This document shows positions 1 to 64,000 of a stretch of DNA of 64,000 nucleotides, in pieces (positions within the stretch are counted from its first letter, which is position 1; each line of letters starts with the position of its first letter). The position numbers and the translations under genes are program-made. The DNA is from Bispira polyomma (taxonomy: Eukaryota). The stretch spans positions 21,142,001-21,206,000 of the forward strand of contig OZ287752.1 of NCBI GenBank assembly GCA_965649765.1, in the 5' to 3' direction. Below the pieces are notes generated by a model. That model was not told the DNA's origin. It worked only from the letters and a program-made list of their open reading frames with translations, and ran no database searches.

Positions 1-993
1 TTCAATCGGGGGAAAAACTAAGGATTTATCTTTGACACATGACACAATAACTCAGGGGGTGAAAATTTTCAACGATTTAGGGAAAGATTGAAAATATAGG
101 TTTTTAGAAGGTAACGATAAGTCATTAATGGGTAACTATTGGCCCTGACTTATTGGCTGTACTATCTATATTCACCCCTGTTCGCAGAGGTTTTCATACA
201 TGGTTTTAAACATGTTTGTAAAACCTCTGCAACATCCCCGATTGGAAAAGATAAATTGTAACCGTAATGATTGAGAGCTATGATCAGCATAGTGGAATAG
301 GGGTAATATGATCCACAGTTGCAGTAATAATAGCTAAAATATCCCACAACACTTTCGTTCATCAACACTTCGTGGTAATAGTTGGTCAATTCAATCGTAG
401 ATATCTATTATTACATAAAACTAGAAAAAATTATTATGCATCTTGGATAAGTCTTTAATGTAGCTTGCTTGCCTTCTAATAGTTTCTTTGCATTTCCCAT
501 TTATTCCCTATCCCTTTTACGCTGACTTTTCTCAGCTCCATAGTTAACAAAGTCACAACTCTTTAGGATACACCACTGACCGGCATTGGATTACCAAATT
601 GGACAAAGAAACGATTGTACAACCCATAAGACTGTACAATTTCATTATATTTTTTACCCATTCTACTATTGTGTTAGGACCTAGAAGGCCAAAAAACTAC
701 ATATTTCATTTAAAGTGGGGTTTTGAAGAATGAAACATGCTTGAAAATCATGAGGAGCTGACAGACGATAATAATGTATATTTGGAAGAGTTATACTACT
801 AAAATATATGTATATGGCATTGTGCTTCAAAATTACTTCGTTTTTGGTATACTTAGTAGACACCATAGGTTTTACAACAGTAAATATGGATAACACTGAG
901 AAAATATATTTGCAAGGTTGTACATTCGCAATGACAGTATCCCAGGGAACTCATGCAAAGTGGTTACAACAAATAAACAACACATACATTGTC

Positions 994-1007
994 TTTATTA
1001 CTTTATT
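994..1007 (-). terminator. Candidate tandem polyadenylation signals of the Ig receptor gene
   Basis: Two AATAAA hexamers on the minus strand (994-999 and 1002-1007), ~310 nt after the stop codon. Confidence 0.45.
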
Positions 1008-1318
1008 CACTTGATAAAGTTTTTAGTATGAATCACAAAATAATAGCAAATGATGCTCTTAGATGAACAATAAAATAGAGGAAAATAATATAAAAGACCA
1101 TCTTGTAGATCCATGCAGTAGGTCCAGTAGTAGTTCATGTATGCCTAAACTATTATTTATACTATTTGTTTTAATAGGTTATGTTATGTTTGTGTTACTT
1201 GTGAGCACTATGTGTGGGTCTTAGTATAAAGTTGGGACATTTATCATTATGGTATCAATATTGTGAAATATATTCACATTCGAAACACAATATTAGCATG
1301 TAATCATTAGACAATGTT

Positions 1319-1468
1319 TTACTTTAATGTGTCAGATTTATTCAATTCTTGGTATACTGGTGTCTCTGATACTTCAGAATTGTCCAAATCCTGGTAGGTT
1401 GGTTCTTTCGGTGTAGCGTTAATATAAACTGGCATCTCTGATACGCTTGCATCCAAATCTGGTGATTT
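1319..1468 (-). CDS. Exon 12: cytoplasmic tail with three tyrosine motifs and the stop codon
   Basis: Acceptor caacttgtag|AAA. Translates KSPDLDASVSEMPVYINATPKEPTYQDLDNSEVSETPVYQELNKSDTLK*. Confidence 0.85.
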   Translation of the reverse strand, partial: KSPDLDASVSEMPVYINATPKEPTYQDLDNSEVSETPVYQELNKSDTLK

Positions 1469-4400
1469 CTACAAGTTGAAAAAGTAATAACAAATAGTAA
1501 TAACATAATGTTGTAGTCATAAACAAAATAGTACTAAAACTGTATAAGTACAAAATGAGTAAGTGTCCAATGACTGTCGTTGATCAGTAAAATTGTAAAA
1601 AAATGGTAGCCGGATTTAAACATCATAATATATATATTTTCAACAAAACTATTCAAACTGCAGCTATATCTGAAAGTTTTGATTCATAACAAAAGCACAA
1701 ACATGGATATCAGACATTACCCATAATTTAATACTAATATGTATATGTAATAGTAACAACAAACACACCACTTGTTGTTTTCGCCTTTGCCTGTAAAACC
1801 AGATACCAACGACAACTACAGCAATAATTGTTACTGCTGTGAGTGTGCCTCCAATGATTCCAGCAAGAGGTATTGACCCTGTTGCAGAAGGTGTGGTTTC
1901 TATAAATTAACAACACCTAACAAATGTAGATTTTATTTTTTATAGCAGAGACTAGTATTGCATATGAGGGATTTTGACTTTGTGGCTATTGACAATTATT
2001 TCGACTCTATCAAGTAGAACATGGAATGATCTTGAATATGCATTAAATATATAAATCCAACAACAATAAAAAACAACTTATTACTTATTTATTGTATAAT
2101 AATAGAATTGTGTATTATGTGCGATGCTCACACTTGAACAAGTTAATCCAGTGTGTAATAAAGCCTTTAAATAATACTTACCAGACTTGTCTATCATATC
2201 AGATATTAAAGTAAACTTCTCACTTCTGTAAGCTTCCAGTCTATCCTGATAGATAACCAAGTAGAAAATGAATCCATCTGACACAGATACCTCTAGAGTC
2301 TGGTTTGTGTGCTCTGTCATATCATGTTCTATACAATTGTTCTCTGATTGACATTGTTCTATCACAATTATTGTGTAATCTTCTTCATCTATTTCACGAG
2401 ACCATGATATTAAAGCAATTTCTGCATCTATGTCAAAATTGAGACAGAAAAAAAGAAGGATGTTTTTTTTTAATAAATTATTCCTTCTGCATTGAACATG
2501 AACAAAACACAAGTAGAATAAACTAAGATACCATAAGGGCCCTTAAGTTGTTAAATCTGTTATACCTGTTGATACAACAGTATTCTATTGTGAAAAAAAA
2601 TATAAAATAAACAAAAACAATCTTTCAGTATTGGAGAAATATATAACAGAAATATTACTATAATTATTTAAAGAATGTTGGTTAAAGTTAAAATATTTAG
2701 CTTGCACAATCACTTATAAAACATTGGAACTACGTTCAATGTACTTAAAATTGTTTTGATATATATTTCACCTTATAATTATTTCTGTTCCATTGTTAAC
2801 ACAAAAATGCTGATATCACTTTAAGATAGCAAAGCTAATATCAAAATTTCTAACTCATTCAAAAATAATTCCTAAAATGGACTACAGCCTATATATGAGA
2901 TGTCAAGTATAAAATACATTAAGTTTGTTTAATTCAAACACAAATAAGAAATATACATACCTCGTGTAACAAAATACACAAAGCTGCTACTGTCCTCACC
3001 ATACAGATTAACACTTAGAACACTGATCAGATATTCTTTCTGTGGTTGTAGATCTGTAACTGTAAAATTTAACACATCACCTGTCGTTGGATCTACATGA
3101 TTGGTATTGATAAATTTTTCTGTGTTGGACCCAACTTCTCTCATGAGTATTTTGAAAGTTTGTTCACTGCCTCCATTTAGCCCAACTATCCAGGTTATCA
3201 GTGCTTGTTCTGCAGCTATTGATTGTAAAGATACATCTGTCACAGGGTTGGGAGCGCCTATATATAAATATATACAATATAAAATTAATTATCTAACTTT
3301 GTATAGGAAACTGATGAAATGAATTGCAAACATAGAATTTTATGTGTGATGAAATATAGCAATGGCTTGTATATTTAGAACATATGTTTTGACTTAAGTT
3401 TGAATAAAATTGTCAAAACAACATAGATGTAAATTTGCTTTTAAAAAGGTTAAAAAGAAAAGCTGAAAGTGAAATTGTATCAGCTAAAATGCTTAAAACA
3501 GACTTAAGTAAATTACTAGTTTTGTTTTGGTACCAGATGAAGCAGTATCATTTTGTATTATTATAAAAAAATAATTTTACATGCTTCACAGAAAATAATA
3601 TTTAAGGAGAGTTCCCCAGTAACCAGTCTGTTAGTTTGCATATGTTATTACTTTGATTAATGTCCTAATATGTTCAAAATTACAAAATTTGTTATGAAAC
3701 ACTTATGCAGGATGTAGTTAAATGAGCAGCATAAACACTGATTTGGTGGGCTTTTTCTGACATTATAGCCATAAACATGAATAAGATTTTAGTATATAAA
3801 CAAGGTAAGCATTACCTTTTGGCCTCAATTCTAAACTAAATGTTACTGGTCCTTTGACATTGTTGTCTACCATTACTGTATATTCTCCATAATGTCCAGC
3901 ATCTACAGGATCTATAATAATCTGAGACACAAACACATCTTCACCTTCTGCAGATGATGTTAGTAATACATTATTTAGTTTGCTTCCTGTTGTTCTTTTC
4001 CACACAAAGGCAGACTGCAAATCAGCAAATTCAGGATAAGCTCTCACAGCTAAACTCATGACTGCTTGTTGGTAGATCTCACAATGAACTACATTTGTAG
4101 TGCCTGAGGTTAAAAGCTTGGGTTGATCTGTTAAATGATAATGGGTTCACTACATTAGTAACCCTGAATTTTTTTTCGCATCAATTCCAACTTCATTGGA
4201 ATGATAATATATCAGTTTATCTTTACTTTAATACAAGTAGGAACAAAAATGATTCACACTATACAGCAACTATTTTATTCTTATTTATCCCAATATATTC
4301 CCTGTAGTCCACCTACGTAACTACTTATATATTCTGTTTCACTCCCGATTGTGTTCCCTGCAATACATTTACATAATTACTTATACTGTACAACAATCTG

Positions 4401-7400
4401 TATTTCTCGTGCATCACAACCCACTGTATTTCTTGCAGTGCATCTAAATAATTACTAATAATGTACAACAACTGCACCTTTCCTATATCACTCACCAATA
4501 CATTCCTTGAAGAACATCTACATTATTACTTAGAAAGTCTGTATAATCTGTATCTCCCCTGTATCACTCCCCACTGTATTCCCTGTAATACAACTATATA
4601 ATTACTTACAATGTACAACAATCTGTATCTCTCCTGTATCACTCCCCACTGTATTCCCTGCAGTACATCTGTAAGTCCCTGCATCAGTGTACTTTGTACT
4701 CTCTATCATCAGTGCTCTGTTCTTTGTTTGTTCTGGTAGGGTCTGAGACTGTCTGTCATGGTACTTAGGCTCAAACTTCCAAGAAAAACTTGTAAGTGGT
4801 TTGGGGTTGCCATCAGTTATAGTACAATTAATAGCACTAAATGACCCTTCATTTATAGGGGAAGATGTAGCCTCAACTGTTACCACTGGAGCAACTTCAT
4901 AAAACAAGTGATACACAATCAATTAATACCACACAATTAAAATAAATGCCAAATCTCTCTTTGTTGTCTGTATATATTCAAATATAAAATATATAACTAA
5001 AAATGAGTAACAAATAATTATTGTATGCACATCTTCAATATGGCTGCCACAAAGACATTTCCCATTACTTATCTTAACACTAATCTGTAGTCGGAATTTT
5101 AACAGGATACTCTATTCTGTTGGTTATAACATCTTGCTCCTGTAACTTTATAATCTCCTTGTCAAATGTAAATAAGTAACTATTGGAATAATTAAATTGT
5201 TCAGGTAATTTTAAATAACATCTACAACGTTCTAAACTTTAGTCTGATTTAATGTTACTAATGGTTATTTCGAGTTGTTAATGGCTAGCTTCTTAAATAT
5301 ATATTTTACCTCTCATGAATGAGGGATATGAGACAATATTTATAAGTTATTCTTTCTTTGGCTCATGTTGAAGTTGAGCAGGTCTGATTGATACAACTTC
5401 ACATGATTTGTATAGTGATTGTCCAGTTTTGCTATAACTGTGGTAATCTTACACTATTAATGTATGATATTGTGCTTAGCTCTTCAGATTATCAATTTGG
5501 TTTCAAAAGGGGACATTCTACTTCTAAGTGTACCTTTGTAGTGCAATAAATTATCCAGGACTATAAAACAAAAATACTAATGTTTAATTCATGTTGTTAG
5601 ATGCTTCCCAAGCATTTGATAGGGTTAACTATACTAATTTGTTTAAACTGCTATTAGTTACAGGTTTTGATATATTTATATTCAAACCAAAGTTTGATTG
5701 TCAGATGGGCATCCCATTATTCCAGAAGTTTTCAAGTTGAAAAACAAAGAGGAGTTCTTTTTTCTGTTATTTTCAATATTTATATAGATGAAATGGTCAG
5801 TAGATTAAACAAGTGTAGATTTGGGAATTAAAAAGGTAACATATTTATGGGAGCAGTTTGTTACACAGATGACTGTTCTATATTAGCTCCATCTTTAACA
5901 AGTTTATAACTGATGTTAAAAGTAGTATTTAAATTTGTTGAAGATTATAATGAAGTTTAATCCTTCAAACAGTCAATTGTTATTGTACTCTGAAGATCAA
6001 TATAGGAAGATGTAATATTTAATGAAACCTCAATATGCTCCATTGATTCTGCGACTCATTTGGGGCATCCTACTGCAACAAATAATGATATCAGCAATTG
6101 TATACTACAACGTAACAATTACTTTGTCAGTAAGTTCATATATATAACAGTATATATTAATACTTTCTCCCTCGAAATTAAGTACAGCTTAGTGAAACAA
6201 TACTGTCGGTATGAGGAAACTTATAATTAAAAGTAATATGGATCATAACCTTTGCCTACCAAGAATAATAAATTATATTCCATTGAAAGCTCAAATGCAC
6301 AAACAATTAGTAAAATGTATCAGTTCCTTGACTTAAATGAAGTTATGAAATGTTGTACCCAACTAGACTTATATAATAAGAAACTATAAAGGGGACAACA
6401 GTGACAGTAGATTTTTTTCGTTTTTCGTAATATTTTCTTATTTAGAACTACTAATTATTTGGTATTTGTACTTCATAAAAAAGGTTATATAAGAACATAT
6501 TTAACAAATAATAAAAAATGTCTGAATTATTTGATGATTATTCCAGAAATGAAATAGTTTCTTCAAATTTTCAAAATCAAAGTGGACATTAATTGGAACA
6601 GTTTGCTTATTTTTCCTATGCTTCTTGATATTAACCAGTAAAACAAATGAAAATTTTCAAAATGAAAATCATTCTAAATTACATAATTAGCTATGGAGAC
6701 TAAATAATTTAGTAAAAATTTACAGTAAATCTAAAAGAATCAGCCCAAAAAACCATTAGGCATCCATATTGTCATATTTCGGGTTAAAAATTAATAAAAT
6801 TGCTTTAAAATATTTTTTAATGTTTAAAAGGGACATTTATTAGACATAATCGTTACGGCTTGTTATAAAATATATGCCAGTGGAATTTTATTTTACATTT
6901 GTTTATTTTTAACTATAACTTCCAATTGACTGTATTATCGTTCAAATCAATGTCCACAGGTGTATTGCCCAACTAGTTTGTACAAACATTTTATATTTTC
7001 GGTCACCCTAATTAAACAGTTCAAATGCCATTTTATTTCAACATTTTGGTCACAATTATGACAAAAGTTCAATGGTAACCTCACCTTTTAACACCAAAAT
7101 AAATATTTTTACAAAGAACAAATACTTTTGCATCTTCTGTCAAAATGCGAGGCCATTTTTCAGATTTTTAACTTCGACATAACCTATTTTATATCTGTTG
7201 GTATCTCACAGAAGTTGCTTTGTTTTCCTACAACTCAATCTTGGTTGTTGATGGTTAATATGTCTGTTTGTATGGAGGGATTTCATTGGTTACTGTATCA
7301 GAGATTTTCGATTGACTGATCACACATTCGTGTGACGATTTATAAATATTGCGTAATTGCGAAGCACATGGATTTATTTGGAAAGCAAATCGAAGGGAAT

Positions 7401-10400
7401 AATGGACGAAAGGTAAATATTTAGAAATGTTATTGTATGACAAAATAAAGAGTTTATCTTACTTTCTTGTGTTCCAAATCTTTAGAAAAAGACTTGCTTT
7501 TTCACTTTGAAATTAGAAATAAATTAACAAAGAAAATCCAATTGTGAAGCCATATTTTCTCAACAAGCCACAATAAGCACGTAGTTCTGAAGCTAAGAAC
7601 AGTCCGGGAGTCTGATCGGAGAGCGCAGACGGCCAGAAGAAAAAGCCCTCGGAGGTCTAATGCATATCCATCTGTGTACTTATACAGCAAGTATTTGATG
7701 TGTAGAAATGGTGTATTATGCCAACGTCTATATTAGAAGGAAGCAATTACCGAAACTTCCCGAAAATGGCTTTGATCCTTGACTCGGGAACATATATTGC
7801 AGCCAAAATATGGAGAATCTGTATCTGATCAGGACATATACGTATATTTGTTTACTTCCAAGGTATACGGATATATGATAGAAAATATGTAGTTTAAATA
7901 TGTGAATTATGTCCACGTATTTGTCGAGAAAATAACATCTTACCTAGTACTGTAATTAAAGGAATTTAAAAAATGGATCTTTTGAAGGGCCCATTTCAAA
8001 TACCGTTTCTCCATACTTTTACAGGTACACAATGTGCTGCTACAAGTTTTAAATCCAAACGTCGGAATGACGTCACTCGAACTACTAATTTTTTTGTAAG
8101 ACGTATTTAAATACATAAAGAAGCACCCGTGTACTAAACTCCCGTAAAAATAGTTTCATAACATTTTTTTTTTGTATAGGATCGAGGAAGCAATAAACGA
8201 AACTTCCCGACAATGGCTTTGATCTTTGACTAGGGAACATATATTAGTGTATGATATTTGAAGGAAGCAATTAACAGAACCTTTTACCGACATATATACT
8301 AAAAGAATATTAAAAACGGCAATATCTTCTATCATACATCTATATACTTGGGAGTATCTACAATATAATAATTTTCTTCTCCACGGATATATTAATACCG
8401 CCCCTGTCAAAGACAGAATCCTAGCAAAATATTGCCAAAATATTTTTACTTTCGTAGTACTTATGTATATACACTCTCAATCAATTATACCTCGAATACA
8501 CAGATGGGCTTCTGTTTGAGGTCGTCTTGTTTACAAAAAAAAAAACACACTGTAGTGTGGCGTCGTCTAGCGGTCGAAACCATAGTTAGAAGGCGTGAGT
8601 TCTCGCAAGTTAGAAGAAATTACATATATCCCATCAGTATAGTGTATATATATCATATATATATTTGTAAACCCATGCTTTTCCTTGTATATCTAACTTT
8701 GTTGACATGTCCGTTTAAGTGAGAAAAGACATTAGGAAAAATGGGGTAATTACGAGACCAAAGTACTGAACGTATTAAACAAACAAATAAAATAAATAGT
8801 AGATATATTCTAACATGGTTCTCGTCCTTATTACCAAACAATATTAAGTATAAAAAATGAAGTAAAAATGATATAAGGAGATGGTAGAAAGTGCTGTCCT
8901 CAAAATTGAATTCTCTCTATAATGTAATCTACGAAAAAAACATCTTCATAAAAACAATCAAATTGTTCTTTTTATAGCTTAATTTTAGCTAAATTGTAAG
9001 CAACTCTTAACAATTATTGAGCTGTAGAAGTAATAATAAAATGTATTTATTAATAATGAATATGACACTTGCAAGTGACATCCAGCTGCACTTCTTTCTT
9101 TAAATCTGTCAATTCTTGTCCATCCCAGTTAGGTATACAGCTCACACTTTGTCCATTATCAGACTCCTGTGCTGTAAATGTATAACTACTCTTGAACACT
9201 TCTCCTCCATACTCTCCATTCAGTATATGTGATGTCACACCAGTTGTCACATCTGTCCCTCCTACCATCCACACCATAGAACTGACGGGGTTACTACTTC
9301 CTGTTGTACATATCAGTGTTGTGCTACTTCCTGCTAATATTGGATCTGAGTTATCAGGATTCAAGGTATTGTATTTTGGTGAAACTGTTTAATAAAATAA
9401 AAACACAATAACATTTTTAATAATAATAATATTTTTTATCTCTAATCCTGTTTCTGCAGCCTTCACATTTATTTTATTAATATTTATAAATGTATTTTAA
9501 ATAACTTTTAATTTGAGAAATAAGAATTATTACCCGGCAGATGTAGCCATGTTATAAAGGTTTTGTATCTGGCCAAATGTATTTATAAAGTGTAGTATTT
9601 GCACCTAAAGGTGGAATCAGGGTGGGTGTCATTTCGTAAACACTGCAAAAGATTAAGGTCAATGTTTTCCACTGAATGGTTTTTCAGTGTGATATGTCTA
9701 GAAACAGGGGTTGATTTTGCCTCTGTAAAGTCTGAACACTTTTGTAGTGCTCTTTGTTTAAGGATATTTTTCGCCTTAAGGAAGATGGGCTTTGTGACAG
9801 GATGGTTCTTGTCATGTTTAAGCGGTTTATTTCTGTTGAGAAGAATTTTGTCCTCCTTTTGGTGCCTTTGGTATTAGAAAATGTTTCTTCAGCTGGTTAG
9901 ACACTATTCTAGTAGTGCCAATGTCATCGGTGAGTGTGGTGTCTGGAACGGGAGTTCCAGTCGAAGTGTATAAAATGCACTATGAAGTATTTTTTTCTTC
10001 CGAAAAGTGGCTTTCCTGTCAACTGGTAAAATAAGCCTGTGAGTGCCGTTTCAAGCAGTTTTGTAGAATATGAGACAAATAACGCTGAGGTTATATACAA
10101 GGAATTCACCTTTTGTTTATTACTAAGGGATGAAAAAAGACAAAACAATAATTGGATATTCATTAAAGCACTTCTGTGTACATTTTAGGTAATATTTGAT
10201 CAAATTTGGTCAAATACCCTTTCGTTTATATGTATCAGATGAGAAGAGAACAATGTATTGTAACACATCATGGACAGATTTGACCTGAACTTAAAACGAA
10301 ACAAAGTGTTGAATTAATTAATTTGATTACACCCTTAAATTCTTAATTATAGTGCTGTTTTGTGCTACATTGTCATTACAAAGGGACATTTATAGTACAT

Positions 10401-13400
10401 TTTAAATGTCAAAAATTATATTTAAGAGTTAAAGAAAATAAATAAATATAATTTTCTTATATTATTTCAGATAATAAGTGTTTTATGTTGCAATACATGG
10501 TAATGTTTCCATTAAGATTTTACAGGAAATGACCCAATATAATTGCATTTCATTGTATTTAAACTGCTGACATAAGAGGGCCTGCTCAGGAAGCTCAGAA
10601 ATGGCAACATATACAGAAATGAAGCACTCACCGTAGTAGAAGCAAACAATCCTGTTTACAAAAAAAAAAAAAAAGAAAAAAAGTTTAATCTCACTCACAA
10701 TGAACATCCAGTTTCTGTGTCTCTGACTGTTTTTCTGTTCCCATACTTGTCCCTCCCATCCAAGTGACTTCACACCTTACTGCATCATCTTGCTGCTCAC
10801 GGTTGAATGAGAAAGTAAAACTACCAGTAACCTTTTCGTTGATGTCATCTGTCTCCTCAGTCTCTGTATGTGGCAGGTAATACTGAGTGCCAACCTTCAG
10901 TCTGAACTTTGTGGACTCTTTACCTGGGTATATAGATGACACTACACACTGGAGAATTGTTGATTTACCTTCAACTACAAACTGCACTATGGAAAGGCTC
11001 ACTGACTCTAGTGGTGCTGAAATTAAAATAAATATATCACCTTAAAAATCATGTTTTCCTTGCTAATCGCTAACATATTTTGGTATGGATACTGTAATGA
11101 TATATTATTAATTTTCCAGCGCTGCAAAATAATGCAACAATTAATTGGGTCAATGAAAGTTACTTCCCACAAGCTCAGGAATACTCACTGTTGTAATAAT
11201 AACATTTTATATTTCACTTCTAGCAATGTTTCATTTCATGACAAACAGCACTCCACCATTTACTAAACGTGGCATTTCTCAAAATAACTTTGCATTATCA
11301 TTGTAAAATTTATATTAAACCCTAGTGAAGTAACTCAGAGGGGCATACATTTTGTATTATGTTAACAAGAATCATGCACACATTTCACCATGCACTTACC
11401 GTATACGACTGCCTTCTGTGTCTCAGACTCCCTAACTGTCTCTACGCTAGTGCCCTTCATCCAGGTCACGTCACACAAGACATCTTTACCATGTTGATCA
11501 CGAGTAAAACTCTGAGTAAATGTTTTAGTGACTGTAACATCACTACCCTCCTGTACCTCAGTCTCTGTACCTTGTGTGTAGTACTGATCACCAACCTTCA
11601 GTCTGAAGTCTGTAGAGTCTTTACCAGGGTATATAGAGGGCACTGTACAGTTGATGGTTTTGGGTGCATCTCTGAGAACAGGACCAACAGTGGAGATACT
11701 AATTGACTGAGGGGCAGCTATAATATAAATTATATCATGTTGATGTATGGGATTAAGAGCTTAAATGCCACAATTTACCCAAAAAATGAGGTATTAATCT
11801 ATGGGTATTGCAACAAAACAAATTGTAATAACCTATACACAGTCCCTATTGCAATATCAGTATTTAACATGCACATGTACATAACATGCTTTATTATAAT
11901 AGGAAGTGACCTTGCGGTCACAAATCTCAGAGACATAAACCAATATTATCTGTCTATCTGTCAACGTATAAGTTACAACAAAACAAATCTGAAATATCTG
12001 TGTATAAACAACCTAATCACTTTAAAAATGTTTTATTTTTCCCATAATTTTGCTTTAAACCCTGATCCAAACGATTTCTTACAGCTCTCGAAATAACCAA
12101 ATAATTTGTTTTCTAATTTTAATATTTTTAGTTGTTATAGCATCTGAAATTAGTGAACCAGTAGCGGTCAAATCGATTTCATCTTCAGTGGGTGGTAATA
12201 CATATCAGCGTTTACAGTATATAAATAGAAATTATACCTTGGCAAACGCCATAACAGATCAAATTGTTGGTTCCACAAAAAATGGACATAACAAAATATG
12301 CGGTAATTGCGAGGTCAAAGGTTTAATATTATTTTACAAACAAAATAAAAAATAAATAGATATATTAAAGCTTCTGACTCGTCCTTAGTACCAACCACAT
12401 GTAACTGCCAAAAACTGACTTAAAATAATGGACGAACATGGTAGAAAGTGCTGTACACAGAAAAAAAACATGTATCTTACTGTCATTTTAAAGAAACAAC
12501 ATTCAATACTTTCAAAGTTGTGTTGACCTCAAATGTGTATGAGCAAAGTGATTTCATTGTATGTTATGGTTAATCCTGTCTTTTGTTAATGAGCTTCTCT
12601 TACATAATAGTAAAAAAGTAACAAATAATTTCAATCAATGTAATCCAACCGTTATCACTTACAAAATGCTGTTATTACAAAATAAAAACATTAACTCACT
12701 TACTATATATTAGCAACTCCTGTGTCTCAGACACATGCACCATCTTTACGCTAGTGCCCTTCATCCAGGTCACTTCACACAACACATCTTTACCATGTTG
12801 ATCACGAGTAAAACTCTGAGTAAATGTTTTAGTGACTGTGACATCACTACTCTCCTGTACCTCAGTCTCTGTACCTTGTGTGTACTCATCAGTACCAACC
12901 TTTAGTCTAAATTCTGTGGAGTCTTTACCAGGGTAGATAGAGGACACTGTACAGGTGATAGTGTGGGGTACTTTGTTGAGAACAGGATCAGGAATGGAGA
13001 GACTCACTGACTGAGGGGCAGCTAGAAAAAACATATTTTTTTATTAACATTAGCTGAGATGTTTGCACAATACCAAACTTTAGAATGTACTCATACATAC
13101 CACATTTTAATTACGCTGCAAAATAAATTCAGAATAATTATCTAAACAATATACCCATAAGGGTTACTTTGATTTGCTTTAATTTTTGCAGGTAGCACAC
13201 GTTTTTTACATTGCATAAGAAATGTTTTCCTATTATTTTAAGTCCATAAAAGTCAGGATGCAGATTAACATGTTCATATGCATAGACTTCTGACTTTAAA
13301 TAAACTATTTTTGTCCATTTCTGCTTTAGAATCAGCTATCACAGAGATTAGGCACAGAAATTATATTTTAGTTAAACGATGTTAACCTATATCAAAATTT

Positions 13401-16400
13401 CAATATACTCATGCATAGCATGTGAACGGGGTGAATTAGGATTTTCAAATGCTTCATGCATCAATATCTATACCCTGTAATTTGTGTCGTTTTCAAATAG
13501 AATGCTTGAAATTGCACTGAATGGGCTAGAATATGTCTAAAGTACACAATAAAGCTCTCAGTAGAACATCTATTACATAAATATGGTGAAAAGAGCAATA
13601 TTGTTCAGATAATAGAATGTTCCAAATATGAAGAAGTGATTTGTGTATAAAACAGTAGAAAAACTTACAATTGTGGCACAAATGAGTTTCTAAAGTTGAA
13701 TATTTTGATTATAGAAGTTTGGATAATATAGGTTTGACTGTAAAAATTGTTTACTCTGTAGAAATCTATCTCCTTAGATTAAGTGCACTGCTAAGGGCTT
13801 ACCTTGATAATAGGTCTGAAATTACTGGGTCATAAAGATTAGTTTGCTATATTATGTGTCATATTTTTGGAATTAAAGTTAAGTTCTTAGAATATTTCTA
13901 AAGGCCCTGGTTTGGTTATTTGTCAGATATGTGCTCTCTAGACCTGTTTTAAATCACTTGATGCTAAGAAGGTAATTTCTTGGTATTTGCCTCAGATGTA
14001 CCACACTGCTGCATATCTTCCCAGTCTCAGGGCGGCGGTGGCCTAGTAGTTAGCAAGCATTGCGCTTCACAATCACTGGTCTGTTACCTCTGGGTGGCGT
14101 GAGTTCGACTCCTGTCGATGCCAATGTGGGAAAGGTGGTAGTTCCTTACTGTGGGCCGCTGGTTTCAGCTGATGCTGGTTGGAGCATATTTCATTTACAA
14201 ATTTCCGTTTGGAAATAAATGTACAGCTATACATAAAAATTTTCAGATTAAAAATTTGAAAATGCCACATAGTTTAGTGTGGACCATAAATTAACATGAG
14301 ACCTCAATAAAGACTTTGATGGTTACTATGAATCGAACAACATATCAGACATAAATAATGACCTTGTTGGTTACTATGAAACATATAATAAAAAGCCCAA
14401 TAAAGACACGTAATATATACGTATATAACATGGTCTACTAAGTACCTTTGGTTTAAGAACTTTTGAATTATCAATTGCTCTTTATAAAATCATAATGTTT
14501 ACATACATTATACTCATTAAGTTTAACGTTTGATGACTTTGTGAGCTTGTTTTTTTGTAATCATACATACTTTTAACTTGATTTCATGTGCTTTTTCATT
14601 TATAAAAAGAGGAGGCGGGTGGAATTTTAAATTTGTTTACTTCTTGTCAGTTTGCCATTCAGTTCATAAGTAACTGTATATGGTCAGACCCTGTCCCCAG
14701 AAATCAATCAGAGATCATTGATTGGTGGCTCAGAAATAAACATGTGTTCTTAGGGGTTTTACAGTAAAGGTGTAAACTTTAGTGACTAAGGGGCCATGCC
14801 ACTGTAGTGAAAATCACAGTTTCTAAATTTATGGCCAATTGCTGAAGATCAGCTCTGCTTGTTGAAATCAGGTTGTATTCATTGAGGTGTGGAAATGCTG
14901 ATGCTGTTTGGAGCATATTCTATTTCTGTTTGGAAATAAATGTACATCTATACATGAAAATTAAAATTTTTAAAATGCCAAAGCCAAAATCAAAGAGAGA
15001 AAGGGATGATAGCAGCAAAAGTATCTGGAATGATTGAAGCTGCGTGTGAAGTTGATTCTAGAGGAAATTTCTTGAATAACGCTTTTGCTGCTGCCACTGG
15101 TCAGAGTCAGGGTTTTTTTTAGTGTAGGTAATCGAATCACATCATGTTTAGACCTTGTTTGGTTTGGTTTTGACCATTTAATTAACAAGTGAATGCCTGG
15201 ATGGGCAAAGATTACATCAGACCTTGTGATGTGTCTTGAAATGTCAAATGTGGTAGTAGCAGTAGGGGTTAAATTGGATATTCTCAGAAATCTGAAAAAC
15301 GCAAATAAAAACGCAGTTCTGTACAGTTCTGGGAAGGGAAGTGATTGACATCGAGATGAGCAGTAATTGCTGTATGAGAAATATACCTTTTGGTTTTGGT
15401 CTGAATGCTGAGTTCATCATGATTGATTTTTGGAAAGATGCTAATCTTGCATCATAAAGTTGTGAATCATTGATTCCACATAGTTTTACAAAATGTCTTA
15501 TTACCGCTAAGTAATTATTAATTACTTTATATGACAGGTTATTTTGTTGCCAGAACTGTACTGAAACTAAATGTATGACGTATATTGTAGTAGACCACAA
15601 AAGCCAAGTACAGTCTGACTTGTCTGTTGTACATCCGAACTGTCCTCGGTCTGTGACTGGTTTTTAGTCTATTTATGGCTGCTGTCAAGAGTGGTTTCAG
15701 TCCTTCTGTATTGTCTGAAATATATTAAATTTCATTGTCAAGTATAAACATGTCTAGTGGGACTTCATACATTTGACACTTTTCACATATTAATGTCTTC
15801 ATGTCTACTGTATCCTTTCCTAAGTCATGCCATCTTGACAACGTATTATATTACGTTATATTACGTTTTACCGGAATATGATCAATGTATATTTCAATAT
15901 CATTATGTGCGTATTTCTGAGACATGTGCTTAAAAATGGATCTCGTGTTTTTGCTGACCGTATTGCACATACCACAGCTGCATTATCCAAATGTATTTGT
16001 ATGACTTCATTTTTCCACACTTTTGCCCATAAGTTAAAAGTGATTAGTACACTAAGCATTTCAAAATGCACAATGCTGTGCCCCTGCTTAATCCACATTG
16101 GTATAGGACTTGTGAATACTTTCATATCCCAAATTCCACCTATTCCTTGTAAACACTTGTCCACTTGAAAAGAGATATCTCTTTCCTGATTATCATGTTC
16201 ATAACTCGCTGTACTGTTAAATTGTAGTAAAAACCAATTAAGGTCTTTTGTAAAGTTGTCAGTCAATATAATTGTTTTTTGATTTACCGAATCTTGTAGT
16301 ATTTGCAACATTCTGTCCATGAATACTCTCGCTGGTTTGATACACCGATGTATATAAAGTAATTTTCCTAATAAGGACTGGTACTTATTCTTTTTCACCT

Positions 16401-19400
16401 TCTTTAAAAGTTTAAACGAAATACACATTTCATATATACTCTGTAACTTCGCTTCATTTATACTTAATGTTTTTGTATTTATGTCGATCGATATACCCAT
16501 GCATGTCACCTTTTTGCTTGGTGCAACAAGTTTACTTTTATTTCTGGGCATACCTAATTGTGGCATTAGATCTTCTAAAAATTTGTACGCTAAGGTCGCC
16601 TTAGCTTCTGGCTCTACGATTACAAAATCGCCTATATAGTTAAACACTTGATAATTATGTTGTTGTAAAATATAAGTAATCAAATCTGAAACTCGCATAA
16701 ACACGGCCGTGCCATAAGTTAGGTCAAAAGTCCACACTTGATCGATGTAGTGCTCATTTTTCACTTATAACAGACTTTAAGGCTATTTAAAGGATCAACT
16801 TTTAAGTTCTGAATGCATGCGCAATATCGACCTTCTCTAGCATAGCAGTATCTTCTATGGTCTGTATTTGATTCACTATTTGATTCAAATTGTTGGTAAT
16901 TTAATTTGAAAAGGTGTACCGTCATATACGTCTTTTGTTGTACAATCATCAACTGCAAAACTTAAAGGATGAGACAGGTTTAAAGTTAATCGTCTCGATT
17001 ATCGTCTTTCAGTCTAGTCAAAAGTGGTGAACAATGAAACTCGATGTAGTTTATTCTTAATTGGTCCAATTATTGTCTTTTTTTTCATTTCAAAGTATTT
17101 GTCTATGTATTCAGGATATTGATTTGCTGAATAATGGTTGTCTATGTGTTTTGTATCAAGTCTGTATGTTGTATTTTACTGTTTTTTTTACTAACTTCAG
17201 TTCTATCTACTTAATCTATTGTTACTATTGTCATAATTGCTGTGTTACTATTACTATTTTCAATTTTACTTTCTACGTTACATCTTGTCCAACATTATAC
17301 ATATAAAAAAAACTCTACAGCTGTAATATCTGCACATGGTCCGTTGTCCTACTTGGTTTGTTGTTGTGAATTTTGAGTCTTCCCCTGTAGTTTAAAACAT
17401 TTACTTTCCGGATGTGTATTTTCCTTCCGATAAGTCTGAAAACAATGCTCACAAATGTGCTTGAACACAGTTGTGGCATTTTTATGTTCCCCCTCTCGAT
17501 GACATTGACTTTGTTGATAATGTTTACATGGTACTTGTAATTTTGTAGAGGAAATGCTGCTTGTAGTGTTTGAGGACGAGGAGATCAAAGCTTGTGAATA
17601 AGATAATCTATTGAGTGTCCAATTGTTTTCTTCTAGCCACATTAACATTCCTTCCTCTACGTTGTGCATATTAGTGGCATATGCGCTCCTTGCTTTTTGC
17701 TGGGCCACGGTGGCCTAGTGGTTAGCAAGCATTGCACTTCACAATCACTGGTCTCTCACCTCTAGGAGGCGTGAGTTCGAATCCCGTCGATGCCTATGTT
17801 GGAAAGGTGGTAGTTCCTTACTCTGGGCTGCTGGTTTCACTGCAGAACCTTGACCAACTGTATGCAGTGTTTCCTCCAGCGTTTCCAACTACCAGTCTCA
17901 ATATAATCTACTAAAAGTTACTACAGTGGACGTTAAATTTCCAAATTCAAATTCGAATTCCTTGCTATTCACCATGACGTGTTGGCTACATCACGCAGTG
18001 TGTCACCTAGCTGTCTTAACATTGCTTTTACTATCGTGGAATTTTTGACCTTCAAAAGGTTTTGAATTTGACCAGAAGAAAATTGTGCAATGGTTAGTTT
18101 ATCATATGTTACTCGCTTTTTAGAGATTCCTGCTGAACATCCCTCATTGGGCCATCTAAACATCGGGTCTGCGGTATAGGTATCCACCACATTAAAACGG
18201 CCAGATTTCGTTTAAGGAGTGACTTACCTTGTGGTATGTCTTTGGCTGCCATCGTCTCGTATTGTTGAAGATGCACGGTGACCTCATTCTGTATAATTGC
18301 TGAATGACGCAACACATCAGTTGTAGGTGTAATGTCATGACTGCTTACTGGTACCTGTTGATGGCTTCCCGTCTCTGCCACTGTCACTTGCATCAACTGT
18401 GTCGGCTTTGTTGGAAAACCTGTGTAGGCTGCTGCATTGCGTGTAGTTGTTGGGCAAGCTGTGGGGTTTGTCGGTAAACCCTGTTGAACTGCTGCTGTCT
18501 TGGTAAATTCTACCCAAGCTGTAGTTACATTGTTTTCTGTATTCGGCGTAGTGGACACAACCGGACTTGATTCTTTCTCTTTTAACTTTGCGACGTCTGA
18601 CTGTAAACTGTTAACTGATTTGAGAATTGTAGCCATCATTACCTCTTGACGCTGACACATCTCCTTATACAATGATGACGACGCTACTTGCCTCTGACTC
18701 TGCAGGTAGCAAAACATTTGGATCCTCTGCTATTTCACTGGTAAAACTTTCTTCATTAACCACCATTCATTTACACCTTTTACCTACTGGACGAGTGTGA
18801 CTGATTTAACATCGAGAACAGGCATACACCATTTCCTTCCGCAAATAGCATCATAATATTATTGATTACTTTTCACTAGAAACACTATATATAAAATTAT
18901 AAAATACTAAAAACTCTTTCCATAAAACACATTAAAACCTTTTTCTTTTTCCTTTTTCCAATATGGCATCAATTTTAAATTTGTTTACTTGTTGTCAGTT
19001 TGCCATTCAGTTTATAAGTGACTGTATATGGCCAGACACTGTCCCCAGAAATCGATCAGAGATTATTGATTGGTGGCTCAAAAATAAACGTGTTGTTAGG
19101 GTTTTTGCCGTAAAGGTGTAAACTATAGTGACTGGGGGAAACTATTGGAAAACTAGAGCTGATAAATTTAAAGCAGCCGGCATAACTTACAGATAACCCA
19201 AACTGGTAAGCAGATAAATTTTAGGACATATACCCTAAGGCTTATAAAATCGCTACTTATAGATTGGGATACCGTGTAGAGGCAGATTAAAAACTTGCAC
19301 GCAGAAATAACACAAGGAATTATAAATTATTGTCTCAACATTTCACTTCTGTATCTTTCCACCCCTTAATATAATTTTGCAATATAACTGTTTCACACTG

Positions 19401-21180
19401 CAACTGTGGTCAAAGAGTATGTTACATTTATTGTTTCGGATAATTTTACACTTAAGAGTAATCTTATATGATTTCATTACAAATAAACCAACAAAACATA
19501 ATGCGGTTTTTAATATTGATACATACACTGTTACAGGTGGATATGACCCCTAATATTTTAATATAATTGGAATATTTCGGTGTTTTAATTCTATATTTGA
19601 GATTTCGTGTTTGCATGCATTAATTAAATTTGGTTTGTATCATTTACATGCCAAAATAACATTTCTTCAACTTGATTAATATACAACTTAAGTTGACACC
19701 ATGAAAGGTGATGTTATAGGAGAAATAAGCTCACAAAGACAAGGTTCAAACTCTTGGATTTCCGCGACACAAGGCTATATTTACTCGGGTATATATGTTC
19801 ACTTAATTCATAATATTAAGAGGCATTTCAAAAGTGTAGCCACAATTTCCGTTTACTAAAAGGAGATTGAGTTTGGTAAAACAAATCATCAAAGATAAAC
19901 TATAGTTACAAAAACATTCAATAATATAGTTTAATGAAATTTTGTACTCATTTATCGGACATATGACTACAGTTACTTTTGTTCAGTATTTTTCATAAAA
20001 GCCACTGCAATCCTGCAAATGCTCTCAACAAGGATGTGTAAGGTTATTGGGCTAAATTTATCATGTAATGCTTGTTCCAGTTTTATTAAAGTTGAAGGAT
20101 ATAAGTGCTCAAATGGGTTCAAATCTATAACCAGAGAAGTTCAAGCGGTATATCATTTATTGCAACCCTGTATAAGTGAATTTTAAACCGGTCTTGGCCT
20201 TCGGTGCCATTTATTAAGGTACTACACTTGGATTAAACAATGTTATGTCACTTGGATTAAGCAGGAAACTTCAATTTTTACTAGTTTGCATAGTCCTTAA
20301 ATTATAAGAATCACTATATAGTATTGATTTGTTGACGGACAAACTACCTTATCTCAATCAATCATGTTTTGATGGACATTACAGAATATATGAATAAAAT
20401 ATGTTTTAGAATTTTATGGTCCATGGTGTAAAATATACAAAGCAAAGCAAATCAGAAATTTATGTGCATATAGTGTAGTTCAACATCCCTATTATTATAT
20501 AACTGCAACTCAAATATATACAAGGTAAAACTAAATAAATAAGCTATGACAAGCTAATAAAGGCCACAAAACATACAATCAATTGATAAATGCTGCCATG
20601 GATGTTTATAAAATGTTTTCACGGGTAATGTAATGTTTACAATTTTGATATTGTTATGCCATTGGACTTACCATATATGTCAGACAGTACCAATGACTTT
20701 GATTCTCCAATGACGCTCTCTACAAGGCATGTAAAGGTTTGTCCCACATCCTCCTGTCTTTCGATTACTAGTTCTAGGTGATGTGACTGACTGTAGTGTG
20801 TGGAGTTTATGATCCTACTTTCATAAGAAGATGTCACAGGTGTGTCTGTTGGTGGATCATTTCGTAAATTTACTTCATGAATAATTTTCTCATTCACTTG
20901 CCAGAATAAATCATAAACAGCGAAAGAGATTGAATATGAACATTGTAGTGTTAGTCTCCTGTCATCAAGTATGTAATATCCATTCTCCTTCATATATTCT
21001 GTGCTGTAAGAAATTGTAACCTCTGCCGTGGATGGCACCGTCAATACTAAAACAAAAAATAGCACATGTATTATTTATACCCCTAGCTACTGTAACAAAC
21101 ATTTCTCTAGTGAAACTGTTATCTAGATACTCACCTATAGCACTTATGAACCAAATTATTTTTTCTAATAGTTTTGCCAT
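1319..21180 (-). CDS. Nephrin/sidestep/SYG-2-like Ig-superfamily type I membrane receptor (SP, 7 Ig, FN3, degenerate FN3, TM, Tyr-motif tail); 12 coding exons, ~1035 aa
   Basis: Exons joined by hand: 21180-21135, 21046-20672, 13021-12704, 11717-11400, 11016-10699, 9384-9073, 4894-4610, 4127-3816, 3257-2961, 2427-2182, 1899-1769, 1468-1319. Lengths sum to 3108 nt in one open frame. All introns are phase 1 except the last (phase 0). The FN3 motif W..GLNGGSEQTF is typical of nephrin-like proteins. Confidence 0.88.
1769..1899 (-). CDS. Exon 11: transmembrane helix and basic stop-transfer
   Basis: Acceptor aatttatag|AA, donor G|gtgtgt. Translates ETTPSATGSIPLAGIIGGTLTAVTIIAVVVVGIWFYRQRRKQQV; this frame is absent from the ORF track. 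Confidence 0.88.
2182..2427 (-). CDS. Exon 10: degenerate FN3-like domain
   Basis: Acceptor gacatag|AT, donor G|gtaagt, 246 nt, open frame ALISWSRE...FYLVIY. Confidence 0.75.
2961..3257 (-). CDS. Exon 9: fibronectin type III domain
   Basis: Acceptor tatatag|GC, donor G|gtatgt, 297 nt. Motifs APNPVT..ITW..GLNGGSEQTF..DLQPQKEYLISVLSVNLYG. Confidence 0.9.
3816..4127 (-). CDS. Exon 8: membrane-proximal Ig-like domain 7 lacking the canonical disulfide Cys pair
   Basis: Acceptor tttaacag|AT, donor G|gtaatg, 312 nt. Motifs LAVRAYP..FVW..HYGEYTVMVDN. Confidence 0.85.
4280..4670. repeat. Degenerate ~75-bp minisatellite (about 5 copies) derived from the 3' end and donor site of exon 7
   Basis: Unit taattacttacaatgtacaacaatctgtatctctcctgtatcactccccactgtattccctgcagtacatct recurs at about 4598, 4523, 4449 and 4374, with a more decayed copy near 4300. 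Confidence 0.8.
4610..4894 (-). CDS. Exon 7: Ig domain 6 (I-set)
   Basis: Acceptor ttttatgaag|TT, donor T|gtaagt, 285 nt. Motifs INCTITDGNP..W..DAGTYRCTAGNTVG. Confidence 0.88.
5200..6380 (+). mobile_element. Decayed non-LTR retrotransposon RT fragment (Proto2/RTE-X-like) in intron 6
   Basis: Manual translation gives QFGFKRGHST, MLLDASQAFDRVNY, FNIYIDE and GAVCYTDDCSILAPS, with stops and frameshifts. Confidence 0.75.
6400..8940. repeat. Putative non-autonomous DNA-element remnant(s) with internal direct repeats
   Basis: A ~65-bp unit (ggaagcaat..cgaaacttcccga.aatggctttgatc.ttgact.gggaacatatatt) occurs at ~7739 and ~8187. Segment 8778-8898 resembles 12338-12455. Confidence 0.4.
9073..9384 (-). 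CDS. Exon 6: Ig domain 5 (C2-set, nephrin-type)
   Basis: Acceptor attaaacag|TT, non-canonical donor T|gcaagt, 312 nt. Motifs LICTTGSSNP..W..DNGQSVSC. Confidence 0.85.
9535..10080 (-). mobile_element. Penelope-like element GIY-YIG endonuclease remnant
   Basis: Minus-strand peptide LKQRALQ..STPVSRHITLKNHSVENIDLNLLQ resembles the PVARHF...H..D motif at the C-terminus of PLE GIY-YIG domains. Confidence 0.5.
10699..11016 (-). CDS. Exon 5: Ig domain 4, tandem copy C
   Basis: Acceptor atttcag|CA, donor T|gtgagt, 318 nt. Motifs LQCVVSSIYPG...VRCEVTW. Confidence 0.9.
11400..11717 (-). CDS. Exon 4: Ig domain 3, tandem copy B
   Basis: Acceptor attatag|CT, donor G|gtaagt, 318 nt. Motifs INCTVPSIYPG...VLCDVTW. 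Confidence 0.9.
12704..13021 (-). CDS. Exon 3: Ig domain 2 (C2/CD80-like), tandem copy A
   Basis: Acceptor tttttctag|CT, donor A|gtaagt, 318 nt. Motifs ITCTVSSIYPG...VLCEVTW. Confidence 0.9.
14030..14167 (+). mobile_element. tRNA-derived SINE, 3'-truncated (same family as 17702-17958)
   Basis: A box ggtggcctagtagttagc and B box gagttcgactcc; clearly similar to the 17702 copy. Confidence 0.8.
14168..19138 (-). mobile_element. Ngaro/PAT-type tyrosine-recombinase retrotransposon, near full length and decayed, in intron 2
   Basis: gag with Cys/His knuckles (18717-17349); RT/RNase H (FNYIGDF, QSLLGKL, HLDNAAVV; 16764-15868); YR (15660-14970). Split direct repeats: A1 18971-19133 and A2 14623-14787; B1 14897-14980 and B2 14168-14267. 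Confidence 0.88.
17702..17958 (+). mobile_element. Full-length tRNA-derived SINE (Meta/MESC-like core) inserted in Ngaro gag
   Basis: A and B boxes; 3' core aatataatctactaaaagttactacagtggacgttaaa; (caaatt)n tail; apparent TSD tccttgct at 17687-17694 and 17959-17966. Confidence 0.85.
20672..21046 (-). CDS. Exon 2: N-terminal V-type Ig domain
   Basis: Acceptor ttttgttttag|TA, donor G|gtaagt, 375 nt. Motifs LTLQCSY..LFWQ..DVGQTFTCLV. Confidence 0.88.
21135..21180 (-). CDS. Coding exon 1: start codon and signal peptide (MAKLLEKIIWFISAI)
   Basis: ATG at 21180; donor G|gtgagt. Joins exon 2 to give MAKLLEKIIWFISAIVLTVPSTA-EV, a signal-peptide pattern. Confidence 0.8.
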
Positions 21181-22249
21181 TTACAAAGACATAAACTTTT
21201 AATTAGTATGAAAACTTTGTATTTTGTGTATGCTAAACATATTAGTTAATTTATTGTTGGTCAACAGATTGTGTCCTAAAAATAAAATGAATGCACTCGT
21301 CATACGATACCAGAGTAATGAATCATGTGTATAATATACAAACATCATGAAATGGATCAATACTTTGTCCTTATACAAACTTCCAAGATAATATTAACAT
21401 TGTAAATATCATAACACAATTTAAAACTAGATATAAATATAATGTATTATATGCATGCTTATCATATATGAGCTTCTAAAGTATGTTGTTTTTTATGAGA
21501 GAAATAGTTTTTCTTATATTTATTATATGGTAATATCATTCACAGTTTATATATAGATGTTAAAACATGTAAAATGGGTCCTTTATGTGCATTTTAAATG
21601 ATTTTGTTGGGATTAATCAATGCACAAAAACTCGAGGGCTAAGTACATTAATTTAATGTTTAAATAGTTAACTAGCCAGTTTATAGTATTTAGTTTTTTT
21701 TCTGAGAGTACACCTTAGTGTATTCAGATTTTTTTACTAAATGTATGTAAAGCCACACTGTTGGACATTGATAAAACTTTGTTTACTGAATACAGTATCA
21801 ATGAAATTATGTGTACACCCAGCGCATATGGTTTTAATGGACCAGCCACACTTTATGCCCTGGTTACATTTTGCCAGTATTGTAATGGTTATAATGGTTA
21901 TAGAAGTTTAGGGTACCTCCCATTACCTTCCTCAAATACCTTTGGGACGATTATGCCTCAGTGGTAATACTCTTTGGCAAGGTTTTTGTTCAGTTAAGAT
22001 ATGGAGCAGTTAAGGTAAAGGGGTAAATGTCACCAACCGGTTGATATGACCCGACATTTATATGTTGTCTCCAGGTATCATAACAGTTTAAAGCGGCTGA
22101 GATAAGGTTTTATGAGGTACTGAGAGGTTGGATAGGGTAAGGCTTTAGATGATTTTTGGCAGTAAACAGTGACATAAGGTTGTTCCTCGGTGATGGGAGG
22201 TGGTAGAAGGTTGGTCTACTACTGGGGGTAGTGCTGTAACTGGCATAGA

Positions 22250-22560
22250 AAAATATGCTTACTAAGTCATACTCTAGTTGCTGAGGAGGCCAAAGTTTGT
22301 CAGTATTTTGGTCAGTGTGAAAACTTTATGCAGGATCTTGAGTTTGAAGACATGGCTGCCTTTAAGAACTTTATGTGTACCAATCTTTCTCACCTGGGTT
22401 GAAGTTGACTATCACTACTCCATTGGCTAGCCTCCAGCGACTCGTACAGATGCCTGATGTACAGCTTCAGAGTTGCTCATAACACCACTTCTACCTTTGT
22501 CCATGAGGTTTGTGACGCCATTATTGAGGCCTAACGAAAAGAAGTGTTGCTATAGATGCC
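22250..22560 (+). pseudogene. PIF/Harbinger transposase N-terminal fragment
   Basis: Translates FGQCENFMQDLEFEDMAAFKNF..SPGLKLTIT..LASSDSYRCLMYSFRVAHNTTSTFVHEVCDAIIEA, the HARBI1-like HTH region. Confidence 0.75.
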
Positions 22561-22624
22561 CTAGACAGAAATGAAGTGTTAAAAATGCATCCTCATTATC
22601 GATGATGTCGATATCAAATAGTTA

Positions 22625-25600
22625 TCCTCGCGTCACCGGTTTTCGAGAAATTAGTGAAAAAGCCTTACCTGCTAACCGCTACACTTCAAAATACGTACAA
22701 AAACTTGTTTGCTTCAAGTCTTCATATATTCTGCTATATATCCATCAAAATATGTTCCAAATGTGGTGTTTATTTAAACAGAAAATAAGCAAATACTAAA
22801 TCTGTTATCCGCGGTAAAAACTTGCGACCTTGACACCCATTTTCGAGATTTGTTGACATCCCATTTGTGATACTTCCTGTGGTTATAAGGAGGGGTTCTA
22901 ACATGTACAAAAAAGTGCCTCTTTCAAAATTTAAAGAATATATTATTAGAAATTGACAAACCGATTGTCTCAATGTGAGAATCGTTGAACAAAGGTATTT
23001 TAATACCAGCAAACATTCTGTACTGTAAAACAAAAAATGATAAATAAATACTCTGTATACCATGTGTATTTATTGGTGTTTCAATCAATAGTTTAATACA
23101 AACATGGCAGTTCATATTTTCAAGATATTTGAAACTTAAATATTGCTATAGTGAACACAAAGTAGATACATATTTAAATTTCACACATAGAATAAAATTT
23201 AATATTAAGATTGTCTGTTACACAAAGTTTACATGTGATAGAAATTAACATTTTCATTGTTTATTCTCACTAACATTTAGATTGTTTATTCTCAATTAAT
23301 CATCAAAGTTTACTCTTCCTCTACAGCTATCTGGAGCACAGTGAGGACACAAGAATGTTTGATTTCGACCACAACTAACAATTTTAGAACAAAATTTTAA
23401 ATGTGTCCAGTGATTACACCTGTCACATTGCGCTCAATCAACTATAACGAAAGATGTTCTCTTGTGTAGATCTGCTGGAGAAAATAGGTTACAAACACAG
23501 CAAAGTTCATCATCTTGCATTAGATCGTTGTCGGAATTGTTATCTTCAAAATTTGGTGAATCTATGACAAAATTAGAAGGGCCTGCTTGAGGGAAAGTAT
23601 AAACATTTGAAACTTGTGAAATTGTACATGGACGCCTTTTGGGTGTTTTGAAGTGGAGCTTGTGCTTTGTTTTGGGATACAACCTAGGCTTTTTTTTATT
23701 TTGGATGGTGTTTTACTGCTTGTGCTTGATTTTGGGGTACTATCCAAATTGGTTTTGTATGGTGTTTTAAACATCTTTCTTTTTTGACCTTCAATGTGAT
23801 TGACAATGGCTCTTGAAATATTATCCTCAGTGATAGGTTTTCCAGATGACACCCTACTCAAGGTATTCCTGGGTTTCTTACTTTGAACATTGGCAGAAAC
23901 ACCTGTCTCGATATCTGAAATAAAATTGTCTATGTGGGTGTCTGGAAAGTCAGTGGTATTAACACTAGTGTTTTCAGTAGGGTAAATAGTTTGCTCGTCT
24001 GACTGAAATACAACATGAGGAATGATTTTGTTTTGATCAAAAGCTTTAGGGTTGAAAGGGAAAATACCTGACTTTTTGAAAGAAGCACAAAGGTTGGAAG
24101 AATTCAGTGCAACCCTGTAGGCTTTACATACAAGGGAAGCTATGTCATACTTTGTCACACTATTACCAATGTTTTCCTTCATGTACTTCTGTACTTCATA
24201 TGAATATGCCTTTTCCAATGGGCCAAAACAGCCCACACCCAGAGGCTGTAAAACCTGGCTAGTATGGGGAGGGAGTACAAACAAAACAATATTATTCTCC
24301 CATTCTGTAATATCTGGGTGAACATGACTACGATGGCCATCATATAATATCAGTTTATGACCAGATCCATTTTGAGCATATTTGATGAAATGTTCTGACA
24401 GATATTGTTTAAACACTTCAGTGTTTGACCAACCACTTTTGGAGACTGTGCCCGTTGCACCTGGAGTTACATCTTGCAGAAATTCAGACCTGTAATATAA
24501 ATATTTTGAACATTGCACTGTCTTTATTGAGGTACCAAAAAATTTAAAACTGATAGAAAATGATTTATATGGTCAGTCTGAATACTCTTTTGAAATATAT
24601 ATGATACCCACAAGCTATAGTACAAAAAAGATTATATATAACATGGTTAGGAAGATATCAATAACCGTACAGTTAGATATTTATCTTTTCTATAATGCAA
24701 AGATGTGATTAGGATATATATGTTATATTAACCTCATACGCTGTCCTGGAAATACGAAGTATGGAGGTAAAGCTGTTCCAATGGCATTTCCACATCCAAT
24801 AACAGTTACACTCAGGCGTGCAGATGTAACTGCTTGGGGGGTTCCAAATTCATAACCTGAAACGACATATGGCGGTGTATGTTCGGCAGATATACCCTTT
24901 TCATCTATGTTATAGATGTTCTCTGGAGCATCATACAAATCATATTTGGTCATAATTGCTTCTAAATCATTGAAACAGGCAGAGATAACCTCAGGACTAG
25001 CACTCTTTGCGCGAGCTATACTCAAGCCACTTGGTTTAGAAACTTTAAGAGAAGGCCACCTACTCATCAAACCATAAAACCACTTTCTTGATAAAGGTTT
25101 AGCAATTTTCTTAATGCTCATACCATACTCGCTTCCCTTAGATATCACTTGTGCCCTTGTGTAACCATACCCTACTGATGCCATTTGTTTGATATGGTCT
25201 ACTAATTTAGTTTCCTCATATGCAGTAAAAATGGGAGATGGGCCAGACTTTACAGTATCTAAACTAATACGACCATCTATCCTGTCTCTGAGTGTAGTAT
25301 CAGGAATATCAAACTTTCTTGATGCCTGAGCAACAGTAAACTTCTTCTCCTTAACAGAAGCAAATGCCAGCTACAACCGTGTTGGACTATACTGGCGATA
25401 ATTTAGCTTCGACTTCTGTGAGGTACCCTAAAATAATAAGGGAGGCACTTTTTTACTATTATTATGACCCATCCTAAACAAAATTTAGCCAGCACCATTG
25501 GCGGTTTTATTTAGTAGGAGAGATCAATAAAGCAGACGATAACAAAGATTAACAAAATTTAGCAGATATTAAGGGAAAATCAAGACATAAATGCATGGAA

Positions 25601-25831
25601 TTTATAGTAGTTAGTCTTTAGCATTAATTACATCTATTCTATTAAAATTTCGGTGATTTATACCTGTTTTTGTCGCATTTTCCACATAATTTCCCGATAA
25701 AATAGCCTAACGTGTATGTGTTGATAAACAAATAGTAACCTTCCGAAGTCTCACGTCGGAAATCTCCGGTAAAACGATAGCAAAACGAGATCTCGAAAAT
25801 GGGTGTCTCTCGAAAATAGGTGTCGCAACGA
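22625..25831 (-). mobile_element. pogo-superfamily (Fot/Passer-like) DNA transposon with an intron-containing HTH_psq-DDE-PHD transposase; inactive
   Basis: 24-bp TIRs at 22625-22648 and 25808-25831 (19/24 match), flanked by TA. psq HTH (ASRKFDIPDTTLRDRI). Catalytic motifs NIDEKG, LYDGHRSH and LQPLG (third Asp is Gly). PHD CCVC..QCDRCNHWTHLKFC..LCPHC. GT-AG intron 24732-24490. Confidence 0.88.
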
Positions 25832-26899
25832 TATAGCATTACTGATGTGGGGTTACGTGTTTTATAATTAGTAACAGTTGAGTTTTCATATTGTAATATC
25901 ACAGTTACTTTTAAAGACAAGCTGCTTAAAAATATGTATGGGGAAATGTTACTACTGTCAATCCTCAGGTAGGCAGAGCCTACACATTTCCTTTAAAGTA
26001 TTTGTTATTGGACAAATAAGCAGCCAATGATATGAAAGCTGTTCCACACTGGGGTCATGGATCTGCTCCTAAACACATGGGGCTATGTTTGCTTTTCACC
26101 ACAAAGTATGACAATAAATCATGTATGCCTTATTGCAAAAATATCACATGCCGGTAGCCTTCCTCTGCTATGTGCACTTACATTAAGTCCATTGACAAGG
26201 TTACTTCAGTGCCTCCCCCCCCGCCCTCATTTTTGCCTCTGTCCTTCCAATTTTTTTAAAGTTTGACTGGGGAATATTTTTGTAAAAAATGTATGTGTTA
26301 TTTATTATGGGGTGTATATAAGCTTACTAACATGTATAATAAAATTCTCAAACTCTTATGCCACAGGGTTCATCATCTTAATCTGATGCTTATAAGTAAC
26401 CTGTGACCTTCATTGACATCTGAGGTCAAACCACAATTACGTCCAAGTTTGGCCTTTTCTCACAAACTACATATGATTTGTTAAAAGGTTAAAGCATGTA
26501 TAACAGATATATAGAGGAAAATGGCCATAATAACACTTGATAACACACAACATGATTAATAATTGTGATTAAGCTTAAAATATTAAAAATATGAGATTAT
26601 GATGTGGGTAGATTACCTCAATATGGTTATACACTACCAACTTAAATGCAAAGTGACAAATCGAACTATGGCTTCATATTGACAAATACAGAACCACACA
26701 TAATAAAACCAACTAGTCAGACAGCCACACAACCCACATAACAGTTTGATGAACCCTGAGTTTTTACTAGTCGAGTGAGCTGAACAAGACCCACCCATAC
26801 AAGTAGATGGTCGACCAGCCATGCTTATCACATACCACACAGGCCACACAAACATGTGATTGAACAGACAAGCTGAACCGTAACATACTTTAAAAATAT

Positions 26900-28900
26900 A
26901 CAAGTTAAGGGGCAAATATACCTATCAGATTTTGCTTCCGTCTCAAACATCCGTTTCCATCACCCGAAAAAATTTAAATAAAATAAAATATACACCTGTA
27001 CCACGTCACCCCCGAATCTGAAACCAAATTTTAAAATCAGTTTTAAGGGGCAAATATACCTGTCCGATTTGACTAACATGAACCCTTTAGGGGGCCTGCT
27101 GTCTCAGTTCCTAATAACATTGTTCCTCTTTTTAAAAAAACTATTTTTTTTCCTACCTTCTGTCCATCACTCATTACCTATGATCTAATCACCAGTTAAT
27201 ACTGCATGATTTAGTGATTTTGACCCCTACACAGGCACCATTTTACACCCAGAAGTTGATGGGTAGACACACATACATTTTAACTTTTCCCCACCCACCT
27301 CTCCATCTTCTAATGCCTAGATAGCTCGCATGCCACTCCCAGCGGGTTCGAATCCGGGTCTGTGTGGTGCTGGTTCTCTGCTGGAACTACCCCCTGGTGT
27401 GCGCTACCAGGGAATTTAGTTCTGCAGTGAGAACCTTCATTGCTGGACGATTTGGTGCTGTAGGACACAGGTTCCAACCTCGGTTGTGGTTTTCGTTGGA
27501 GATGGCATATCTTACTATTAAATGCAAAATTCCTTTATACGCTTTCCAATCTCATCAAGTAGAGTCCTATGGATTCCTGAGACTGTGCATTTTACCTCTA
27601 GTGATGTACCAGGGGTTTATATGTAGTGTTGTGATTTAGATTTTGGCTTGGTGTGCTTTAAATGTTACTAGCAATACCCCTTTAGGGGGCCTGCTGTATC
27701 AGTTCCTAACCCCCCTTCCATTCCTTTTTTAAGGGCACTATTCTTGTTCCGTCTTCTGTCAATCCCTTATTAGCTATGAACCAATCACCTTTCACATGCG
27801 TCGTGATTTTCTGTTTGTGGTCCCCACACAGGCACTATTTTCCAACCAAGTGTTCAAGGGTAAACATCACATCTGAAAATTTTAAAAATTCCACCACCCT
27901 CCCCTCCACCAAGTACTGGGTCCTTGGTTCTATATTATCTTTGTGTTTCTTTATCCTTGTTACTTGTTTATGAGTTCGGGCCTGGGGCCGTGTGGAGGTC
28001 GGGGCGGGGGGGGGGGGGTGCTGTCTCCTGCTCGTATATGAGTGGGGCATCCTCCTGTTCCTCTGCTAGGCAATTTGGTGCCTTAGGTCCTTCGCCCTAT
28101 TCCTCATTAAATGGGATCCAGAGGATCTCTTTTATTTGGCAGTTACCTGTAATAATAATCGGAGTTACTTGCTTTGTTTTGGGCAAATGAGGTTTCCACA
28201 CTGCCACTGGGTTATTGGGGCTTAACCTCTTACGGGACAACTAAAGGGTTTCTATCATTACCCCTTGCTTCCATGACCTTATAGGTCAGTAATTTCTTTT
28301 ACTTGCCAGGGCTAGTCCCATTGTGGTGTTCTTTATTTTAGTTTTTTTATCTAACTTTGTTATCTGTAGTGTTTACTTTTACATGTTTATTACTACACTT
28401 ATGTCTGCTTTTGTGGGCTTTGTTTGTTATCCCATTGTGGGCTCATATTAAAATCTGATATTTTAAAACATTTTAATATACCTACCCTGTACATATATAC
28501 TAACCTGTACAGAATAAAATACCTCAAACTGTATTCTATTTCTCACTTAGTTTCCACTAAAAATTCCTCCATCCACTCTAACCTTCACCTTTGGGAACTG
28601 ACTACAATCTGTTTGGCCTTCAAGGTCACGTTTGTTTCATACTTCGGGCTAGTCCAGCTATGTGTCTTATACTGTTTGTTTTAGTTGTTTTATCCTGAAA
28701 CTTTTATTTTTTTTCTTTATATTGTAGTTGTTTGCTTATACACGCTTTCCTTACTACATTTATGTATGCTCTTGTGGGCTTTATCATCCCCTTGTGGGGC
28801 TTGTCTTAAAATCTCCTATCTTATGATATTTGAATATACCTTTTACATCCCCTATATATGTATATACTAACTTGTATAAAATAAAATACCTCAATGGATT
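26900..28900. repeat. Complex of local direct repeats and MITE-like ends
   Basis: ttaaggggcaaatatacct at ~26904 and ~27043; a ~220-bp duplicate (27083-27305 vs 27677-27910); a ~180-bp duplicate (28360-28540 vs 28720-28900). Confidence 0.6.
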
Positions 28901-30952
28901 CAATTAGGCTGGTCGACTGGTAGTGTTTCATATAAATATCTGTGAACTGGGCCCACCTGCGCAATAAGAGATAATTAACTATTAAGCTACCAGTCGCACA
29001 GGAAAAATAATACCTACTACCGAAGACAAATGGAAATTGACGAAGGAAAACACGGAAGTATACCATGTGTATGATGGACGATATAGCAATATTTTAGATA
29101 AAAAACAATACTTTTGGTAATGTAAACTTATTTGATGAATTATGCATCCATATAATATACTTATTCAAGCAAATATGTGTAATTATATTATTATTATTTT
29201 AATATAAAACGTAGCACATGGGTGTTCCAGAGTTAAAGATCACACACCGTTAAATATCCTTATATTGAAGTTAAGACTTCAGAGTGCTCTCTACTAAGAC
29301 CTATCAAAACCTAATATTTGCAAGGGAGTCACATGATTTATTTAGAAAGTTAACCAGCGAGATATGTATATAACTTTGGCACTTATCTTGTCTGAATATT
29401 GACCAGGCGAACAGTGAGAGAAACTTATCTTTCTTTTAGATTAAAGAAGATAAGTATCTTTTTTACCAGTCGAACAGCCTAAATGGCTGCATCTATGTGA
29501 ATACTTCACCAAAAACGTTTGTTTTGGTATCACCAGAAAGCGCTTATTATGTACTTAATGATATTTGTCTTATTATGTACGTAATGATACGCTCAATTAA
29601 AATAAATGGTTATAAAGATATTGTTAGTTAAAGTGTGTAAATGTCTTTTTAAAAGATATTTTTTTCAATATTGATTGCAATATTACATTATGAAATTATA
29701 ATTTGTTGAAAAAGTAATTTAAGGTAATTTGTTATATATAGTACTCATTCTATAATCTCTTCTAACAACTATGTGCTATACAAAACATACACAATATTAT
29801 TTACATTTGAACACTAGTAGTAAACTAAATCAGTACTAGAAAATCAGCCAGTTTTTCGGATGTAGTGTATCTGCAAATTCCAATGAAGGAAACGGACGTC
29901 AGATGAGGGATTCGGAAGCAAAATAGAACATATAACCGCCCCTTTAACTAACAAAATGGTACTGTAAAGCACCAAAAAAATAGCCCAGTGAATTATACCA
30001 GACTGAATCAATTGATAATTTTCTGAAAAAACTTTTTTATAAAATATCACTAAAAATAACAAAAGTTCAATAACAAAAGTATTACTTAAAAGTCAAAGGA
30101 GTTATAAAAAAACCATTCACATTAAGAAAAATTAGGTGTAAAATCAGTGCTGTACGTGGAGCAAAGGTTCATTCTGTAAAATGTCTACGTTACAGTTTAA
30201 TGGAGAATCTGTTAACACTGTGTTTTGTGGGATTTCCATGGGGAAATATATAATTATGTTGACACATGATTGGTAAAAATAATAGCATTATACCTGTACT
30301 ATTCTACTAAAAAAAAACCTTGTTTTGACGACACTGCTCAGTTTTTATACCTAGACTTCCACTACAACAAATCACAATGACCAGATTAAAGTTCCTTTCA
30401 AGTGTTTAATTTGGCTCTCAGTGAGAGGATTTTATATTCATAACACAATGTGCAATAATGTAAGACTCACACTATAATTTTTTAGTCATACAATAAAGTT
30501 TTATGCTATACACATTGGCTTTTGAAATTAAAATATAAACAAAATAGATTACTAAAGTACTTTTACTATTCCTTCTTTGCAACATACTTATATTGGTGCT
30601 ACCATTATTAGCAGATATAAAAAAATATCGCTAAATATTTCACAGGAAAATGGTGAACTATAAAATTGAATTCACATTAAAAAATATAAAGACAAATAGT
30701 ATAGACATATTATGGCATGTCAATGTCCAGTAACCAAGTTATATTGACTACACTTTATTGTTTCCTAAACCTGTCAGTCTCGAGGCAGATTGTTTAACAA
30801 CAATCATTGACAATAAGCAATGTTTGTATGTTGGTATCAGCCTGTCAGAATATGACGCTAATACCTCACATTTGTGTCCAATAGAATTTAGATTTCTTGA
30901 TGACTAAATGAAAATAAGAAATAAAGTGAATAATAGTTTAACTTTAGGATCC

Positions 30953-31155
30953 ATTGATTGATTGATTGATTGGGGTTGAACATCGGTTTCAACACATTGG
31001 CAGTTTTAGTGGTGGGAGAAAGCACTGTATACTTCTTGGTAAAGCTTGTGCACTGTAAGTGCCAACTTTCCCACGTAAAGCAACAGCCAAGATACGAACC
31101 AATAACCTCAGAGGTGGGAGGCAAGTGTGTTACCACTATGACAATGAGCCCCCTA
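30953..31155 (-). mobile_element. tRNA-derived SINE (second family) with (AATC)n tail
   Basis: Minus strand: tagtggtaacac A-box region, ggttcgtatc B box, gtgggaaagttggca core, 3' tgttgaaaccgatgttcaacccc(aatc)n. Confidence 0.75.
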
Positions 31156-33228
31156 TTTTAACTTGAAGAAGAATTTCTTTCCTTGTGATATTTACATAAC
31201 TACCCATTGGCACATGCAGAAAGTGAATATGCCGTAAAGGCATTTGTGTAGAAATAAGAAAAACAATATTGTAATGGTACAATTTATAGCGCTCAAAATT
31301 TCAATGGATTTTAAGGTAAACAAAAAATGACAACCTGAATTCAAATAGAATAATAAGTATTTAAGTGTGTAATTTTATTGATTACCCCGGTTTTTACTAC
31401 CCTCTTATAACAATATAGTTTGTAGGAGGTACTTCGACTGAATGAGGTAAATCAAGCATATGCGGCACAAAGTTCTCTTTGTATATTTAGAGCTCGAGGT
31501 GTACATTTTTTCTGTGTCCAAAAGTCTCCAATGTTATTGATAATGTCCATGCTTAGTCTTATTAATCGGTTCATAAATAAGTAATAATAAGTGTGGATAG
31601 TGTTTTATATATTTCTAAAGTGTTACATCTTTCTCTAATGATAGGACTATAGTTAGTGAAATATGTACACTAAACAGGTAAAGTTGAATACACATCACAA
31701 TACTAAGATACAGTGTAAAGTATATGAGGACATAATAACATGTTAACCATAGATGAGTACATAGTGTAACCTAACACAATTATGACAGCACTGACAACAC
31801 ATTTTAACATGTAACTAACACAATGGTTGTCAAAAGTAAGACATTGTTTATTATAATTACCCCCACAAACACCAGGGTCTTATGAACAAGTGTAAAATAA
31901 TGAAGGGCGGGAGGTTGAAAATGTTGTACGTCCACACAGTTCAAAACCACACAATGGCAATCTCCTGCCAACCTTAATTAAAGTAAACATCATAACTAAA
32001 CAGTAAATGCTAGGGGGCAACGGAACAGTACAAACTGACTGCAGTTGTCATGGGTGACCATTCCTACACACTTTGGAGAGATCTAAAAGCAACAAAATGA
32101 TTGTCAAACATAAATACAATGATGTAGAGTTGGTAAATAGGTAGAAGCTACATTGCTCTACAAACATGCATGATGTTATTCCAGACAGTATCAAAGCGCC
32201 CTATGGTATGAGATTAATTGCTTTGTAATCTAAAAAGCTAGAGTGTCAGCAAAGCATCTGAAAGTATAGGACCTACATGCTCCTTCTACAGTTTACTGGT
32301 GAACACAGTGTAGGCACCCTTGGCAGCCATCTATGTGTAGGTCATAGCATACACAGGGTTTCTAAGGTATATACAAGAATTTCATCATGGTTTTAATGTT
32401 GGGTGCACGCCGTATAATATTAGTGAACCACAGAAGGCACTGGTAAGACGTTAGGTCATTATATTCTAGACATTTTCAAGAGAACTTCTCCTGTACTATA
32501 ATATTGTCACATCTTTGTGTTGACGCTATGTACCACTTTTGGTTGTGTTAATAATAATCATTTTTGTGTGAAAATCAGAGTCTAGTTCCTGCCTCTGATT
32601 TCACAATTGCCTACCACATGTCTTTGCCCAAACCAAAATGAATAATTTAAATTTGGCCTGTGGATGTATTTGTATTGAATCTTGTTTTGATGTTTGACCC
32701 TGATACTCAATTGCAAGGTCATTTAGAGACCACAAGTTATCAAAATAAATCTTTTTTTACATTTTTCTGCAAAAAAGTCACAACATTAAAGCTTGAGTGT
32801 GGCAGCTTACCCCAGCCGACAGAAGGCAAAAAGGGTCATCATTACACATTGTGGTGGATTGGAAATTGTTGCAGCCCTTAGGCTTAATACTGTAATAACA
32901 GAAACATGTGTAGTGTTTTTTGGTAAAGGTCTGCTATTTGATTGGTTGCATATAAAATTCAGCTGACGTAACTAGTCAACCTGACGAACAATTGATGAAG
33001 TACACATAGAAGTGCCATATTTCCCAAAAAGAAATGTTGGTTTGGAACTAGTTAAATAAGATGAACTATATCATGGGTCTATATACAATCTAAGGACATC
33101 CTCTTAAGACAGTTGCTGGTTGACTTACACCACTTAAGTATAATAAAGTATTATTTTGAAAAACCCAATATGGTTCACTAATGAAGAGACATATACAACA
33201 GCTCATTAAAAATCCAATATTTATACCC

Positions 33229-34217
33229 GTTCTCCCAGATGCAAAATTGGAAAAGGTCATATGAAGGCAGATGGTAGGATGATGTTGAATGTAAATACAA
33301 ACTATGTTTGAGGATTTTATTTTTGTACATATTATCTTTGGTTTATATATATGTTCACATAATGGTTGAAAACAAGCATTAAAAAATTGTTACCAATCTT
33401 ATTGAAGTGAGTGTAAATATAAATAAATAATATTAATAACTAATATTTTCTTACGTTAAACTGAAAAGCTAACACCCTGCTAAAAGTGTTCATGTCGGCC
33501 ACCTTTTAGCCATAAACAGTCTATAAATCTGACATAGTTTGCATTGCATTATGTTCCTAATTATACTTAAATGTGCCATAAACATGAAGGAGTAGTGGCT
33601 CTAATTAGCAAATGATATCATTAAATAAACTTCTCATAACTTGAACTAAATCCATAGGTTATTCTCTAAACCAATTAACCAATTGCATGCCTAGCGTGTT
33701 AGAATTTGGTGCCCGAGACCTCTGGCACTTAGTTGCCTAGCAGAAGGAGCTTCAGCCCTTAAGAGCTCCTATTCCACTCTGGCACCTCTAAATGGTGTGC
33801 TCGATGAGAAGGAAAAGACCTACCCTCTACACCTAAACTCCAAACCCGAATCCCCTCTCGTAAGAACAATCAATATTCGAAACCAATGTCTACATAATAT
33901 AGTTGTGGTAAAGGGTGGTTGGCAATTTTCCTTCATGTTGCCCGGTTTAATGCAATTCCAATGTGAAGAACCCTAATGGTGTAGAATGATATACCAGTCA
34001 ATACTGCCACTGCAGATTTAGGTGCACTACAATTGTTAGGGCAACTAAAGCACCAGATACCTCAGGGGTCGTGCTGTATACAGTTCTCCCAGATGCAAAG
34101 TTGGTAAAGGTCAAAAGAAGGTCAGATGGTAGAATGATGACGGTGTAAATAAGAAATATGTTTGAAGATTTTATTTTTGTACATGTTAGCTTTGGAAAAT
34201 ATATATGTTTACATAAT
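33229..34217 (+). repeat. Pair of ~135-bp diverged direct repeats (33229-33363 and 34083-34217)
   Basis: gttctcccagatgcaaa.ttgg.aaaggtca...gattttatttttgtacat..tatatatgtt.acataat is present twice. Confidence 0.75.
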
Positions 34218-34509
34218 TTTTAGGGTACATTTTAAACACGCAAGCCAAACTACAAATGAGGGGAATGGGGGAGGCTTCCCCAGCTGTAACAATAAAGATT
34301 GAACAACAACATAACTCAAATAATAAAAAATAGGAAAAAATTTAAATTAATCATTTAGCTTATCTAAAAAGAAAGAAGTTTTTAATAAAATAAAATAAGT
34401 CTGGACCGGCCTGATCTTATTAGTATTTAAAATGTTAAAATTTCATCATCATTACATTATATATTACATTTCTTACTATATCTCTTACAACATAAATAAT
34501 GACAAAAGG

Positions 34510-34995
34510 ATGCTTCATCCTCATGGAACGCCACCAGATGTCCAGTTTGGCCAGGGTCTCATCGATCTTGCTCACCAGGAGGGACCACATCTGCTTCTAC
34601 GTTTGTATGTCTTTGTATTCTTTGAGGGCCTTTCTGTAACGGAACGGGTGGGCCTTCAGGAATTCTGCCATGGTGTCCTCAGTCTCATCCCACAGGTTAA
34701 CATGCGTCTTCGGCCTCCTCTTCCTCCGATGTGTGTTGGAAGGCCATCTTTATCAGCTTCCCCACCTCCCGCCAAACTCTCCAGTTCACTCTCAGACTGT
34801 GTCACAGAACTAGTCAGTGATTCCGAAGCACCAGCAGCAGCAAATTCAGCAGATAAAGGAACAAGTTATTCATGTTCCTCCTCCTTCTCATTCTCCTCCT
34901 CTATGACAGGTTCAGGCTCCTTGACCTCTGGTACCACAAGCTGAACCCTCTTCTGTTTCTTTTTCGACCTTACTCACAATGACTTTTGGAGACAT
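34510..34995 (-). pseudogene. MADF/Myb-SANT DNA-binding protein remnant (Harbinger second-ORF type)
   Basis: Acidic N-terminus from ATG 34995. After a frameshift: EDTMAEFLKAHPFRYRKALKEYKDIQT*KQMW..LDIWWRSMR, matching the MADF pattern. Confidence 0.65.
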
Positions 34996-36099
34996 ATTTT
35001 ATTCTCAATTAATTCTCAAAGAATAAAAAAATGAAAGCCTATATAATAATAACAATCTTTCAATAATTCTCAAAGCATAAACAAATTAAATCCTGTATTA
35101 TATCTCAACAAAAAAGTTGACACGATGACAAGAACTGAATTAAATGAATTTCTCTAAGATCTACAGCCTTTTATAGTAGAATCTGACACACAATAAGCAT
35201 GCTTGGATCGTGACACATAAGCAATAAATATGCTAGGTACGTATAACACAGTCACAAGATAGACAATTAATAGTGACACTAATTAAATATTTGACCGCCA
35301 TGAACCAAATGTATTCAAGGAAGCCACGTAGTAAGTAATAAATGGGTAATACACACAGCATTAAGCAAATATATGACCGCAATGTTTGCAGAAGGATCAC
35401 AATACTCACCCTCTGAAATTATAGGTAAGCGCTATACGAACTGGTACGTATAAGGTATGTATAGCATACACACGAGGATCACGGTCCCACAGCTGCTTTT
35501 TATCAAAGGAAATTATGCCACGTTATATGCTTATGCTCTAGGTATCTCAAAAGTGTGAAAAGCCACAAGAGTATAGTACGTTTAATGTGTATGACTGCGT
35601 ATGAGCTTGATACCCCCTGCTGAGTCACAAGTATTGCAGAAAGTTTTTTCTAAATTACCACAATGGCCTTGGAGATCCACTCTTACCCAGAATAACACAC
35701 TGAAATCATTGTGGGTGCAGTATTCTATCCAGGGATGTCTTGTCGTTGGTTTCTTAGGCTCCACCACATTATGTAATGGGTTTTCTTTGTTCTGCCCATC
35801 TGATCAATATATTCCCAGCTATATTTCCAATCATTTTGTTCAGTGATTAATAAAAAAATGCCATGTTTCTGAATGTGAACTAAGCATCTATTAACGCCTA
35901 AATTTTACAATAAAAGTGTATAACCGCAGGGTATATGTTGAAACTTATTCATCAATATTATTCACTCAGCTCTAAATTGAGTCACTTTTTTAATAGCTGC
36001 AAAAATAACCAGTTTACATTTGGGTATTATATGTTCGTAAAGCCTCAGAATAATGACAAACATTCCCTCTAACACTATTACTGCTATTGGTATTATAAT

Positions 36100-39000
36100 G
36101 GTGGGCTGATGCCTTGGCGACAGTCCCCTCAGTTCAGGTACCAGGCCGCTGGGAGGACAATTAGGTCACCAGGGTCGAGGGGCCACATATATAAGTGTTT
36201 GGCGCCAACAGACGCCATCATTAAAACTTTAGCATTACACAAAGTAACAGTGTTTTTCAAATTTTACATTATACAATTGCAATATGCCTAAAAACGAGTA
36301 TTCTTGTAGTGGGTGTCTTGTGAATCATGAACATCCTGTTGGTAAACGTTGTCGTTCAAACTTAGAGGACAGCTCCATCGAGGATGTGACCCCTGCTGAC
36401 CATGCTACTTCAGGTGATATATTCGATTCTGTATCCGGTCAAATACTACAGCAATTGTTAGTTTTAAACCAAAAACATGGGAAGCATGGATCAGTGGGTC
36501 CAGGTCACGGAGGCAGCACTGTGTCAACCCAGCACCAGTAAGGCACGTATAACTCTTTCTAAAACTAATGCTAGTGCTACCAATGTAGTTGAGCCAGTAG
36601 TTGAAAGAGTGGTCCCCTCTTAAGATTTCTTGAAAACAAATGAAAGTTTACAGTCCCAGGTTGACCAGCGTTTAGTCCAGCTGCAACAACTCAATGAGCT
36701 AGCAGGAGGTAAACTTAAATCTCAACGAGGTGGTGCCGATGCCCCTGTTAAGAAGGTTGTGGACTGGCCGCAAAATTTTGTGCTCTCAAGTGTCAAAAAG
36801 ACTAGGCTCACAGACGACCATTCAGAACAAAAAATTCCATAAGTACGGGAGGCTAGGTTAGACTACTTGGCAAATCTCATGGATGATGCCCATGACTTTT
36901 CTTAGGAGGCTGCCAAGGCCTTACACGGTATACTGCTCATAAACATGGAGCTTGACCGATTAAAGTGGACAGACGTGAAAAATGTCGACCGTATTCGCAG
37001 GGCTCATGCCCAGCGCCATATTGTTCCCAGTAATCGTGGATCTAGTTCATCTAAGGCAGCCAATGGCAAAAATAAAACTAAAAAACAGGGCGTCATCTGT
37101 AGGTTTTCCCAGGATGGAACTTGTAAGTTCAACGTTAACCACCATACTTCCGGCCAACTGTTTACACACTCCTGTAAAAATGGTGATGGGGTCATCAGAC
37201 AAAATTGTGTCCAAAAAAGGGGGCCTCAAAAAACTAGGTGATGATGGCCAAGGTCTGAGTTGGATGCAAATAGATATTGCAGTAAAGTATATTCTATGAC
37301 AGTTTACAACTCTGATTTCAAAGACTTTTGTGTGAAAAAAAGTGTTTTAAAAATTGTACATGTTCTTGTCAAATGCAGTCTTATAAAGAAGCTGTGGTAA
37401 AAGGGGAAAAATATTATTCCCATGTTTACAATAAAAAAACAGTTGTGGGCATCTTGAGAAAGCCCACAAGGGAAAACCCTATGTTGCCAAATGTGCTAAA
37501 AGTCGTGTGCATTCTTTCAAGTCAGGCCGTGATAAAACAATTAGCCATGTCAACAACGTCTCAATGAACTCGGGTAAAATAATTTTTCCTGTTAACACAG
37601 AAGCTGTCAACCCGGAGAAAGTGAGAAATCAAAACAATGGCTGTGCCTTTGTACTGCCACTTTACAATAGGTTTTCCTCACTAGAATTAGATGGGGGGAA
37701 TTAGATGATGGCCAAGGTGTTGCAAACACAATTAACAAACATGTCAAAAACTCTAGTGTCAACAAACGGGGTGTCAAAAAACCTAAGCAAATAAATTAAT
37801 TGGAATTAATTGAGGGTGACGATAAGTACGCCTTGAGGGTCCCCAAATGTTCTGATCAGAGACAAAGGTTAAACCAAGCAAAGGATTGTGCCATGTATAA
37901 ATTATGGGATGTGCAAAACTGTGGGAAGTTTGGATTCATTCCACTTACTCCCTGGGGGGTCCCAGTGTTGGACAACTCTAGTGATAGGTTGCCTGCACAC
38001 ACACTAACCCTGCACAAACGTCTTGCACTGGATGGACGTCCTAATTATAGGGGCCTCCAGTTGCCAGTCACCTCCCAGTTGAACGCTGTAGCATGGGCAG
38101 GTTACTTGCAGAACTATTGGGAATTCGAATAACCACTTTCAATTAAGTTTGGGTTCCCCTTAGATTATGATGTGAAAAGTGAGTTTAAGTCTGAGACAAA
38201 TAACCATTTCTCGGCTGTGCAATATCTGGAACAGATGTCTTATTATTTGTGTGAAGAATGTGAATTTAGGGCAACATATGGGCCTTTCCCTTCTCCACCA
38301 ATTGATAGGTTGTACACATCGCCCTTCATGATCCAGGATAAGTTGAGTTCCAGTAATTGTAGAGTGATAATTGACCTTAGTTGGACTCAGGGCCTCTCAG
38401 TTAATTCTGCTGTGTGTTCAAATTCCTACTTGAATAAAGAATTCTTGCTCACCTACTCGTCAATTGATACCATAACATCTCAAGTTATAGCCATTGGCAG
38501 AGGGTCATTAATTTTTTAAGCAAATATTAGTCGTGCATTGCGATACGTCAACATGGATCCCAAGGACATGAATTTATTAGGATTGTACTGGGATGGTTAC
38601 TATGTAGATGGGTCGCTCCCATTCGGGTACAAGCACGGATCCGCCATTTTCCAGTGAATTCCTGATGGTATTCGTTATATCATGAAAGGTAAAGGCCAAC
38701 ACATTATAAATTATATCGACGATCTATTGTGTTGCTTGACGTTGACAGAAATATATAAAACATACTACTAATTGCAGAAACTACTTTCAGAACTAGGTCT
38801 CACCTTCAGTGAGAAAAAACTCGTCCCTCCTGCAACTTAGGTAACGTGCTTATGGATTGATATAGACACTGTCGACTTCACCACCTCAATACAAAACGCA
38901 AAGCTCGCTAACATTTGAGCCATGTGTAATGCCTGGGCTGATAGGAAATTTTGTACAAAAAGTGAGTTGCAATGCTTATTGGGCTCACTCCTATACATGT

Positions 39001-41170
39001 CAAAGTGTGTGAAGTACTCCAGGTTTTTCCTTAACAAAATGCTTCAACTTCTGAGAAGAAATCATTCAAAATTTCCTTGATATGTTGAATATTCTGGTTG
39101 CGTTAGGAATCTGGGCTCATCAGTGGAAAAAAAAATCAAATGTGACAACCAAGCTGTGGTTAGTGTTCTGACAAATGGCCTAACCCGTGATCCAGACTTA
39201 GCTCGGTGTTCAAGGAATATTTTCATGGTAGCTAGCCACTATGACATAGAAATAGACATAATCCACATACTAGGTGAACACAATACTACTGCTGATTTGT
39301 TGTCCAGATGGTCAAATTCAAACCAGGAAAATATTCGTTTACATGTACTTGTAGGCTAGGCCTGTGGTGTCCAGTGGGTGAAGATTATCTGTTCCTAAAT
39401 AGTCAAATATAATACAATTGTTACAAAGTACTCTGTAGTCTTTTATCTTTTCCAGACAGAAAACAAGTACAACAGTTACTCTTAAAAAAAGGCAACCAGG
39501 AGATTGTATCTTGCCTTCTGCAGGTCTACTTATCTTACACTGCTATGTACCGAGTCTACCTGGCGTTTGCTGCCTTTATGGATCTGCCTTTATATCATGT
39601 GACTGTGTTTAACCTCTTATCTTTTTTAGAATTTTTGCAGTCAAATAATGTCAAACCAGCACACATGGCTAATTACCTTTCTGCCATTAAGGCTAAATCC
39701 ATATTAAACAGCCTCCAGGTTCATGCTTTCAGTGACCCTCGCATTGCATATTTCCAAAAAGGTGCTCAAAGGGCTGCCCCTCTACATGTTAAATTGAGAA
39801 ACTCATTGATATACCTACATTAACTAATATTGTGTATCTATGTCACACTACGTACATGGGACTGGTATACAAAACCCTGTACTTGCTGAACTATTTCTCA
39901 TTTTTTCACTTGGCTAATCTAGTTCCTCACTCATCTTTACAATTTTCACCCCTTAAACACTTAGCAAGAGCTGATGTAATGCTACACCAAAATAGAGCAG
40001 TTTTGCTCATTAAGTGGTCTAAAACAATGCAGTCCAACATCCAAATTAAACTCATAACCCTCCCACGTCTTGTGGGTTCACCATTTTGCCCTGTCCAGTC
40101 ACTGCAGGACATGTTAGCACTCACCCCTTCTGGGGATAATGTACCTCTATTCCAGTTTAAAGTCAACCACACTTGGGTACCTCTCACAGACTCAAAGGTA
40201 CGCCATCATTTTAAAGGTATTCTTGCTAGATTACAACTCAGTGATTCTGGACTTACTTTCCATGCTTTCCGTCATTCAGATGCCACCTTTGCTTTTAACC
40301 ATAACATAGACATTCAAAACATACAACATCATGGCACCTGGACTTTGGACTGCGTGTGGAGGTATGTCACGGATACTGTTGATGCTGGTCACCAAGTGGC
40401 TGATACTTTTAGGCAACATCTCTCAACAACTCATTTCTACTTTTTGGGTTTGGGTGTTCATAATCATTTCATAAGCTACATGTATCTTTTATAAAGTTTA
40501 TCTTTAACTTCATTTAAATTCAGCGGTTGACGAACTGTATACTAAATAAGTAATTGTCAGTGCCAAGTAACTACTACTGTAATATTTCATGCAGTCTCCC
40601 AAAGGTTAACTATTAAATTTAATTCTCATAAACCGTTGCTATTGTAACTGGTAATTACTTTAATTCAGTGATGGCTGAATTCCAATGTATGTCATTGTAA
40701 TTATCAGTGTAAAATAACTACTGCCTAATTCAAGTATTGCTTTAATTGTTAACTACTACCTTAACTTTCGTATTTTGAGTTAAAATTGTTTAGTTACTGT
40801 TAACTAGTACTTAATTTCGTATTTCGAGTTAACATTGTGTGGTAATAGTACTTGTAATTACATTGTACTTTACTTATTGGTATGTAAGGTCACCTTTCGT
40901 AATAAGTGCCTAAGGGTTTTTTAAGTAACAGAGATAATAAACTTTTGTGTTAAGGTGACCTTACACAAAATTCATTTAAGGCTAAACAATTTATTTAAGG
41001 TGGACTTAAGCCACTTAAAGTTTGCCAAACTTTAGTAATTTGAATTTTTGGTGACCTTAGTCACCTTGTATAAAATGTAGCTTAACATGTAGTCTAACAA
41101 TAAATGTTTTACCAGCATTCTGTGTATACTTACCTGTCTTCTTGACCTTGACCCTCTGGCCTGTTACCGG
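36100..41170 (+). mobile_element. Ngaro/DIRS tyrosine-recombinase retrotransposon, near full length and decayed
   Basis: gag (C..C...HEHPVGKRC, VDWPQ, DRIRRAHAQRH, CCCH knuckle); RT (VIIDLSW, LPFG, INYIDD); RNase H (CDNQAVV, NTTADLLSR); YR (HAFRHSDAT, HGTW..VWRY). Confidence 0.9.
39545..40494 (+). pseudogene. Tyrosine recombinase of the Ngaro/DIRS element (frameshifted)
   Basis: KWSKTMQ, FCPV, FHAFRHS, HGTW and catalytic Tyr motifs; split across ORFs 39545-39823 and 39832-40494. Confidence 0.88.
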
Positions 41171-41742
41171 GGAAATGCACTGTATAATGTAACAATAACA
41201 TACAAATAGTGATATTTGATTTATATATTTGATGATTTCCTTTATTTGTTGATGTTATGAAATAAGTTTCATCAGAATTGTCTTAGACTAAAAAAGAATA
41301 ACACATAAACTAGATGGCACAGTGGTTACGGTTATTTACAAAGGGAGTACTGTAATGATACATGATCAAGTCAGTGTAAACAGCGAAAGCTCAATAGAAA
41401 CTAGATTAAGCTCTTCAAAGTAGAATTTTTACACTAATGAAATTAAAGATTCAGTACATTGATTTGGATGGGGAAAGACCCTAAGATTGTACAGGTAAAT
41501 CTATTGAATTGTATCGAGCACTAGGAAGTACTGTATTTATCTTCCTTTTCATAAGTATACAAAATATCAGTGACCTTATTTGAATAAACATATACCGTAT
41601 TTACTTCAATCCAGAATAACCAACTATTTAAAAATAACCTAAATCTTGTACGGTGCTATATATTGATGAATTCAAGTTATCAGTTTGCTAATAGTATAAT
41701 TATATTATTATAAATATAATAGTATTACTATAAAGAGACTTA

Positions 41743-41958
41743 ACAGGTGGTGAACACACTCACCTCCCAATTCGTCAATTGTGGGTTCCAATCTTGGCCC
41801 TGGTGTGTACATGGGAAAGTTGGCAGTTTTTTTGTTGAAGGCCAGTGGTTTGCAGCCTCAAAACATTGACCATCTACCCTCTGATTTCCTCTAACACTAA
41901 GCTGCTCTTTGTGACATGACACAAGACATATTGTAAATAACATAAAAACCCAAATAAA
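41743..41958 (+). mobile_element. Decayed tRNA-derived SINE related to the 30953 copy
   Basis: gtggtgaacacactcacctccca, ggttccaatc B box, tgggaaagttggca core, A-rich end. Confidence 0.65.
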
Positions 41959-42684
41959 CTATAAACACATTTTTAGTCCTCATTAATTTACCCCGAGAAA
42001 CTGTACAATATACACTCATTTGTTTCCGAAACGTAATTACAATGTGCTCCGTCATAACTGATTTTTTAATAAAACAAATATTACCATATAAACTACATTT
42101 TTAACAATGGAAGGTAAAGTATATGTGATAACATAATTGGAAGTACTATTTTATCATAATTGCTATATCTGCTAAATCAAAAATAAGGGAAACATTTTAT
42201 TTTTGAAAAATAGGTTTCACTGTTAATATTTTCTAGGCCCTTTCTTATATTACTATCTCACACTTGTTTCAATATATCATCTTTCAACAAAGTGTATCAG
42301 GAGAAACACATTTTCCAAATGTGTGACAGTTATTTTAAGTGAGAAGAGAATAAAAAAAATGGAGATTTATTTGGAGATTTATTTTCTATACAAGTAAATA
42401 TGGTATGTAAAGGGTTATAACATAATATTTAAAATATAAGTAAAATGTTAAACAAGGATAGCATATACTAAGCCTACTATTGCAAACATAAACCATTCAA
42501 AAACTGTTAGCGGGATTAACCCAGTCACAGTAAAATAATTAATAGTACGTAAACATAAAAATACATGCAGGTCTAGCCCAAATATAACACATAGTAAGAC
42601 ATTATAGAAGCTATAGTTTACCAGCCTGAGAAACACACTAGTGTAGTAACTCCCAGGGCTATGTATGAAGATTAACAAGAGAGA

Positions 42685-43070
42685 TTATTTTTTTTATTTA
42701 ATTTATTTATTCATACACAAGGTATAATATTACAAATACAGAATACATAAATGTTTTTCAACCAGGAACAAGGAACAATGTTATTGAACACCATTTACAG
42801 TTTGGCAGTTACATTAAATTTTATACAAATCTTCAAGATGTACATAAACATTCTAACAACTAATCTCAGTATAATTAAATTTAGTATGATTTCTCTCTTT
42901 AATACTAATGAGATCTCTAATATTTCCACATATTATTTCATCCTCTATGTTAATCTGAGAGTTAACATGCTTGTCACTTATATTTTTAAATTCTTGAAGT
43001 GCTTTAAGAGCACATTTATAACTACAATTAAGTTCCTTTGAAATTACATTAATATTTTTTCCCACATTAG
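42685..43070 (-). mobile_element. Possible 3' end of a LINE with a (TAAA)n tail
   Basis: Minus-strand A-rich tail at 42685-42712, preceded by a decayed L1/Tx1-like C-terminal peptide. Weak evidence. Confidence 0.35.
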
Positions 43071-43439
43071 AATGACTTCCATAAACAGCCAGTCTACCAG
43101 CAAGTTCTACACAATTGTTATCACTGGTCAGTATTGTATTTATAAATTTAGAACATCATAACTTCCCCCTAAAGCCAACACTGTTCTTGCTAATAAGGTC
43201 TATAATTCAAAGAAAAATAAATGTATGGGGGGATGGACAGAAGTGTGAACAAAAAAGTTTTTAACATAGTGAATTTTAATGGGATGATAAACTGACTCAG
43301 CAAGCCCCTGACGTGGAATTTGAAATATCAGTAACATTTATTAGTATGTTATGTACAGGGTTATAATGTAATATTTAAAATATCAGTAAAATTTTAAATA
43401 AGCCAAACTCAAATTAGAGTGAAGAAGGGATGATGACAG

Positions 43440-44130
43440 AAAATGCAAGGAATTATGGAGGCAGCCTGTGAGGTGGATTAGGTATGTCAAAATGGCCAAG
43501 TTACGCCATAGTCCGTGTGCCATAATGTTCTTAAGAGATACGTTATTATTGAAGGGCAGTGTAGCTCCAGATCTATGGAAGGTATGAAAACCGTTAATTG
43601 AGTGGTTAACGCTGCAAAATCGTTCTTAATGCTGCACAAATGTGTGAATCCACTATTACATGAATGGGAGGTGCTGATACAAATATGTCTGAAAGGGAGA
43701 AAAGTTGCCTAGACTTTAAGAGTATAGAAACTGCCATTACTGGGCATAGAAGTGCAAGTTTTGTTGCAGGAAGTTGTGATTTGGATTTGTCCTGCATGTT
43801 TTTAGCCCATTTTCTAATTACGTGTACCCCGAGAGGGCTAAATACTAGGTCTTGCCTTATGAGTTCCTTCCGGGGTCAAACATATTTCTTGAATGTGGAG
43901 CTATGTTTGACATACGTAGGAAACCATAAAGGGCTACTGCAAATACAGTTCTTTACTGTGGAGGGTCATTCAATATCTCACAGGCTTGTGATATTCTCAA
44001 CAGCTGTCTGATGTAAAACACCTTATTTTGAAGCTGGCCTAAAAGAGGAATTGTGAATCAAGCGGCAAGTCTAAAGATAAATAGATTTGTCTTGTAACAC
44101 AATGTGGTTGAGATTGTATTTTAAACACAT
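43440..44130 (-). mobile_element. Ngaro/DIRS tyrosine-recombinase fragment
   Basis: IRKWAKNMQ, LLCPV and GFHTFHRSGATLPFNNNVSLKNIMAHGLWRNLAILTY. Confidence 0.85.
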
Positions 44131-44369
44131 GAACATAATAGCCACCAAATATATTTGTAAATTGGAAATTCTTCTAAATTTTAGTGTTCTAACTCCCCTA
44201 AAAAGCAATGGAGCTCAGTCTATTCCGTCCTCCATAGAAAGTCAGGAAACTCACTACCAGATTATCACTGTACTAATTTTCTTGCCAATCGTTTTGGAGA
44301 GTTTTTTATTGATAACATTTCCAAGAACAGATCTGCATTTAAAGCTTGATTTAACCACACCCTTCCCAC

Positions 44370-45195
44370 CATGTTATTAAACTCAATCACTTTCATGCCA
44401 TATCTGAGATTGATGTCTTTAAACTTATTAACCCCTCCTCTCTCAAATCATGTGACTTAGATCCCATTCCTGCTTCTGTTCTTTACAAATGTCTTGCATT
44501 CTTATTTCACCCATCACCAACATATTTAACTTCTCGAAAGCAGTTTTTTGCCTGTTTTAAAACTGCTTTTGTTACCTCCCCCCAATCCAGATTAATGAAC
44601 ATGTTCGAAAACAACAAGCAGTAAACCTGCATCAGTCTGCCTATGGACTTGCTCTTTAAGAACTTGGTGTGGCATTGAAGGCCTCACGTTGGAGTGGATT
44701 GCATTATACCTTGCCAATAGAAGCCAAATAATCAAAATTGATGGCCATGTGTCTATTTCTTTTAACTCACCTTTTAGAGTACCCCAGGGATTCATCTTGG
44801 GGCCCCTCTTATTTATTCTTTACACCTCTCCCCTGTGATTTATGTTATTAACAAACTCAATATCAAATGTCACATGTATGCCAATGACACCTAAATCTAC
44901 CTATCATTAACGGCAAAAAATGCACAACATCAGCTCAGCATCATTGCCAGATGTCTCGATTCTATCCGTGATTGGATTAATTTTTCCTGACAAAACTGAA
45001 TTCATGCTTATCGGCACTAAAAAAGATAGGGATAAACTTAAATCACTGTTTCCTATTAACCTACTCGGCAATGACGTACTCCCAGTGGATAAGGTAAAGA
45101 ATTTAGGTGTCACTTTTGACTCTCTCTTTTCTTTTTTCACCTGTATCTCTAATATACATCGATTTTGCTACCTCTACATTCGCAACCTCAAGAGA
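44370..45195 (+). mobile_element. L2/CR1-clade LINE RT fragment, internally deleted
   Basis: KSCDLDPIP, SPITNIFN, YLANRSQ, VPQGFILGPLLFILY, HMYANDT, DKTEFMLIG and VKNLGVTFD motifs. Confidence 0.85.
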
Positions 45196-45199
45196 AATG

Positions 45200-46990
45200 C
45201 AGTGCATCATCTATGGGGCGTATCAGAGCTGCCAAATGGCAACTGCAGTCATTACTTGGATGTTTACTTTATATCCATGAATGTGTACTCTATGCTAGGT
45301 TGTTTGTGAATAGGATTTTAGATACCCATAGGAATGCTTCTGCTAACACTGTTATACTGGATGAGGATTTCCACAAAGATTTTCAGTGGTTTCACACAGT
45401 TCGTGGTGCATGTTCTTACACAGGGCCACACAAGGGATGACACTCTCATGTTATATGTGAGGTCTATTTGGTGGATACGTGCTTGTAAAGACATAAAACT
45501 CAAGGTGGTTCACCAAAGTTTTTACTTAATAGGTTCCACAATGCTGGCTGCTCAAACAAGCAGAAAAACAATTCCCCTTGCATTTAGACCAGGAATGTGT
45601 ACTTTTCTCAGTTTAACCTTTTCCTGGCTCTAGCCATGTTCTGGAACATTCCAGGTTTTACCACCCTTAGCTACGTTTTAATTTTTATAAAGTTTTTGTC
45701 AACCTCAAGTTTATCTCACCCCACTATTCAGAATTATCTTTCTAGTGTAAAGTCCCACTTTTTATTATTTTGGTTTAAATCATTCTGAGTTCCTGTTAAG
45801 ATAGCTATTAATATGCCTTCAGGGTTAAAGGAATCATCACTATACCCATGATTCAGCAGCTAGTTACCAAATGCCTAACAATTAAGGACAGAGTAGTACA
45901 CAAGGTCCTCTTCCTTGTTTCCTTAGTTGTTTTTTTTCAGGATTTCTAACGTAAAGTTATAAGGATATTACCATTCCCAGATTTCTCACACAGTGTTATA
46001 TTTAATCCTCCCGGTTGTCACATCACCATAAAATTGTCAAAACCTCTGCAAAAATAAATGCATTTTAGATAATTCAACTCCCACGTATACCTAGCTCGGA
46101 CATATGTCCTGTTGTTGCCCTTTAGCAAATGTTTAAATTTTGTCCATCCCTTCCCAATTTCTACAGTTAGCTCTACAGAATTGGGAGAATGGCCCAATTT
46201 TGAGATCAAGGAAAAAATCAATAAATTTAATATTTTGGGCAGTAAAATGAAAATGTGGGGCGACCTTCCAGATTGAACTGATTCCATCTCTTTTCGAATG
46301 GACACCGCTCCTAATCGACCTTAAAGTCGGTACTAAAACTGCCCCGGCCTCTCCGATGTGGTTAGGATCGAACTTATTAGCGATAGAATCTGATGTATCG
46401 CTCTAGAATTGAACGTATTGGAACGTATGTCCCCTGAACTATAAGTTCGAACGGGCCAGTATTACGACAAGCCTGTAGTGAAATAAGACCTATCAGACAT
46501 AACCTAATGACGTGAACTTAATTTAAGTATCACCCTGAAAGTTTTGAGTTTAAGTTTACGTTATGTAAAGGTCATCTTAACTTGAGAGATGCCTTGATTA
46601 AGATGAGGCAACCTTGAACTCATTTTAAGTTTAAGGTAAGGTTGCCTTAAAATGGTATATAAACTGCATTTAGTTTAAGGTCATCTTAGTTTGATAGATG
46701 ACTTAGGTATATAAGTTTTTAATAGGAGTTAAGTTTATTACCTAAAGGTGGCCTTAACCTGAGGTAACATTAAATTTATATGCAATTGTATGTAAAATAG
46801 AATAAAACACACTAAAGCCCAATTAGGAGGCAGGGTTTGAAGGAGGGCTTGGAAAGCCAGAGCAACTTGCCTGGTGATCTCTAGACACATATTTCGACAC
46901 AGTCTGAGGTCCATGTTCCATAGCTCTGAATATCTTGTAATGGAACATGGTTATTTAAGGCCGGAGTTGCTCATTTTCCAAACAAAAATC
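45200..46990 (+). mobile_element. Ngaro/DIRS fragment (RT C-terminus, partial YR, 3' region), abutting the L2 fragment
   Basis: LQSLLGCLLYIHECVLYARLFVNRIL..KDFQWF and TIQNYLSSVK; its 3' aaggtcacctt-like hairpin region resembles that of the 36100 element. Confidence 0.75.
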
Positions 46991-48367
46991 TCTGAGAATT
47001 TTATCGTTATAATTAGTATCTTTTATTTCAGTTTCTGTTAATTCACATCAAGAAGTGATGTATTTAGCTTCAAATATTATTATATCAGCTGCTTTGAATG
47101 ATACCAGATATGGTTTAAGTCCTAAATGTTCACAAATAAGACTTACATTCCTGTTAAATTTCTATAGTCACTTTTATATGAGAGTGAAATAGGGTCAGTG
47201 ATTGCTATAGTTGGTACAAGGAAATGGTACTCAAGGATACGTATAAATGGCTTGTTCAAATATATTTGGAGCGCCATTTAGTTACTTTTACCTCTTACCA
47301 GAATGTGAAATAAATAAAAACATACTATTATTTCAGATACAAATATTCAATATCATGTAAGTATCCCTATACACAGAATATTTCAGTGTCATACTTTCCC
47401 TTGCACTAAGTTGTGGTTGACTATAGGTCTGTTAATAATATCTCTAGCAGTTCACCAAGCGTACAATAAAATATCTGTCATTTGACTTGCAATGTGGCAA
47501 AAAAGGAACTTCTTATTGATACATTCATATTAAACAGCAACATGACATATTTCGCTACAATGCACATAAGCTGTATTTCAATGTATTACAATAAACGATA
47601 TGAAACTAGCATGCAAATTGTTACTGTACTGTGGCATCCTTATTGATATATTACATATTTGACAATAAAAAGGATATAAAAAAAACCTTCAATTAGCATG
47701 TGCAACATTACAAATATATGCTAAAACATATCAAGGACTACTTTTATGAAAGGTGTCACCTCTGGCCCTTGTTTAAGCTTTACCGCATTATTAAATTCTG
47801 TTCTTGCTAAGTTTTGTCTTAAATAATCTCTCAAAACATATCAAGGACCACTTTCAGGAAAGGTCTGAGGTGGTGCGCACATTTATGGTAACTCCGGTAT
47901 AAAGTCTAAATGGTTGTTATGTTGAGTTTACCCTTAAAATAGCTTTCATAAAAAGGCAAATTCGGTAAACCATAGTAAAGATAAACTTAATTTTTTATGT
48001 AGTAAGTAAATTTATAAAACAAAATACAAGCCAGTTAAATAAATAAATATGAATTAAAATTTAAAAATCAAAAGTGAACTCTGTATAGCACTACTTCATC
48101 TTAATTTAGAAGGCTTATACTTATTCCCTTGTTAGAGTAGTCAGTTAAAATATTCGAAATAACATGCCCTTTGCAGTTATATTTATGCAATAAAGCTCGA
48201 CCTGGCTTAGCATTCAGATCCCCTGCCCCCTAAAACCAGAAATCAGACAGTGAATGATATGTATTATATTTTATTAGTTTCACTAGATACTATACATGAC
48301 ACTAAAAAATTAAAACTACATAAATGAAGGTGCCAAAATAATACTCACTGTCAACTTGACAGGTTAA

Positions 48368-49560
48368 ATGGAGAAAGCTCTGGATCCCGCCCTCCTGGTG
48401 GGTCTAACAGAAGAGACAGATAGTCTAGTCTTGATGCAACTCAAGAAGGTGAACTCACGACTGGACATGGTCGAGGGACAAGTCGCAGATGTGCAGGGAA
48501 AACCACAAGTACCAGACGGGACAATACTAAGTTAAGTAGTGCTTCTCAAAAACATTACAGTAAAAGTAAAAGCAAGTCGAAAAGTAAAAACAGTGAAAGT
48601 GATAGTGATGTAGATTGTCAGAAACATTACAGTAAGAGTAAAAGTAGTTACAAAAGTAGAATGATCTCAAATGAAAGTGACACCTCTTCGAATGAATCTG
48701 TGGTACCAAGTATGTCTGTGTTAAGATCCTCTCAAGGCATACAGAGGGAGGTTGACAGCAGGTTACAGGAACTAGAATGTGAAGGGGCATGTCAGGCAGG
48801 TAAATTTCTCACCTCAAAAATTAAATCAAAATGCGGGCAATGTAGATGTGGTTGTTAAACAACGAGTGGCCTGGCCTCAAGAATGTATTTTGGGGGAGAC
48901 CAGCAGACTTGCTTATGACCAGCTGTCACTGACACAGTGGGTTCAGGGCTTCTGTAAAACTATTTTGGAAGAATGTGATAGTAAAACTAAGGACAAAATG
49001 GTAGAGTACATTTCTGAACTTATGGAAGGCGCAACAGACTTTTCCTGACTGGAAGCTAAAGCGGCACACGCGGTTCTGTTGTGCAAGATGGAGAGAGACA
49101 CCTTGACATGGCAAAACACATCTCACATAGATAGAATTCGCAGGGCGTATGCGCAAAAACATCTCGCAGGGTCGGGTAAATCAAATTTGACAAGAAGTAC
49201 TGAAACAACCAGAAAACCTTGGTTTTGCAAAAACTTTCAAAACGGTAGCTGCTCTCACACAAATGATCATGAGACGGGGGGTAAAATGCATAAACACATT
49301 TGCTCAACATGTTTGGACAGGGGAAGGGAATTAAATCACCCAGAAAAAGATATTCGCTAAAAAGAAAATGTTCGCAAAAAACGAGCAAGCTGCTCAAGTC
49401 TAGATCAGGGTGAGGGCAGCAGACAACAAGTAAATGATCAGATGGTTAATACTGATGCATGTGTTGAATAGAATGGTGTGGACTCAAATGAAAATACAAA
49501 AAAATCAAATACACTGGTTGTCCTGTAGTACAGGCTAATTTATTTAGAACAAGAGTCTTC
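48368..49560 (+). pseudogene. Ngaro/DIRS gag fragment inside the inverted-repeat pair
   Basis: VAWPQ, YDQLSLTQWVQGF, DRIRRAYAQKH and CKNFQNGSCSH..HICSTC..H. Confidence 0.85.
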
Positions 49561-49579
49561 TATCGTACATAAACCCTGG

Positions 49580-49730
49580 GCCTCTTCCTACAAACCTAAA
49601 CCTAAAGATAGTAGCATTCAATACCCGATCAAGAACAAGATGCCCTCGGTCATTGATCTGATTACAACCCAAGACCTAGATGTAGCCAACATATCAGAAG
49701 ATTGGCTGAAAGCCCAGTCACACCAACACG
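49580..49730 (+). pseudogene. LINE APE-endonuclease N-terminal fragment
   Basis: LKIVAFNTRS-KNKMPSVIDLITTQDLDVANISEDWL matches the APE motifs N.RS..NK and E.WL. Confidence 0.65.
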
Positions 49731-51829
49731 CGCTATCGTCCCACAACGTAGCAAAGCAATATATCTCAAAACGTGGTAGTTTTCTGTGAAAGTGACGTCA
49801 TTTTGGCAAAGGTGCAGTCGATTGTGATGTTTTGTGTTGTTTTTGTGACAATGTTAGTACTTATACACCCGGAGCGGGAGAAAAAAGCGAAGACTTTACT
49901 GGTAGGAGATCACTACCTACTACTACGAAGATGTACTATACTACTACTTACTGGTTTGTTCTGTTGCCTTCTGCTACTTAGTGAAACATTTTTGACTAAC
50001 AGAGACGAGTGGAGACAATCTGACTACTTACTGGGACTTCCTCGCTACCTACTAATATGTAGAGCTACTTACTGATACGTCTCTGCTACTTTCGGAAATG
50101 TTCCAGGACAAACAGAGAAGTTGGGATAAATGGGAGCTGTGACACAATTGCTTCAAACAGTTTAAAACAATCGTCTCAGCAAACGAAACGGAGACGTTTT
50201 TGGAACGATATCATCCGTTAACCAACGTCAAGGAACGAACGCACCTGGGATCCTCACTTTGGCATTACCTTCTAATACGTTTGTACTAAGTTTCTAAACA
50301 ATTGAAAACGTCACACAAGTATAGGTGTGACCAGGCTTTAACCAATATTATAGTGTTAACCTGACAAGTTGACAGTGAGTATTATTTCGGCACCTTCATT
50401 TATGTAGTTTTAATTTTTTAGTTTCATGTATAGTATGTAGTGAAACTAATAAAATATAATAGATGTCATTCACTGTCTGATCTCTGGCTTTAGGGGGCAG
50501 GGGCTCTGAATGCTAAGCCAGGTCAAGCTTTATTGCATAAATACAACTGCAAAGGGCATGTTATTTCGAATATTTTAACTGACTACTCTAACAAGGGAAT
50601 AAGTATAAGCCTTCTAAATTAAGATGCAGTAGTGTTATACAGAGTTCACTTTTGATTTACTTTAATTTTTTAAAATAATTATGTATTTAACGTTCACATT
50701 TTGTTTCTATAAATTTACTTACTACATATAAAATTAAGTTTATCTTAACTATGTTTTACCGAATTTACCTATTTATGAAAACTATTTTAAGGCTAAACTT
50801 AACATAAAAAACATTTAGACTTTATACCAGAGTTACCATAAATGTGTGCACCACCTGAGACCTTTCCTGAAAATGATCCTTGATATGTTTTGAGAGAGGA
50901 GTATTATTTGTTACTAGGCACTAATATACAGATATATAGAGATATATATATAGATATACACATACAGACATGATACAATTAACAATGATAAGATCAACTT
51001 GGGATGCAAAATATATTAACTAATTTGATACATATTAAGTAATTTTACTAAAACATCTGTGATATGAGATAAGCCAAAATTTGCTAAAATACCCTGATGT
51101 GATAGAGAATTATTACGTAAGAATGCATGATAGGATTCTAAATTGTTCCAGCACAAAGATATATTAATTTAACCCTTTCCTACACAAGACACAACTTTTT
51201 TTTCATTATTTTATTATAGATAGCTGAAAACACATTCCACGTAAAACTACCTCAAATAACATTCTTTTAATGGGATTCTGCAGCACTAACAATTTCCTAT
51301 TGCAAGAAACTGAAAGAACATATAATAATATTTTAGGGGTGTCGACTGATAATTAATGTAAGATACAGATAATGTAATACAGTTTGTCATGCATGATGTT
51401 ATAGTGATGATGACATTATTCTAGGGAAAAACTTTAAGGATCACCTCGATAACCTTACTCTGACTTTTGAAAAGTTCCGAAAATACAACCTGAAACTTAA
51501 ACCCAAAAAGTGCAACTTGTATCATTCTGAGACACTATTATTGGGAAAAGTTGTAAGTCCTGGATCACCGGTTTTACGCATGAGCAGTTACAGGATGCAT
51601 AAATATCTGACCCATGCCTGCAAAAGCTAATAAGTTTTGATCTCTAATGGCCTGGAGCTGAAACAAAAGGACTTATCCCTATGTAGTCCGGATGTACAGT
51701 ACTTTTACAAGAACAAGGCGCATTTAGTGTATAACAATAGACTATAGTATTATCTGTGGAAAGATGAAGTAAGTGATAAACCATTGCTTATGATTCCACT
51801 AGATTGAAAGAAAAGTTTGTGTCACTTAA

Positions 51830-52502
51830 CCACAATCTACCCTTAACTGGTCATATGGGATCATAAAGACTACAGCTCGCATGAGGAAATGGTGTCTGTG
51901 GTACGGAATGACTAGAGATGTGGAGTTATTTGTGAAATTTGTAACATAAACAAAAGGGCCAGTGTAAAACCAAAAGCACCATTGGGACAGTACCATGCTG
52001 ATTCAACTCTAGAACGGGTACGCATTGACATTATTGGACCATTTACCATTTAAGTGACGGGGTAATCAATACGTACCAATGATTACCGGTGATTGTGGAC
52101 CAGTTTACCAAATAGTTGAAATGTTTTCCGCTGCCACATCAAAGTGCTGAATAAGTTTCCAGATGGATACATTTCGAGATTTGGTTGTCCTTTAAAAATT
52201 CATACCAACCAGGGTAGAAACTTTGAAGGAAAGTTATTCGCGTCTGTGTAGAACTGTTACAAGTTGCTAAAATCCGTACAACCCCCAACAGACCATGTTC
52301 AAATGGACAAGTGAAGCGATATAACAGAACTATCCTACAGTTAATGAGATGTTTTTTGAGAAGCAATCAACAAACATGTGATGAGCATCTTCAACAGTTA
52401 GCTGGGTTTATTCGTTCTACAATAAACAGAAATATCGGTTTAACTCATTATCTAATGATGTTAGGTAGGGAAGTCGGTATGATACTGCAGCAAAATATTT
52501 GA
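51830..52502 (+). pseudogene. Gypsy integrase (zinc-binding and rve core), frameshifted
   Basis: HNLPLTGHMG, KPKAPLGQYHA, ERVRIDIIGPF, FGCPLKIHTNQG, TTPNRPCSNGQVKRYNRTILQ and MMLGREV. Confidence 0.88.
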
Positions 52503-54501
52503 TTAAGCTAAAAACATTATAAAACAGGTGCATACATTGGCTAGGGAGACTTTGTTATCGTCACAAATGCGTCAAAGAAGGGGACGTCAGCGTGGGGCTC
52601 CGGCTGCAGAGGTATACAAGACAATTCTGGGGGTAGAGGTTAAAGGAGGGGAGGGTATCGCCCTCGGTACTGTCTATGTAGTAGGGGTTCACATCCAGGT
52701 AGTGTCAACCCCAAGGTAACAGGTTGAGGGCGAGGGTATCAACCCAATCCAAGTAGGCTGCGGGAAGGTCACAACGTTCCCCAGGTACGCCATGCAAGTG
52801 TGTGTCTCCGTCATCAGGAAGATGAGAGAGCACCTAGGCAAGGACAGGTGAGACGGCATGCTGGTTCAAACTTTCAGTCAGGGCAGGAACCACAGCATGG
52901 GGAAAGGTCCTCTAACACTAGGTATGGTAGTAGGGGTCGTTCCGGGGACCAACTGGTCCCGATGGAACAAGAAAACCAGAATCCAAGACAAAAAAACCCT
53001 GTTGTGGTATCAACAACATTGCCACAGTCGACAGTCGAATATGAGGCAGTAATAAGCATGATAACCCAAATATTTAGCCTGGTAAGACCAGAAATAATTA
53101 GAACCAGGGTATTCCATCCTTCAAACCGGGTGGTACCATTTAACCAGGCACTGCTGATGGAACAATGTTTGAGGAATATCAGGGTTCAGATGGGCAATCA
53201 AGCAGCCCAGCCTTCATCTGCTTTGGGAACACCAACACTAGAGTACAGGAAACTCCCTAGAACGTTGGCTACCTACAATAGATGAGTGCAACCAGCACCA
53301 GGGAATACCTCAGGAGCTAGTGTGCAAACCCAAGCGGAGGGCAAAAGCAAGATGTCGCCAGGCTATGTCTATAGGGCAGCACAAGAGGATTTCGAGTCTA
53401 AAGCTGCAAAAAGGAAGTGCTGTGCCCAGCAGGGAGCATTCTATCAAGGAAAGAAGGTATTCCCTACACCAAAGCCGCAGGATAAGAGACAATAGTAAAT
53501 GCAGGCTGAGGGAAAGTGTCAAGGAAAAGGAACTTAAACCTAAACCGGAGCCAAGCAAGCCTAAGAAGTCTAAACCAGAAACTGGAAAAGATGTGGGGAA
53601 GGAGGTGAGACCAAGCGGCGAGCCGGATGTTGTCAAAACCTGAGTTCAGCCTGCCAAGAGAAAAGGTTTTACCTACAAGGAAACTGCTGAGCGAATAAAA
53701 AATTTTATTAAAAAAAAAAGACCCGCCTGCTTTATGAAGGGCTGTGGAACACCGCACATGAGGAAAAGGTGCACATGAGGAAACACATCACACGGAGGTA
53801 CCTACCTGAAGTGAGGGACATGACAAATGACAAAAAGATAACCATTTCATGATAACCATGCAGAATCTTTTGGGATGTGGAAACTATGAGACACTGCTTC
53901 AAAAAGTTAAAACACAGAAGTTGTTTTTGGATCCCAGTCAAATGCACCTTCAAACATCAGAGGACGACTACCGCCTGATGGATCATTTCCAATTATAGCT
54001 GTCAGGAAGTCATTTGAAGAGCACACACGAAGCCAGCCCACCAAAATTGTATAGCCTCGCTAGTGCATTGAAGGGTTGCAGCCTGCATAATAAACCACAT
54101 AGGGGAAGACAAGGTATAAGACTCCGAAAACTCCAAATATTGAGGTCCGTATTGGAGACATATCAGGTGCGGCAGCTGCAACAGAAGATCCTTTGAAGGT
54201 AACTGTTGGGAAGAAAGTGGTGGAGCCAACGTCTCTAAGTAGAGGGAAGGTGGGATTGACTAGCAAGACAAAATCCATCCTGTTCAAAGTACTAAAACAG
54301 TCTGTAGCAGAGGCTATAAAGCAAACACGGCAAGCAGAGGAAGGACAAAGTGTGTAAGCTGAGACTAAGTCTGAGCTCATAGATACTGATACACTAGTCA
54401 GTGAGTTAGATGTGCTGTTGGGTCTGACTGGCAGGGAAGCAGCTGCAGAAGCAAGCTCTACAGTAACCCAAATGGAGGTGACGGAAGAACCTGAGGTTGA
54501 G

Positions 54502-54706
54502 CCCAGTGACAGTGAACCTGTTGGAACGTCCAAGTACAAGCAAGGTAAACCTCGCCTTACAACGAACGAGGCGTCGGAACGTTATAAGGCTGGAGATTTT
54601 ACCCAGCGACAGTGAACCTGCTGGCGCTTCTAAGTACAAGCAAGGTAAACCATGCCTTACAACGAATGAGGCATCGGAACGTTATAAGGCTGGAGATTTT
54701 ACCCAG
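54502..54706 (+). repeat. 100-bp tandem duplication in the Gypsy extra ORF
   Basis: Units start at 54502 and 54602 (cccag.gacagtgaacctg), with a residual cccag at 54702. Confidence 0.9.
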
Positions 54707-54910
54707 TTTCAGTTCTCCCAGGTTATCCTCAGGGAGGAGAAGGAGACAATGTGGGAAGAAGCAAAGTCGTCTTATACAGAGGTATTGCAGAAGCCTCCAG
54801 CAGTAAATTTAGAGCCGCCACCTCCGGTGAAGTATGTTGGGAAGTCTTGCTCAGAGTTCAGTTGGGAGCTCAGGAGGTAAAATTTGGGAACCTGTCCGGA
54901 GTCACGAAAA

Positions 54911-55480
54911 CGACCATTTGTTGACTCCCATATGCACGTGGACAAGCTCAAGGAAGTCATACGCATAATCAGATTGGATGACTTACTACGGGTGGGTCCT
55001 TTGCCTGAAGTGCATTAAATTAGGGTGTTGGGCGAATTTTATGTCGAAAAACAATTTTGGTCCAAGGTGGTAGCAATCCCTTGTCGAGATTTCAATAACT
55101 TGCAGGACACCAGTGACTTGTGTCTAGCGGTGATCATGGACATAATGAAGGAGAAGCACCAAAAGTATTAAAGTGCATAGACATTGTTATAACGCGGGAA
55201 TAAAGGAAATGAAGAAATTGTAGGAAAATTTTCCTGGGGGTACTGTTTGGATTTACAGGGTAACTACCGGGTGCATCATGACACCCCGAAGTAGATCAGG
55301 TAGAACGGGAACTGCCCTTGAAAAAGATACTCCTGGAAACAGATTCCCCGTATCTTCAAGTCCCAGAACATTATGGCTATTCCTACAACACTTTCTATGA
55401 GATGGAGGTAATAGCAAGAAGGGTAGCAGAGTTAAAGCAAACTAAGGTTTGGTGTTTAGTACAAACCCCAACCGCATAGC
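54911..55480 (+). pseudogene. TatD-family metal-dependent DNase domain at the C-terminus of the Gypsy extra ORF
   Basis: Motifs in the expected order: FVDSHMHVD, VLGE, VAIPCRD (IHxRD), VHRHCY, FGFTG, LPLKKILLETDSPYL, IARRVAELK. Stops, frameshifts and an apparent internal deletion are present. Confidence 0.85.
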
Positions 55481-56835
55481 CTCAAAGAGGTATAAAAAGT
55501 CAAGGACAGCAGTGGATCGTGGGAGGTGAACTCAGTAAATCAAACAAGATAGAGCAACAGTTTGTGGAAGGAATCAATCTCAACCTTTGCTGTTGTATAT
55601 CCTCAGTCAAGGCGTATTTACAACCACCACAGTCTACATAATTAGTAGGTTGTGACTATAACCAAGAGGTTGTAGCCAGTTCTGCCCTGTGTGAATCATA
55701 CTAGCAGCAGAGCTGGATCAGTGAACCACGAGGTATACAAAAGAAGAACAAAATTTCACTTCTATGAAACACTAATATCATATTATAAAGTACTTTATGC
55801 CGTGGTCACACTGAGTACGTTCGCATTACGTTTTCTGACTGATTATTTCATTAAATCCATTGACTTCAATTTGAGATGTGAATTTCAGTTAAATCCAAGG
55901 TCTGTGATTGAAGTTAAATTCTGTTGGACTTAGGTTGAGCGATGTTGTCAACCAAATTTTAAAAATATTTCCACATCAATATCAAGTTGTGTGACCATGG
56001 AGAAGGTAATTATTACACCACAATATCTATCTGACTTTACATTAACATCCCAATATTCTTAAATGTGAAGTTTGAACATGTAATGATGTGAGAATATGTA
56101 AGTGCAACACTTATGTTTGTGGTCCAAATATGTGTATATTTATGTTGTGCATTCTCCCCTTTGATATGCCTCTTTCAATCGTGAGACTCATACTGTTATT
56201 CAATCATTGCCAAAAATGATTTTGATGGTGCTACCATGCAGGGTTAAGACATAACGCTTGTTATTCACTTAATGGTCAAGTTAGGCTAATGAACACAAAA
56301 TTTACTTACTTTTACTTCAAGTGGACAAGTCTTGATAATACTTAATCTTCATTACCCACAAAGGTAAGACTTCAAGGGTGACAATTGAGATTTGATGTCA
56401 CACACGTATATAGCTTAAAAGGATTGTATGTTAAACATCAGAAATAAGTATTAATAATGATATCAAAATGACGTGTCAAGAAAGATTAAAATGTCTGAAA
56501 CATCAATGACATTCATGATCACACAGTAACATCAATATAATATAGTAAGCCAAACATCAGAAGTAGTCACAAGATGTCTCAAGAAATAACCAACATGTCT
56601 GGTTACATCAATCTAACCTCTGATGTCATAATGATATCAATGTAGGGTGGGGAGCAAAACATCACATATTGTATTATTAAATGATGTCAAAATTAGGTCA
56701 CATGTAATTACCAAAAGATTTCTTTTCATGAAATAATGTCTAGATATCAAAATGATGTCAATATAACATCAGGTCCCAGTTTAGATCAATTCTTCATATC
56801 GAAATGACGTTTTTGCCTCCTGGGGAGGGGGGCAG

Positions 56836-57192
56836 TATAGAACACCAGGGCAGAATAAGGGCGTCAGCGGTCTGTAAAGCCCTTAAGGTTGTGCTTGTTT
56901 TCTCTTCTTTGGTGATTTTACTACTTTGGTCACTGGCAAAGTACAACCTTGATAATGGTAATGTTCCGTGTATAATTTAACAGTATGTACTAGACTGAGA
57001 TGACCTGGATTTGATTCTCAGTGATGTAACTTTACTATATATATATATACATCATAGCTCAGTGACAGAGCACTCCGTCTAGTACATAAAACACTCAGCT
57101 AGTTGATTGAGATACAAAAACATTCGATCAAAGAATAAATATGCTGTTTTTCATGTGATGTCTCTGATTTTATGTTGCACGTTATGGTTATA
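56836..57192 (+). repeat. Putative 3' LTR of the Gypsy element
   Basis: Follows the polypurine tract ggggagggggg; contains a TATA run (~57037-57048) and AATAAA (~57134); termini are tata..tata, possibly decayed TG..CA. No 5' partner is in the window. Confidence 0.6.
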
Positions 57193-57489
57193 GTCTTAAT
57201 ATGACATATCTGGAAATATTTTGAAGAGGCCAGATTTGACCTTTGACCCTTCAATTAAGGCTGTTATATGTTGCTTATTGTGGGTCTTAGAGGTTTGGGT
57301 TGTGAAACCAAAATTTGACCTTTGACCCTTCTTCGACTTCACAGGGCTGTATCCACACGAGGACCCTTATATTTAGCTTATTATTGGTCATATAAGCTCG
57401 TCATGTGACACCAACTTATAGGAAATCATGGGCTAGTAATATTTTTATTGTCAGATTTGACATTAGGAATGTATATATATATGTATAGT

Positions 57490-58560
57490 AATATGTTCCC
57501 ACTATTTATGTGATCTATATATGCTTGAATCAATCGTGTTTTTCCAAGTGCCTAATGGGACAATGTATGAAAATATATTATAAATAAATTAATTATTAAT
57601 TATCTTCATATAAACATCACTATGTTGCAGTTTTCTCAGAAATATATTGTATATTAGCAACATTATTCTATTAGTTGTTTTCAATGTACAACTTACTATA
57701 TGGGAACATTATGTTCCCACTATTTCTGTGATCTATTTATGCTTGAATTATTCGTATTTTTCCAAATGCCAAATGGGGCAATGTATTTTGGCAATGTAAT
57801 CTCAGAACTTACAAGGATTTCAGCTCTTAAATTTGGCATACAAATTGGATCTGTTTCAAAGACGAACCATGTGTATTTTGGTGTTAATACAGCCAGAAAT
57901 AAGGGAGAAACAGACATCTTTATGTTTTGAGGATCGTCAGATTTGATTGGATGGTCCATCAACGAAAGACCAAAGGGGAAAACCTTAAATAGAAGCAAGT
58001 ACACATATCCTTTGTTTATTATTAAATTTTAATGAAAAACGAGAGCTGTGAGCGATAAGGGAAGTTATCGTAGACCATTTTTTTTTGTCCCAGGCAATGC
58101 TTTCATTTTTACTGATGGTTCTCACTATTAGTTTTCAGTATGTTGCAGTTTTCTCAGAAATATATTGTTTATTGGTGACATTATTCTAGCAGTTGTTTGC
58201 AATCTACAACTTACTACATGGGGACATTATGTTCCCACTATGCCAGTGCTCTATTGATGCTTTAATTAATCGTGTTTTTTCAAATTGCGAAGAGGGTCAA
58301 TATGTCAACAGAAATTAATCTAAATAAACTGACTATAACTAATTATTTTTACACAAACATCAATATGTTGTATTTTTCTCAGGAATATTTTTTGTTTGCA
58401 GCCAACATGATTTTAATTTGTTTTAATGTACAACTTACTAAATGGGGACATTGTGTTCCAACTATACCAGTGATCTATTTATGCTTTGAATTAATTGTGT
58501 TTTCCCAAAATCTTAAAAGGGACAATGTCTCAACAAACATGAATCTAAAGAAACTGTGAG
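57490..58560 (+). repeat. Four diverged copies of a ~210-bp satellite-like unit, interrupted
   Basis: Core tgttccca.cta...gtgatctat..atgcttgaat..at.gt.ttttt at about 57494, 57712, 58230 and 58454. Confidence 0.75.
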
Positions 58561-61500
58561 CTAACTATTACTTATTATTTTCTCATAAACATGTATCGTG
58601 TGTACATGTACAAATGCCCTTTTTATCATAAAAATACCCTTGTTTCACAAAGGAAATATTAAAATGTCCTTTTGTCCATAAGTAGGTCAGAATAAAGTAA
58701 CTCTAATTGTAAATCACCAGTATAGAATGTGTGTATAGTTTCTCTATTAAGAAGTAAGTAAAAAGAAGGGTATGAATAGAATATTAAATCTGTGGGGCAA
58801 ACACCTATAGAAGGCAATTATACTATAACTAGAAAACTGTGGTCAATAAAATACAACATAGACGTGAAAACAGTACTTAATAAAAAGACCACATGTATGA
58901 ACTACAAAGCTTTTATTGCAGAGTTCTCACTGACAGTTAAAAATGCTGAATAGAATTGTTTCAAAAATATGTTGCAGATACTTGTAAAAGCTTCATAACA
59001 ATAGATTGCAGCTGTGGCATTAGAAAGAGAGGAATGTATATTACAACTATCACAGTGCTCAGCAAAAAAAAAAAATATATAAAATGTTCATATAACAAAT
59101 ACTACTAGTTATAATAGATACATAGAGGAAGTTCAATTTGGCACTGAATAACATGATCCAACACACACATGTGTGTCTTTGAGCAAAATAACAAAAACGT
59201 TTAACATGGAAGTTTTTTTTCTTCAAAATAACACTGGAAGGTTTATAAATCTTAAAGGGACTGTAATTACATTTATCTAATTACATACACTAAGTGGAAT
59301 ATGTCTTAAGATTAAAAAACATTTTGAACCTTATTAAATAATTATTTGAAAGTGCTTGACCTAAAATTCAATTTTACAAAAATGTCGCCATAATTGTCAA
59401 ACACTTGTTGTATTTAAAATTAGGTACATAAAATACAAAAAGATGATGATAATAAAATAACAAGTATTAACTGAATGTGACTGGAGTACATGTAATACTG
59501 GAAGACTGTATTATGAATTGATATATTCCCAATATAAAATGTAACCATAAATGTTTTAATATAGGAACCTGTATCATTTAAATACCCTTAAAATAAACAC
59601 ATTTGATGGAATCTCAATTATATTACACACTCATATATTTTCTCTTTTAACTGGGAAGAATTAAAAACAAATTTTAACAAAATAATCTATTTAAAATTAA
59701 AAAAAACAAAAAACAAGATTTTTGGACTTGGATGTAAAGGCTATGATATATATACATGTATATATACACTGGTTATTGGTCTTATACAAGTAGGATAGAG
59801 GATACACATACAGATTGTCAGATGACTGTCTTATTAACCTATTATAGAACTATGGTAACCGTAACATTTAAAAAATTTATTTAATTTTGGCCACAAATGA
59901 ATACTTATTATCATCGGTCAAATCAGGTCAGCATAATAAGCTCTGTGTTTTTTGTTCTAAATAATGACCATATAAATGATCAATGATGGTGACATACACC
60001 AATTTCTGAGAGACTGGCCCACTCTTGGCTGACAATCGGTATGTGTATCATAGGTTTAAATTAGAATCAATCAAAGTTTTTTTTTTCTTTAGGATTCACG
60101 TCTACCCATGTATCTACCTCCTAAAAACTCAGGGTCTTAAATCTATTTTTTCCCCCGATGAAGATTCATATAAAAATAATCTCATTTATGTGGTCAAATC
60201 ACAGATATTGATATAGAAATAATTAGTCAACCATCTCAGAATCTATGAGACAAGCTTGTCACGTCAGAATACACATAAAGCAAATAAGTAAAAAAAAGCC
60301 TAATTTAAACTAAATTACACTAGTGTGCAGTCTATAACACAATCTCTGTGTCCTATAACCACTGTGTTGGGTTTATTAGTACTTGAATATCTTAATGGAC
60401 AAAATTTATGACAGAATCTGTTCCTTAGGAACAAATGCGTAGTAATGTGGTGTTCACACTATGATGGTATGGATAGGTGGTAACAGATGTGTCAAATATC
60501 ACCTTGTAGTGAGAGAAACCATATCTATAGCTTTCCTTTACTTTAGCTTTCTACCTCAACCTTCCACCGAATTACTACTGTTGCTGTTCTGTCCCAGTAA
60601 TCATGTGTTTCCACCTGTTTCGGACTATTTAAGAGTATTTCCAGTGCGTACTGTTAGCGTTCCATGCCGGTAATTGTCTTTTTCTGTCCGTTAAACTTAT
60701 CTGAGCAAGTTTCAGGGGGGTGAATTTTCCCCAGATGGAAGAGCCGATATAACAAGTTAAAAAGCCTTTGGTACCGTCTGCAATACCGCCAATATGTGAA
60801 CAGGGCATAAGAGACTTAGAAGTTGATGTTTGACTTCTTACATTTGTGCTTAAATTGCGCCAAAGCAGTACAGCTGAAGAAACTTAACACACCTATGGTA
60901 CAAATAAAAATTAGATGCACAAAAGTACTGATTAAACAAAAGTTTTGCGTATGTTAAGGTGGACAGTACATAAATATATGGAAGACTCTCAGAATATATT
61001 AAATGCTATCAAAATAATGTAACAGTCTATGTAAAAGTCTACAATTAAAACAAATGTACAACAGTTTAATTGTTAATAAAATATGTTTAAATTAAAAAAA
61101 ATTGCAAATAAAATGTGTAAATAAAAACTAACCAAAAATGTGTAACCCAGCCATGTTGTGAGATATTGGCTAATTGAGACAAATACACAATATATTTAAG
61201 AAACAAATGCTTCTTTATGAGTCTCTGATATGTTTTATATGAAACTATCAACTAACACAATTATGACATGTATGGTCAGTAGAAATAAAAACAATTACTG
61301 CATATTGTATAAATCCAATATAAAAATAACAATTTCTCACTATAATTCATATTTAAAAAAAAAAATAAAATATTCTTTCAGTAATCAAATCTCATATATC
61401 ACAGTGCCTCAAAGGACCAAAATACAATATTCAGTGATGTATTAACTGCCCATCAGGAAATTATCCCATCAAGTGTTTTCCATCAGGAAAACTGCCCATC

Positions 61501-61722
61501 AGAAGATTATCCCATCAACTGAATTGAGGGGTTGGAAATTTTCCCATCAAAAGTCAAATTTTATTAGTTATTCCATACTAAATTCTATAATATTAACTTA
61601 ATATAACTTTTATTACATTTTAGGTACATTATACAAATTTTAGCAATATTACTTTATAGAATTTTTAGTATTTTTGCATCAGATGTGCAATTTTTAATCT
61701 TTAAGTTTTTATTACACTTGAC

Positions 61723-63593
61723 GGGAGACAGACAAAAGTAACTGGGACAAAAGTAACTGGGAAATAAGTAACCGGGACAAAAGCAACCCAAATAATGCAG
61801 GCCTAGGACAAAATGTACCAAGATTTAAATTTTTTCAGTAAGGTCTAATGTAAGTACTCTTTTTAGAGAAAATATTTTTTTATTATGAACAGTCGACCTC
61901 TAATCTCAGACAGGCTAAAAAAAAAAGACACAATGACATTTTAAAAACTTCATTAGTAATATTTTAATAACATGTTAAAAATATATATATATATAAATCA
62001 CATGTTTAAGTGTTCATTAGGTGGGTTGACATCAGATATTCAGGTCCTACTTTGTACTTTCTTTGAAAAAATTCAATAAAAATAAAACATTGGGTTCCTC
62101 CAGAGTACATTTGAAAGAGAGGAAAGTTGTAGGAAGTTTATTTAAACAGTTTAGATAAATCTACCCCTAAGTACATTTAAAAGAAATATCAATTGTAATA
62201 GCCCTTTTGAGAAAAGAAAAACTGCCCCCTCCATAGTACATTTGAAAGAGAACAAAATTGTAGGAAGTTTATTTGAAGTGAATGAGGCCTAATGACCTTA
62301 ATTGCAATGGAGATTCTAGTCTATTTGAAGAGATGCTGTCCTGTAAAGATGATGTGTAATGTTCACACATGACTTAATTGCTATAAGCATCCTCCCACTA
62401 AAACCTCAGTACAATGGGATCTACTTCAAAGGGATTACCAATAGGTATGACTTAAAGATGTAAAATACAAAATATTTTCTCTGTTAATAGATGTTACATT
62501 ACATTTTTACCGAGAAAAGTTAAATCTTGGTAATCATGACTTAAGGCTTTAGTAACGTAAACACAAAAGACGATCGCCGATAACCACGTTATGTGTACTT
62601 GAGCTTCTCAGAAAATGCACCACTTTTTCTTTGTGGCCTTAAACTCGATTTATGGAAAACATATTTACATTTTCATGGGTAGAAATAATAAAGCATAACA
62701 TCTATTTTAATTATATACTAATTCATATATTTTATGTGTCAATTTAATACATATTTTGAGACATACAATGCATATAGTAGTGTGTAAAATTGTAACTAAA
62801 ATGGGTAATATTTTCAAAGTACATGCTTCACAAACGTGACACAATTCATATACCAAGCAGGAATCAATACTGAAGTATTGTACATGACTAGAAAAAGGAA
62901 AACATCAGCATTATTTTGAATGAATTCGTTTTTCAATTAAAGCACAAAAAATGGCTTATTTTAGAAAAACATTAAAATTACACTCTTCTTAACAGAAAGA
63001 TGTTTTATATTCTTTGTTTTTATAAAATAAGGAAACATATTGAAAAATGTAAATCACTAGAAATAATATACATGTTTTATAAAGTTGTGTAACATATATC
63101 TTGTGCTGATATATGTTGGATCAATACTCGTATTATGTCACAATAGAAAGGACTCTCTCCAAGACTTGTTTACAAATATGACGTTCTACATAGATTTTCA
63201 AATTGTGTGACGTCACAACACAAGGATGGTTATATGGGTGTTTTTATAGTTTTGTAGCATATTATTATCCTTTTGAATTGTCTGCACACATAAAAATGGT
63301 TAAAATCCTTACTAAAGTGTGCTTTTAAAGTCCTCATAGTTGATATACAGAGTAGAAATGGCTCTCGTAAAAATAGCATGCTTTATTCCTGGCCCGTTTA
63401 TGTGTTTACGTTACTAAAACCTTAAAGATGTAAATAAAAAATGTTTTCTCTAAAAATAGTACTTACATTACCCTTTACTGAAAAAATTTAAATGTTGGTA
63501 CATTTTGTCCTAGGCCTGATTTATTTGGGTTACTTTTGTCCCGTTTACTTATGTCCCGGTTACTTTTGTCCCGGTTACGTTTGTCCTACACCC
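61723..63593. mobile_element. Mutator-like non-autonomous element with 9-bp TSD and ~160-bp TIRs
   Basis: Perfect TSD acacttgac at 61714-61722 and 63594-63602; the TIRs contain 15-bp gggacaaaagtaacc repeats. Confidence 0.88.
62545..63421. mobile_element. Kolobok-like non-autonomous element with TTAA TSD
   Basis: ttaa|ggctttagtaacgtaaacaca ... tgtgtttacgttactaaaacc|ttaa. Confidence 0.82.
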
Positions 63594-64000
63594 ACACTTG
63601 ACATCTGTCACAAGAACCAATGTTACACCATTTGATTTGTGCTCAGGAACACAAAATGAAAGAGTCTTTAAACTGATTACATTTTCCTGATGGGAAATAA
63701 TTGATGGGATAATTTCCTGATGGGCAGTTTTCCTCATGGGCAGTTTTCAGGGATTCATAATACTTAAACACCCAAGGCTGTATTCTCTATACATCTTAAT
63801 TTCAGACTCCAGCTAAAGCTCAAATCTAAGTTACACATATCTCTGGTTACAGTAATCATATGTAAACTTAACTAAACATTTGAATTCAGTGGTGAAATCT
63901 CTATTACATGAATGATTCCAGGTAATTAGTGTGTACAGTAAGTAACAGACAGACTTCATGTGAGTTGAGTCAGAGCTGAGCTTGAGTTTCTTTGGAGGAA

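Follow-up and report, generated by a model that had tools for sequence, protein, structure and literature searches.

Nuclease genes are already known as third ORFs (ORF3s) in LTR retrotransposons: the bdelloid rotifer elements Juno and Vesta carry one of the DEDDy fold (PMC5408684). ORF3s are typically expressed from spliced messages, according to the same source. Fixed extra enzyme genes of this kind are rare in LTR retrotransposons, and they hint at limits that hosts impose on the elements.

The nuclease considered here is of another family, TatD, whose members are reported to differ in substrate. Bacterial TatD and TATDN1/3 show DNA exonuclease and AP activity, while human TATDN2 is an RNase with little DNase activity; it digests the RNA of R-loops, for which its Glu and ETD residues are required, and it also cuts hairpin RNA, prefers R-loops to simple hybrids and leaves plain RNA-DNA hybrids uncut (PMC10711561). 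In fish, tatdn2 functions in germ cells (PMC12709183). Our literature search returned no report of TatD in an LTR element; Repbase or Dfam notes, subscription journals and supplements may mention one.

A decayed Ty3/Gypsy copy with a TatD remnant

The window, the whole 64,000-nucleotide stretch of Bispira polyomma DNA that was analysed, contains a dead copy of a Ty3/Gypsy family: a 5'-truncated, internally deleted fossil with the following parts.

51400..51562, + strand: C-terminal remnant of a Ty3/Gypsy reverse transcriptase (RT) (Pfam RVT_1, E 5e-6; 85% to the sister RT)
51561..52582, + strand: pol remnant with the end of the RT-integrase linker and the integrase zinc-binding and core domains (two blocks with 82% DNA identity to sister L033/34; also found by tblastn with the sister integrase)
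52578..55439, + strand: ORF3 remnant with frameshifts and stops (77-84% DNA identity to sister ORF3)
53073..53252, + strand: short conserved N-terminal ORF3 block, after the RG-rich start (80% sister identity, E 2e-30)
53701..54113, + strand: unannotated C2H2-like zinc-finger and helical domain, broken (tblastn, alignment, sister-domain model)
54493..54692, + strand: 100-bp tandem duplication in an acidic linker, disrupting the frame (86% repeat identity)
54914..55449, + strand: remnant of the TatD (TATDN2-type) domain (motif positions, Pfam, sister alignment)
55439..55728, + strand: 3' LTR remnant with its start and the polypurine tract (PPT) deleted (67-79% to sister paired LTRs and further LTR copies)

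Upstream of 51400 the 5' LTR, gag, protease and most of RT are missing, and a search of the whole window gave no gag or protease match. RNase H was lost in a deletion of ~810 bp at 51562. Another of ~670 bp at 52582 removed the end of integrase together with the splice-acceptor motif and ATG of ORF3, both of which are retained in the segmental duplicate L021/22. The RT and integrase remnants (51400-52569) lie upstream of the ORF3 remnant on the same strand, and the latter is collinear with the sister ORFs, which have no introns. At the 3' side, a deletion of ~530 bp took away the end of TatD, the 3' UTR and the PPT and fused TatD to the LTR remnant. The PPT and 3' LTR had been placed at 56.8 kb in the earlier note, but the LTR remnant of this element is the one at 55439-55728; the sole match to 55835-57260 was the segmental duplicate (40 of 492 candidates scored), with none to the fetched element copies.

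All six TatD motifs named in that note occur on the + strand in the stated order, spread over three frames: DSHMH at 54923, LGE at 55028, IPCRD at 55076, HRHCY at 55176, FGFTG at 55246 and ILLETDSPYL at 55327, whose E and D fall at 55336 and 55342 just as stated. One stop separates DSHMH from ORF 54482-54880, whose frame it shares. LGE had been taken for a catalytic motif; it is not the GEIG glutamate but aligns to a non-catalytic helix. The catalytic Glu is among 82 codons deleted after 55012, a segment equivalent to residues 509-590 of the sister ORF and containing the ANFC, GVHP and GEIG motifs. HxH and ETD (55336-55344) are retained, one metal-binding His is lost, two frameshifts are present and the C-terminal helices are deleted. 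The catalytic set HxH, E, H, H, E-x-D is incomplete in the window copy, which cannot encode an active enzyme. The HMMER check proposed earlier nevertheless gave a PF01026 match at 55168-55482 with stops read as X (E 4.1e-9, 36.6 bits against a cut-off of 27); in four further pieces of this region, each read in one frame, Pfam found no TatD, nor did it in single-frame scans of most other parts of the window.

Sister copies and the third ORF

Three close sisters have 330-bp paired LTRs (92.7-97% identity), an ATAT target duplication, a primer-binding site (PBS) and a PPT. Their layout is LTR-PBS(tRNA-Leu)-gag-pol-ORF3-PPT-LTR with 4-bp target duplications, and we hold it virtually certain that this architecture, TatD ORF3 included, is real. 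LTR pair, PBS and purine tract were located in 25 of 50 loci, and an exact 4-bp duplication was detected by script in 12 of the 25 and by eye in 6 more. The PBS matches genomic tRNA-Leu(TAA). The best LTR-pair identity sampled was 98.6%, and no pair was identical. The pol order is protease-RT-RNase H-integrase and the RT is of Ty3 type (best PDB match Ty3 RT, E 6e-76). By pol order, LTRs, PBS, PPT and target duplication, the element is a Ty3/Gypsy (Metaviridae) LTR retrotransposon.

The sister ORF3 is 754 aa long and ends in a full PF01026 domain (E 1.9e-38). TatD is its only Pfam match, with no env domain, and none of three ORFs tested has a transmembrane segment (maximum Kyte-Doolittle 19-mer 1.16-1.23). 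With no such anchor and no domain other than TatD in Pfam, ORF3 does not qualify as an errantivirus-type env, which would have a transmembrane anchor and a fusogen ectodomain. The sister copy of the zinc-finger and helical domain was modelled at pLDDT 85.8 and has no Pfam match; Foldseek returned nothing at E 0.001 and the best VIA-align Z was 3.2, which is not proof of a new fold. ORF3 provides a conserved domain, well folding in the model, that is without a family or fold match. Sister Gypsy clades have zinc-finger ORF3s too, but homology of the domain to these found no support (best 2.6 bits, versus up to 10.3 in shuffles).

For the C-terminal part, the sister model is a TatD barrel (pLDDT 93; E. 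coli TatD matched by Foldseek at E 5e-16). Profile, modelled TIM-barrel fold and the HxH/E/H/H/E-x-D residues present across subfamilies all argue for membership of the TatD family. Element TatDs and TATDN2-type proteins clustered apart from bacterial TatD (0.999 in one tree, SH-aLRT 95 in another). TATDN2 ancestry is here weighed against bacterial TatD only, because the trees left out TATDN1 and TATDN3, and P0069 is the only one of the TATDN2-type proteins named TATDN2-like by its source. In phmmer searches, the sister domain reached up to 99 bits with TATDN2-type proteins and up to 109 bits with the best bacterial-size matches. Support for a single clade of element TatDs is weak (0.80 and 63), and a zinc-finger-type protein or two (P0296, P0315) came out among TATDN2. 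A search of this genome for host TATDN2 with P0064 gave 117 matches, which reached 39% identity at most and included none that could be recognised as host exons. In the element TatDs, the Glu and ETD residues that human TATDN2 requires are kept.

Other motifs concern how ORF3 might be expressed. In six subfamilies a pyrimidine tract and YAG stand immediately 5' of the RG-rich ORF3 ATG, and subfamilies win, A, B, C, E, F and G have a donor-like GT(A/G/T)AG that precedes the LTR end by 17-26 bases. The acceptor motif also turns up by chance (29 of 736 ATGs on the forward strand versus 7 of 436 on the reverse). These motifs suggest that a U5 donor in the 5' LTR is probably joined to the acceptor at the ORF3 ATG, giving an env-like message without gag, pol and the primer site. 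Subfamily B is covered end to end by contigs in two sequencing runs, whose kind is unrecorded and which are uninformative on expression.

One possibility is that ORF3 is a DNA nuclease, a 3'-5' exonuclease or AP endonuclease that trims cDNA ends, helps in repairing integration gaps or eliminates stray cDNA before sensing can occur. The TatD fold and the full metal site of the element domains would suit it, as would the DNA activities of bacterial TatD and TATDN1/3, and the Gag of the clade opens with a helix-hairpin-helix, a DNA-binding type (a match below the curated cut-offs). However, the trees put the domain with TATDN2-type proteins, of which the human one shows little DNase activity, the RG-rich start suggests RNA binding, and a separate message would mean no automatic packaging with Gag-Pol. 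The DNase-centred roles put forward in the earlier note (cDNA trimming, gap repair, TREX1-like clearing) gained support from no test here, and we consider a DNA nuclease unlikely.

TatD is linked to pol and diverges with it

TatD matches in this genome number at least 151. At the top 40 PF01026 loci, pol was found on the same strand within 9 kb upstream in 37 cases, gag or pol in all 40, and pol on the opposite strand in none. In a sample of 20 lower-ranked loci, examined over 8 kb, the counts were 11 for pol and 17 for gag or pol.

Ten subfamilies carry TatD, with TatD identities among them of 24-100%. TatD distances correlate with those of RT, RNase H, integrase and gag (Mantel rho 0.82-0.90; 0 of 999 permutations), and the trees contain the same subfamilies, which is how the RT comparison suggested earlier turned out. 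Nine catalytic or motif positions are kept in 35-42 of 42 rows across subfamilies. Between subfamilies TatD pS is 0.80, with 402 of 426 pairs saturated, and dN/dS is ~0.18; the rate of TatD evolution is two to three times that of pol (pN 0.38 versus 0.12-0.17). In the integrase tree, the TatD-bearing elements (support 99) are separate from 20 others, none of which has TatD. Since its distances track pol, its catalytic residues are kept at saturated dS and it is absent from these 20 outgroups, TatD is a clade-defining gene and not a host pseudogene. Among 20 in-clade integrases picked for lacking a listed TatD, four had no ORF3 piece and four more had the front only; such loci may reflect decay or real losses. 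An unrelated metagenome contig, L122, has PR-RT-RH-INT followed by TatD and falls within the clade. In JGI metagenomes, element domains were present at one of 80 loci and absent at 79, and a search of IMG/VR yielded no relative.

These data strongly support the earlier proposal of a Gypsy lineage with TatD as a stable accessory gene after integrase, and the gene does lie between integrase and paired LTRs in many copies across many subfamilies. Both cases named as its refutation, the lack of a TatD HMM hit and a single processed TATDN pseudogene, fail: an HMM match exists and the gene is inside paired LTRs in many subfamilies. A processed host pseudogene is excluded by locus counts, co-divergence, motif conservation at saturated dS and the integrase tree. 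More broadly, TatD could be a passenger, such a pseudogene or a one-off capture, with no function for the element. The window copy is dead and the within-subfamily dN/dS of ~0.46 resembles that of decaying copies, but RT and integrase show the same ratio (0.44-0.63), and ten subfamilies, co-divergence with pol, motifs kept at saturated dS and the position inside paired LTRs make a passenger extremely improbable.

Two further roles can be weighed against these data. As a counter-silencing RNase, ORF3 would attack antisense transcripts or host small RNAs and small-RNA precursors that target the element. Cleavage of hairpin RNA by TATDN2 is consistent with this, as are the faster evolution of TatD than of pol and the silencing role proposed for the rotifer DEDDy ORF3 (PMC5408684). 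The between-subfamily dN/dS and the preference of human TATDN2 for R-loops over simple hybrids point the other way, and this role seems somewhat less likely than that of a DNA nuclease. Alternatively, ORF3 might work in the particle at reverse transcription, where it would help RNase H to trim RNA flaps or the primers (tRNA or PPT). The 3' RNA exonuclease activity of the TatD family and the strict linkage to pol would fit, but sister clades replicate without TatD, human TATDN2 is inactive on plain RNA-DNA hybrids, and in 20-21 of 21 rows the catalytic residues of the RNase H encoded by the clade itself are conserved, so that we regard such a helper as improbable. The intact RNase H also rules out TatD as a stand-in for a dead one.

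Predicted role and comparison with known systems

The best explanation, to which we give an even chance, is that the window element is a decayed Gypsy copy whose third gene is a TATDN2-related TatD, likely expressed from a spliced message and predicted to be an RNA nuclease acting on R-loops or structured RNA of the element. ORF3 would be translated from a spliced message lacking gag, pol and the primer site. By homology, its RG-rich start and zinc-finger/helical domain would bind RNA or chromatin, while the TatD barrel would act in germ cells by trimming RNA 3'-5' and nicking structured RNA. The outcome would be sustained element transcription, with R-loop damage or silencing limited. This chain of binding, trimming and nicking is, on our analysis, at best evenly balanced.

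A wider scenario is more doubtful: an ancient animal Gypsy clade (molluscs, brachiopods, echinoderms, hemichordates) may have acquired TATDN2, the germline R-loop nuclease, in a single event, joined to it a zinc-binding domain without a known fold and come to use it via a spliced message to clear R-loops at its own loci. It would then be a retrotransposon that handles host R-loop surveillance by means of an enzyme of its own, and could be a hidden source of many invertebrate "TatD-like" genes. With a TATDN2-type gene retained for as long as a Gypsy clade has existed, the idea that R-loops or structured RNA hold back retrotransposons in germ cells can be put to the test. Caution is also advised with annotations, as intronless "TatD/TATDN2-like" genes in invertebrates can be element cargo.

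Cellular TATDN2 likewise has its TatD domain at the C-terminus behind a long disordered N-terminus (PMC10711561), and both it and the element TatD keep the HxH, GE, HCR, HC and ETD motifs; TATDN2-type proteins are the nearest group in our trees, from which TATDN1/3 are absent. The element gene differs in being intronless, in having more than 150 copies, in its ~25-33% identity and in its zinc-finger/helical domain, which almost all sampled TATDN2-type proteins lack; its nuclease activity is a prediction.

The env-carrying errantiviruses of Ty3/gypsy also have a third ORF after integrase with a predicted spliced subgenomic message, and tRNA-Leu is among the primer sites they use, as here (PMC13524379). 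In contrast, our ORF3 has neither a transmembrane segment nor an env domain, and the words "nuclease" and "DNase" never occur in the available text of that paper. In orchid Gypsy elements with an AlkB m6A demethylase ORF, a captured host nucleic-acid enzyme has likewise been fixed as an extra ORF (PMC9289625). That is a different enzyme, recently acquired, in plants and with activity shown (PMC9289625), whereas the TatD gene is old and its activity predicted.

Juno and Vesta are also similar: each carries, downstream of pol where env would lie, a third ORF for a 3'-5' nuclease whose catalytic residues are intact, and there too activity is a prediction (PMC5408684). Their fold is DEDDy/RNase D as opposed to the TatD TIM barrel, and "TatD" is absent from the available text of PMC5408684. 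The nuclease described here, by comparison, shares its protein with an RG-rich start and an unannotated zinc-finger/helical domain and is the mark of a single deep clade.

The decayed window copy and its sisters

The earlier note had described a Gypsy element with a TatD nuclease ORF in the env position (52800..56835). The six TatD motifs that it named were all present where it had placed them, spread over three frames, and window 55168-55482 (stops read as X) matched Pfam TatD_DNase (E = 4.1e-9); the remaining single-frame window pieces gave no match to this Pfam family. Remnants of reverse transcriptase (RT) and integrase lie upstream on the same strand. Comparison with natural sister copies showed that 'LGE' is a chance look-alike within a helix. 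In the window, 82 codons of the domain are deleted after 55012, including the GVHP and catalytic GEIG motifs. The PPT and 3' LTR had been wrongly placed at 56.8 kb, where a G-rich tract matched no element copy; sister comparison puts the 3' LTR remnant at 55439 to near 55728, and a deletion of ~530 bp removed the TatD end, 3' UTR and PPT. Also missing are the 5' LTR, gag, protease, most of RT, RNase H, the integrase end and the ORF3 start. The window copy is a fossil. Its closest copy (L021/22, contig C5, 21.037-21.056 Mb), ~146 kb away, is a segmental duplicate of window 46968-60748 (86-97% identical), in which element and flanks were duplicated together rather than inserted independently. 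Loci L061 and L083 also share flanks.

Directly upstream, adjoining the truncated pol, window 47827-50897 has decayed ORFs bearing a CCCH-like motif, enclosed by long inverted arms (303 and 198 bases, 91-96%) and resembling a DIRS/Ngaro-type or foldback remnant. Elsewhere, decayed ORFs resembling tyrosine recombinases, with HAFRH and HTFHR motifs, are probable remnants of DIRS-type retroelements:
Window 39793-40494 and 43383-43875

Searching the B. polyomma genome (1.04 Gb, 75 contigs) at the DNA level recovered about ten sisters, 78-85% identical. In three of them, paired LTRs of 330 bp (92.7-97.0% identical, ending in TG..TA) were found together with PBS, PPT and a target duplication of ATAT. 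Genomic tRNA-Leu(TAA) genes have 3' ends complementary to the PBS (13 matches against 0 in the control); contig C3 carries a tandem array of tRNA-Ser(TGA), tRNA-Leu(TAA) and tRNA-Ala genes at 12.38-12.42 Mb (L227, L228). The pol order, and the best RT match, which is to Ty3 (E = 6e-76), place the family in Ty3/Gypsy. In one sister an uninterrupted frame of 754 aa closes with a full TatD domain (E = 1.9e-38), modelled as a TatD barrel (pLDDT 93; E. coli TatD matched by Foldseek at E = 5e-16).

Many LTR-bounded deletion derivatives kept ORF3 and lost gag and/or pol (L023/24, L033/34, L087/88, L051/52, L083/84); seven loci have gag only upstream (L041, L095, L105, L234, L237, L238, L243). In L023/24 and L033/34 the 18-base PBS immediately precedes the deletion, as might result from aberrant second-strand transfer. 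In the TatD clade, Gag (~970 aa) has a helix-hairpin-helix start (Pfam HHH/HHH_3, E = 3e-5 to 9e-3, below cut-offs); to our knowledge both this start and this length are unusual for Gypsy Gag. It was seen at:
L065:6267-9170
L047:7776-8885
L045:9716-10000
L031:6357-7310

Distribution of TatD and its inheritance with pol

PF01026 matched the genome at least 151 times (150 of 296 candidates scored). We fetched 20 kb around each of 40 top-ranked loci; one duplicate was excluded, as were two that were in the first set or overlapped its ranks. Same-strand pol domains were found no more than 9 kb upstream at 37 of the 40, and gag or pol at all 40; none had pol on the opposite strand. Among 20 lower-ranked loci, hand-picked down the list, 11 had pol within 8 kb, 17 gag or pol, and 3 neither. 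An LTR pair, PBS and purine tract were located in 25 of 50 loci. TatD lies within paired LTRs in many subfamilies. Exact 4-bp target duplications were found by script in 12 of these 25 and read by eye in 6 more, where the script had misplaced the LTR start. LTR identities across sampled pairs were 80.8-98.6%.

A listed TatD lay downstream of 51/68 integrase matches at ≥60% identity, 15/24 at 48-59% and 3/58 below 48%. Close integrases for which no TatD was listed numbered 26; of the 20 fetched, 12 had TatD, 4 only the ORF3 front and 4 nothing. Of 55 distant integrases 20 were fetched; none of these had TatD, and they fell outside the TatD-bearing integrase clade (support 99; FastTree, midpoint root).

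TatD distances track the distances for gag, RT, RNase H and integrase (rho 0.82-0.90; 0/999 permutations), a correlation that kinship alone produces and that shows the TatD gene to be inherited together with pol. Each tree recovered the same subfamilies. In the proposed dN/dS-type comparison between seven subfamilies, synonymous sites were saturated (402/426 pairs); pN was 0.38 for TatD versus 0.12-0.17 for pol. Of 42 rows (coverage ≥80%), 35-42 retain each of the HxH, GVHP, GE, HCR, HC and ETD residues. The catalytic residues of RNase H, RT and integrase are likewise kept in the clade; TatD therefore does not stand in for a lost RNase H. Paired LTRs, the integrase clade and co-inheritance with pol strongly support the postulated Gypsy lineage with TatD as a stable, clade-defining accessory gene.

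Sister Gypsy clades without TatD have other third ORFs (250-400 aa; C2H2-like fingers, then low-complexity sequence), none with a Pfam match over cut-off, after integrase at:
L271, L273, L277, L280, L282, L287, L288, L289

ORF3, its predicted message and its relatives

ORF3 (~850-1050 aa in core subfamilies, shorter elsewhere) runs from an RG-rich start through a short conserved block, a C2H2-like finger and helical domain and an acidic linker to TatD; no hydrophobic segment was found in it. The finger/helical domain folds confidently in the best model (pLDDT 85.8; 50-82 in others) and gave no Pfam match and no clear match in a structural search. In win, A, B, C, D and F the RG-rich ATG comes directly after a pyrimidine tract and YAG, with tracts that differ in sequence among these subfamilies; in G and H an acceptor-like site lies a short way ahead of an ATG. 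In the stretches examined, the acceptor motif precedes 29/736 forward-strand versus 7/436 reverse-strand ATGs. A donor-like GT(A/G/T)AG lies 17-26 bases before the LTR end in seven subfamilies; in H it is weak. Splicing between the two would give a predicted ORF3 message without the primer site, as for env.

Of 187 database proteins whose TatD domain is complete, 88 have the finger/helical domain, including some from Dreissena, Mya, Ptychodera, Diadema and Lingula; Ruditapes has a TatD-only piece of similar sequence. JGI contig L122 reads PR-RT-RH-INT-TatD and falls in the TatD-bearing integrase clade, although its TatD shares no more than 30% identity with the query. Element-type and TATDN2-type domains separated together from bacterial TatD in trees of 206 rows (0.999; 15 near-duplicates dropped) and 48 rows (SH-aLRT 95), both without TATDN1/3; monophyly of the element-type domains was weak (0.80 and 63, respectively). 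Pairwise scores fail to separate TATDN2-type from bacterial TatD. A NADAR domain is fused ahead of TatD in one element-type and one TATDN2-type protein (P0331, P0308). Four element-type proteins labelled 'Sedimenticola sp.' (P0182, P0184, P0301, P0338), on short MAG contigs, probably stem from DNA of the animal host that was binned with the symbiont. A figure legend in PMC6962438 places a 'putative deoxyribonuclease TATDN2', which may be such an element, inside the Hox cluster of the giant squid next to transposon-derived genes.

Possible role and known enzyme-carrying elements

The ORF3 TatD may be a DNase, as proposed earlier, or may serve in counter-silencing or within the particle. We favor an RNA-directed role over the DNase roles, judging by homology at ~30% identity: the protein would act in germ cells, on RNA at loci where the element itself is transcribed.

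The TatD layout was examined in the B. polyomma genome and one metagenome contig. A literature search, covering neither Repbase, Dfam nor supplements, found no report of TatD in an LTR element, and 'nuclease' is absent from the main text of an env survey (PMC13524379) and a mollusc survey (PMC6238403). TatD as a clade-defining gene of Gypsy elements, with predicted nuclease activity, is apparently unreported. Enzyme-carrying LTR elements are already known as a kind: in rotifer Juno and Vesta elements ORF3 is a DEDDy 3'-5' exonuclease (PMC5408684), and orchid Gypsy elements carry an AlkB demethylase (PMC9289625).
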